A stretch of DNA of 64,000 nt from Spironucleus salmonicida (taxonomy: Eukaryota): contig NC_090600.1 in the NCBI RefSeq assembly GCF_000497125.1, positions 1,447,197 to 1,511,196 of the forward strand. Direction: 5' to 3'. A model generated the notes under the pieces. The model was not told where the DNA came from, made no database searches, and saw only the letters and a list, made by a program, of their open reading frames with translations. Numbering within the stretch: position 1 is the first letter of the stretch; every line of letters begins with the position of its first letter. Of the stretch, positions 1 to 64,000 are shown piece after piece. A program made the translations under genes and the position numbers.

Positions 1-1
1 T

Positions 2-1618
2 AATAAAATAAATTGTACTGTTTTATATTTAGACAATATTAGTTAATTTGCAGATTAACTTATTTAATTTCATATTTAACGTGTTAGTACCTTAAATTAA
101 TATAATTATTCAGTGTCTATTTAAGTTATTGATGAACAGCCCTTTATGTCAATTAGTAAACATAACTTATAATCATAAATACTTACATTTTTAATTCCAT
201 TGCTAACCTTAATTGAATAACCAGTCAACGCTAATAAAGTTTCTGGTATTTAATTAATTAACACAATTGATAATCATATAGTATTTACTAATCTTTAAGA
301 TATACTATAACAAGAATATAAAAAGTTAGATTTATAAGTAAGAATTTATTTGCTTGCTAAAAATAATGCATGTTATATATCAGATACACTTTTGATATGT
401 GTATAGTCCTTAATACCCTTACCTTAAATATCAATAATCTTTATCACTCTTTAGAAAAAGTTGCCATTTTTACCTGCTGAGGCTATTTATACTGTAAATC
501 CTGTAAATCCAAGCATCGACTAATCTTTATTCTGTGTATAGAATTTAGATAGGTGTGAAATCGTTTATTCAATTTCTTAGTATGGGTTAAATGGAAAATT
601 GGATTTTGGTGAAACTTATTTATATGGATTTGTATTTAACACTACATTTTTCCAGGAGGTCATGACTACTTTACTTGCTTATAACTAAACTTATGAATTT
701 TATTAGCAAACAATATTTACTTTAAGTGGCCTTAACGAGCCTAGAATCAATATTATGTTATCTACTATTTCCACACACAAAGCGTTTTATTAATAATATT
801 AGTATATAATTCAAAATATAACGAAAACAAATCCTACAGTAGATAAAAATTTAATTCATTTTTGTAATTTTTATGGCTATCATTTATTATAGTGTGCGGA
901 TCATAATTATATAATTTAAAGCACAATCGATGATATTGCTTAGGAAATGTATTCAATTGTTGCTTTAAACTTTTATTATTAAGAATTTTTCATGAAATGT
1001 GATTAAATCTATAATATATATGTCAAAGAATAAGTGTGCATTGTTATAGCAATTAAAAGTAGAATTAAAGGGAAATACTTATTGAATTCTTTTATATCTA
1101 TGCCGCTAACAATATTCATAGAAAATTATATTATAAATTTCCAACCAAAATTTTTAGAACTAGAACATAAGTTTTCTACTATTTAACTATCTGCTAAAAA
1201 GTTTATAGAAATATCACTGGATTTAAAAATTGCATATCACTATTTATTTAAATATGGATATATATTTTGCGATTATTAAATTATAGATAATATTGGTAAC
1301 TACAGTAGCTAGTTCTCTAATTCTTTCATGAAAATTACATAGCTATAAAACGATGATATTTTACTTATTAAACACAGTGATACAATGTTTATAATACTAT
1401 TAAACACTGAAAAAATAGAAAACTATTTCGAATGTTCAAATGCAAAAACTATACTAATGTACAACACAGATGCATCATATATTTCAACCAAAAAGTTTAT
1501 ATATCAAAAAATTTAATCTAATCTAAGCCTAAGTCGCATTAATGTGATTTATCCCGCTATTGGATTCTCACTCATCATATTTGTTTCTTTACTATTATTA
1601 TACTATAATTTAATGTGA
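2..1618 (+). CDS. Hypothetical protein with C-terminal transmembrane segment (5' end outside window)
   Basis: Frame 2 has no TGA in the stretches read and ends ...IYPAIGFSLIIFVSLLLLYYNLM-TGA(1616-1618). It has many in-frame TAA/TAG. Confidence 0.7.
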
Positions 1619-1647
1619 TTTTATTTACTTTCTACACTAAATTAAAA

Positions 1648-3042
1648 ATGATTATTGCAACTTTCTCTGGGGTTAGATTTCTTACAGAAACTACCCCACC
1701 CTTAGTTGCTCATCAATATACATCTGCATTTGCACGTTATCTGAGGGTCAAAAATATTAAACATATTATTATTGGAAGTGATGGTAGAAGCTCTGCCAAT
1801 ATCTATCTACCTTTTGTTATTTCGTCTCTTAAAGATTTTTCCGTTGAATATGTAGGAGTAGTACCTACACCTACAATCCAATAACTTGTATAACTCTCCG
1901 AAGTTGCATGCGCAGGAATAATTTGTACGGCATCACATAATAATGAGGACTGGTGCGGGTTAAAATTTGTAGACTCAGATTCAATTTTCTTAAATCCAAC
2001 AAATTGTTAAACTGTTTATGGAGATCTGCAATCTGAGAATGTGGATAGCTAAGATATTTAAAATGCTTCAGAATTTGTTTAAAACACCGGAAACCGATAT
2101 AACTGTATATTTACCTCTAATACTATTGCAATTCAACGACATATAAATGCTATCCTGGCTTCTAACAAAATTAACAAAGATATCATCCGCGCAGCTAATC
2201 TTAAAATATCTTTTAATGGAATGTGCGCTTCAGGAAGCGCATATATCGAGTAACTATGTCAATAATTCAATATTATATTGGTTGAGCCGTTCAACATGAA
2301 ACTTGGTAAGTTGCCACAATTCCCTGAGCCCACCTTGCAAAATCTGAAGGAATTCGAATCGCATTGTGCATCTCTAGACATAGACTGCGCATTTGCAGTG
2401 GACCCAGATGCAGATCGCTGCGTTCTCATAGCTGGTGGAAAAGTCATTTCAGAGGAGCTCACTCTAGCTAGCGCAGTAACCGGCTATCTTTCCTTGAACT
2501 CTTCTCCATACGTCGTTAAAAATGTGTCTACGAGCCTCGCAACCGATGCGGCTGCAGCAAAATTCAACACGAAGGTACTTTAAACAGCCGTTGGTGAAGT
2601 GAATGTCTGCATGAAAATGAAGGAAGTTGGTGCTAAGATTGGAGGTGAGGGAAACGGGGGTGTCATCATGGCAGACGCACATTACGGCCGAGACTCCATT
2701 GTAGCCATTTTACTTATTTTGTAGTGGATTTCAATAGAGAAAAAGACACTTGCAGAGCTAATTCATGGACTAGAAAGCTTTGCAATTCTAAAGCTCAAAT
2801 TCGATTACCAGATAGAAAATAGAGGGTGTATCGAGACTAAATTAACAGAATTTTCCAAATTATAAGAAGCAAAGGGTTTAAAAATAGTACTTGTAGATGG
2901 TGTAAAAATTGAAAATCTAGGAAGCTGGGTCCAGGTCAGATTTTCTAACACAGAGCCGATTGTTCGAATCTTTGCAGAGGCTGAGGATCTCGCAACAGCA
3001 GAAAAGCTAGCAAAGGAAGTCTAGGAGTTTCTGGGATGGTGA
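1648..3042 (+). CDS. Alpha-D-phosphohexomutase (phosphomannomutase/phosphoglucosamine mutase-like)
   Basis: Table-6 ORF of 464 aa joining track ORFs 1615 and 2278. Motifs GSDGR, PTP, TASHN (catalytic Ser), DPDADR (metal loop), GGEGNGG, HYGRD and RFSNTEP. Confidence 0.93.
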
Positions 3043-3066
3043 GCTGTTTAATCTTAATTTGTTGTA

Positions 3067-5268
3067 TCACTTCAAATCCTACAAAATCGTTAGTTACTCA
3101 TCTGAATAGTTACCACTAAAAATAGGAAGAGTTAGAGATTTGTCTATTCGTCTGCATATAACCTAGGTAAACTCCGGAAAACTGTCGTAGTTAAGTTTAA
3201 TTTTGTCTGTAAATTTGATTAGACTTTATGTTTAGTTTAGGGTAAGGCAGAAATCGGTCTAATTGAGATAAATGTCAATAAAAATTGTTAAAAGTTTGTC
3301 TAAATCTATTAAAAATGGATCAATCGTGAGTTCTATCTTGTTGAGGAGAATGAATACATCATTTTATTTTTGATAATCAACTGATTGCCTTAAAAAGTCT
3401 ACTAGAAGTACCAAGCAAGTCCGTATATTAATATCTTGGTTTTTAACATTAATCTTATAATTTTCGATATCACCAATAACTTCGATACAATTAATCCAAT
3501 TTAATACTTTTTTAGATACATTTTCAATGCTTAAGTTTAGTAATCCGAGATCCAAACAGTCATTCACCGTATTATCGTCTAGAACTAGTCGTAAACTGTT
3601 TATATCGCTAATAGTCATTTAAAATCCTAAATTAATCCACTCTTATAATATACAAGTCAAAATAACTATTTATGGTGTCCTATTGGCTTTGTAGAATTAA
3701 TTAAATTTCGATATGAAATCTTTATTTTCCATCCCATTCAAACTATGATTTAAAGCTTATGTCGTCATCTCTGATACTTTTCTTTCTTTGTTAGTAACTG
3801 AAAATAACTTTTATCTAGCTTAAATACTCAGTTTAATCACTGAAAAATCATCTAACTCAATAAAAATTGCACTTAATATAGCCGAAATTGATCCACAGAT
3901 GGCTATTTAATACACATGCTTGTTAAGGTTCATATTAGATATAGATTATTCTAACATCGGTATTATTAAATTTCTACAATTTTTAATAGCTAAAAATATT
4001 TACTTATAACAAAACTCAGGATCAGAAATAAAAGAAGATATACCTTAAGGGAAAAGAGCCGAGAACTTTAGCTTGAATCCAATTCGCTAGTCATTTAGCA
4101 ACCCTAGTATATGTGGATTAGGTTACAATGCTTAAGACTAAAGAAGTTAAATATATAATTTTAATGCTGATGAGCGTACAGATGAATTATCATATAAAAG
4201 GTTCTCGAAATTTTTCTAATTTAATTTTAATAAACTTTCAGCTTATTTGTCATTATTAATAATTATTGCTAATAGGGCTTGTACCGTGGATTTTCTTACT
4301 AGGTTATCTTGATCAAATGAATTTCTAAATAATAGTTATAACATAGCCTCTTTGTTGGGAATGTCATTGAATTTTTAAATAATTTAACTTGCTGATCCAG
4401 CAGACACTGCTCTAACTACATTAGATGGATCATCTAAAGATTTTTGTAAAAAATTAAGTTATGCAACAATAGCATTGTCTTCTTGTTGACATAACGGAAA
4501 ATATTTTAAAACAAGCGTACAATTTCTACGTATAATTGGATTTGATGATGTTAATAATGATGCAAATGAAGATAAAAGAGCTTTAGAAGTTTATTTATAC
4601 TGGTGATTTGAATCAATTAAGAAATATTCAAACTATGTTAGAACTTTCATTAATTTATGTTGACTATTATATTCAAGCAGGCGATCGAAAAATAATTTCA
4701 AATGTTACGGATAATAATCTAAATATTAAAATAAGAAAATATGTTATGGGTTCAACTATTAATTAAAGCTTATATAATATAAAACTTTATCTATTTAGCA
4801 AATTTAGAATAAGGAAGAAGTAATATGCTTAACTTGATCGCTACCAGAATGATTCACAATAAGAAATGCACAATATTACTAAATAATATGCAACTTTTGT
4901 AACTATTTTGGATAAAGATTTATAATTTAGCAAGCTATTTTAATATTTTTCAGTGTAACTTATGATTAATTAAGAATTTCTTTTAATGCGTCAATGAATG
5001 TATTCTCACAATATTAAACAATAATACCAATCATTGCTTTTGATAATTCTGAAAGTCTAGCAGCATAAATAGATAGTCCAATAAATTTTTACTTCAAAGT
5101 AAGTTATAACTAAGAATTGATAAGAAATGTAGAGAATTCTAAGATCAAAGACATATCAAACTTTTATACTAGGAAGAAATCAACTTATTCTGCAATTTAA
5201 TTAAAATCATTACAGTTTTATTATATTTTTATGCATGCTATAAATTCGGTTAACGTTAATTTTTACAT
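3067..5268 (-). CDS. HEAT-repeat protein, candidate condensin II subunit CAP-G2
   Basis: 733-aa ORF. The block SNPIIRRNCTLVLKYFPL..LDDPSNVVRAVS..SFDQDNLVRKSTVQAL..LLYDNSSVR is collinear with the CAP-G2 core (N.EVR.NA....FP / L.DP.P.VR / LAFD....VR / LHDNS..VR) as recalled. Confidence 0.6.
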
Positions 5269-5415
5269 TATTAAAAAATATACTTAATAATATTTTCATA
5301 TAATATTGCTACAAGAAGCATATAACAAATTTTATTTTTGATAATACACTTTAAAATATCGGGTTATAAATTAATATTATATGTTATAAATAATGCCCTT
5401 AATAAAATAGTAAAG

Positions 5416-6162
5416 ATGAATACACTTAGTAATTCAAAAAACGTGCTTCTATAATTAGATGTTGCAAACTAACGTACTTTTTTTCTTGAGACATAACTCT
5501 TGAAATTGTAAGATGAAAATATATCTCTAAAGATTTAACTGCAGTCTTTTAAACGATAATAATCACGAAATTTCGCAACATAGTAAATAATGAAATTTGA
5601 TGATTTTTGTATAAAAATTAAGAACCTAGTTGCCTAAATCGATGTTTAAGAATCAAACTTATAAAATTTAGAGCGTGAATTGGAATCTCATAAAGAATAA
5701 TTTAGGGGTGGAGCGATGTTATAGGAAGAAATAAGCGGAATTAATTAGCTTATATAGCATAGTATAAATGTTGTTGGATAAAATGTGATACAAGTTCCTC
5801 GAGTTTAATTTTCAGAAAAATTATTTGATTTTAGTTGTTAGGATGTTACAGTAGTAACATAAAATTTTGGAATTCAAACAGATATAATAGAATAAATCAA
5901 TAAAACTGATACTTCACTTGATTAATTATCTCTTATTTAACTCTTAAGAATGAAAATTGACGTTCTTGATGGTTAAGTTAGATCAAATTAATTTTAAAAA
6001 GATTTTTTACCTGACTTTATTAGACTCAATTGTAAGATACAGACGTTACATGATAAATTGGAAAGTATAAAGTAATAGCCGAAACTGAAACTGAATGTTT
6101 ATGAATCCTTAGAGGAGTCTATATTGAGTTATTTAAATAATCTTAAAACAAGCTAAAAATGA
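5416..6162 (+). CDS. Hypothetical coiled-coil protein
   Basis: 248-aa table-6 ORF rich in L/E/Q/K. The TGA stop overlaps AGTGA. Confidence 0.65.
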
Positions 6163-6339
6163 GTGAGGATTTCAGTTGAAACTTTAAAAAATATAGCATT
6201 ACATGATGATAATCTCAATTCAAGCATATTATAGGTTGATAGTTCATTTTTATAGCAAAGATAAAATATTAATCGATGAATTTTTAACATTAACTATTTA
6301 AATAAACAAAAACTCCTATTTGCATTTTAAATTAATCCT

Positions 6340-8772
6340 TCACTCTTTTTACCACCAGCCCTTGATGCCTTTAGCAAAATTATTAACCGCTAAGCTGCAT
6401 TCATCAGCATGCTAGAAAACGCAAATTCCATTACTTTTGAAGAAACTTCTCAAATCATTAAATTTTCTGCCGCTTTCAATTGTAACTACGATATTACTTT
6501 CTATTTCGTTTTATAATTTCACCACTAAATTTGCAATAGAGTTTGGTTCGTCTATGAAGTTTCTGGTTGATATTTTTTAATTTATTGTTGAAGCTATCAT
6601 ATGTGTTTCTGGTACGATTGAGATTATTACAATATTTGACTCTTTGGAAATTGACTTAGCAATTTCATAATACGCTTCATCAGGGATCATTGGTGTAGTA
6701 TCGATGATTTCATCGATATCAACAACATTAGAAAGTTTGTATTTTGCGAAAAATGATATAATTTCATCCTTGATAACTTTTGAAGGCTGTGTAAGTTTTA
6801 AATAGTTATCTGAATTGGCCGGTAGGAAAAGATGGTCAGCATATACGCATTTCTCGAACCCTGCGTTTGTCACTATGCCAAGTCTTAGAACGTCTTCAGT
6901 ATACTCTTTATTAACAGCAGTTTGAGCAAAATAAATAGAATTTTCGAACTCCTGCAGCGAGTTTGTACAAATACCACCAGATGTCGAAATCAACTGATAA
7001 AACATATCGTAGCTCCCAGATAAGCTTGCAGTGTGACCTGCAGTGGCTTACGAGCCCTATGACGTCCTACCAGATTTGTAGACATAAATAAGCTTGCCTT
7101 TGTTTCTGCAAATTTCAAGCAATCTGATGAGTCTTTGACCATCGTTCGGGTTGAATCCTTCGATATACATACCAATTACTTTTATCTATTCTTTTTATTT
7201 GTCTAAATCGTGCAAATCAGGCCTTTTAACCTCGAATTCTTTCTCAAATTTTGATGCCGATTATTCATCCAAAATCCACTCCAAAAAATCAACTGCCGAG
7301 ATGTCAATTTGATTTCCCACTGACATAGAAACAACCGGAGACACCTTCTCAGCCAAATCTGAGAGTCTAGTGATCATGAATGCCCCTGATTAGCAAATCA
7401 AACAAGTATTTTATATCTTGTTATCAATAAGTACATTGTTATCATCATATGCACTCGATTTCTTGGAGTCTACGAAGATCGTGTTAATTTGGTTTTTCCA
7501 GGTGTATCCAAGGGTATTTGCACCGTTGATTAAAGGATAGAACTTGTTGTTGGGGTATAGCTCTTGTTTCTACTTAAGTTTCCACCTTAAATTTTACTCA
7601 TACATTTTACCTTGCTCTGTTTCTCCAAATCCTGCGCTTAGGACAAAGTTTGTATGTGAAAAGCCTGTGTCGATTATTGATTCTAACATTTCATAAGCCT
7701 GAAGTGCAGGGATCCCACAAACGAATAAATCTACTTATTTTAAGTTTTATTAGGCTTCTTGAAGAGTTTTAAAACATGGAGCTCCAAAAATATCCGCTGC
7801 AGTAGGGTGAATGCAGTAAACTTTTACATTTTTATTGAACTGCATCAAATTCTGCAAAACTACAGTGCAAGGATTAGTTATAGATTTAGAACTAGCTCCT
7901 ACTAATAATACCGATTGGGGGCTGAAGAATAAACCAGTTTTAAAGAGTGGTTTTAATCCTATCTTTTACGAAAGTTAAAGAATTTATTAGGGTATCGTAT
8001 GGTCATTAACCTTTACTACTCCGTCTAATGCGTAAATCTTACCTTCAGAAATAACAGCAGGGTTAATCTCGAGTTCCGATATTTAAATATTATTTTCATA
8101 ATACGCATTCATTAAATGTTGTACCTTGGTAATTAGAGTCAAAATTTCAGTAAATTCACACTATTGAGGTACTCCTCTGATTTTACCAGTCAGGAACTAT
8201 GTAATTGGTAGGTTTTCTAATCTTTAATACCAACCTGGTGAGGTTTTGATATCGATAGAAGCAGGAATAAAAAGAACAGAATCTGTAAAATTCTCTTTCA
8301 ATTATTCAACAGTAGTACCACCAAAACCAAAACAAACTAATGGTCCAAATGATTCATCGATTAAGCCAGATATCAATATTTCACCATTTGAGGGAGATTT
8401 GGTACTGAAAGAAATCATCTCAGCCACTAAAATACCTTCCAAGGTCAACGGTAGTCTAGATACAAAGCATTTTACCTTTTAGTCTACATTATCTGTTGTA
8501 ATGAATAACTCAACACCCTAGACCTCTGTTTTATGGAGAACTCCTGGAATTTAGCACTTAAGTACATAATTTTTCCCTGGTTATACAAACTATTTAATGT
8601 GCTATATTTAAGACAAAGGGAAATATTTACGGCAAGGAGTATTAATACCTAAACCGTCAAATAACTCATAGGCTTCATGTTCATATAAATACTTATCGGT
8701 TCTTAAAGATGCATTTTTTAGTAATTCATCATACTTTTAATCAAGGGTATCTGAATGTAGGTGGAACTGCAT
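6340..8772 (-). CDS. ADP-forming acetyl/acyl-CoA synthetase, ATP-grasp domain N-terminal to CoA-binding domains
   Basis: 810-aa ORF. N-terminal ATP-grasp (VLKC..PGVLHKTEVQGV, FGPLVCFGFGG, ELEINP), then CoA-binding LVGAS, SAGFGE, CQSGA, SVGNQID and catalytic GHTASLSGS, VTNAG. Confidence 0.9.
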
Positions 8773-8923
8773 TTTTAAAATCTGAATATAATTATTAAAT
8801 AATAAATAAGTGTAATTAAAATTGGATTTGTTTTTAAAATCACAATTAATAATGATAATGCAATATTATAATATAAATAAAATTATTAATTTGAACTAGA
8901 AAGTTTTACTGGTTTCCGGATAA

Positions 8924-10495
8924 TCATTATTCTGATCGAAATTCATCTAGGTTTAAAAATTAATTTGGTATATCATGTAAAACTATATCCAATTTCCGGT
9001 GGTTGATACATAATCTACCATTTGAAACAAATACATGGAGATTTTAACTAGCTTTTTCTAGGTCTACTTACTGGTGATCTTCTTATTTTATTTTATAATT
9101 TATATTCAAAATGTTAGCTAATATTGTCATCGCTATTTCATCATTAACATGATCAAGTGAATTTACTAATACACCTGCCAGTTAACATGATTTATCTAGG
9201 CCTATATATTATGCTGCTGCTAAGAAATTTCTCATTTTTTCAGCTTTAGTTAAAGGTATCCTAATACTCTTGATCATTATATAATTACCCTTATTCCATT
9301 CTAATTACTATGTAATATCGACTAACAATATTCCTTGATTAAAATATTCTAATAAACAACTGAAGTCTAAAGGGGGATTATCAAAATTGTAAGGCTGCTT
9401 TTACAACACTCCTAGACACATAATAGTAGTAATTATCTCATGCTCAATCTATTTGCTTATTTTAAATTAAGATTAATGAATCAGTTTTAGATGTGGAAAC
9501 CTTGACATAATACGATTTATAATATAATAAATTGTCTACTAAGACGGTGCTTATAACTCCCTAGCTGAATCTGTGAATATATTGTTCTTGGCTAGAAATT
9601 CTTAAAGAGATTTTGCATTTTATATTATTTAGAAAGCTTATTTACTGCACTGGAAAGGAAGTTAATACTTTTAATCCATAACAAGGTTAATAAGAGTTTA
9701 AAAATGCTATAAATTATGCCATGATGGGTCTTCTGCAATTGGAAGCCTATAATGATTTAAATATGCTTCCATATCATGAAGAGATGACTAGCGCGGTTTT
9801 CGCATTGGGTTTACAACTATAATTTCTTGAATGAGCTTAGTTTATGGACGCGGAAAATCAACATCATTATACGGAATAACTGTGTCTTTGTTACATTTTG
9901 CATTGAATAGAGTTTGGGCGTATACTTCTGCTTGCTCTAAATTTTGGACAAATACTTAACTAATTTAATCTAAAAGACCAAAAAATACATCAGAAAAATC
10001 TTGTTGCGAAGTAAGATCGTTAATTTTAAACAAAAATTATGTTGGTATACGCACATCTTCTTTCAAAACTAAAAATGCTCTTTTCCAGTTATTATTTACA
10101 AATCCTTTCTAGGATTCATTTATGGCAGCAATTTTCACATCATATAGTTATGAAATAAATTTAGTGAATACAAATCCATTGTAACAGATTTCAAATATAA
10201 TTTTCAACGAAATAACTGATTTGTAAGATTTTCGTAACAAATCTGTCAACTTATTATCTTATTCGGTAGTAGTAGCTACAAAAAATAACCACAGCTTATA
10301 CTCTTTAAGATTTGGTTATGTTCTATTTGTTGTAATTTTGATATTTTTTTTCTTTTACAATTGATTTTATTAAATTGAACAGTTATTTTTTGTATTAATA
10401 TCAAAATCATAGGTATAAAAATCATCTACTTTAAAGTTTTCAAGAAACATTGTTGGTTGATTAAGTACAAATTCTGGTGGAAAAATTTACCACAT
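8924..10495 (-). CDS. Hypothetical protein, possible calponin-homology-like domain near C-terminus
   Basis: 523-aa ORF. The segment LLEYFNQGILLVDITQQL..KAEKMRNFLAAAQYIGL resembles the CH-domain pattern (L..G.LL..L / N...FL.A....G). Confidence 0.55.
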
Positions 10496-10529
10496 TTTAC
10501 AATAATAATTATATAAATATAATAATAAA

Positions 10530-11849
10530 TCAAATATCAATATCAACAAGTTCTACCATACTCCCTTTTTCTAATAACTTCATAGAAATATCATTCGGCT
10601 AAACAGTCTAAATGAACTCATTATTTATATATACATCACAGAACTAACTTGTCAATACAAGTTTTAGAACAGACTAAAAATATTTACTACCTAGCTTGAA
10701 TTCCTAGCCTCCGATTAAAAATATACTTTCTCCACCTAAAAATTATAAACCTATCATAGTTAAAGTTTTTTCTTTTACTTGGTTATTAGAATAAATCAAT
10801 ATTTTTGGTTTTTAACTTGTTTTACCATGCTTAAATCCTGGCTATATCTTGCACACTATTTATTTTGTTGTCTAAAAAATAAGCTAATCATCATCCTCAT
10901 CCTTCTTAAAAAGCTTATTTAAGAAATTTTATTTCACAAGCTCAACTTTTGCTTGTTTTTAGTCATATGAAAATTCATCATCATTATCAGACCCTTTCTC
11001 TTAAATATCATCTTCAAAATATGATTGCGGATTTTGCTCTTGAATAAATTCAAAATTTTTACTAAAGTGAAAGTCTTCCATATGGCAAACCACAGGTGGA
11101 ACTATACATTCAACACTATGTCCTTTTTAGAAGAATTTTTGCTAATTATTTTTGGTAATTGGATTGTTCTTTAACAGTAAACTCTAGTTAAAACCAATAG
11201 CAGCAAATAATGTGCCTGTTAATATTGTTTTTCCACGTATTGTAAAAGTATACTGCCACACACCTGGGATATCTAAACTAACCATAACGGAGTAAATCTA
11301 GCCCTAAAACTTCCCTGCAAATTATTTTCTGAACATGTTCTTTATTTCAATATTATCGATATTTTAACCACTACACTTAAATTACGAATTGTCGATTTGC
11401 TGAGCAGTATTAATCCCCACAAGTTAAAATCCGTTAGAGGTTTATGTAGAGAGTGGCGAAAATTTTGGAAAAATAACTTAACCTGATTTATTAATAAGTT
11501 ATAATTCTATTTCATAAGAAAATCCTTGAATTTACGCTTGATCACTAACAATTTTATTCGAAAATGTCTTAATATTCATTACAAAGAGACCCAGACATTC
11601 TTAGTTAACTGGTAGTACTTGAGGATGGACAAAATAATATTCTGAATTTATAATTGATGGAACAAATGGGTAAACTGACTTCAGTGCAGTTTTTAGGCTG
11701 TCGATATGCTCTACTGAGATCTAGTTAAACATATCCTGAGTATTATGCTCAATCATTTAAGCATCAGATTCTGACTGACAAGTGTTATGATTTTATTGTT
11801 AATGTGGCTTAGCTAGAGAAATTTCATCAAAACTATTGTTCTATTACAT
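10530..11849 (-). CDS. Hypothetical protein
   Basis: 439-aa table-6 ORF (ATG 11849, TGA 10532-10530) with an acidic linker. No family recognised. Confidence 0.65.
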
Positions 11850-11971
11850 TTGATTTTAATAAAATTAAGTATGATAATTATAATATAAAATAATTATCTG
11901 CATATGAATATCAACAAAAATAAACTATTATTATCGTTATAATATAACTAAAAGGCATTTTAGTAAATTGA

Positions 11972-12757
11972 ATGGGAAGTTCAGAGTCTAAACGTGGAAA
12001 CCCTATTCCAGATAAGTACAAGACCTTCTAGGAGTTAGAATAAGCACTAAGAAACGCCGGCATCGAGTCCCTGCAGTGTGCTTTTTTCTTTGATTTTTCA
12101 AAGTCTAATACATGGACGGGGCAAAATACATACTAAGGAAGATCACTGCACGATACAACGTTTTCTAACCCTTATATTCATGCAATGGATGTTATGGCGC
12201 CTCTTATTCCTCGTTTTGACGATGACGGTATAATCCCAGCATTCAGATTCGGCTGCATGGATACAAAGGATAAAATTGTTACTCCATTACTTTTCCCTTA
12301 GGTTTAAGATCCTCATTTCTCTGGAATTGATGCTCTAAAGCAAGCATATATTTAGATATGTTAATCGGTAGTGATGTCTGGTCCAACCACATTTGCTCCT
12401 TCAGTCGAGCAGGCAATATAAATTTCTGCTGCTTACAAGCACTAATAGCAACTTTTTGTTATCCTTATAACGGATGGTGATGTCTCTGATCTAGAGAGAG
12501 ATAAGCAAGCTTTTATTTAGGCTTCAAATTACCCTATTTCATTTTGCGCACTAGGCTTCGGAGATGGTCCATTTACTAAAATGTAATTTTTTGATGACAT
12601 GAAAGGTCGCAAATTCGATAACTTCTAGTTTGTTAATTTTACTAAAATAGAATGCGAAAGCCGGCGCACGGAAAATCCAGAACTTATTCTAGCCACTAAA
12701 TTGATGCAAGAGTTGCCTGCATAATTTGAATAGATGAAATAGATAGGTATCATTTGA
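11972..12757 (+). CDS. Copine/RGLG-type vWA domain protein with N-myristoylation motif
   Basis: MGSSES start. Motifs L.NAGIES, DFSKSN.WTG, NPY, FDDDG.IPAF.FG, SGPTTFAP, LITDG, ASNYPIS, G.GDGPF and RKFDNFQFVNF. Confidence 0.9.
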
Positions 12758-12893
12758 AAAAATCTTGCAGTGATGGTATTTATTTAGCGGTTGATATCAA
12801 TTACATAATTTACTTTAGTGCGCGCTCAATTATGAACTATTATATTATAATATTTATTTTTATTTCTTAAGCAAAACGTAGACTTTTTACAAA

Positions 12894-13742
12894 ATGTTAA
12901 TCTTATTATGTTAAGTACAACCTATATTTTATATCCCAAGTAGCCTCCTAGTTATTAATTTACATATATAAACTAGCCAGTAAGATGAATCATTTTATAG
13001 TGTATCGTATAATAATTAAAACGTCACGTTTCGTTCTTTTTAACAAGCCTAATAACACATAAGTGATAATTTTCCCGAGCAATTTTGTTGGAAAGACTGC
13101 TAGCAATCTTAAATAATAATAAATGCTCCAATACATGATATGTAATTATTTGTTAAATCAATTTATACTATTTGGGATTTAAACTTAAATTACGACATTA
13201 TTTACTAAGAGAATGAATAAAGAAGTATTTAAGTAAAATCAATGTAAAAGTAATATTGTGATAATTTTAACTAATGCAAGTAAAAATTAAGTTATCTGAT
13301 AGAAGTATTAAAAAAGGAAAAAACAATTATGTAAGTCAATGATAGTGAAAGGTTATGGATAATATAACTAACTGGATAAAATAATATGGTTTTTGAGAGA
13401 CTGATATAAAATTATGATTATTTCTACTTCTGCAAAGATTAATAAGGGCTTTGTTCAATATAGAATAACGGAATTATTTTATAAAACTCAAATAATACTA
13501 CCTATAAATTAAATTAAAAAAATATATCAGATCTCAAAAATAGTATATAATCTCCATTACAAGTTGAAAGATCAATGTCGTAATTTGTTTAGAAATTTAT
13601 AGATAGAATGTAAGAATAATATGCAATCGAGAAAAAGAAAAATTATGCTTAAATTAATGGCTGGTTTTTCTTTTATTGGATTCTTATTATGATAGGTTTC
13701 AGCTTAGCAATCATTGTGACATTAAAAAATTAACTAAAGTGA
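12894..13742 (+). CDS. Hypothetical type I membrane protein
   Basis: 282 aa with a hydrophobic N-terminus (MLILLCQ..) and C-terminal TM (GWFFFYWILIMIGFSLAIIVTL). The stop lies in AAGTGA. Confidence 0.7.
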
Positions 13743-13748
13743 TAATAT

Positions 13749-14492
13749 TCAATCATCAAATTTTTCCTCAGAACTACTTTCAGCAATGTTTTATTCCGTT
13801 TACTATCTCAATTCATTTATTCCACTTATTTATTACATAGGAGTTAACGAAATTTATTATGAATCAACTTATAAAATTTGAGTCTGCTCAGCATATTAAG
13901 AATCTTTCTAATCTTGTTCTAATTAATCTTCATCTTCTTCAAACTCTTCCTGGATCTCCACTATTCCTTTGATGTATCCAATTTTTATTTCTTCAATTTC
14001 TAGTTTATCATTTATCTCCCTATACAAATATACTGTTAGGCTTTTGTTTTTAAATAAAATAACGGCAAAACCAGGGACCTAATCAACACCAGTCAAGCTA
14101 CCTGATTTAACAATCACCAAATCACCAAATCTTTCAACACCTAATTATCCACTAGTACACAGAACGTGGCATCGATGTTGTTTTGCAAAGTAAGATAACT
14201 ATTTTATATCATTCTATGGCACCATAGAGAAACCATTTGTTACCGTGATATTTAAGCCTTAAAATGCTCGAGAGTCGTATGGTAGAGATGAAAAGTCGTC
14301 TGCTGGACCTTAGCAATACAATAAATTGTCTGAAATATCTTTTAATATAGATATAGATTCTTAAGATGTAAAATTACCAGTACAGACAGCTGCTTGTACG
14401 TTACTTTTTGAAAGTTTAGAGCTGATTGTATCAGACAATGATGCAGCACGTGAAGGAATAAACAGATCACCTGTGACTAAAATAGTAGTCAT
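13749..14492 (-). CDS. VPS29: Retromer subunit Vps29 with acidic C-terminal extension
   Basis: MTTILVTGDLFIPSRA, VCTGN, GFSMVP, CHVLCTSG and KSGSLTG match the Vps29 pattern. It carries an E/Q-rich tail of about 65 aa. Confidence 0.88.
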
Positions 14493-14673
14493 TTGATTTA
14501 TAATGATTTATGATATTATTGTATTAATAGAATAATATTATCAATATATTATTAAAATAAATAATATTATTATATCATTTAATAAGTTAATTTTTTAATG
14601 ATTATCATATTTTAGTTTTATTAAAATTACACAAATGAAAAGATAAATCAATATAGATATAAAAAACAAATCA

Positions 14674-15120
14674 TCATCTTGTATCTCTGCAAATTAAGTA
14701 AACTTTTTAGCCATATTTAAATTTGCTTACTTACTCAACATCACATGTCAATACAAGTAGTAAACCACCAAATGATATACTTAAATTGACATTATTATCT
14801 TTTAACTGAACAAATTCAAAAACGGTTCCACACATAGCATAATTTACATCAGGAATAGCTTTTTGAATTAAAAATTCCCCACCATAAGCCTTATCTGAAG
14901 CCTTTAACGTTTTAGTATCATCAACACGTAGTTCACAGCAAACAGAAAGGTTGGTGGATGCATCAATATTACAAATTTGAGGGAATAATTTATCATGAAC
15001 ATCTAAAATAGCTGTAGAGGTAGAAGATTCCATTTCAACTCTAGTTATACAGTCATACTCTTTGCTACAATCAATCACATTTTTCACTGTAAATTTTGCT
15101 GTAAAAAGAGTCTTCTCCAT
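14674..15120 (-). CDS. RPB8: RNA polymerases I/II/III shared subunit RPB8 (RPABC3)
   Basis: LF...F.VK.V, YDCITRV, LDV...LFP, YAMCGTVFEF, SFGGLL, and VYL at the C-terminus after read-through of TAA. Confidence 0.9.
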
Positions 15121-15680
15121 GAATGAAGTGAAAAATAAAATAATTATTATAATTATATAATTTAATCATTAAAGTTTAAATATTAATTTTGATATTTATA
15201 TATAATAATTGTAAACGTGAGAAAATTATTAATTATATTTGAGTTATTGACCAACTCATTAAGGCATTTTTATTATACTAGTTAATTTTTACGATTTCAT
15301 CTTTCCTAGCTATATTTATCGGCTAAAATATTCTAGTATCGTGGCTATGTTTTAGAATACATATTTCGTTTTTATTAATAGTTTGCTTATTTATTTATAT
15401 CACCAACTTTAAATATCTTTATGATACATAGTATATGCCTTTAAAATTTTATCTTTTCTGATTTTCTATCTTGCCGCATACAATAAAATATACATGCAGC
15501 TAATTAAAAACAAACAAGCAAAGTAATATTTATATAAAATCACTTACGTTTTAAAATAAGTTTTATTATATATTAATAACAATGTTAATTTGTTATAAAT
15601 AAGCTAAATGTATTTATAATATAGAATATGATAAGTAAAATATGCATTATATAAACATATTAGAAACGAAAAAACTATTT

Positions 15681-15959
15681 TCATTCTTCGTTAAAACTCA
15701 TGAAAATACCAAACGATGTATCTTCATGATAAATATCTTTAGATACTATTAGTTATGTAGCTGTCTCCGGTGCAATGTTGATAGATTTACCTTTTTCTCG
15801 ACGTTTTATAGTTTAATGATAATGCACTACACACTATTTCTTGGTCCGCGTCGGTACTTAGTTTGCTACTCTAGTCCAATTTATCCACGATATATCAACA
15901 GTTGATAATGCATTCATAAGTTATGTAGTTTCACTTGAAGTCCAATTCTCTTGTTTCAT
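15681..15959 (-). CDS. Small Myb/SANT domain protein
   Basis: MKQENWTSSETTQLMNAL....INWTRVANQVPTRTKKQCVVHY is a single Myb repeat. Confidence 0.8.
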
Positions 15960-16142
15960 CTTATGGAACGGGAATCTATAAAATGCATAAATTATCTCTA
16001 ATTAAAGTATATATTAAAAATAGGAAATTGACGTATACCACAACAAACTCCACTTCTAATATTATATAATAGTACACACTTATTACTATATTAAACTTTT
16101 CAAGATTAATTTTACACAACGTATACAATACCATAAGAATTA

Positions 16143-16778
16143 TCACAAAGCTTTCCAGATATCTTTGAACATGAGAACATCATCATCCCTAATTTCCTGA
16201 ATATCCATAGAAATAGCATCCGTAAAATTGTCATTGTCTATTTCTTATTCAGCACTTATATCTCTTGGTTCAAGAAGAATTTCCATTAATGTCATTCCCA
16301 AAAAATGTTAGATATTATCTTCATATTCTATAAGAATTACACTCAAAAATTCTTAAAACTCTATCTCTTTTATGTATAGTTAGTATTCTAAAAGCTCCAA
16401 TATACATAGTTTGGCTATAGAAATTCGCTATGGTATGAAACCAGTTATCTTACTTAGATGTAGTAACTTTACGTCTAAACCATACATATCACATGCAATA
16501 CTATAACAGCATGCTAAAATCAAAGGTTTTGATGATTTTCTATTATTTAGTGTCTTAAGAACATTTTAAGTATATAGCAAAGCTAAGATTAAGGAAATTC
16601 TTTAGTTGATTAAACTAGAAAAACAGCAGGTAAAATCAAGAAATTCATTATCATCTGAAATCATTTATACATTATTAACTATAAATTCTGCAAATTTTCT
16701 TGTCGGCATGCATTTAATAATATCCAGTTGTCGGAATAAGACTGGATTTAATTAGTCTTCTTCTGTGTAATATGACAT
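16143..16778 (-). CDS. Cyclin-fold protein (Pho80/Pcl-like)
   Basis: LILALLY....L, LILACCYSIACDMY, LSKITG and ILELLEYQLYIK..F..F match the Pcl-type cyclin box pattern. Confidence 0.65.
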
Positions 16779-16908
16779 TTATTAATTTGTTAGAGTAGAG
16801 TAGTTTAGCCAAAATGAAATATATAAATTATTATGTTATAATAAACATATATATTGTAATTATGTTTATAAGTATTAAAATATATTAATTTATTATGTAT
16901 ATTAATAA

Positions 16909-19900
16909 ATGCAAAGATTATCAGAGTCTATGGATATATTGTTAAAGGCATTCTTATAAACAGACTTTGGTGGTGAGTTAACTCCAGTACTATCAAAATA
17001 TGAAGAGTCGTTTTAGAGATAATAGCGAGAAGAATTTGCAATAGATTTTTATCCGACTTTATATTCAGAATTTTTACCAATAATGGTTATTGATTAACCA
17101 GTATAGTAATATTATCCGCCTGTGAATATTAAATAAAATCTTAGTTTATAAAATAAACTTAAAGTTTAAAGGCCTTAATCTCATAAATCGAAAGTTATTA
17201 AAAAATTTACATAAGTAGAGTTTAAGCTAAACGAGAGCGAATTAGATGAAGGCTAAAATTATCCAATGTATCCTTCTATGACTTAACAAAAAAACTATAT
17301 GCCATTAAATCGAATATAGATGAAAAATACGTTACCACTACCATTAGTTTAACCAGATAGATAGTTGGAAAAGTCGACAAATTACGATGTAGAATTCGAT
17401 TTTGATGAAATAGAAGCAGGTACAATTTTTCTTTAGAAATTCTGTAAAATGTATTTTATAAAATGTAATTACCATAAATAAAAATAATCTGCTTTGTTTA
17501 TTTAACGATTATTCAAAGTATTTAATTAAAGAAATTAATTTTTAAAAATTTTATATGATAAAACAGCCGAAAATTAGGAACAAGGTATACTATCGTAACA
17601 AAATGGGTGTAAAACAGTTATGTAAATAAGCTCTGAAATAAAAATACGCAATACAGCATGTTAAAAATTTTTTACTGAAATTTTTGCATATACTATTCCT
17701 AAAAATTAATTTTTCTTCCCAATTGAAATGTCAGACTTGTATTCTGTATTTTGGGAAAATAAATTTGAAAAATAAATTATTTCCTCCCTCAATATAAGCG
17801 AAAGTAAGCCTGAGCTTGAACCAGTAAGTAATGTATTAAAATTAAAATTTAATTTTCATGTAGATCCACTTATAGACTATTTCTTAGTTTTATCTCCAAC
17901 AGTTGATGCTTTTAGGGAAAGTTATAGATCTACTGACGTTTCACCAGTTTTAAGTACCTTATCTTTAGCATCTGGTTCAATGGCAGGTTCTTTAGTAATA
18001 TTATGCCGTAATGAAGTAAAAATAGCATACCCGCAATAACTACTACATATTACTGCACCAATTTGTATTATCAATGTACTTGAGGAGTATGATAATATTT
18101 AAAATTTAAGTTTAAATGAAGTTGATACACTGTAATTATTTTTGAGCAATGAAAAAGCTTAAACTAAATTTCGTAAATTTAAAAATACTTTATTTCTTTA
18201 AAGAAAGAACTTCAAAAATAGATATGTGTAATTAGGTATGTTGACATCAAATTTTTATACCTTTAATCCGATTATATAATAAAAATAAATTAAAATTTTT
18301 TCAGAAAAGTTTAAAATTCCATTGTTGTTTAATGATCCCATCTAAACTAATTCGCTATATCTTGAAATATAAGATTACTTAGCTTAAAATTCAGAATTTT
18401 TTAAACAGATTGAGATAAATGATTCTGATTAATTATAATAAAATGAATAACGAGTGCTTGTTAGAGGCCATGGATTCCCAGATTTATTATAACTTTCACA
18501 TTCTTCTATAGATTCGTATTTAGTATAAGTTAAAAAGGTTACTAAAATTTCAAGAGAAATGAGTTCATAGCTACCAACAGGAAAAAAATCAAAACGTGTT
18601 CTGACAATGTCTGGACTTAGAGCAAGAGTAGCATCAAAGGATTAATAAAAAGCAATACAGTAATCTGAGCCAGATAGAGATATATAAATTGAAGTTTATG
18701 ATGGTGACTTTTTTATTGATGAACAATCAGTAGAAAGTATCAAAATAATGGGTGATTTACCGGTAACTAATTTTAACAATGAAGAACTTAATACTATAAT
18801 AACTATACAAATGAAGGCTTTACTCCCAATCAAAGATGTGGATCTGATTGATGATAATATTAATGAAAGAGTTACAAAGCATATACTTAATAAAATTTCA
18901 TATGATTAACTTACCATTAGAAACCCATAAAATTATAGACTAATGTCATTAAATATGGAACTTTTTAAATATAAAATACGTCAAGAAATTATTACTCAAA
19001 AAACAATTGAAAAACAGATATTTGGTAAGAAAGAGACAGCCATTATTAATTTTAAGAGTCTTGATTAGTTTTAACCTCATGTTCCTGATTAATTTGAAAA
19101 TGAAATTTATGAGTAAGTTGAAGAAATTATAGAAGAAAAACTGTCTTATACGTCATCATTGGTTATTTTTATTGAGAATAATAATAACTCTGATATTTTA
19201 ATTACATATATAACATCTTCTTAAGATATTATTGAGCGTAAACACTCTATTCCATTTAGATCTCATGGTTGGGTTTTTCCTGCCCCTATTTCTATTTTTA
19301 GTGATTTAAAAGCTGCTGCAATTCCAATAATAAATTTGCTTGTTAAAGATAATTTTTGTGGATATGCTACTATATAATTTTTAGTAGGTCCAAAAATTGA
19401 GCCTTTTAATGTATTATTTGGTATAAATTAACATTTGTTGTAATTTTTAAGCATTTAAAAGATATGCAGTCTTAGATTTGATTAAATAACTGGTATGATA
19501 TAATAACTTGATAAATTTGGAGTTTCAACTAAAAATATAGATTAAAAAAGTATTTTATGTATTGATATTTGTCATGAGTTAATTAGAAGAAGTAATATTT
19601 AACAACTTAAAAATCTAGTTTTAAGTAAATTTGCATTTGATAATATTGATAAAATAGGATGGTTATATGATTGGGCAGATGATATTTTTGCTATAAATGT
19701 AGGAAACAATCTTGATATATAGAAATAGGAGGCTAATAATCTTGTTAAAACTGTTTTAAAAGTTTTACATGCCTAATTTTCAAATGCTGTAACAAGTATT
19801 AGTTAAGGTGTAGATAGGTTCAAATAAATGAGTTACCAGTAGATACGAAATGTAGAAATGGGTAGTAACTGTATTGGTATATTGAAGAGTTTAGAAATTA

Positions 19901-19917
19901 GTAATAATAAAAAGTGA
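16909..19917 (+). CDS. Large IQ-motif protein (possibly IQCH-like)
   Basis: ORF of about 1002 aa with two IQ-like motifs (FLQKFCKMY, FIQRLFKVF). The stop lies in AAGTGA. The IQCH assignment is tentative. Confidence 0.6.
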
Positions 19918-20285
19918 GAGTATTTTATGTTAATATATGTATTTCATCATGGAATTTATTTTACAAATGAGTTTTACCTAGTTTATTATGTTATAGTTTA
20001 AGTTAAAATATATATTAATTAGTGTTTCCATTCAAATGGTAATTGCAAGTTTTTTAGTAGATTAAAATTACAACATGAGTGATTAGGTTGGTGTTTTATA
20101 ATGCAGCTGAGGAACCAATTCAAATGTAATTAATATAACTAATTTTATACAAATATTATATTTTAGTAATATTGTTTATATATTAAAAATTAATAATCAA
20201 AGTTAGGGAGAAACAAATATTAAATTTTAAATATATAATTTTTATAGTTACCCTTTCATTTTCATTCCTCCATTCCATTAAGACT

Positions 20286-22202
<1,917 letters not shown>

Positions 22203-23408
22203 TCACTCTTGTTTACACTTTTTAGCCAAAATTCGCCCTTACTCAAACAGATAGTTAAGTTGTTCATCATTTGCCTTACACTTGAATTAAAAACCACCTT
22301 TGTCATAAACTTCACATTTGCAGTTTTCAAGCTAAAGAACTATCTCGTTTAGTGCCTTCCAATTCCAGCCTCCGTTAACAAATCCGTATGCAAGTTTTCC
22401 CTTAAGAAGTGTGAGACCACGCAAATAACCTAAAGCTCCGTCGATAAGTGGCATCATTCCACTATTGAACGTTGGAGATGCCACACAAATTCCTGCTGCA
22501 TCATAGGAATGGAGGGCGATTTGAGTGAGGTTTGTGGCTTTGACATTAGCTAATACAACTTAGAAATTCATGCTTCTAACTCCTTCTGCAAAAGATTTAA
22601 CTGCTTTTGCTGTGTTTCCATACATTGTGTCATAAATAATCAAAATTTTATCTTTTATATGCGTTCTATTCGCATATGCATTATACTCTTCTAACGGATA
22701 TTTTATAAACTCATTACGCCAAGATAGCCCATGTGCTGTTAAAAGATATGAAACTTTGAGGTTTTTCAATGAATCTATACATTTACGAATAGGTCCTGGA
22801 AATGGTCCTAAAATGTTAGCTATGTATTCACGCAATAAGTGCATAACTCGAGTTAACGGGAGTTCATCCGCCCATCGGTCACACGATGCTATATGTTAAC
22901 CAAACCCATCATTTGTGAATATAATTTCGTCGTATGCTGAATATGTCCACATAGATTCTGGCCAATGTAACATTGTTTAAGGAATGAATTTTAATATTCT
23001 TTTACCTATTACTAATTCTGAACGTGCATCAATTATCTGAAAATCTTAATGTTAAATTGTTGGATACATTTTAATGAGGTAATCTTTACATTTCTAATTA
23101 CAAACTATTGTTGCATTTTAAAGATAAGGTACTAAAATAGGAAGTGCAGATGTATGATCACCTTCTGCATGATTAATAACAAGATATTTTATAGCATCTA
23201 ATGGAACTATTTATTCAATACGTGTAATTTATTCCATGCTAAAAGGAGCTTTCACCGAATCAATAATTGTAGGAAACTAATCTAAAATTAAGTATGAGTT
23301 ATATGACGAACCCTCTGCAGTATCATAACCATGAAATTTACGTACCGACCAGTCTGTAGCTCCTACAAAATAAATATCTGGAAGCATTTAGTTTGTTGAA
23401 GTCTTCAT
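22203..23408 (-). CDS. fprA: Flavodiiron protein (A-type flavoprotein, O2/NO reductase)
   Basis: [31 protein letters not shown] and AHG in the metallo-beta-lactamase domain, then flavodoxin YDTMYGNT and ASPT. Confidence 0.95.
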
Positions 23409-23471
23409 TTAAACGAATACAAAATAAACAATTAATACTAAAATATATAATAATAATAATAATAATAAAAG

Positions 23472-24611
23472 TCAACCCATGAAACTATCTACTTAGAACT
23501 TCCAAACACCATTATTTGGATCATATTCTATCAATCTACCGCCATTTTTACCAGTAATTTCAGAAATATTTCTAGTATAATCCGCCACATCAGCACCTGG
23601 TGGACATTAAATTCCATATAAAGTAACTTCTGCAGGAACGTTGAGTTAGTATCCTGTTTGCTAAGTGAAAGTCAGATTGCATAACTTCCAGTCAATAGAA
23701 ACTACAGTGTCAACATTGACATTTGTTAGATTGACCGGATATAGAAATCTGAGACTACCAACTAACTAATTATTCTCATATTTGTAAACAGCGAAATTCT
23801 GAACCTACTAAAGTTATTAATCTGTATAAAGTTGCAACTATTAAATACTCGGGAAAGTGGTGTAATTAGAACACAGTGGTGCCCTAGGGTTGATGAAGTC
23901 TACATGTTGTTACATAATGTTTACTTAGTGAACGCCAATCTAACCAAAATTCTAGTTAGCCTTATCTACGTGGAAATCAGATTAAAAAGCAGAATTTTAT
24001 AGCTATGTTACCTAAGAATGGTCAATTTACGACATGAAAGTAGGTGCAGCAATCTCCTGTGACTTCTGCTGCAACAGTGCTGATTGAAGCGAATCCAGAA
24101 GCTTTTTAGAATTAGGTGAGTTGGGAGGTTGTTGTTATTATTATTACTATAACTGGCTTCCCGTCATGTCCTAACGCATTTTCTCAAGCAAAGTTCCAGT
24201 ACGCAATGAGCGTGAGTTATCAAGAGCTGTTTACAAAAGATTTAGTTAGTCAATAGAAGTAATGCCAGGAGGAGGTTACAACACTTAATTTGGTTACTAA
24301 GTACCAAAAGGGTTTGGAGGCTGGCCAAATGATGTTTGGGATTGTGTACCAAAAGGTTGCTAGGTCTATCCGAAAGAGGGAATAATTGATTGCTAAGGTT
24401 AACCCCAGGCAGCTGTAGCTGGTTGCTATTGGGCCCCCCAACCTTACTATTGTTATTGTTGCTATTGTGCAAGAAATTGAGGGCAAGTGCGTTAGATGTA
24501 GAATTCTGACAGAGAGAATACTTATGAGTTGTAAAGATTTTATTGTGGTTATGGTACCTACGGTACCATTGCTTGAGGTTAAGCCATGTTATTTAAATTA
24601 TTTCTGAACAT
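23472..24611 (-). CDS. NUP98: FG-nucleoporin of Nup98 type with C-terminal autoproteolysis/NPC-targeting domain
   Basis: Q-rich N-terminal half with SFG/PFG/WG repeats. C-terminal domain Y.T.PS...L, V.NF.V, G.L.F..PVNL, LNVPAEVTL and YDPNNGVWKF.V. Confidence 0.85.
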
Positions 24612-24661
24612 TCGAAATTTTAAGTTATATTATAATTTATATAATATTTAATGTAATAAAA

Positions 24662-26116
24662 ATGAAAAGGTAAATATTTCCAGTATAGGTTTAAAAATCT
24701 GTTATTGGTAACTAGGATTAGGCAAGTTCAAATATATAATCTAATGTGAAATTAGCTCCTAAATAACCTTAAGAAATAATCATTTGTTAAATCTTAAAAA
24801 ATAAATTAGGATTTTATTTAGAAACTATTCATTAAATAGACGATTAATAGATCCCAATAGCCAAGTAGAAATTAGAAGATACCTCTGATATTGATTTTTA
24901 ACTTATTGAACTCTAAATTCATAAATTATTTATTTCTAAATGTAGATTATAGACAGTTGAAATCTCATAATTTTCTAGCCTAATTTCTTTAGATTTATCC
25001 TTTAATAGTCTAACTGAGCTTCCATTGTTACCTTACTCCCTTTTAAACCTAAATATTAAATCTAATAATATAATTAATATAAATTTACAAAATACTAAAC
25101 TAAATTAATTAGATATATCATAAATGTATCCAGTCATTACTACACTTCCTTCAACATTGAAGACGTTAATTTTATCTAATTTTTAGCTAAATATAACAGA
25201 CATATCATTTCTTAGTAATTTAGAGTCCTTATCGCTCAACTAATTAGATATAAATTCGCAAAAACGTCTATAAGATGTTTGTAAAGAAAAAATAAGTATA
25301 TATAAATATAACGAGGTTCAATTTGAATCGAATTTTAAACTTAATCTTTTTCATAACCCAACAGAAAAGTAATGTAAATTTCCTCAAAATTTACTCAAGA
25401 TAACTGCCAAAAATTGCTAAATTATAGATTTCAAGCTAGGTAGTCTTTAAAAGTTATAAGAATTAATTATTGATTCTAATACTATCTACTGTGACGATCT
25501 AGAATTACCAAAATGTTTGTTGTCGCTATCAATTAATAGCTGTAATATAGATTCGTTCGACTTTAGAAAGTTAAATTTAATAGAGATAAATGCTTCAAAT
25601 AATGTTTGTAAGACCTGCTTAGTACCTACTAATATTTAAAAACTAAATTTGTCGGGAAATATTTTCCTAAAGTAACTAAATTTTCCACTTTTTAATCTTA
25701 CACATTTGAATTTGGAAAATTGTACGAAACTATATATCCAGACGGAGCAAATTGGTAAAAATATAAACTTCTTAAACTTGTCTAAAACTAGGATCCGCCA
25801 CATTGATATCAACATATATACAAACTTACAAACCTGTATTCTACGGAATAACTCGCTCGATTATATGTTCGTGTACAAAAAGCGTAAAAGCAAAATAGAT
25901 GTCTCTGGTACAGAGTTTAGACTCACACCCATCATTATTAACTCATCTTTAAGTGGACATAGTGCAGAAAATTCAGTAAAATTCCCTATCAATTGCCGGC
26001 GTCTGCTCCAAAATCATGAGATCCTGCGTAATGACTCTGCTATTGCACGGCGTGCTGAACTGGTGGTCAAAATCACTGATTTACAGAATAAATTATAGGC
26101 CTTAATTGATCAATGA
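24662..26116 (+). CDS. Leucine-rich repeat protein
   Basis: Repeated LxxLxLSxNxL units (LISLDLSFNSLTELP, IQKLNLSGN, LQTCILRNNSL). Confidence 0.8.
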
Positions 26117-26131
26117 TATCTCACTTCTTAC

Positions 26132-26332
26132 TCACTTTAACATCTCGTGTGTAGGTAGTGGTGTTGTGATGAGTATTTCTTGTTATATCTTCTGCAACAT
26201 TCGTGACCTGAGTTATTGCTGAGTTTTGCTATGGTGAATGTTTAGCAGTATCTAAATAGTTTTAAAGATGATAATGGCCATGCATACCATGGATAGAAGT
26301 ATAAGCGTGGGAATTAAAATCTTCATGCTCAT
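26132..26332 (-). CDS. Small hypothetical membrane-anchored protein (66 aa)
   Basis: MSMKILIPTLILLSMVCMAIIIFK..; the stop lies in AAGTGA. The ORF is short and a second frame is also open. Confidence 0.4.
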
Positions 26333-26400
26333 AAGATTTGTTAGTAAACCTAGTAGGATAAAATATATTATTATATGATTAAAAGTACTATAGGTTTAAA

Positions 26401-27138
26401 ATGTACTCAGGAAAATTGCACACCAATTCACCTAATAGAGTATTTGGATGGTCTAGATATGGAAGTGGTTAGGGTTCTTAAGTATAAAAAGGTAAAGAAC
26501 TAACAACTTCAAGTTAATTAGTAATTCCTACTTACATGCGTAAATCTGTTTTTAAATCCTCTTTAGGCTTCCAAAAGAATAATATTTAGTCAAGAGATAG
26601 ATTAGAATCATTTTAAATTGATAACTTGATAAAAATGGGCGCACCGATTGCTAGTAAGCTTACTACTAGTAATAAAAGTCTGAAAGTAAAGCCAGAAATT
26701 AAGGTTCCGAAAAAAGTAGATAAATTGATAACATATAATTTATTAGAAATATAAGGAATACTTAAAAATACGAAAAATAGAATTGACGTAATAAATTTAA
26801 TTATAAAGTTGTCCGAAACTGAGTTTAAAAATAAAACTTTTGACTACAAGCCTCTTACTTTTCATTAGAAAGTATAAAAGAATTAAAAAACTAACTCTAT
26901 ACTTAAAAGTGAAAATGTAATAGTATCAAACGCAATTAATTAGTTTTATTAATAAAAGAAAAAACAATGCCCTGTTGGTGAGGATTTTGTTGATTATCTT
27001 AATAACTTAAAAATAGCTAATAATTATAATATAACTGTGATAAAGTCATTAGAAGATATTGCAAATGATATATTTTTATAGTTTATTCACCATTTTGATA
27101 AAGTTATGATTAAGGCAAAAGCTGAGAAGATGTATTGA
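26401..27138 (+). CDS. Hypothetical protein
   Basis: 245-aa table-6 ORF, K-rich. Confidence 0.65.
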
Positions 27139-27573
27139 GTTAGTTTGTTTACTTTCTTACTGAATCATAATAGTTAGTATACTAAATTATCAAATAATAT
27201 TATATACAACGTTACAATTTCAAAATATATTCCTTGAAATCATTTCATATGAAATTATTTGCATACGTATTGTTTCAAATTCTCTATAACTACTTTATCA
27301 TAAAATATCAGTAATTGTTTTCATTAGATTCATACGATACTATTCCATATCAGATTATGTATATTATAATTTACTACAACTTTCTAACCAATAAATGTAT
27401 TCAACACCTACATATTCTAATCATTTATAATGATAAATTTGATTAAATTTAAATAATAAAGTGAATGCTTAAATATTTCTTAAACTAGTGACAAGTCAAG
27501 CAACAATATATTATGTGAGAGCATAAATCGAATTTAACAAATAAATTTGTATAAACAATTTAAAATTGATCAC

Positions 27574-30500
27574 TCACCATGAGTTGCGAGTTCTAAGGTT
27601 ACTATTTTATGGAACTTTCCCACAAATTATCACAACATTTTCGCTAAGATTTTACATAATCTAGTCAATAAATTTATAATTACCATTCAAACTATTTAAA
27701 TGAAGTTGGAATATAACTTATTCTGCACCATTCCAAAACTAAATTAACTGAGGTCTTATTTATGACTCTTAAGTAATTACATCCTAAACAAGATTAAGCT
27801 ACTAAGCTTACTTAATCCTCTAGTTTATATCTTAATTAAGTTAAAAAATTAGAACAGGTTGAATTTTACTAATAAGATTAGTCAAAAACACATGTAAAAA
27901 CTAAAATTACTCCGTATGTTGCTGAGATGCTATAATATTAATTATTTATCCATCATTAAATGGAGATGTAAATTAATGTAAAATCTATAGTATAGCAACC
28001 GCATATCTATTGATATCAGATATTTCAGTTACTTATATAAATAGACCTTAAATCAACCCTAAAATATGGGTTGAATCGTTAAAAGACCACTCACGAGCTA
28101 TAGATGATCCAAATATGGCAGATGTAGGTAAAAGTGTTTGGAATAATGATTTATAAATATGTGATTGGTGGAACAATTCGCAAGATGATAATTCGGATAG
28201 GGCCATCACAATGTATTTAGAAAGTATATAAAACTCTTTGCTTGGACCATTTTATAGCAAAGATAATTATATATGAGCATTAAATAACTGAAATAAACGA
28301 ACAGATAACTTTTCAACTTAAGATTCTAAATAAATACTTGATGGTTCATTTCGCAGAGAGTAAATAAAATTTTTAAGTATGAAGATTAATTAGTTGAAAT
28401 TTTGAACCTTGTTTAAATCGTTGTTGTAAAGTTCTTTATATTTTAAATTTTCTTAAGAAACCATAATTTCTTTTAAATTTGGTGTTTTTATTTCTAAATT
28501 TATATTCTTTCTAACCTATGGAGAATCAAATAAAGGAATATCAATTAATATATCCGGAAAATCAGCGAGTTCCTCGACTAAATCTTGCTAAGATTTATTT
28601 TATACATTTTAATTAGAAGTATTATAATCTATATGAGATTTATTAACAGAGAAATTCATTGGTGTATTTAGGTTCTTCTCATTAAAAGAAACAACATTTT
28701 TTGAAGTAGATTTTTAATTATTATATTTTCCTTGTGCTTGTACAGCAGATGGCGTACTGAACTATTACGGGTTATTAAACTGTCCTTAAGTTGGCTCTCT
28801 AAAATTAGGCTATTATTGAAATACTTATCTTTGATTCGTGTACTATTATTCAGGTGGTTAAATAAATTTCTATTGTTAGACAGGAATTTCTTAGTATGTT
28901 TGGTGTTATACATATCCTTCGGGTTAATTAAACTAGTAGGAAGTCGGCTATTACTATGAATTATATGTATTTTATTATGTTTATATTACTGGTTACTATA
29001 CCTATATAGTAGATTTTTAACTTTATTATTGGTTATTTTAAACTGGTTACTATTATTGGATATCTTAATAATTTTATTTAGTAAAAGTATTAATTTATTA
29101 CTATTTGACGGTATGTTATTAAACGTCATTAAATTATTACGTAGTGTGTATTTCTCTTTATTCCACAAATTTTAAAGCAGAGTTAACTAGCTTATCTTTG
29201 ATTTCAGCTTGGCAGTTTTAAATGAAGGTATTGATCAAGTAAAGTGATAACTATTTTTAAGAAGTAATTTTAATAGGGATCTATTAAACAATATATGAAT
29301 CTGTCAGCGAAAAATTTTCTGCTCCCTTGTAAACATAGAATTATTATAATGATACAATATGGATAGGCTATACGCTATTAAATAATAAATTTTATTATAC
29401 AAATAAAGAAGCTAAGCCAGATATAAATCTTAAAATAGAAACCTTAGTAGTAACTTATCTTATTTAAATTTTCCAGCTTTTGGAGATAATATTTAATGAA
29501 AGTATTAGTAAATCTTCTAAATTTTCAGCAACAGATATCAATTTCTCTGCTGAAGTAAGAATAAGTGATTTAAGTTGTGAAGATTGTTGTTATTCAAACT
29601 TTTATAGCATTACAGGTAAAATACATTCTAAATCATAATAGTTAAGTGAAATTCCATTTTACTATAATTCGTAGACTAATTTATCTAATGATTCGCTAAA
29701 TAATTTAGTTTACAATGGTGATGCCTATGACTTAGCTACAAATCCATCCGCTAATAATAGTGATAAATACCTTAAAACTATATCTTTTGATTCATTTAAA
29801 TTTGAAGATAATAAGATAGGTATGTTTTCTTGTATAGATTTAAAAGTTCCTGATGGTCCAAAAGCTGAGGATATCACACCTTTAACAAATAACTGCTATG
29901 CATTTAAAGTAATGCTTGATAATTACTAATAAATTTCTTCTAACATTTATGGTGTAAGGGGTGCTTATTAATTACAAGGGTCTACTAAGAACTGTCTATT
30001 TAGTTCTTTTCTTTATTGGTAATTTTATTTAGAATTGCCTTGGCTTTTAATTGCTTTATTAATCTTTTAACTCGTTAAAACTTTGTTTACTGCTGTTACA
30101 TCAGCTTCTTGGTATGACGGTTATTGTGCATACGCTTAACCTTCAAAAAAGCTAGAAAATGATTAAAAATCCTGTAGAAACTTTGAAATATCTTTAATAA
30201 TAACTAAAATTTCATTTTTTCTACGGTTTCCTGAAATATATTATATAAAGACTTAATACATCTAGTTGTAAACAAATAACAGATTTTCATCCTACTCTGA
30301 TCTTTTAATGGCATCATTACCCTCGGCTATATGAAATACAATAAACATAGCTATTGTTTTCTTAGATAAATCTCTTATACTTGCATTAGTATCATTTAGT
30401 AATTTATCCATAAGATCGAAAAACATGATGAATATGTCTTATTAAAATTATACCTGAAGATTAACTGATCCATCAAAATTGAAATAATCGATAAAGCATA

Positions 30501-31896
30501 ACCCTTTTCCAGTCTTTTACCTATGAGATCTATTATTTAGTTGCATTCCATAACTTTTTTCACCATTCATTGGTATTTCTTCCTCTGTTGTAGGAAATAT
30601 TGGACTAGGAAATGCATCGTTTGATAATATATTAATCTTACTATCTTCATCTTATAATTTGTATAGATATACAATAGAAGTTGCAGCAATTACCTTAATA
30701 ACTCTCAAAAGCTCCTCTTTAACTTCTTAGTTTTTATGCGGAATCGCAATTGTAAATAATTCATAGAATATATCTTTAAATTAAAATGCTCTAACTAATA
30801 TACTTTAGATAAATACATGATAACCATTAACTATAGCATATTTCTTTTCTTTTACTCTATTTTAAACAGTTTATAATAACACTTTTATACCAGTAATTGT
30901 AGAAATTGGACCTACTTTAATAGCGACTGATGAGATTAATTTTTCTGCCAATTATACAACTTAAACTTATTTTTCTTCCAAAATTATATTTTTTATATTA
31001 AAGATTAATTTAGGTAAATCATAACTACTTGGATCAATTCTTATTTGTTTATTTATTTGTTCTATACTCTCTTCTAATATCGCTTTTCTCTCTTTCCATT
31101 GTGCATTTTTCAATCTTTCTTCAAAGTTTTTAACTAAAGGAAATTTTAATGGTTTGGTTTCATCAAAAATATCATATTAATATTTAGCATTTTAATCTTA
31201 AATAATATTATCATCAATATTATCGTCTTATATTCCCTCAATTTCACTAAATAGGTGGCTAAATGTAGATATTTGTGCATCTGTTAATTTGTTTTACGTT
31301 AAAAGTTATAATATTGCCTATTTACCAATTTTTTAACCCAGAACAATTAAAACATCTACACACGGTTTCCTAACTTCCTCCTTGACATGTTATAATCCAG
31401 GAACTAATAATTTCACATATGTAGGACCTAAATTAGAAGATTTCTATAGTATATCGCTAATAATTAAACTAACTTCCATGACCACTTTTGGTTGCTTATG
31501 CGTTAAAAATCGGCTCATTATATGAATAGCCTCATCAAAATTTTCAATTGAGCTTAAGACCGCAATTTCCTTAATAATATTTTTTATTTACTATTTAATA
31601 TTACCAGCGTGCTCTAAACTTAAAGATAAAACTTTGAGTGCAGAATATTTTTAAGATTGAATAAGCGCCAATAGAAGAATAAGTGATTTAGAGCTGATTG
31701 CTGCATTTTGTTCTTTAGCTAGTAAAGGTGCAAGCTCGGAAATCATAAATAATGGTTCGAAATTTTACTTATTCAGTTCTTACTGAACATAATTTACTAA
31801 ATTTAGTCTATCTTTAATAGATTTGGATTCTAGGGCTGAAACGAGGTCTGTAGGACGCTCAAAATGAACTTCTTCTTCGGCATATTCTGTATCCAT
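27574..31896 (-). CDS. XMAP215/Dis1/ch-TOG family microtubule polymerase (TOG/HEAT domains)
   Basis: ORF of about 1440 aa. TOG-like heads LESKSIKDRL, LTHKQPKVV, EVRK and LKNAQWKERKAILE, then a Q-rich linker and a C-terminal helical domain. Confidence 0.75.
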
Positions 31897-32056
31897 TTAA
31901 ATTTTAAAAATTAAAGCTGAAATGAGCAGATAATTATCATTATTATTTGTTAATATTATTATATATTTTAAAAATTTATTTTTCTAATTCCACCTAGTAG
32001 CAGATAATAACTATATTAACTCTTTCTATAGTTGCCAACTTTACTAAGGCTCATAA

Positions 32057-32851
32057 ATGAGCTCACCAGTTCTTTCTCCGTCAGATGATGGCGAATATTG
32101 TGTTATTTGCCAGGCTATAATGCTAAATTCTGATGTCTAAACTGCAGCTATCTAACAGCAAACCCAGCAATCGACTCTGCTCGAAATGCTCAAATACACG
32201 AACGCCAGTCCTTTGCTCTTCATCCATCTCTCGTGTTCGCACACTTTCCATCGTTCCTGCCTAATCAAATGGGTGCATTACAACAACACGTCCTGCCCGC
32301 TCTGCCGCAACCCGATCAACCTCGCGAACCTATCGAACTGCACCTGGAAAGTCCAAAACATTGCCGTTCGGACGAAGTGCTCCCCCGAATCCGTCCGGCT
32401 CGGCATGAAGCCAGAGGGTTGGTTCAATGTTCAAATACAGGTTAATCCGCCGAACAACGAGAAGCTCAAGAACATCAGATATTACTTCCACCCTGCGTTT
32501 TCGCTTAACAAACTTGAGCTGCGCAAGCAGCCCTTCGATTTAGTAATGAAATTAGTGTCCAATTCGGTTGAAATTGTGATCGAAGCGGAGACGATTTCTG
32601 GCGAAAAGTTCACTTTTCTGCATTAAATTTGCAAAGAAATGTGCGTCAGGGCGTACTATCAGGATATATACAATGGGACCGATGAGGGGTGTTAGCTGGA
32701 GCCGATTCAGTATTTTAAGAATTAGCTTGAGACATACAATAGGGAAAGTGACTATTACGAGGTAGAAATGCCTGTTCCAGTACGTTTTCAAGGGGCATAG
32801 GATCGCGAGCGGACGATTTTTACACGCCTATTGGGCTTTTTTCAGGGTTGA
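32057..32851 (+). CDS. RING-H2 finger fused to YEATS-like domain
   Basis: CVIC...CSHTFHRSC...CPLC, followed by W.....V..P...L..I.YYFHPAF........QPF.L......V.I.I......G.....H.I. Confidence 0.75.
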
Positions 32852-32871
32852 GTGAAGTTAGCGCGTCACTT

Positions 32872-33888
32872 TCAGATGTTATCTTTGATCCATTTGGCGA
32901 ATTTCTATCTGAGCTCACCTTCTTTCTTCAAATACATTTTACAGAACGTCATATCAAGAAGCTGCTGTGCATTTACTCTTTAAGATACATCTTTCTCTAG
33001 CATTGCGTTGATAAACTCAACACAGTATTTACTATAGCCCATATTCTCGTTAAGAAGGGGAGCTGGGCCTTTAACGACAAGATTTATTGCATTCCAGATA
33101 TCTTTTAATTCGCCATAAGGGAATCTTCCCATTAACAGTTCTACAAAACTCACACCTAGACTCCAAATATCGCTGCTTTCTGTATAAGTTTCGCTTTGTA
33201 TTCTCTCTGGTGCCATATAGCTAATTGAACCAGCAAACGTCTATTGTGCCTAATTTTCATCATGAACAAGTACACTTGTTGCTACACCGAAATCTGCTAG
33301 TTTACAATCACCGTTTTCAGCTATTAAAATATTGTCGGGCTTAATATCTCTGTGGATAATTTTCTTATTATGAACGTAAACTAGAGCTCTTAATATATCA
33401 ATTGCGAGAATTCCAATACAATTTTCATTGAATTTTTAGGATTTTAAACGCTTTTGCAGATCCTTGGCGGATCCATATTTGCAGAGTTCAAGTAATACGT
33501 TTACTTTCATACCATCTAGAAAATATACGTTAAATGTCTGAACAATGTGTTTGTGTGCATAGTCTAAATATGAGTGCAACTCTCTGTAAATATTTTTCTA
33601 GACTTCAGGATCCTCAGTGATCCTGATTTCCTTCAGCGCAAACTCCTAACCGGTTTTGTCTTTTACCAAATAAACTACACCAAAAGATCCATTTCCAAGT
33701 ACTTTGACTTCCGTAAGGTCAGAAAATGGAATTGGTACTTTAGCATTTTTTAACCCATTCGCATCAAGCATTATGGACTAGTTTTGAGTGACCATAGCCT
33801 GTGTAGATAATGAGAAAAATGGTTTTCCAGTAGGCTACTCAACTGTAGCTGAAGAAATGGTAAGTCCTGGCTTTTTACGTAAGGACAT
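32872..33888 (-). CDS. MAP kinase kinase (STE7/MEK family)
   Basis: N-terminal D-motif RKKPGLTI, then [40 protein letters not shown] and GRFPY. Confidence 0.92.
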
Positions 33889-34016
33889 TTTTACTTGTGA
33901 AGTGTAATTTGAAAAAAATTATTATATGTATCTAAATAAAAATATGATAATTACTAAATTTTGAGTAATGCATCATTTTATATATAATATAATAAATATA
34001 AGCAACTAGATTTAAA

Positions 34017-35672
34017 ATGTCAAATTATGATATTTCATATAGAGAAAAAATAGAAAAATTTAAGAAGGCTAAGGAGTCAAAAATAAACTAATTGAGATAG
34101 TAAATGTATTAAACCTAGTAGTCTCCTGTGATAAACTAGACATCATAAAATATAGCACAATAAAAGCTTTTAATTGACGGAAATAAATCAATTATTGAGA
34201 GAATTTACACATTAAATTCACCTTAATCAAAAGATTAAAGGACTGAGTAGAAATAACTGGAAAACGCAAAATTATTTACATATAAACCAGAAATTACAAA
34301 AATGGGATAAGACTTTTAGCGTGATAAACCAGTTATTGAATCCCTTTATATTTGGAATGATATTGTATAAAAGAAGAAAGATACAAAAAGGAATCAGCAA
34401 AATATTAAAATAGATGAATAGTTGGCGGTGGGTGTAGAACGATAGGCTAAAAATAGATCTGACTTTTTAGCAAGCAAAAATAAATTTTCAAACATGAAGG
34501 TATAGGATAGATTAATTTTGTAGTAAGCAGAAGCCCTCAAAAAATATGTTGAAATACCATCTCCTGAAGTGTTAGGAACTTTTTAGCCATAAATTACAGC
34601 AAAAGCTAAGAGTAAACCTAGAGTTCCGCAAAATGTATTTAATAACTTATATAATAGTGCATTTAAACCTAATGTCGATAATAATATACTTCTGAAATAA
34701 AGTAAAATACCATCGGATTTTAGCTAATTCAGAGAAAATGATATTTTAAAAAGGCATGAATAATCTTTAGATAAACTTACGTTGAGTAGGTTAATAAAAG
34801 AAGATGAAGATCGTGAAATGCGTAATTTTAGAGCTAGTGACAAGTCATATGAGTATTTGTAGAAGAAGAATGAATCCATTGTTGAGGGAAAGCGTAATTA
34901 TTCAAATAAACTAAAAGTTGAAGAACACGAGTTCTAACCAATTCTGAACTCTAAAACTATTGAGATCACTAAAGAAAGAAATGGAGATGCTAATAACAAA
35001 CTTTACAAAATGGCTGAAGTAATCTAACAAAAGAAGCAGTAACTTTAGTAAAATCAAATAAAGCAAGATGGTGAGTTTACTTTCAAGCCATAAGTTGGTT
35101 AATATTAGGTTAAGACAACGTTTGAGGAAAGAAAATAAGCAGCAATTTAAAAGAAAAAGGTTATATCCAACCTAAAACCGAATCAAGATATCGATCCCGA
35201 ATGCACTTTCACTCCTATAACAAATGGAAATACAGTTTTAGATTAGCATAGACGAATTTAGACTTCATAAAATGCTAAGACTTCTGAACTAGAAGCTAGG
35301 GCTATTAACTAACATATAAAAAGACTACAAGGCCCAAGTCAATAACCTCTAGAAAAGTCAGCAAATTGGACTATTGAGCCTACTGTTTAGGAACCATTTT
35401 GTGCTAGTCATGTGACAATCAATACTTCTGAAATAAAGCCTGATATTACAGAAGATGCTCTCAATTTTCTAGATATTTTTGATATTAATCTTTCTAAACA
35501 ACATAATAATAAAGAAAGTTAACAACTTAATACTATAGTTATTGGTCAAAAGAATTACTTGACATAAATGCATAAACTTTTTTAAGGTATTGTTTTTTAA
35601 CAAACTGAGACATAGCTATATTAGTAATTGCGTGAAGATCGTAATTTATAGTTTTACTTGGATAATAAATGA
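34017..35672 (+). CDS. Coiled-coil protein with dispersed (F/C)TF(K/Q/T)P repeats, probably cytoskeletal
   Basis: 551 aa. Repeats FTYKPEIT, GTFQPQIT, HEFQPILN, FTFKPQVG and CTFTPITN. Confidence 0.7.
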
Positions 35673-35720
35673 AACATTATTATTGATATTATATATTAAT
35701 ATATTACTTGTTAAAATCAA

Positions 35721-38700
35721 ATGCTTAAATACCCAATTGTAAACTCAACTGTTGTTTTAAACTCATTCTTACTAGGCTTCACGTAGAAATAAGAATAATT
35801 AATCTAAATTACTACTAACTGTATTCATATATTGAATAACTACACACTAGATGTAGTGTAAGCGTTCATAATGGAGGAAACAATATAACTAGCCACACCT
35901 TTAATTCAAGATTGTAAATCTTATATCATCGTTTAGTTTAAAAATAAATTGTCTAAACTCTCATTCGATCATGCTTTACATTATCAGACTATAGAGGAAA
36001 ATCCAAACTATTAAGAGTGCTGCTCTTCTAAAGATAATTAAGCTGCATGTTTTGTTGGTACATAATCTGTGTTGCAGCTTGGTTCATTTTCATAGAATGT
36101 TGATACCTTTTTATATGCATTTCCAAGGAAAGTTATCCTTGGAAAATTTGGGCTCGCTGTTCTTTTCTCAGATTCTCTTCATCAAGTATGGATATAATGC
36201 ACGAAAGGAGATAAACTGTCAACTCCATAACAAGTTTAAGAGGATATTTGGGATCTTGTAGAATATTCTGATTAAATAATTGCCTTCGGAACTAGTATGT
36301 CTATACTTTATGATCCTTGGTAAGGAAAAAGTTAAACATTTGTATTATAAAATTCTAATGTTGTCAGTGCTATTTCATTTGGCAATTTAATCTTCATATC
36401 AGATACATGTGGTCATTTAATTAAAGTTAGCTATGACGGTGCAAAAATGATTTCTGAAATCATTTTTGTAGTTTCATAAGCAAACAGTATGACATTTATA
36501 TAAGAGAATTGTATATTCTTAGGATCAAAATCTGGAGATTCTGTTATTGTGAATTTTCATGAAAAAACTATTTTAGCTAGATAGCCAACATTTTCACCTA
36601 TCCATGATATTACAATCAAAGATTCATAAATTATATGTTCAACAGGTATGGAAAGAACCGGTGGCATTAAGTGGTTAACTAAAATACTGAAATCTAGTTC
36701 ATTACGCGAAGTCGATTTATTATAAAATATTGATAATGTTTGTGTTTTATTTTAAACGAAGAGTAAAGTTTTATTTTAGGTTAATTTCAAGCACTAAGAT
36801 ACAGAAGGAAATAATTTATATTTTTATGAGAATAATCAATTAAAATAACTTTAGCCTATTAATAACGATATGTCAGAATACTGTAGATATTTTGGGATTA
36901 TAATTAACGAAGAAATTTATATTGTGATTGTTGATGACTTTATAATTAAATTCTTCAACCTATCATGTGAGATAGTAAAATCTTATACTGTAACAGATTT
37001 CGCAGAAAACAGACGTATTTTATCTTGTACATGTTCACCATAGTATACAAAACTAATAGTTACACTAACAGATAACTTTATTTCAGTTATTGGTTCTTTT
37101 GATATACCTACGATTTAACATATATAAATTGATGAAATATAATAATAACTCCTTTCTGCAGCAATTAATGAAGATAATTTAATTGCTTTAATTTATAATT
37201 AAATACCCTATTCTATTCTATATAAAGATCATTAGACGATAATTTAATCATTAACAGATAAAGATTTTTCAGTGGATACAATAGATATGAATATGTTTTC
37301 TCTCCTAGATGGTAATATACCGCCAAATTGTACTAGGCCAGCTCTACTTGCATCACTTGTTTCGGGAAAATTGGCAGCGTGTCCATTTAGCTAAGATGCC
37401 TGCCAACTCTAGGTTGGAGTTATTTTTCTATAGTTTATTCACAATTAGTTAATTGTTGGGCATAAAAATGGTGAAGTCGGTGTGTATTAGGTACAAGATT
37501 ATTATTGCATAGATTATAATTTTTACCAACTTAATGGCCTTAAAGGTATATAAATTACAGATAATGATATTTATGCAATTGATATGACAAATCAATAATT
37601 TTTGCTTAAAAATGATGTAATTACTTAAGTATTTGACGGAATAATTTTTTCCCATTAGGAAAACAACATAACTTTAGCATTTAACTAGTAGAATTTATTA
37701 TTTATGACAGATATATTTAAATCATACTGCTTACAAAATATCTAAACAAATACATTATCAAAATCTGTATGTTAACTCCAAGATTACTTGGTATTTGGAT
37801 CTGTTAAAACAACTGAAGTATCAACTTCTGTTGTTTAATAAGCCTAACAGTCAATTATTTAATAGTCTGGGTATTTAAAATAGATTAAATCTCTCGATAT
37901 TTAACAAGTAGAATCCCCTCCATCCAAAAAACTTGTATCCAGAATTTCACTGTATGCAAATAAGTAGGAAATTTCATTCTTAGAATTTACTAATCATCAT
38001 ATAACCACACTAATTAGTGCAAGACTAGGAAGATTTGACTAAGATTTTATTTGTGCCGGTTTTGTAGTTCCAACAGAATCTAAAGATTCAGGACTAATAG
38101 TCATTTTTTAATTAGTTAAAGAAATTTTAGTTGAAAAGGCTAGGTTTGCAACAAATTAAGGAGTATATCAATTGTCTTGCGATAAATAAAGACTTTATGC
38201 TACTTGTGAACAAAATATTATCGCGTTTGAATATATGGAGCTGTAATCTGCTTTCCTTCCACAATAAATACATGGGATTCCATAGTAACTATTCGAAACT
38301 GGGTGGATATCCACATGTGTCTTTGCAACAAGTATTTCGACATGTGATAATTTAGTTGTTTTTAGTGATATTGCTAAAGGTATATTTGTATCTAATATAA
38401 GTGATACTAAAGTTAGAACTGAATTTAAAAACATAAAAAGAGTAAAAGGTAAAGGTGTCGTTTGTACTGATGGATCAGAAATTATATTAGCCGCCCCAGA
38501 TGGAAAACTTACTATTTTTAATAATAAATTAGAAATTGAATTTACTGGAGATATTGGTGGCTAAATATTATGTATTAAATGCTTGTAAAAGGGAGTTTAT
38601 ATATATGGTACAATTGGTGGAGAACTTGGTATATTACATAGAATTTATGATGATAACCGCATAATTACTGCTAAAGAGATTGAGAATTTAGATGATAACT

Positions 38701-38741
38701 TAAAATGGAAGACTGCTTTATAAGTTTGTTAAGTAATTTGA
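35721..38741 (+). CDS. DDB1: DDB1-like triple beta-propeller (DDB1/SF3B3/CPSF1 family)
   Basis: About 1006 aa. IFLGSKSGDSVIV, FSPIHDI....IICSTG....G.I, SDIAKGI and IYGTIGGELG are collinear with DDB1 landmarks. Confidence 0.7.
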
Positions 38742-38862
38742 TGTAATTTACATTTATTTTATGCTGTGTTGTTTTTAACATCTTTTTTATCAGACTTTTT
38801 AAAATTCCTTCTTATTACATTAATAAAATATATGATATAATATTTATAGCAATCCGCACATA

Positions 38863-39936
38863 ATGGAAACCTGCCCCTTGTGTTTAGACGATATTATAAA
38901 CGATATATGCTTACTAGATTGTCACCATTAGATGCATTAAAAATGTTATGAGTTGCTCATTGCTTCATCGTAAAGAACTTGCCCAGTTTGCAGAGCATTA
39001 TTACCATTATAAGAAAGAGCAGCTAAAGATATGGTTGCTTTTTTAACAACAGCCATTAGAGATTTATTTTTAGAGTACACTAAAAATGAATCACTCAAGA
39101 TATCTGCTATAGAGACTGAACTCTAGACTAAAGAAACTATTTATTCTATTTAAAAATAAAAAACTCATTTTAGGGATAAAATAATATGTTTGAGAGATGC
39201 ATAGGAGCTAGTATATGAAAGGATTACAATAGCCTAGAAAGATCTAAAACTATCATAATCAGGGAATATGCTATCTGAAGCGTAAGACGAACACGATAAG
39301 CTCATATTATATTTAAACAAATAGTCGCAGTCACTAAGGATTTAACTTTAAAATACATTAAAAATGAGTTATTACGATTAAAAAATGATTACAAGACTCA
39401 AAGTTCACTTATCTTCTAACGATTTAGAAATGCGTACTGCTACTCGTAAGATGTCATAGTTAAAATCAAAAATGTAAACAAGCAGCTAGCACTACACTAA
39501 TCAAACAGCTTTTCAGATATAAGAGCAATTGATATCTTTAAATTAAAAAATTGAGTAATTAGAGTAACTAATAGAACGTACTTAAACAGAGATCGATCAT
39601 TTAGAGGATATAGAATGTAAGCTAGAATTGCGACTTGAGAAAGTCATTAAGCTAAGAATATAGTATCTCACTAAGAGAAGGGAATTATATGAAGATAGGT
39701 TCTCTTGTGATGATCTTATTGATGATATTCACTAAGTTTTAAATGAGAAAGCAATTTTAATATAAACATTAGCTTCTAATCTTCAGACTTCATTTTCAGA
39801 TCATAGAGCATCTGAATTTTCACATGAGACACGGAAATTTCAACTAACTGCTAGTCAGTATGCAGAGGATAAAAATGATTTTAATCGAATTTTAGTATTT
39901 TATAAGGAGGAAATATAATCGTGGGAGTTTACGTGA
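38863..39936 (+). CDS. RING-H2 finger + coiled-coil protein
   Basis: CPLC....CHHQMHQKC....CPVC followed by a long heptad-rich region. Confidence 0.85.
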
Positions 39937-39945
39937 AAAATGAAA

Positions 39946-41307
39946 TCAGACTGTAATTTGCATTATTTTAGCGGATGCATCACCAGCATAACTAAAGTTT
40001 CCGATGTCTTCTACCATATCATGCTTTTTTGCTTCAGAGATAATTTTACCAAAATGGTCTAAAAATTATTTACTGATAGATTCGTAGTCAGTATTGCTTT
40101 AAAATACAAAGAAGATAGTTCTAATATTTGAATTAATCATTTTTGAAAATTCTACGCCAACTGCAGCGATAACTTATGGGCTACAGATTGCGATTTCTTA
40201 AGAAAATACATGATATCTAGTTTCTAACTGACTAAAATTAAGTCTAAAAACAGGGACATTACAATATAAATCCATAGATTAGTGCATCGTATCAATTTAA
40301 GTTTTTTACGTATATCTATGGATTCCCCAAGTAGTTGCAGCTACCAAAGCCTTGAAATCATCTGCAGGATTAGGAGTTAAAAACATATAGTCTGCAAAGG
40401 TCTTTCCTTAATATAACTAGTTAGCTGCAACTCTACTCATAGTGTCCTACTAATTTTAACTAATAATTAAACCTCCTTCAACATAATAGTATGTGTTCTC
40501 TAAAGAAGTACATGTTGGCTTTTAGGATAAAATTTTCATTTCTCTGAGCCACTTGTCAGGGAAACAGAAATATCCATAAGTAAGCTCTTTTTTACGCATT
40601 TGTATTCCAATGCCACAATCTATATTAGACCATTTCTTATTAATAAGTACACAGTTGAATATCTAAGTGAATTTTTCTTATTACATTGCTTTTGCAGAAA
40701 TACAAGTTACTTCGAGCATGTTACATAAGTAATGGAATGCTTTTGCAATTCCAAATATAGTTCCAAGCCCAGTAGATAAGCAACACCTAGAACAGGTTGA
40801 AGTATTCTAATCATTAACAAACGTAACGGTTCCAACTACAGTTTCGTAAATAACCTTTGCCTTTGCCCAATCAGAATTCATACCAGCAGTTGTCTTAATC
40901 CCTCTAATTATAGCATCAATTTTAGCATTATGATGTATAAAATCAGTAACTGGCATTAATGATACTTAAACTCCTGTTAGTTTACCATTTGTTAATTTTT
41001 AAATTAAGCCATGATAAACTAATTCTGGAAAATCAAGATCTAACGCCATTAATACTTGAGAACCTTCTTCTTTAGTAATTGCTTCAGATAAAGTACATAC
41101 ATCTTTATTCTCTTTTATGGTCTTAGCAATTTAAAATACTATTTACTATAGCTTTTATGATAACTACAATGTATTATATCTTAAATGATCTGGAACATTA
41201 CCAATAGAGAATACTTTTGATTCTGCGAATGGATATTTCTAAGGTGCAGAAGCAACAAGTTAAGGTGGTGAAATTTAATAAGGTGCAGCAGAGGCTAGAG
41301 GATTCAT
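39946..41307 (-). CDS. Transglutaminase-like superfamily protein (catalytic Cys/His apparently lost)
   Basis: LDFPEL, then GLGTIFGIAKAFHYLCNMLEVTC and QIFNCVLINKKWSNIDC follow the TGc core pattern. Confidence 0.7.
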
Positions 41308-41437
41308 TTTTAACTTTTGAGCAAATAATTTTATACAATATATAATAAATATTTTATGATGTAAAAATAGAAGTACGGTAGTGAATTATATTAATTAAAT
41401 GTAAAAATAATTTACTTGAACCACAATCGTATGCCAA

Positions 41438-42991
41438 TCAATCCTCATTAAATAAATCTTCAATTTAGTTTCCAATATTCATTATTTATCCTATTTCAGA
41501 TTAAAAGTTTTCACCTGAGCGCAATGGACCTACCTAGCTTAGTAAAGGATTTACTTTGCTTCTTAAAATTTGCTATATATCTTATTTTTCTATCGTCTTG
41601 AACGGAGTATAATTAAGGCCAGTTAGGGCATGCTAAACGGTATTAGAATACAAAAATTATTGTTATTAGATTTTATTATTATATAAATCTTCTTATATTG
41701 GAAATTCAAATTCATATTCCATTGGAAGACCTTTTTAATTAATAAATTATTCGTAGCTGATAAAATCTTCTAACTAACTACCTTTAATAATACTAAGATC
41801 TCCAAAAACATACCCACCTTATTTTAAACTTATCCATTTACTATCCTAACTTTAGGAAATTTAAACTAGCTGATGTCCTATAAGTTTTTTAATTTTTTAA
41901 TTGCTTATTCCGAAAATAGCTAAAAATGCATGTCCATTCTTTAAATAATTGACATTTTCTTAAGTTAAGTTCATATTTAATCCAACTGAAAAATTGATTT
42001 CAGATACTTAAATATTTTTACTTTTAGTAACAGGAAACGATTTTGAAGTAATTTATTTCTAATCATTTTTAAGGAAATTTCTATTTTGAAATCCTATTAA
42101 AGCTTGCATTTTAGAGTCTGGTTAAAGTGAAAAATTAACATAAATTTATGTAAATTCTTCATCTGATTTGAATGCGAGTTAGGAAATTCTTAAAATAATC
42201 TAAACCAATCCCACTTTTCTAAAATTTTCCATATCATTTAATACAATAATTTTTTAATCCTCAGTTTATACATTGAAATCTGAAGCGTTTGGTTTTAAAG
42301 CCTAGTATTGCTTAATAAGCGTATTGTTTTTATTAATAATGTTTTATTAAAATTCAATCAAATTTTAACCACCTGCAAATAAAATACATTCCAACTACCC
42401 TATAATAAGCCCACCTTGCGTCATAGAGTCTTGTTTATTAGCTTTAATTGAAATATGATACTTTTCTACAACGGAGATAGTTTTTCTAGAATATTTTCTT
42501 TTGTTTTATTCTGTTAATATCATATCATTCAATTAAATTTTAGTTAATATAGGAGCAGTCCCAATTATATATGATTCTCCTTAATCTTATACTTGCAATT
42601 ATGCAGATATCTACTAGATCTCTTAAAAATCAAATAATAATGTAGGATCATCAGTTTGTGTATATGGAGGTTAACATAAACAAATTTTAACATTGTCTAT
42701 AGAATTTGTAGGAGAAAGTGTAACCAAATTATCTGAATAACTAAATTAAGTAATAGCTAAAAGGCATAGAAATGGTACATCTTAATTAGGGATAACTAAA
42801 ACCTTTTACTTCTATAAGTAAATTGGATCTATTTATTATTATTTTGGTACCAATGGTTTTTATTACGAATAAATAGTTTAATTAGTTGCAGCCTATGGAA
42901 CTATTTACTACTAACTATCTTCTGATTGTGAAAGCCTTTATTTTAAAGCCTGCGCCCGCTCCATAATCTTTTTTACAGATTATGTCGACAT
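41438..42991 (-). CDS. Hypothetical protein, possible DENN-like (DENND6/Avl9-type) Rab GEF
   Basis: 517 aa. LVTLSPT....V..CL..PPY..DP.L.F and YIIGT.P resemble DENN core segments. Weak evidence. Confidence 0.5.
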
Positions 42992-43313
42992 TATAAAGTT
43001 TGAAAATACATTAGTATATTAATATAATTTATTAATTATAACTTTTAGCAATAATATTATATACTATATTACATATAAGTATCTATTACTTTTTAGCGTA
43101 AGATGTTAATAACATTGAGATTGTCATGTATGATACCACATTAGCAAAATTTATTATATATAATTAATTTCTATTTATTGTCAAAAAGAGAATATAATTT
43201 AATTGAAAATCATAAAATATAGAATTACATATAAATATTGATAACCGACAGTATTAAAGTATGTTCCTATATTTCTAAACCTAGATAGTTTGGTTTCAGT
43301 ATGAATATAAAAA

Positions 43314-43386
43314 TACCTGTTCTAGGAATCGAACCAAGGACCGACAGAACTTCAGTCTGACGCTCTACCATCTGAGCTAAACAGGC
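43314..43386 (-). tRNA. tRNA-Phe (GAA)
   Basis: GCCTGTTTAGCTCAGATGGTAGAGCGTCAGACTGAAGTTCTGTCGGTCCTTGGTTCGATTCCTAGAACAGGTA has an acceptor stem, D-loop GG, anticodon GAA and GTTCGA T-loop. Confidence 0.96.
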
Positions 43387-43471
43387 TTATAATAATAATA
43401 ATAATTTAATTTAATACATATTAATAATTTCATTGTATTATATTTAATAAAATATTATAGTTTAATTTTAA

Positions 43472-44800
43472 ATGCGCTAAACTAAATTCGTAAAACCTTC
43501 AGAAATACAATTATCCTAATCACTAGAAAAACCACTAAAATAACCACTAAATAAATAAGATACAGTTTTAACTAATGGAGTACCGAATTTTTATAGATAT
43601 TATTCAAAGTAGCAACCGTAAGCCTTTGAAAATTTGATATTCAGTGTAGCAAAGCAACTTCTAGATGGAAAATCTGAGATTACTATAGAATATATTGATA
43701 AATAAAGTATTTAGATACTTATTGATGTTCTTAATTTAGATTTTCCTGAACTGTTACCTTTTACATTATAAACTTATATATTGTAAGGAGAATTTATTAA
43801 AACTTTAGTTTTCTAAAGACCTAATAAATCTGATACATAAAATTATTAAAAATAAATAGAGTCTATAGTCGAATCTTTAATACAACCATTATTAATTCTA
43901 ACTTCTGACTATGATAAATTTCATCATATTTTTAATCTATTAACTTAGTTTTAATGTGCAAATTCTGATAATATTGAATATAATTCAATATTGTGTTTAT
44001 TATCTAAAAAAGCTACCCCGTTAGGAATTTCTAAGGCATTTACTTATTTGTCAAATAAATTAAATATATTTTCAATTGTTAATAAAGCTAAAATAGGCAA
44101 TTGTATCCATTATTTTAATACAATCTTTTAAAATAATTCTTTTTCTAACGTAGATTGTTACATACCAGCATAAACATTATATACTTGTATTAGCTAGTCC
44201 TATTTTTCATTTTCTGACGATTGCATATAGAATATGGCTCTAGCATATAACAAACCTGAATGTTTATCAAATTACTATAATCCTCTTTTTATTTCAGGGT
44301 ATACACCATCTACCGCTTTAGAACTAGGTAAAATAATAGCTAAATCAGTTGATAAGCAATATATTGATATATTTTTAGATCCTAAAGGTAATAAATTAGA
44401 AGATATTCTAATATCAGGATAGTGGTGTAGTAAACGTTACACTGATGCCAAAATAAATATTATGGGACTTAAATTTGATGAATTAAATATTAAGCACTCC
44501 ATTCGATTATATATTTCGCAAGGTGACAATTATTATAGTTTTCCATATGAAATTTCATAGATCAATAATAATGTTATAGAGGAGCTCTAGTAATCTTTTA
44601 TAAAAGTATTCGAATAAAAGTATTATGGTATGTTCATTATTATAGATTTTCATTCAGACTATGAATCAGTAAAAGGTAAAATTCTTTCTGAATTAGGCAA
44701 AATATTTTAAAGCATAAAGAAACTAGGTATATATAAAGATATGGACTAAATTAATTATAGTGGTAATAGTTCTGCATCAGTATTTCTAATTAAATGTTGA
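43472..44800 (+). CDS. Transglutaminase-like superfamily protein, paralog of 39946-41307
   Basis: LDFPEL, KATPLGISKAFTYL and HYFNTIFLNNSFSNVDC. The C-terminus YSGNSSA resembles YAGDASA of the paralog. Confidence 0.7.
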
Positions 44801-44946
44801 TATAGTGATAAATTATATATTAATTGATATATGAATGAAAAAAGCATTTAATTAATAAAAATAACAATATTATTTCAATTACAGTAAATCTATCATTTAT
44901 AAATATACTTTATATTTATTATATATGTATAAAAATTATATGCAGA

Positions 44947-45480
44947 ATGAGTAACGTATAAGACAACTCTTTTCAAGATTTTTATCAAAGACCATATATC
45001 AATGAACCTGAGACTAGTTTAGAATTTAAAAAATTTAAAGATGAGTTATATGTCAAAGTATCTTCCCTTATAGGTACGTATGACTCTATTTAACTTTGTT
45101 CAGAAGAACTTCATAGCTTTCAGTCTAAGAAATTTCTTAAAGGTGAAGTTAAGTAATATACATCTTGGGATTAACAGTAAAATAATAAATTTGCTATTAT
45201 TGTATAAGCAATTGGAGTTAAATCAGTTAGCCCTAAATAAATTTTATATTGTATGGGAGCTAATACATTTACAAGGAAAAATATTGGGAGTAGATTATAA
45301 AAATATAGACTATCTATTGTGAGAGAATATCAACTTGAATCTACAGCTCAGATTTAAAATTGGATGTTTCCTCGTTCCACAAACTCATAGATAATTATGG
45401 ATATAGTATCAAAATGGCATGTAGTATAGTTTGACGGATTTTCAATGTAGGATATATAATAATTTTTATTAATATAGTGA
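44947..45480 (+). CDS. GARP/SHAQKYF-class Myb-like transcription factor
   Basis: SWDQQQNNKFAIIVQAIGVKSVSPKQILYCMGANTFTRKNIGSRLQKYRL matches W....H..F..AV..LG....PK.IL..M....LT..NV.SHLQKYR. Confidence 0.82.
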
Positions 45481-45490
45481 ATAATATTTA

Positions 45491-47218
45491 TCAATCAAAA
45501 ATAGCAGTATTCACATAAGGTAAATTAACTTATTCAAATTTTTTATTGAGTATTTTGCTAATAATTCTTTCTTAAACGTTACAATTTAGTATTTCTGTTT
45601 AGTAAAGATTCTCAAACTTCTCTCCATTAAAAGTTTATAGGCTATGACAGCAACTTATTGCTGCACCAAGTGAATGATTAAATCCATCTTTTATTACTTC
45701 ATCAATTATTACTAAATGTTCTATTGCTTAAAAATAACTTAAAAATAGGAGATGATTAGGTTGTTTTAATCCACAATCCACTAATTTTAAATATTTTACA
45801 CACTGTGATAAATCCTAATTTTCGCTAAAATTCATAAAGTCTAAATCACAGTTATAAAATTCGAGTTTAGAGATGTAGAAAAATGATTCGTCTGTATTAA
45901 TATTAAATCTATCTAAACGTTAAGGTTATATTATATTATCTTATAACATAATTCTGGGTAATGAGAAATAATTCGGATTTATCTCCATTATTCTAGATAA
46001 AATAGGCTACATTTATAAAACATTATCACAATTAACGCTTTCATTCATATTAAAAATATTAATTCCATAAAACTAAAATGTGTACAACTAGTTCAACTAA
46101 ATTAAGTAAAGTTCTAATTGTTCTTTAAATTTTTCGTTTTTATTAGCCCAATTTATCTTTTCTGATAACTTTTATAATGTTTCATTTTTAACATTAGCAT
46201 GCGGAATTATCTATAAATAAGCTTATTATGGTAACGGGCAGGATTAGTTATCTTTCCATAAATTCCATTCATGAAATATAATTTACGGTTATGGGAATAA
46301 AAATCTTTTATCATAGGTCTAATCTTATTCACTATCTTTTGAGTTACATAACTATATTTCACTAGGAAATTTTAATATAGTATCAATCTCAGGTAAAATA
46401 GACTATTTGCGATGTTTATATTTTAAATTTTTATCGTAATCAAATAAAAAATTACTAACTTCATATTCTCCGATTTTAGATACAAACCCACTTTATTTTT
46501 ATTCCATTTACGATATGTTTATCCTTTTATCAATTGAAGAATCCTATCGAATTACAACATTTAGAACAGAATTAAAAGTGCAAATCAGTTAGCTATAAGG
46601 GAAATCAATCTAAGATTGACCAACAAACTAAGCATACAATTCCAATATCTCATAATCACTAAATATAGAAAATTGATTATTGTTAACTTTTATATATTCT
46701 AGCTAGCTTGAATGGAGTAAGCAAACTAGTTAGTTGACAGATTCAAACTAATTATATGAAATATCAATAGATAATAATGAATCTGAAGAAATCTAAATAA
46801 GTTTTAACTTATTATTTGATAAATCTACCTGTATCACTACATTTGAAACTAAAATAAACTCGTCTAATAAATTATTTGCTAAATTAATATAAATACAGGT
46901 TTTTGGAATCTTATAACATGATTTAATCTGATTCTTTGATAAGTCTAGATATTTCAAGTACTTAAAATTATTGCCAGAAAATTCTACTAAATTGTTACCA
47001 CTAACCTTTAAAACCTACAAATTGGGAAATGTAATGTCAAGTTTATATAAATTTTTAAGGCAATTTAGAGATAAATCTAGATAGAGGACTGCTGGAAACG
47101 GACTTTAAGAATAACCAGAAATAATTAAATTTTAGCACAAAATGATAGCTTGGCATGTTTGTTGGGACTAAATTTCATCCAGAGTTTAGATTTTTTACTA
47201 AGACGAATTTAGAATCAT
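45491..47218 (-). CDS. Leucine-rich repeat protein
   Basis: LYLDLSLNCL, LQVLKVSGNNL, LKYLDLSKNQI, INLANNLL, VDLSNNKL and IDISYNQF. Confidence 0.82.
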
Positions 47219-48608
47219 TTTATTATATTTAATATATTAATATAAAATATTAATATGTAATATAAGTAAAAGTATATTATATATATTTTAGTAGCTAAAT
47301 TATTGTTTACTTAATATAACATTAGATATTAATAAATATCAAACTGTCTGATATTTTACCAGTTTAAAAAACTATATATTTATATTATATGAGTTACTAA
47401 AAGTAAAAAGTATATTATTTAATATATATAATAATATATATTTACTAAAATTCAACTATTCACAAAATATAAAAATATAACGTTTTAAAATATTGCTCTG
47501 CTTATTATAGTCTATAATGACACATTTGGATAATTTAAAATTTTGATATTAGATGGTAACTATATGTTGTTTGAGTATAATACAATTTATATCAAAATTA
47601 AGTATTATTATATTTTTAATAATATTTATTGATTAATCTTTACATTTTACTTTAAGAATTACTCTATATAAAATAGTCTTTATCATAATTATTTATATAA
47701 GTTCATAATTTTTGCAATAAATATAATCTGCGATTAATATTCTTAGTTATTTTACTCGGCTAAATCAAACCAAATTTTTTAATTAAGACTATTTGTTTAT
47801 TACTGATATAATGATAATTATATGTTTCTCATTTTAGAGTTTAGCTTTTCAATAAAGTTTATGATTATAATTATTTATGCGAAAGTATTAAGTACATTGA
47901 TTTAGATATAATTTCGTTATGCTATATTAGATTGACTAGGTTTTGAAAAACAGATAAATATATAATTTGTAAACAACTAAACATCTCCACTTGATCTTTT
48001 AGAAAATCAAAAAATACAGAGCTCGTTTGGAGACGTTGGGTTGCTTAATAGTATATATAATTATTAAAACTGGTAAGGATATTTATCTGAACATATTATT
48101 TCTATGTGCATAATCTATATTTAATAATTTAAGGTAACTGTGGTGATATTTAAGTGGTAGTATTTTGAAATAAATAAACAAATGTATAATAATATTTATA
48201 AATTTAACGGACACTTTATATTTTTGAAGATATTCAACGTATGCTACTTTTTATTTGATAAAAATTTATATATCGAATTAGGATTTATATTTTTAAATAG
48301 TGCTTACCTTGTATGATTATAGTTATTGTACTTTATTTACTTAAAATTGCATGTTAAGGTTATATTTTTTAACTAATATCATTTGAATTTTAAATACATT
48401 CAAACATATCATTTACATTATTACTGAATTGGGAAATATTTATAGATTGTTATTAATCTACAGCAATGATTACACATTCATACAAGAGTAGTGTAATTTA
48501 ATTATAATTTTATTTAAAGTAATAATATAATTTTATAAATAATATGCATGCCCTATTTCCCTAATATTTTCATTTTTAAGATTACATAAAATTTATGACT
48601 TAACAAAA

Positions 48609-51600
48609 TCATTACCACTTTGACGTCCCAAAGCTGCTTTGAGATCTCTTGGACTTCCCTTTTTCTCCCAACTGCACACAAACTAACTTTGGCATTTCCA
48701 TAAAACATGAAAGTTTGGCATTGTCTCTAGTTGGAGAGTAAACCTTAGATTTTTCAAGCTAATCTAATCTCTTCTGTTCTTCCACTTCCCAAAATTTTTG
48801 CCATTTTTCTACTTTAATTTGTACAAATGCCTATTTTTCGATGATCTACTGCTGTCTTGAAATCTCTGCTTCTATGTTCTGCTGCTGGAGTTCCTGCTCG
48901 GCTAAAAATTCTGTTTCTCGCTGTAATTAGTATTTTTCTCGCGTCAATCTCGCAATACCCTCTCGCTCTAGTTTCTTAAGTTCCTCTTCTTGAGCTATTT
49001 TCTATAGTGCTTGCTCTCTTGATTTTTGGAGTTTGACCTGTGTCTTTTCAAAATCTTTAGCAAGCTTTTCTCTACGTTATTTAAGATTTTCTTCAAAAAT
49101 CTCATTTTACTCAGGGTTTAGATCGTCTTATATAGACTTGTTTGAAACTGTGTTGAATTTTCTAGTTCTAAGTGGTCTATTGTCGGTTTTAATTTCACGA
49201 ATTGTTGTATATCTTAGTTATTTTTGCTTAGCTTCATTTTCCTTTGCTATACGGTCATTTTCAATCTCTATTAGTTTAATTCTGCGCTGTTCTTCTTTGA
49301 GGTCATTTTGCAGTAGTTATTAGTGTATCTTTTTCTCCTCTAAACGTTGAGTTCTTTCACTTTTTCGTTTTTCTAGTTCTTCCATTTCAGCTTTTCTTCT
49401 AATATTTTCTTAAATCTGCGCCTCTTTTTTAATTAAATTTTGCCTTTCAATTTTTTATAAAATTTCCTATCTTTTTTTTTCTTTTGCTAACTTTTCTTAT
49501 TCTTAGAGTTCTTGTGCTTATGCTCTAGCAATCTACTGTTAGATTTAATCTGACTTTTATTTTACAATTTATTGCTATTTTTTATCTTCTAATTATTTTT
49601 CTTTAACGTTCTTTCTGAATAATAGTTCTTATTAATATCTAGCTACAAATTCCTCCTCCTCCATCTACTGTTTTATTTTTTGTTCTTGCTCGTATTTCAG
49701 TCTTTCTTTCTACTTTTAATCTAACATTTTTCTTTTTTCTTCTAGCTATTCTTTTTCCTTTAATCTAGAAGCCAGTTAAACTTACATTTAATCAGTAAGA
49801 TATTCTTTTGCCTTTAATTTAATTTTAAGAGCATGTAAATGTTATACATCTTTTTCTAATTCTTTCTCAACTATTGTTTCGATATCACTATCAGATAATG
49901 CTTTTTTCTGAGTTTCGTCAATTGTAATCTTCAATAGCGATTTTTCATTATTATTTTTTATCTTGTCAATTAAATTAACCTTCTTAGTAGATAATTCTTC
50001 TTCCTTTTATATAACTAATTTTCTAAGCTATTCTAAAGTAATTTAGTCAGTTTCTCTAGCTTCTTAAAATTTTCTAAGTCTCTCATCACTTTGGATTGCT
50101 TTTTAATCTTTTACATATTGTTATTATTGATTAATCAATTCTTGGTCGACTTATGGTTTCGAAGGTTCCTGTTTAGGCTCTTATTTGATATGATCTACTT
50201 GGATCTGTTATATTTTCGTTTATTCTAAAGGTTTTGGCTCTTTTATAAATACCAATTTTCCTGTCTCTTTTTTCTTATTTTTAGAATCTTTACCTTCGGC
50301 CTATTATTGACTTATACTAGTATTTTCTATTAATTGTTTTCTAGCAGCGTCTTCTCTTAACTTTTTCTATCTCGCTATTTCTTGTTGGACAATTAATTTT
50401 TACTTTTCTTTAATCTTATCCCTTTCTTGCTCCAATTTATTCTTTAAATTTTACGCATCTTAGTCTTTCGTTTATTGAATCAATTATTATTTGTTTAACT
50501 CTTCTTATTTTAGAAGATTTTTTTCTTCTTCATTTAATTTAAGAAGTTCAAACTATTTCTATTTTTTCTACTAGGAAATCTCTTATTTTTTAATTTCCTA
50601 TTTTAATTTTTCTTCTTAAAGTTTATCATAATCTAGTTTATCCTTCTATTTTTACATTAGTTCTTTTTCTTTTTACAATTATATTACTGCTGATTCTTGG
50701 ATCTCTTTTTCTACTTTCTATTTTTCATCCAATAAATTCATACCATTAATGTAAAACTACTATCCAAAAGCATCAAACTAAATTTTCCCATCAGCAATAT
50801 TTAATTCAATACTATGCTAAATAACAGCAAAAGGTTGAAATTTATAAAGGTATAATATTTTTGGTAGATCAACTAATTCCCAAGTTTGGCATCCTTTGAT
50901 CATTAATCGCTTTAATAATGATTTTTCACCATATACTTGATCTTAATCTAGTTTTTCAAAGCTTATACCAATATACTCACTGCTAGTTGTAGAAATTCCA
51001 AATTTTAATGATAATTTATAATCATTTATTTCACATTTGGTTACAAAAACAAAAAGATTTACAGTTCCTTTGTAGTTTTAAAGTTATTGAGCATTTTACA
51101 TAATATTTATATCTAGCTATGTTTCCTCAAACGGTTATTAAAAATGCTTCTTAAGTTAATTCAATGCCACTTGCTTAACTTATGGCACCGTAAACTCAGC
51201 TCCGTTAAAAGATAAGGGTTTGGAGTCTAATGATTATTTCATTATCCAAATAAGCTTACCTGGTAGTTCTAGATTTATATTAAATTTAAAAGGTCTTGAA
51301 ATGTTGCATGATGATTAAAAAATTTAAATATTTTCATTTAAGAACATAAAATTTACATGTACTTAAGTTGCTTTTATTGGGAAATATGCTGTATAATTAA
51401 GCCCTTCTGTTGTAGTAGCTTAAGTTTTAAACTGTACATTAAAAAAGGATGATAAGTCTGAAAGATATGGTGATGTTTTTGGAGATATAGTGAAATTTGA
51501 AGTAAATGTAAGGCATGGTTAATTTTGTTTTTATATAAGCTTAGTCTCACCAATTCGTTAAGTCGCTGAAGTAACATAAACCTGCACTTTATTATAAGTA

Positions 51601-51704
51601 ATAGTTAAATTCTATAATGGAGTTAGTACATTAGATGAATAAGCTTTGTATGTGTCAAATTCAGCAAAATATGGTTGTTCTTATTCTAACTAAAACGAAT
51701 TCAT
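48609..51704 (-). CDS. Large protein with globular N-terminus and long charged coiled coil
   Basis: About 1031 aa. The C-terminal two thirds are E/K/Q/R-rich heptads. Confidence 0.75.
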
Positions 51705-51838
51705 TTTTGCAAAATTACCTAAGATATAGTATTATTTATTATTTAACATAAATTAAAAACATTTATTGTCCTTTCTTATGTACTAATTTAAAGCAATAAT
51801 TGATAAAATATGAACTGATTAAAAAATTTCTTACTGTG

Positions 51839-52745
51839 CGTTCAGAATTAATGGCAGAATAGGCAGTAATCTTTAATGACATGTGGCAGCATTGGGTTAT
51901 AAGCAATGACGAGGCATATATCAAAACTATTTGGAAAACGTCACAACATTAGTTTACACCATAACAATAAAAAATGATTAAACTACTATTTGATTCAAAG
52001 TTAATGTGATAATAAAAATCATACGATGGGCTGCGCTAAAACATAATCGCAATCAAAATCTTTTTCAATGTCACCTTTAACCTTAAGATGATGTTATTAC
52101 TCTACCCATACGAAAAAATAAAAATTTTACCCCTTAGCTTTCATTTCTATCCCATTTACGCCTTCGATTGCCAAATAACCTGAGATTAATTATTACAATA
52201 AATGATCAAAAACACCAGATGGGTTCTCTTTTGCCTAGAATTTAAGACGACGTATTCCTGTATTTTATGCATCTTCAGTTAACGGCTTAATTCCATTTTT
52301 AAAAATTGATACTCCTTATATTTTCAATGAAGCAATATTAATATACCTATAAATTTGTAAAAAGTCTTCAATATTGTCAGTATCTACTATTTATACAAAA
52401 GAATCTGTGTAGTTCATATTGTCAGTTTGCGGAATTTATAACCGAAGAGTTAACATGTCGTCCAGCGTCATTTAATAGAAAAGGTTGAATCTTTTGTTTT
52501 AAGTATATATTAATAAATATATTTTTAAATGAAAATAATTATAGATAGACTAGAATGCGATTTACCTAATCAGCCTAATTCTGACATGCTTATAACAATG
52601 AAAAATGTATTAATGTCTCTTAAAACATAAAGTAATATTGCCTTAGAATTTGAATCAGATTAATATAAAAATTTGGTCATTCTCTCAGTCATCGTTTCAT
52701 ATATTTCCAAGTTAAAGCAAATCTAGGAGTTAGTAATGTCGCATA
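51839..52745. repeat. Direct repeat copy 1 (about 0.9 kb; offset 2712 bp to copy 2)
   Basis: 51844-52745 reads identical to 54556-55457 in the lines compared. A further cgtt match lies just upstream. Confidence 0.95.
52019..52471 (-). CDS. Divergent eIF4E-family protein, copy 1
   Basis: 150 aa. NYTDSF.....DNIEDFLQIY, SIFKNGIKPLTEDAQN, VNGI and FVWV match the eIF4E fold pattern. Confidence 0.75.
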
Positions 52746-54721
52746 TCAATATATATTAACGTGTCTGTTTAACAATACTTGATAGGGATGATATATATTT
52801 TGTATAATCTTCAGTTTATTATTAACATATATTTGATATAGAAAAATTTGTTATTATAGAAAAATTTTTGGAGCTTAAATAAGTTACTATCATTATAACT
52901 ACTAAATTAACGTAGTCCGTCAAGTAATTATCGTAAGATATTAAAAAACTTGGAGTTAAAAATATACCTACAATTTCACTTATATCTAGGCAAAATCTAT
53001 GTTTTTAAACACTGAAAACTAATCTTCTGGATGTGGAAGATTCTCTAGATATTTATTGTAGTTACCTTGTAAAAAATTAATTATGTCAATATAAATCAGA
53101 TAAGCATATTTTATTATAAAAAGATAATTACTCTCGATAGTGTAAATCTTAGATATAGGATATTGATGAATTAGTATAGTTTACTAGAGAAAAATAAATA
53201 TGCCCGTATTATTTTAATCAAAGCTACTTAGAATAAGCAGACATTATTTTCTGCACTTATAAATATTTTTTTGATGAAAGAATTCCGAATATTGCAAAAT
53301 AAAAGTAGATTGTACTAATTATTAATGAATAAAATGATTTTATTTAAACGTGTTGCGACTAGTATAATTTTTAACTTAATATTAAAGATATTTAAAAACT
53401 TATTATAGCAATTAAATAAATTTTAAAAAATGAATATCTACCTATTGTATAATTATTTTAAAATATAATTAAAGTTTAAAGTAAGTTTGTAGATATTTTT
53501 TAATAATCTATTGTTGATGCAAAACTATTTTTTGAACATATCAATTATCCAGTTGATCAAAAAATCATATAATCATTTAAGAACGATAAAAACTTTTACC
53601 TCAATAACAATTTTTACAAGGTGTTAGTGATAAGTCAATTCCCAAAGGACGAACAAGTGTATTTTAAAATTTTAAATTAATCTGGTTAATTAATCATCAC
53701 TTTAGTAGATTCAAAACACGTAATGAAACCGTTTGTAGGTAAATATGCTTCAATTATATTACTATCAGCTAGTTTATAAAAATAACAATTTTTAGAATAT
53801 AATTTTTCAACAACATTCTCAAGTTTAATATATGTTAAAGTTAAATCAAAAAATATCAATATAGTAGAAAAAGTTAATGATTACTTATTAGACGGATCAT
53901 TTTAATATTCGTCTACACCTTGTTATTTAAAACATATATAACTTGTAGTATAATATTTTATTCTGAAGTAATAAAGCAAAGGTTTTGTAATATTCGTTCC
54001 GAGTTACAAATTTTTATCTAACATTACATCATTTATCGAGAAGCTTTAAAAATTTTATACTTTTAATTTGATTATAGATTCAGCAGTAAGTAAGTTTGAC
54101 GAATTAGTTTAATAGTTTCAATACAGTAGTTCACAATAATAAACTATTTTGCTAACAGTATTTAGTGGAAAATTTTAATAAGGAGTATTTTTGGATTTTT
54201 CTTTTGTTTAATTAATTTTATTGGTATCTATCCCGTTTCTACCTATACATGAATTTTAAATTTAAGAAAAAATGAAATATTATGGAGACAGCGGAACATA
54301 CTGGTATCACTGGTAAGCATTTAGTAAACTATAGTAAATTTTTTTTAGAGCATCAGATCAGGTATCCATATTTTTAGTTGACTAACGATACTAACAAATG
54401 AAAACATTGTTAAAAACTCGTTATATACATGTAGTTACATCGTCTATAGTATTTTAAAATACCGATTAATAAATATAATAAACAACATGTTAATCAATAA
54501 ATTTAATTAATACTAAGTAGATGATGATCTAAAAAATTTAATTAAAGAAACGTTTAGAATTAATGGCAGAATAGGCAGTAATCTTTAATGACATGTGGCA
54601 GCATTGGGTTATAAGCAATGACGAGGCATATATCAAAACTATTTGGAAAACGTCACAACATTAGTTTACACCATAACAATAAAAAATGATTAAACTACTA
54701 TTTGATTCAAAGTTAATGTGA
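52529..54721 (+). CDS. XPD/Rad3/DinG-family Fe-S helicase-like protein with degenerate ATPase motifs
   Basis: 730 aa. LISRQNLC, DIDELV......CPYY, ADIIFCTYKYFFD, IILLSASL, GFVIFVPSY, VFSGKFQQG, SIPF and FLVDQRY. Walker A region reads LEFESDQYKN and Walker B reads IINEQND. Confidence 0.85.
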
Positions 54722-54730
54722 TAATAAAAA

Positions 54731-55183
54731 TCATACGATGGGCTGCGCTAAAACATAATCGCAATCAAAATCTTTTTCAATGTCACCTTTAACCTTAAGA
54801 TGATGTTATTACTCTACCCATACGAAAAAATAAAAATTTTACCCCTTAGCTTTCATTTCTATCCCATTTACGCCTTCGATTGCCAAATAACCTGAGATTA
54901 ATTATTACAATAAATGATCAAAAACACCAGATGGGTTCTCTTTTGCCTAGAATTTAAGACGACGTATTCCTGTATTTTATGCATCTTCAGTTAACGGCTT
55001 AATTCCATTTTTAAAAATTGATACTCCTTATATTTTCAATGAAGCAATATTAATATACCTATAAATTTGTAAAAAGTCTTCAATATTGTCAGTATCTACT
55101 ATTTATACAAAAGAATCTGTGTAGTTCATATTGTCAGTTTGCGGAATTTATAACCGAAGAGTTAACATGTCGTCCAGCGTCAT
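54731..55183 (-). CDS. Divergent eIF4E-family protein, copy 2
   Basis: Same sequence as 52019-52471 at +2712. Confidence 0.75.
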
Positions 55184-55240
55184 TTAATAGAAAAGGTTGA
55201 ATCTTTTGTTTTAAGTATATATTAATAAATATATTTTTAA

Positions 55241-55457
55241 ATGAAAATAATTATAGATAGACTAGAATGCGATTTACCTAATCAGCCTAATTCTGACATG
55301 CTTATAACAATGAAAAATGTATTAATGTCTCTTAAAACATAAAGTAATATTGCCTTAGAATTTGAATCAGATTAATATAAAAATTTGGTCATTCTCTCAG
55401 TCATCGTTTCATATATTTCCAAGTTAAAGCAAATCTAGGAGTTAGTAATGTCGCATA
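55241..55457 (+). pseudogene. 5' fragment (about 72 codons) of XPD-like helicase
   Basis: Duplicate of 52529-52745. Homology stops at 55457. Confidence 0.8.
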
Positions 55458-55508
55458 CAAAATTAAATGAATACTTATGTTTAGTTAAAATTCAATCAAT
55501 ATAAACAT

Positions 55509-56258
55509 TCATTAACCAATGCTGTTAATATCTATATCTAGAATAATTCCATAAAGTCCAATAAAGTATAAACACTATATTAATTTATTATTTTACCATT
55601 CCACCGTAATTTTCCTTATACAACTTCCTGATACGACACCAAGCGAATATAAATCCCAGTATTCTTCTAACTTATGAGTTTATCCAAATTCAATCTACGG
55701 TAAAGTTAATTCTTATCCATCACATTGAGTGATATTAATATTAAAATATTTTGGAGCATTAACTCTATTATTTATTGGATGACCGATAATTAAATATCTT
55801 AAATATCCTGGATAAAGCAAAATCTATGTTTGACCATATTCGACAGTTGGATAACAAGACTCATAACTTTTAACATTAATTAGTGTCGGATTCCTATATT
55901 AACCTCTTGCCTATTTCTTTGTATATTTAACAGCTCTGTTTAATAACTGAAGATTATCAACTATATAATCTATTGAATCTGCACTTATTGTATTCAAAGA
56001 TTTAAACTTAATATGTGCTCTTTGCTATTGCATCTGAGTAGGTAGAAATATTTAATCATATTATATATCCATTTAAGGATGTAATACATAAATTAAGCTA
56101 AAAAGTGTTATGCAAAAGAATAGAAGATTTTACACTAAGTAATTTTTTTAAGTTTATTAAACTTATTCGGGATTATATTCATACGAAGACAGTATCAATT
56201 CAATTTCAGAGAGTTATCTAGAATCATTTAGATTCATTATTTAATAATCTGTATTCAT
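55509..56258 (-). CDS. Candidate SUN-domain membrane protein
   Basis: N-terminal TM (LLFFCITLFSLIYVL), then SCY, IIGHP....NAPKYF.I and I.VEW.N....CLYFIGLYG resembling SUN (CW.F / EH...SAPK.F / SNWG...CLYRFRVHG). Confidence 0.6.
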
Positions 56259-56704
56259 ATTATATATAAAACTTCAAATTTATAATTATTACGCAACTTA
56301 CACAAGCTACAAACTCATAAATTTTGTCGTTTAAGATAATTGGATTGCTAAATTTAATTTATAATGTAAACTTGAGTTGCAAAATACAATAAAATTCAAT
56401 TATGAGTAAGTTAAATATGTATATAGTTCTATGTTATAATTTCAATAAGAAATTAATAAAAATAACTTTTAGGGATACTATAAAGCTTTTATAAATACTA
56501 TTTAGTTTAAATAAAGATCTTCTAAGTTTCATTATACTAGTAGTAGAATTTAATGAGGATCATATTCTTTAATTATATAAAGATGTACTCAATAGTCATG
56601 CACTATCCACTAATTCTATTGTCATAGACTGAGTTTATGGAAAACCATTCAATTAAATATGTACATTTAATTATATTAATAAAGTCTTATCTAAAAAATC
56701 CTAA

Positions 56705-57046
56705 TCATTTCTTTTTCAAACCAAGATCTTTCGATACACATGCTGCTTTCATAGCATCATTTGGCGTAAATCCTCCGTCACGGACGCATTTCATGCGTAG
56801 TTTATGCCCTGATCCCTTCATATGTTGCTACAAATTATGGTCAGATATAAAGTGCTAGTCACAGAATATGCAATAATTTTTACCCTCACCTGGTAAAAAT
56901 GGATCTGGTGCTTTATTCTCAATTGCTTCTAACTACTCAGGTGTTAATCTTTCTAATACTTAGTCTGGCATTAACTTAGCAGTATCATGTTTACGATTGT
57001 ATTTGGTCTTTGAACGAGAATGATTCTTTCCACGTGTAGTTGCCAT
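56705..57046 (-). CDS. BUD20: Bud20/ZNF593 zinc-finger 60S ribosome export factor
   Basis: DQV...L, DPFLPGEGKNYCIFCDQHF......QH.KG..HK.RMK and FT..DA..AA. Confidence 0.9.
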
Positions 57047-57116
57047 TTTAAAGTGTTATATGGAAAGAAAGAAATTAATTAATTAATGAATATATGTTAA
57101 ATATACTATAAATAAA

Positions 57117-59096
57117 ATGAATAAAGCATAATCAAACATAATTTTTAGTTTGTTGTTTAATGATGAATAATTTACAATATTACCAAGCCTAGTAAAATTA
57201 GATAACTATTTATAATTGCTATTTATTAAAAAATCACTATCAGATATTCTACCTAACCCTCCATAAATATATAACCCGAACATTCTTTAATGTTTCCCAC
57301 TTACTGAAAATGTAGAACTAGTAACTGAAATATATAATATTATATTTTAATAATTTCTAATAAGGAAAACTATGAATCAAGATATCATATGCTATAAAAA
57401 TTTAGCAAAGTTATTTGATTTAGTTCATTTTTTAAAGATATAAGATAATAACTCAACAATTACATCTTAAATTGAATCATATACTTCATAATATTTAGAT
57501 GTTGTGCTTTTTGCTAGCAATACTTGCTAACGTATCGATGAAATTTATGAAAAAATTCTATATTTGACTGAAAATTTTAGTGTTGATAAATGTTAAAAAT
57601 AATTAAATATTTGCAGAAAATCTCAATAAAAGATAGATAATAAATACGAACTAGATACTTTTCTGACAATATCTAAAGAATGCATGAAATAATATAAATT
57701 AATTTTCAGAGATTATATTTTATAAAACTAAAAAGATAAAAACTATCATTGTGATATCTTGGTTACAACTAAATAATTTTCGATTACAAATTCTAGTATA
57801 CAATCAGTTTATACAGCAAAATCTATGTCAATCAAAACATACAAAGAAGAAATTTAAAATTAGATTTTAGATACGATGTAGACCTTTTTACAAATTTTTA
57901 ATTACTACTAAATTATAAATTTCTAGCAGTTTATTCCAATTTTAAAGAAGTAACTAAAGGGAGTATCACTACCTAAAATATTATTCATGAAGTATAAAAT
58001 CAACACAAGAGTCATCAAAAAATCGCTCGATGCTGATATATAAATTTTATCTAAAATTGCACAAATTCAAGAAAAAGCAGCATTTCAAATGATGTTACCA
58101 TTAAATAAAGATCTTATAACTATTTTTGGCCTCGAAACTAGTCCAAAAAACTGGATCAAATATCTTTAAAATATAAAAAAATTAATGGATTAAAAATACT
58201 TAAACCTCTCAAATTTTATTTTTTAAGCATAAAAAATCGAGGAATAATAGCGACTAGAAAGTGATATGATAAAAAGCTTTTTCGGTACTTCTTTGATTCG
58301 TGATGATATCCAAGCTACAGTTCGGAAGTACTTTTATTCTTACGAGCAATCGTTTGGTGTTGGACAAATTGAACGATTTCTTCCATAATCTAGAAACTTC
58401 CAATAACTTGATTTCAACCATATAAAGCTACTCTGTCAGGAGGCTGGCTTTAGAAATTTTGCAGAGTTCATTCAAAATGAGCTTGAATTGGCCCTTTTGG
58501 AGAAGTTTTAAGAATTTGGGTTTTCAGTAAGATTGAGAGACTTGCAAGGTATTTAAAGTGGGGTTGATATACAGGTTGTTTTTATTGCTTTAATTGATAA
58601 ATAATTCGGTGATTCCGCGCTACTGATGGAAACTTTACTAGCATTTAATTTAAAAACATTCTATAACTTAATTTTTTAAAATTTGCTTTTTAATAAGTCG
58701 TATAATACACTGAGTTTTGTATTCTAAGACTTAAATAACACTAATGTGACGTACCTGAACCGTTATACAAGCTTGGAAATTCTTTAAAAGTTGAGTAGAT
58801 TTGTACGGGCTTCTCCATGTCTATAGTAGTACTCAGTATTGTTTTTAGCTGAAAATATAAGCAGAAAGCTTATTTTGGATCTCATTAATGGGCTTTTCGA
58901 AGGATAGGATTATATGAAAATAGAAGTTAAAAATGAAAAAATTAAGAATAGGTTAATATTTTACTATTAGAAATATGATAAACTAGATGATCTCTATAGA
59001 GAGATGTTTGAATACTTAAAGTGTCTTATGATGACTTAAATCGATATAGACTTGAGTTGCAAAGTTAGTTATCTAAACTTCATAGGAAATGAGTGA
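57117..59096 (+). CDS. Hypothetical alpha-helical protein
   Basis: 659-aa table-6 ORF with the stop in GAGTGA. Family not recognised. Confidence 0.7.
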
Positions 59097-59110
59097 ATAT
59101 ATAATTGGAA

Positions 59111-59180
59111 ATGCCTCAGAATCACAAATACTAACCATGTAGTTGTCTTCAGACCGTCGTGATATGCTCATCAGTTAAAG
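59111..59180 (-). ncRNA. Box C/D snoRNA, U35/snR73-like (LSU rRNA 2'-O-methylation guide)
   Basis: On the minus strand: box C TGATGA (59173-59168), guide TCACGACGGTCT (59162-59151) complementary to conserved LSU AGACCGUCGUGA, and box D CTGA (59119-59116). It lies in an intergenic gap. The ends are approximate. Confidence 0.8.
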
Positions 59181-59249
59181 GAGCGGTGTGAAAAATTGTA
59201 TTCTTGCTTGTTTTATTATTATAATGGATTAGATATAATATTTATTTTA

Positions 59250-59810
59250 ATGTTTAAATAAATTGATGATTATTTGAGATGTTTCAGAATCACTTCTGAT
59301 GCGCCCATTCCCTTTGCAGTAAATGCCCATATTCCTTTACTTTTCTAATGTAGTTCTGATTATTTTACTTTCGTATATGATGCAACCAGCGTCATTACCA
59401 GATTTTCTTGTATTGAAAATTATTTAATTGATTAGGGAAAATAAGACTTATTTCTATCTTTTAGATAATATATTTCTTAAATTCAAATTCCAGATTCTCA
59501 TGTTTAATATTTTACTAGATTACAACTAATACGAGAAAACTAACCATATCTGCCCCGATTAGGCTCGATTATCTTAAACTTGTAAAAAGATTTAATAACA
59601 TTTAAATAGATCTTAAAATCATCATTAGGATCTTTTCAGGTGCGAGGTGTATTTTTAAGACCTGATATTTTATTTGATGATGATACACCATCAGAACTGA
59701 ACGATTTTTACCCAATCAGAGGCATAGAGTGGACAGTGAAGTCTTCATATAATGTACATGCTGGTAGTAATTAGTATTTTACAACTTTAACGATTAAAGA
59801 TTGGAAGTGA
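59250..59810 (+). CDS. Hypothetical protein
   Basis: 186-aa ORF with the stop in AAGTGA. Confidence 0.7.
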
Positions 59811-59832
59811 TATTCAGTCTAACACTCCAAAA

Positions 59833-60861
59833 ATGACAATTTTGAGTCGTTACGAAAAACAGATAAAATAAGATGTTATTCGTCCATACACATAATCTTA
59901 GTATGAAATTTAAGTAATAGATTTATAATAGCACTAACAAGCAGCCCTAGAAGCTTTATAATAGCAATAATCGGCTCCACCTATTTAATAATAATTCTAA
60001 CAACCTTTTGCTAACTCGCAGTAAGTACAATAAAAAACAAGTTAATTTTTACCATTTAAGAATGCTGAACCAGTAAGTATTCCATTATTTACGGCCTAAC
60101 CACTTCTACTAAATTTTTTGAAAATTTCTACAAAAATTAATACTTAAGATCCTGGAGAAGAGGCTAAAAAGTAAATTGGCAGATCAAAACGTATATCTTC
60201 TTTAGATAATATATCTGTTATCAATTCACTATTTCCTATTATTAAAACGCTTAACTCATCATAACTGTTTGAATTAACGTTAATATTCTGGGACACTTAT
60301 TTTAATGGCTCAAGAAATCTCGTCACTGAATCTGCTAGTATTTAGGCAAAGATGTAGGTACTCCCTATATTAATTAACAAATTGACAACTGAATTTAATT
60401 TTAACGTAGTTAATTTGATATTTGCTTATCTTTTAAAACATACACCCGTGATAGTAGGTGGATATAGGCAGTGTTCTTAAAACAATATTTAAGGGAGTTG
60501 CGCTATGTTTTGGATGGCGATTTTTACGGTTAAAGGTATCAGTGCGACTGCATTATACCAGTAGATTAGTAAATCTTGGATGTGGGTTTTGGAAGATATT
60601 GATAAAAAATAACCAGTAATAGCTGGTTAAAACGAAAGATCGTAAATATTATAGTGTATGTAAGGGGTTATATTTTTTATTAAAAATTAGCAGCAAGGTA
60701 TTGATAAATAATTGTTATTAAATGCATTTAATTATAATCCATTTCATGCCTAAAATTTACCACAGGCCAACAATTTTTTGGACTTTTTTAGTGTAATATT
60801 TTAAGGGCTAGATGAAAAAGCATAATATAATTATATGAGAGAGGATATTCAGTAATTATGA
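59833..60861 (+). CDS. Candidate divergent Gle1 mRNA export factor
   Basis: 342 aa. NLIFAYLLKHTPVIVGGY, IQGSCAMFWMAIF and SWMWV...D..QP are collinear with Gle1 C-terminal domain motifs as recalled. Confidence 0.5.
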
Positions 60862-60869
60862 GTAAAATT

Positions 60870-61199
60870 TCACTTCACTTGGCCAAATAATTTTTTAAAT
60901 AGCATTGCTACATTTTTATCTTCAAATTCTTCCATTTATTATTTAACTTCGTCAGAAGGTCCTTAGGATAACCTGCCACATGCTAACTCTCTAAGGCGTT
61001 TTTCTAAAATAGGCAAATTTCGTCCGTGCCTTGTTACTAAGCATTTGAATCCATCAGTATCCATGGCTTTTGAAATAGTAGCAGATCCTGCTGGATGCTT
61101 TGATGCATAATTTGTAATATCAAACACTACACCACCCATTATAATATGCTTTTTACCATTCTTATTCAATTCTTCTTGTTTCAACGTTGGGAGATTCAT
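60870..61199 (-). CDS. Soluble cytochrome b5
   Basis: IIMGGVVFDITNY...HPAG....A...D.......H, G.L. Both axial His are present and there is no TM tail. Confidence 0.92.
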
Positions 61200-61571
61200 T
61201 TTGTATATTTTTAATGATGAACATACTTATAATATAATATCAATAAATATCTTTATGTCCTGGTGCAAGTATAACTGTTAACACTTAATTAATAATCTAG
61301 TTTAAATTCTTCAATTGGTTGAAGCCGTCAATGACATTTTACAAACCCAATGGCTAAATTTCATTATAAAATTTAAGCTATTTTATAAAATTTTATATAC
61401 TATAATTTAATCTGGATTATTTGATAATAATATATTTTTTATAAAAACTAGCTGATTATTTATCATGGTTATAAAACTAACAGTTGCAGTTATCAAAAAC
61501 TATACTAATCTATTATATTTGTATAGATTTTTACTAAGTTATAGTCTAATACCAAATCTAGATTAAAAATC

Positions 61572-62294
61572 TCATTGACCCGAGCAAATACCCTTCTTCT
61601 TTTTCTTTGCTTTCTAACCATCCTACTCGATATCTTCTTCTTTTATACCCAATCCACCAAGTCTATTGATCTCATTTGCAGTTGCTTATTTTTCCTCTGG
61701 AATCACCGCAGAGACTACTTTTCTCTGATCAAGCATCATCTTTGTTAAATCCTATCCGATAAGTGCTCCAGCAGCGGAAACGAACATCATTTATACTCTA
61801 TCTCCGGTTCTAGCACTAAGCAAATAATGCTACTTAATATTTAATTTCTTTAAATACTCCTGAATATCACTTGCTCCAACAGTCCGCAGAGTCGTTAGAT
61901 CAGACTTATTTCCAACCAAAATACAGTGTGCTTCTGGAGCATATTGAGCTACCTTCTGATGCCATTCTGACATATTTAACAACGACTCCATGTTTGTGAG
62001 GTCAAAAACATAAATTATTAATTTAGCTCCGGACGCATATGTTTTAAGCATTTTAGACCCAACAGACTAACCACCAATATCAAATAAATTGAAAGATATC
62101 TCTTAATCAGTTGGTAACTGAATCGTTCTCGAAAAAAAATCTACTCCAAGAGTTTATTTATATTATTCCGCAAAAAAATCTTAACAAAATCTATTACAAA
62201 TGGATGATTTTCCAACAGAGCCATCACCTACTATTGCAACTTTAAATGATAAGGGTTAAGAATCTTAACCTGAAGAAGTGCTCTCATCTAGCAT
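61572..62294 (-). CDS. RAB28: Rab28 small GTPase
   Basis: GDGSVGKS, YKQTLGVDFF.R.I.LP, DIGGQSVGSKML..Y..GA, GNKSDL and SART, with C-terminal CaaX-like CSGQ. Confidence 0.88.
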
Positions 62295-62327
62295 TTTAAT
62301 ATATTACTATTATATGTAAATTAAAAA

Positions 62328-63977
62328 TCAAAATTCATTCTCTTCAGTTTCTAATTGTCCATCCAAATTATTATGATACTCCAACTCATTTTGAAGCGCT
62401 AGACATTCTTATACTTTTTATAAATATCTTTATTTACAAGCCTACGTCTAGACTTCTAGCAATTTTCCCCGCTCTTCAATAGAACTTCCTCTTGCACGGA
62501 GTAAATTAATCTGACTCACAGATAATTAATTATAATCTTAATATTCTAATTATAACCTATTATAATCATTTTCAATTAAACTGGCTCTTTAAGCTGTATT
62601 TCTTAAGAACTCTAACTCATTTTTATCAATTTAAACATACTCAATTTTTTATTAAAATTTCCAATTTTATACCTTAGCTATCTTAAGACTCTAAGACATC
62701 ATTTTGACGATTCGTAAACTATCACTATCTGAATCTGTTATATTACAAAATTAGTACATATACAATGGAACTTATCCTGTAAATGATGATTTCAATTCTG
62801 AAATGAACGGATTCGACAAGTTTGGATTTCCATTTCTGTCACTAGATAAAACTGCAACTACTTGTTTAATTTAGTTGAAAATTTAGTTGTTGGTATATTA
62901 TATGACTTTTGTGTACTACTAATAGGCATATTTTCGATCCGCATTCACCCATGCTGACTTTCCAACATCCTTAATAAGAAGCTGTTAATTAACCGATTTT
63001 TGTAAACAGGAACATTTCTACTCCTTTATCTTCTCTGCTAACGTTTACCCATTCGCCGAAATTCCTGATCTAGTCGACCTGAACATCGTCTTGTTGAGCT
63101 GCTCGAAAACATTTTAATTTCGTGATTTTGATAGTTCTACTGAGTTGCTCGGATACATCATTTGGCCTTTAATCGGGCCATTCTAAAGGAAAGAAAACTC
63201 ATTAGTTCCCTGCGTCAGTTGAATTTTGTAGTCGGTGCAGATTTTGGGAATTATTGCAATTTGGAAAAATGCCGTTTTCGAACAAAGTTGGTACTAATCT
63301 GTAGATACAATTTTAAGCTTCAAAATTGACGGTGTAGAAACACTGTATTTAACGACTTTTGGCATTATTTCTTAAAGAATTACATCGGGATGGGCTGGTT
63401 GGTTGAAAATGATATTTCTGGTTGTTATGCTTGTATCTATAAGAAGTATTGGTTCATATTGTTTATTCGCTAATGGGTTGCGTCTTTCCGTTTTTTATGT
63501 CTCGAAAATGTTGAATTCAATATTAATCTACTCAATTTTGTTGTATTATAGCGTAAGATATTCCAGTAATTTTGTAATTATTGACGGTCCATGGGGGCAA
63601 AATGCAAGTTCTACCGCCTCAGGAACTCTTTAATTTGGGGATGCATCTGGAATACGCTTCCGCTTCTATCCCATAACTGAATTATAGGTTGAAAAAAGCA
63701 GAATATTCTGGTCCTGGCCATCTGTTAGTTTTTCGAAAATTGGTGTCAAATCTTTTAATACTTAGATCGACTCTGTTGTTTCAGCATAAACATGTTTGAA
63801 CTTGTAAATTTCAGCTTCTTTTTCGGCTATTTTAGTATTTAGGGATTTTATATTTGAAGTTTTCTTGACTATTGCCAAATGCTCATCGTCTTATCTAAAT
63901 AAATTTATCATTTGGTTATTAAGCGCTCTAGAGGTAGAGGCAAAATCATCAGGAAGTAGTCTAATATTTGGGTGCAT
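62328..63977 (-). CDS. Highly divergent kinesin-like protein (degenerate motor + coiled coil)
   Basis: FKHVY......V...L.P....L.DG....ILLF, SII..LL..L, RSTRS, LLIKDVGKS, IKQVVAVL and L.SSFTG occur in kinesin order. There is no GxxGxGKT. Confidence 0.55.
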
Positions 63978-64000
63978 TTTAGATTTTACGAAATATAAAA

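Follow-up and report, generated by a model that had tools for sequence, protein, structure and literature searches.

A near-identical 0.9-kb direct repeat carrying an eIF4E-like gene and both ends of a helicase-like gene in a probable diplomonad genome

Gene content and borders of the repeat pair

Within the window, the whole 64-kb stretch of DNA analysed here, we found a single self-match (blastn, E<1e-5). It consists of two direct repeats, R1 and R2, that are identical at 906 of 907 positions (blastn, 99.89% over 907) and are offset by 2,712 bp. The structure corresponds to 1.33 units (3,619 / 2,712), in agreement with a preliminary description of the locus as a head-to-tail cassette of about 1.33 units with a period of 2,712 bp. 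The DNA reads under genetic code 6, and under this code the gene order given in that description holds: a tail-like segment, an eIF4E-like gene on the minus strand, a helicase on the plus strand, a second eIF4E-like gene on the minus strand and a helicase 5′ fragment. The features of the locus are listed below.

48609..51704, minus strand: left neighbour, a 1,031-aa coiled-coil-like gene
51839..52745: R1, 907 bp, the putative original copy; its right end continues into the helicase body
51842-52009, plus strand: tail-like segment, read under code 6
51851..52009, plus strand: first copy of a 52-codon ORF (ATG to TGA), here called T; the same sequence encodes helicase residues 679-730 in the second copy (54563-54721)
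52019..52471, minus strand: eIF4E-like gene, copy 1 (150 aa; Pfam IF4E, E=4.6e-14)
52472..52528: 57-bp divergent spacer, GC 0.12, bounded by the start codons of the eIF4E-like gene and the helicase; copy at 55184-55240
52529..54721, plus strand: XPD/Rad3-family helicase-like gene, 730 aa, with residues 675-730 within R2
54551..55457: R2, the putative new copy; the exactly identical part is 54556-55457 (902 bp)
54731..55183, minus strand: eIF4E-like gene, copy 2, the same 150 aa (from ORF reading and repeat comparison)
55241..55732, plus strand: helicase 5′ fragment (72 codons) running into unrelated sequence, a 163-codon ORF
55468..55470, plus strand: putative former helicase stop TGA, which, with 54556-55457 removed, would end the helicase after 679 aa
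55509..56258, minus strand: right neighbour, a 249-aa ORF convergent with the helicase, whose stop lies 51 bp to the right of R2

The sole mismatch between R1 and R2 is 51843 C / 54555 T, and exact identity in R1 covers 51844-52745 (902 bp). A scan in 50-nt steps across the left border showed that identity falls there to background (0.16-0.44 per 50 nt), and the list of mismatches ends abruptly at both borders, which places the repeat far beyond chance. Searches by tblastx and blastn, in which the helicase body was compared with 4 kb downstream and 4.8 kb upstream, revealed no decayed similarity beyond either border; their best hits were short, scattered matches with E about 0.01. Comparison of the flanks and termini also gave no target-site duplications or terminal inverted repeats (7/30 terminal matches). 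Tandem Repeats Finder, whose longest period of 500 bp leaves the 2,712-bp unit beyond its reach, found no shorter tandem repeats. An RNA gene as cargo of the repeat was ruled out by the lack of any Rfam match at E<=1 in 50500-57500. The sole tRNA of the window lies at 43314-43386.

Each repeat is AT-rich (GC about 0.27-0.31) and contains the coding-like ORF T on the plus strand, the whole eIF4E-like gene on the minus strand, the divergent spacer and helicase codons 1-72. Relative to the helicase gene, it spans codons 675-730 with the stop codon as well as codons 1-72 plus 1 nt, which bears out the earlier observation that one 0.9-kb repeat holds the last 56 and the first 72 codons of the same gene.

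As had been described, the two eIF4E-like genes encode identical proteins, and their label is upheld by a Pfam IF4E score of 52.9 bits against a gathering cut-off of 28.7. The nearest named relative is an eIF4E-like protein of Spironucleus salmonicida, and this one named match, together with the genetic code, makes a fish-parasitic diplomonad the most likely source of the DNA. Code 6 and the gene density had first suggested a ciliate, an origin that was dropped in view of this relative and of a flavodiiron-type protein. Among publications on eIF4E in Spironucleus, judged by title, we found nothing on this locus. Flanking sequence is duplicated along with copy 2, 274 bp on its upstream side and about 175-180 bp on its downstream side, and the 57-bp spacer presumably acts as a bidirectional promoter. 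Members of the eIF4E family have a cap-stacking tryptophan in the WED motif and a further tryptophan in the DFW motif. Alignment to solved eIF4E chains in the PDB showed that WED is changed to TED (Thr for Trp) and DFW to DFL (Leu for Trp). Because both tryptophans are replaced, cap binding by the predicted protein is uncertain.

The helicase-like gene and its C-terminal tail

The helicase gene encodes DEAD_2 and Helicase_C_2 domains (80.2 and 72.6 bits in Pfam), and its AlphaFold2 model (pLDDT 77.8, pTM 0.77) matched XPD in Foldseek (E=3.6e-27, TMq 0.63). Four Fe-S cysteines (C158, C177, C186 and C225) are kept and are invariant across 15 sequences. By motif inspection and alignment, the Walker A motif has lost G44 and G46 and retains K47, DEAHN is changed to NEQND, and SRTH to TTKL. 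Because the Walker A, DEAH and SRTH motifs are replaced, the protein is best named helicase-like, with ATPase motifs that appear catalytically degenerate; the designation pseudo-helicase used previously is apt in this sense.

Residues 1-72, the part encoded in the repeat, align to the N termini of relatives, and in the model (pLDDT 81-96) they form the opening strands and helices of motor domain 1. For these reasons, R1 together with the helicase body is the native arrangement, and residues 1-72 are a genuine XPD-type N terminus that runs unbroken into the body.

The other end of the protein is different in composition. The tail has a GC content of 0.31, compared with 0.227 +/- 0.034 (maximum 0.292) in helicase codons 1-674, where 0/89 windows are as high; its composition is foreign to the helicase. 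The tail had no Pfam match at E<=10, and apart from a separate 52-aa predicted protein (P0006), which ORF T matches, 0/150 listed relatives place their best stretch past query residue 659. We considered whether the tail is a conserved helicase C-terminal domain, as MAFFT aligned to it the extensions of two relatives (P0115 and P0010), yet the best local score against the C termini of the 150 relatives (40) was equalled by 58/100 shuffles, and Pfam found no HHD domain in these two proteins. After the invariant R620, the protein has 110 residues at present and would have 59 in a 679-aa form. Among relatives, this length is <=75 in 20/39 and 95-125 in 1/39, which places the 679-aa form, with its 59 residues, within the main class.

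The tail nevertheless resembles coding sequence, and does so in the helicase frame. Its coding score of 0.083 in that frame is the best of six, ranks at the 36th percentile among 231 real in-frame windows and is equalled by 26/1,155 off-frame windows. ORF T itself scores 0.068, equalled by 3/70 spurious ORFs of similar length, and has a start-codon context like that of real starts, a feature without discriminating power. Where TGA is the only stop, chance alone would leave 56 codons open to read-through in 47% of cases. Since the tail is coding-like in frame, the 56 codons are probably a captured small ORF. In the Protein Atlas, the best score for the 52-aa ORF was 0.75, under the tool's stated noise level. 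Gene models of the older annotation returned only this ORF and no alternative model of the helicase C terminus. AlphaFold2 modelled the tail as helices (pLDDT about 75-84), one of which (residues 653-695) crosses residue 675; as a prediction, this would suit a native tail as well as a small protein that was captured.

Origin of the repeat

We think it likely that the locus arose when a segment was duplicated, very recently and within one chromosome, in a diplomonad genome that uses code 6 and is most likely that of S. salmonicida or a near relative; R1 would be the original and R2 the new copy. A recent duplication that replaced the helicase C terminus was among the origins proposed earlier, and it is the one favoured by the native state of R1, the position of R2 five codons ahead of an in-frame TGA, and the tail's lack of homologs and foreign composition. 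The absence of decayed similarity past either border points to a young event rather than to old paralogs that were homogenised. We infer the direction of copying, and the reality of the structure itself, from evidence internal to the locus.

Under this duplication model, the ancestral order would have been the coiled-coil gene (minus), ORF T (plus), the eIF4E-like gene (minus), the 57-bp divergent spacer, the helicase-like gene (plus, about 679 aa) and the convergent 249-aa gene (minus). A segment of roughly 0.9 kb, comprising T, the eIF4E-like gene, the spacer and helicase codons 1-72, would have been copied 2,712 bp downstream and would have landed five codons ahead of the helicase stop. Microhomology of 4 nt probably primed a templated insertion or a replication template switch; an equivalent route would be tandem duplication of 2,712 bp, after which the second helicase body was lost. 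Three outcomes would follow. A second, identical eIF4E-like gene would have its full upstream spacer and 3′ flank and would presumably double dosage; either copy may be expressed. The helicase frame would enter T and gain a neo-C-terminus of 54-56 residues. Finally, the copied start of the helicase, preceded by a copy of the spacer, would stand as an orphan 5′ fragment aimed at the 3′ end of the downstream gene.

Removal of 54556-55457 in silico restored a helicase ORF of 679 codons with a stop five codons past the junction, an ending that assumes a junction at 54555/54556; with a junction at 54550/54551, the former ORF runs 57 codons. A stop within five codons occurred at 8.2% of 17,430 sampled positions (p=0.082). 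The putative former stop, TGA at 55468-55470, sits 38 bp from the stop of the convergent gene, typical of the tight spacing here. Inspection of regions downstream of stop codons gave no clear common motif. The sequence CGTT at 54551-54554 is a possible 4-nt microhomology at the junction. From base composition, we estimated that a 4-nt match of this kind arises by chance roughly 1% of the time.

On the right, the ORF at 55241..55732 runs antisense to the 55509-56258 gene across the 3′ end of the latter, and the extension of the 5′ fragment has a non-coding score (-0.077) and no Pfam match; the 249-aa ORF scores 0.077 and also has no Pfam match. On the left, the neighbouring gene likely starts at the ATG at 51704, which has A-rich surroundings and lies 135-140 bp to the left of R1, and the extension of its ORF up to 51917 scores as non-coding (0.007). 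Two observations stand against the duplication model: the tail is coding-like exactly in the helicase frame, and the modelled helix 653-695 spans residue 675. For the model to hold, a small coding ORF must also have happened to lie at this place, with its ATG 7-12 nt beyond the left breakpoint, and must have been joined to the helicase in the same reading frame, a 1-in-3 chance.

One alternative is that the structure is an assembly artefact, or exists on some of the homologous chromosomes and not on others, in which case the reference would overstate it or mix haplotypes. Perfect identity over 902 bp is what a mis-join or a duplicated consensus would produce, and an older model of the eIF4E-like gene (P0005) carries frameshift-like indels relative to the present protein after residue 47, marking the region as troublesome before. 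The usual artefact of long-read libraries, however, is an inverted duplication, whereas the repeat here is direct; both outer junctions are clean and the inner segment is unique. The S. salmonicida assembly was built from PacBio reads (N50 14.6 kb, 161x) that are long enough to span a 3.6-kb structure and that, like the mapped files, are public (PMC9509377), and if it is the source of this DNA, single reads would span the structure several times over. We consider this alternative very unlikely.

A second alternative holds that the 730-aa helicase is native and that 51844-55457 is an inserted 1.33-mer of a permuted 2,712-bp two-gene unit, with the coiled-coil gene on one side and the 249-aa gene on the other. 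Its precursor would have been either a circular intermediate or an array of at least three units from which both ends were trimmed away. The in-frame coding signal of the tail, the best of six frames, and its confidently modelled helices, which continue the preceding helix, are consistent with this reading. The unit is also fully packed, with no spare sequence (2,193 + 9 + 453 + 57 = 2,712 bp), and without the block, two genes on the same strand would be separated by 186 bp, a plausible spacer. However, it calls for a circular or multi-unit precursor, or for three or more events where the duplication model needs one. The tail, which would be native, exceeds all 89 helicase-body windows in GC and is without homology to any listed relative, and chance (about 8%) would have to account for the in-frame stop five codons beyond the junction. 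Among the matches listed, the helicase, eIF4E-like and 52-aa proteins are each found on one contig, and the flanks contain no target-site duplications, terminal inverted repeats or decayed remnants of the unit. We regard this reading as very unlikely.

It is less credible still that the 2,712-bp unit forms, or once formed, a module of a diplomonad nucleus that is complete in itself and either circular or amplifiable in tandem, with the 1.33-mer as its integration footprint and the tail as the true C terminus. Helitron-like elements encode a replication-initiator endonuclease and a Pif1-type helicase. Here the helicase is of the XPD/Rad3 type, and Pfam found only IF4E, DEAD_2 and Helicase_C_2, with no replication-initiator or mobility domain. 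Together with the missing terminal hallmarks and the single contig among the matches listed, this lends no support to the circular or rolling-circle origin suggested previously; a transposon or Helitron-like element was dropped for want of target-site duplications, terminal inverted repeats and mobility genes. A remnant or collapsed tandem array, also suggested, is not borne out, as the locus holds 1.33 units and its flanks have no similarity to the unique segment and no decayed similarity past the borders. The earlier proposal that recombination between the repeats would free a 2,712-bp two-gene circle is topologically correct, but this is true of any pair of direct repeats and is no evidence for an amplifiable module.

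Finally, old tandem paralogs whose central 0.9 kb was homogenised by gene conversion could explain zero substitutions over 902 bp by continuing conversion instead of youth, but this origin is extremely improbable and was dropped, because there is no nucleotide or translated similarity past either border and beyond the 5′ fragment the downstream sequence has a non-coding score.

Relation to known systems and consequences

Templated insertion, or template switching during microhomology-mediated replication or repair, copies nearby sequence into a break. The locus resembles such events in that nearby sequence was apparently copied, the borders are blunt, the junction shares 0-4 nt of homology and the hallmarks of transposons are missing, a likeness of mechanism that is drawn from junction anatomy. 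Chimeric genes arise by duplication and read-through; similarly, the duplication junction here appears to fuse a gene in frame to adjoining sequence and to give it a new predicted C terminus. We know of no system of direct-repeat-mediated circular amplification in diplomonads. In Leishmania, such amplification reportedly uses repeat families dispersed genome-wide, and amplicons are observed (PMC4028189), whereas the present locus has one fresh repeat pair and gives no sign of circles; as there, direct repeats that bracket genes can in principle yield circles or expansion by unequal exchange.

The locus looks like an ordinary young segmental duplication and not a circular or mobile element. In S. 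salmonicida, 19.2% of the genome lies in duplicates of at least 2 kb and at least 95% identity, mostly containing one gene (PMC9509377). The present repeat is similar in being a near-identical intrachromosomal copy with mostly one gene, in a compact genome with short spacers. It differs in its size of 0.9 kb, under the 2-kb threshold of that survey, in its GC content of about 0.27-0.31 against a mean of 44.7% in the duplicated regions, in the absence of a multigene surface-protein family and in the creation of a chimeric reading frame. Duplications below this threshold are uncounted in the published survey.

For annotation, the 730-aa helicase model should be treated with caution, as it probably contains a fused small ORF. 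The helicase-like gene is also at risk, since its body would be lost from the chromosome if the repeats recombined with each other, and population data could accordingly show whether this degenerate gene is still under selection. Although of modest importance, the locus offers a clean, datable case of a compact protist genome making gene copies and chimeric frames in one step: a single event would have yielded a doubled divergent eIF4E-like gene, a captured helicase C terminus and an orphan, promoter-bearing 5′ fragment facing its neighbour.

The direct repeat and its genes

The window is AT-rich (GC 0.22–0.39 per 2 kb), and long ORFs are almost absent from it under translation table 11 and densely packed under table 6, which reads TAA and TAG as glutamine. 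Code 6 is in use by diplomonads of the Hexamita group. We found that positions 51839–52745 recur at 54551–55457 as a 907-bp direct repeat with one mismatch, at 51843 (C) and 54555 (T), leaving an exactly identical tract of 902 bp (51844–52745); the copies are offset by 2,712 bp. This bears out the repeat structure that a preliminary description had placed at 51839–55457. The mismatch list revealed an abrupt end of identity at both borders, and a per-50-nt scan covering the left border showed identity dropping to background there. Comparison of the whole window with itself yielded no other repeats at E<1e-5, a Tandem Repeats Finder search, which reaches periods of 500 bp, was negative, and Rfam gave no RNA gene match in 50500–57500 at E≤1. 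Neither target-site duplications nor terminal inverted repeats were found at the repeat.

Features of the repeat and adjoining sequence
51851–52009, +: ORF T, 52 codons (ATG 51851 to TGA 52009), within ~170 bp at the left of each copy
52019–52471 and 54731–55183, −: complete eIF4E-like gene, 150 aa, its stop 9 bp beyond ORF T
One per copy: divergent spacer between the eIF4E-like and helicase-like genes, 57 bp, 12% GC
Right end of each copy, +: helicase-like 5' part, first 72 codons plus 1 nt
52529–54721, +: helicase-like gene, 730 aa, DEAD_2 and Helicase_C_2 (Pfam)
55241–55732, +: orphan helicase 5' fragment, antisense over the last ~220 bp of a 249-aa gene (55509–56258, −)

The eIF4E-like protein scored well above the Pfam IF4E cut-off (52.9 versus 28.7 bits). 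Alignment with solved eIF4E chains placed threonine at the WED tryptophan position and leucine at the DFW tryptophan position; both tryptophans have established roles in the eIF4E literature. Its only database relatives were itself and UniRef protein P0005, named 'Eukaryotic initiation factor 4E-like protein, Spironucleus salmonicida'. The first 47 residues of P0005 are identical and small indels follow, a pattern expected if P0005 is an earlier, error-prone model of this gene. Together with code 6 and a flavodiiron-type protein (below), this leads us to take S. salmonicida or a very near relative as the source of this diplomonad nuclear sequence; a ciliate, which the code alone might suggest, is discarded.

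The AF2 model of the helicase-like protein (pLDDT 77.8, pTM 0.77) resembles XPD/Rad3/DinG structures (best E=3.6e-27, TMq 0.63), and the four invariant Fe–S cysteines are retained. Its Walker A has lost the glycines and kept the lysine, the SRTH motif is missing and the DEAH box reads NEQN, which makes the earlier label of pseudo-helicase a fair one at the sequence level. A search of 1.84 billion representatives returned 1,373 matches at E≤1e-3, none of them a close relative at E≤1e-30; full-length relatives among the matches listed were ~20–31% identical. One relative, P0010 (852 aa), is Gln-rich and has two traits in common with the window protein: a Walker A that is partly degenerate (QTGFGKT) and extra sequence inserted behind the Walker-A helix. 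Possibly this protein is the closest true ortholog, from a second organism that uses code 6.

The probable original copy and the helicase tail

Helicase residues 1–72, with the degenerate Walker-A region among them, can be aligned to the N-termini of relatives, and the model (pLDDT 81–96) has them forming the initial strands and helices of motor domain 1. The left copy (51839–52745) thus joins the helicase body at a native junction. At the right copy (54551–55457), the same 72 codons continue into non-coding-scoring sequence, with no trace of a helicase body remnant 3' of the copy, so this right junction is new.

The sole mismatch, 5 nt from the left border, has two readings. The copy may span 902 bp, with the CGTT before it being 4 nt of microhomology at the junction, or it may span 907 bp and have gained a substitution beside the junction later. 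Simple arithmetic makes either a coincidence of about 1% without help of mechanism, so the junction is not placeable to the nucleotide. The 907-bp reading is less likely, because the former helicase ORF would then be 57 codons through non-coding-like sequence, overlapping the convergent gene.

The right copy also supplies the last 56 codons (675–730) of the helicase-like gene, and residues 679–730 are the sequence of ORF T. Several observations argue against this tail being native, the point that the preliminary description rightly raised. It had no Pfam match at E≤10, and in none of the 150 listed relatives did the best-matching stretch pass query residue 659, except P0006, the ORF T protein and thus the tail itself. 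An apparent MAFFT match of the tail to extensions of two relatives was at chance level (best score 40; shuffles 40.5 ± 3.4, with 58 of 100 reaching 40). Tail GC (0.31) equals that of the eIF4E-like gene and exceeds that of all 89 equal-sized windows of helicase codons 1–674 (mean 0.227, maximum 0.292). Under the 902-bp reading with CGTT microhomology, the only one for which this ending is valid, removing 54556–55457 leaves a helicase frame that adds Arg-Phe-Lys-Ile-Lys and stops at TGA 55468–55470 (679 aa). A stop as near as five codons occurred at 8.2% of 17,430 sampled positions, and 38 bp separate this TGA from the stop of the convergent 249-aa gene, which is typical of the spacing in the window. 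After invariant R620 the 679-aa form has 59 residues and the present protein 110. Among the 39 alignable of the top 40 relatives, 20 have ≤75 residues there, the main class into which the 59 falls, and only one falls where the 110 lie. An open read-through of 56 codons is unremarkable, as it has a 47% chance with TGA as the sole stop.

Other evidence favours a native tail. Its coding score in the helicase frame, 0.083 versus 0.109 ± 0.070 for in-frame windows, is the highest of six frames and was reached by 26 of 1,155 off-frame windows. Against a fairer null, 3 of 70 spurious ORFs of 45–70 codons reached the ORF T score, and AF2 folds the tail into helices at pLDDT of about 75–84. Our reading is that ORF T codes, or did until recently, for a small protein of its own. 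P0006 is a separate 52-aa predicted protein for it on the same contig, and the context of the ORF T ATG resembles that of a start codon. The insertion would have joined ORF T in frame to the helicase-like gene. Such capture needs the fusion to be in frame (1 in 3) and the breakpoint to fall 7–12 nt before the ATG, a coincidence that counts against it.

Probable origin of the repeat

The feature looks like a young, ordinary segmental duplication with a gene fusion as by-product. The simplest route would be templated insertion in break repair or a double template switch in replication; equivalently, a 2,712-bp tandem duplication could have arisen and its second helicase body then been lost. All of these are known mechanisms.

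An assembly or haplotype artefact is improbable. The S. salmonicida genome was sequenced with PacBio reads (N50 14.6 kb, 161x; PMC9509377). We consider it very unlikely that the region is a permuted two-gene unit whose source was a circle or an array that had at least three units and was cut back on both sides. Such a unit would account directly for the coding-like, in-frame tail, but it requires an exotic precursor or several events and is contradicted by the GC discontinuity of the tail. Moreover, protein homolog listings gave no further copies on other contigs, and a mobility function is absent. The most elaborate parts of the preliminary interpretation found no support. Gene conversion between old paralogs is scarcely credible because the flanks are clean.

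Neighbouring genes and possible consequences

To the left of the repeat, a 1,031-aa gene (48609–51704, −) is mostly a long coiled-coil-like stretch that is rich in Lys, Glu and Gln and matches no Pfam family; its ORF reaches upstream to 51917, within the repeat, and the added part scores non-coding. To the right, the small protein of 56705–57046 (−) carries a C2H2 zinc finger of the JAZ type (double-stranded RNA binding; E=4.9e-6). It probably begins at the ATG at 57046, which has an A-rich context, and not with the longer ORF from 57283. The S. salmonicida genome is reported to have A-rich start contexts and only four introns (PMC9509377). Farther away, 39946–41448 (−) and 43472–44800 (+) are divergent neighbouring paralogs (28% identity over 435 residues, E=1e-38; no Pfam family) flanking a third gene and the sole tRNA gene in the window, tRNA-Phe (GAA; 43314–43386, −). 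Unlike the young eIF4E-like repeat, this pair is an older local duplication. A flavodiiron-type protein (22203–23408, −; ODP metallo-beta-lactamase fold plus flavodoxin) fits an anaerobic protist, being typical of such organisms, and its stop abuts that of a convergent ORF (20124–22202, +) at 0 bp.

Each of the two identical eIF4E-like genes has 274 bp of its upstream flank, the full spacer included, and ~175–180 bp downstream, which makes expression of both probable. The helicase-like protein would have become longer by 51 residues. The orphan fragment, an ORF of 163 codons presumably driven by the duplicated spacer, would read the 3' end of the 249-aa gene in antisense, and together they could give convergent transcription that was absent before the duplication. 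If the repeats recombined, a 2,712-bp circle with one eIF4E-like gene and an intact 730-aa helicase gene would be set free, as had been proposed. Such recombination would lose the chromosomal helicase-like gene and not restore the ancestral state, because only the 5' fragment stays on the chromosome. Unequal exchange could expand the unit. Properties of this kind are generic to direct repeats. Amplification through such repeats is best documented in Leishmania (PMC4028189), and nothing here shows the same in this organism. The S. salmonicida genome was already known as rich in single-gene duplicates: copies that are ≥2 kb long and ≥95% identical make up 19.2% of it, 'most commonly' covering one gene (PMC9509377).
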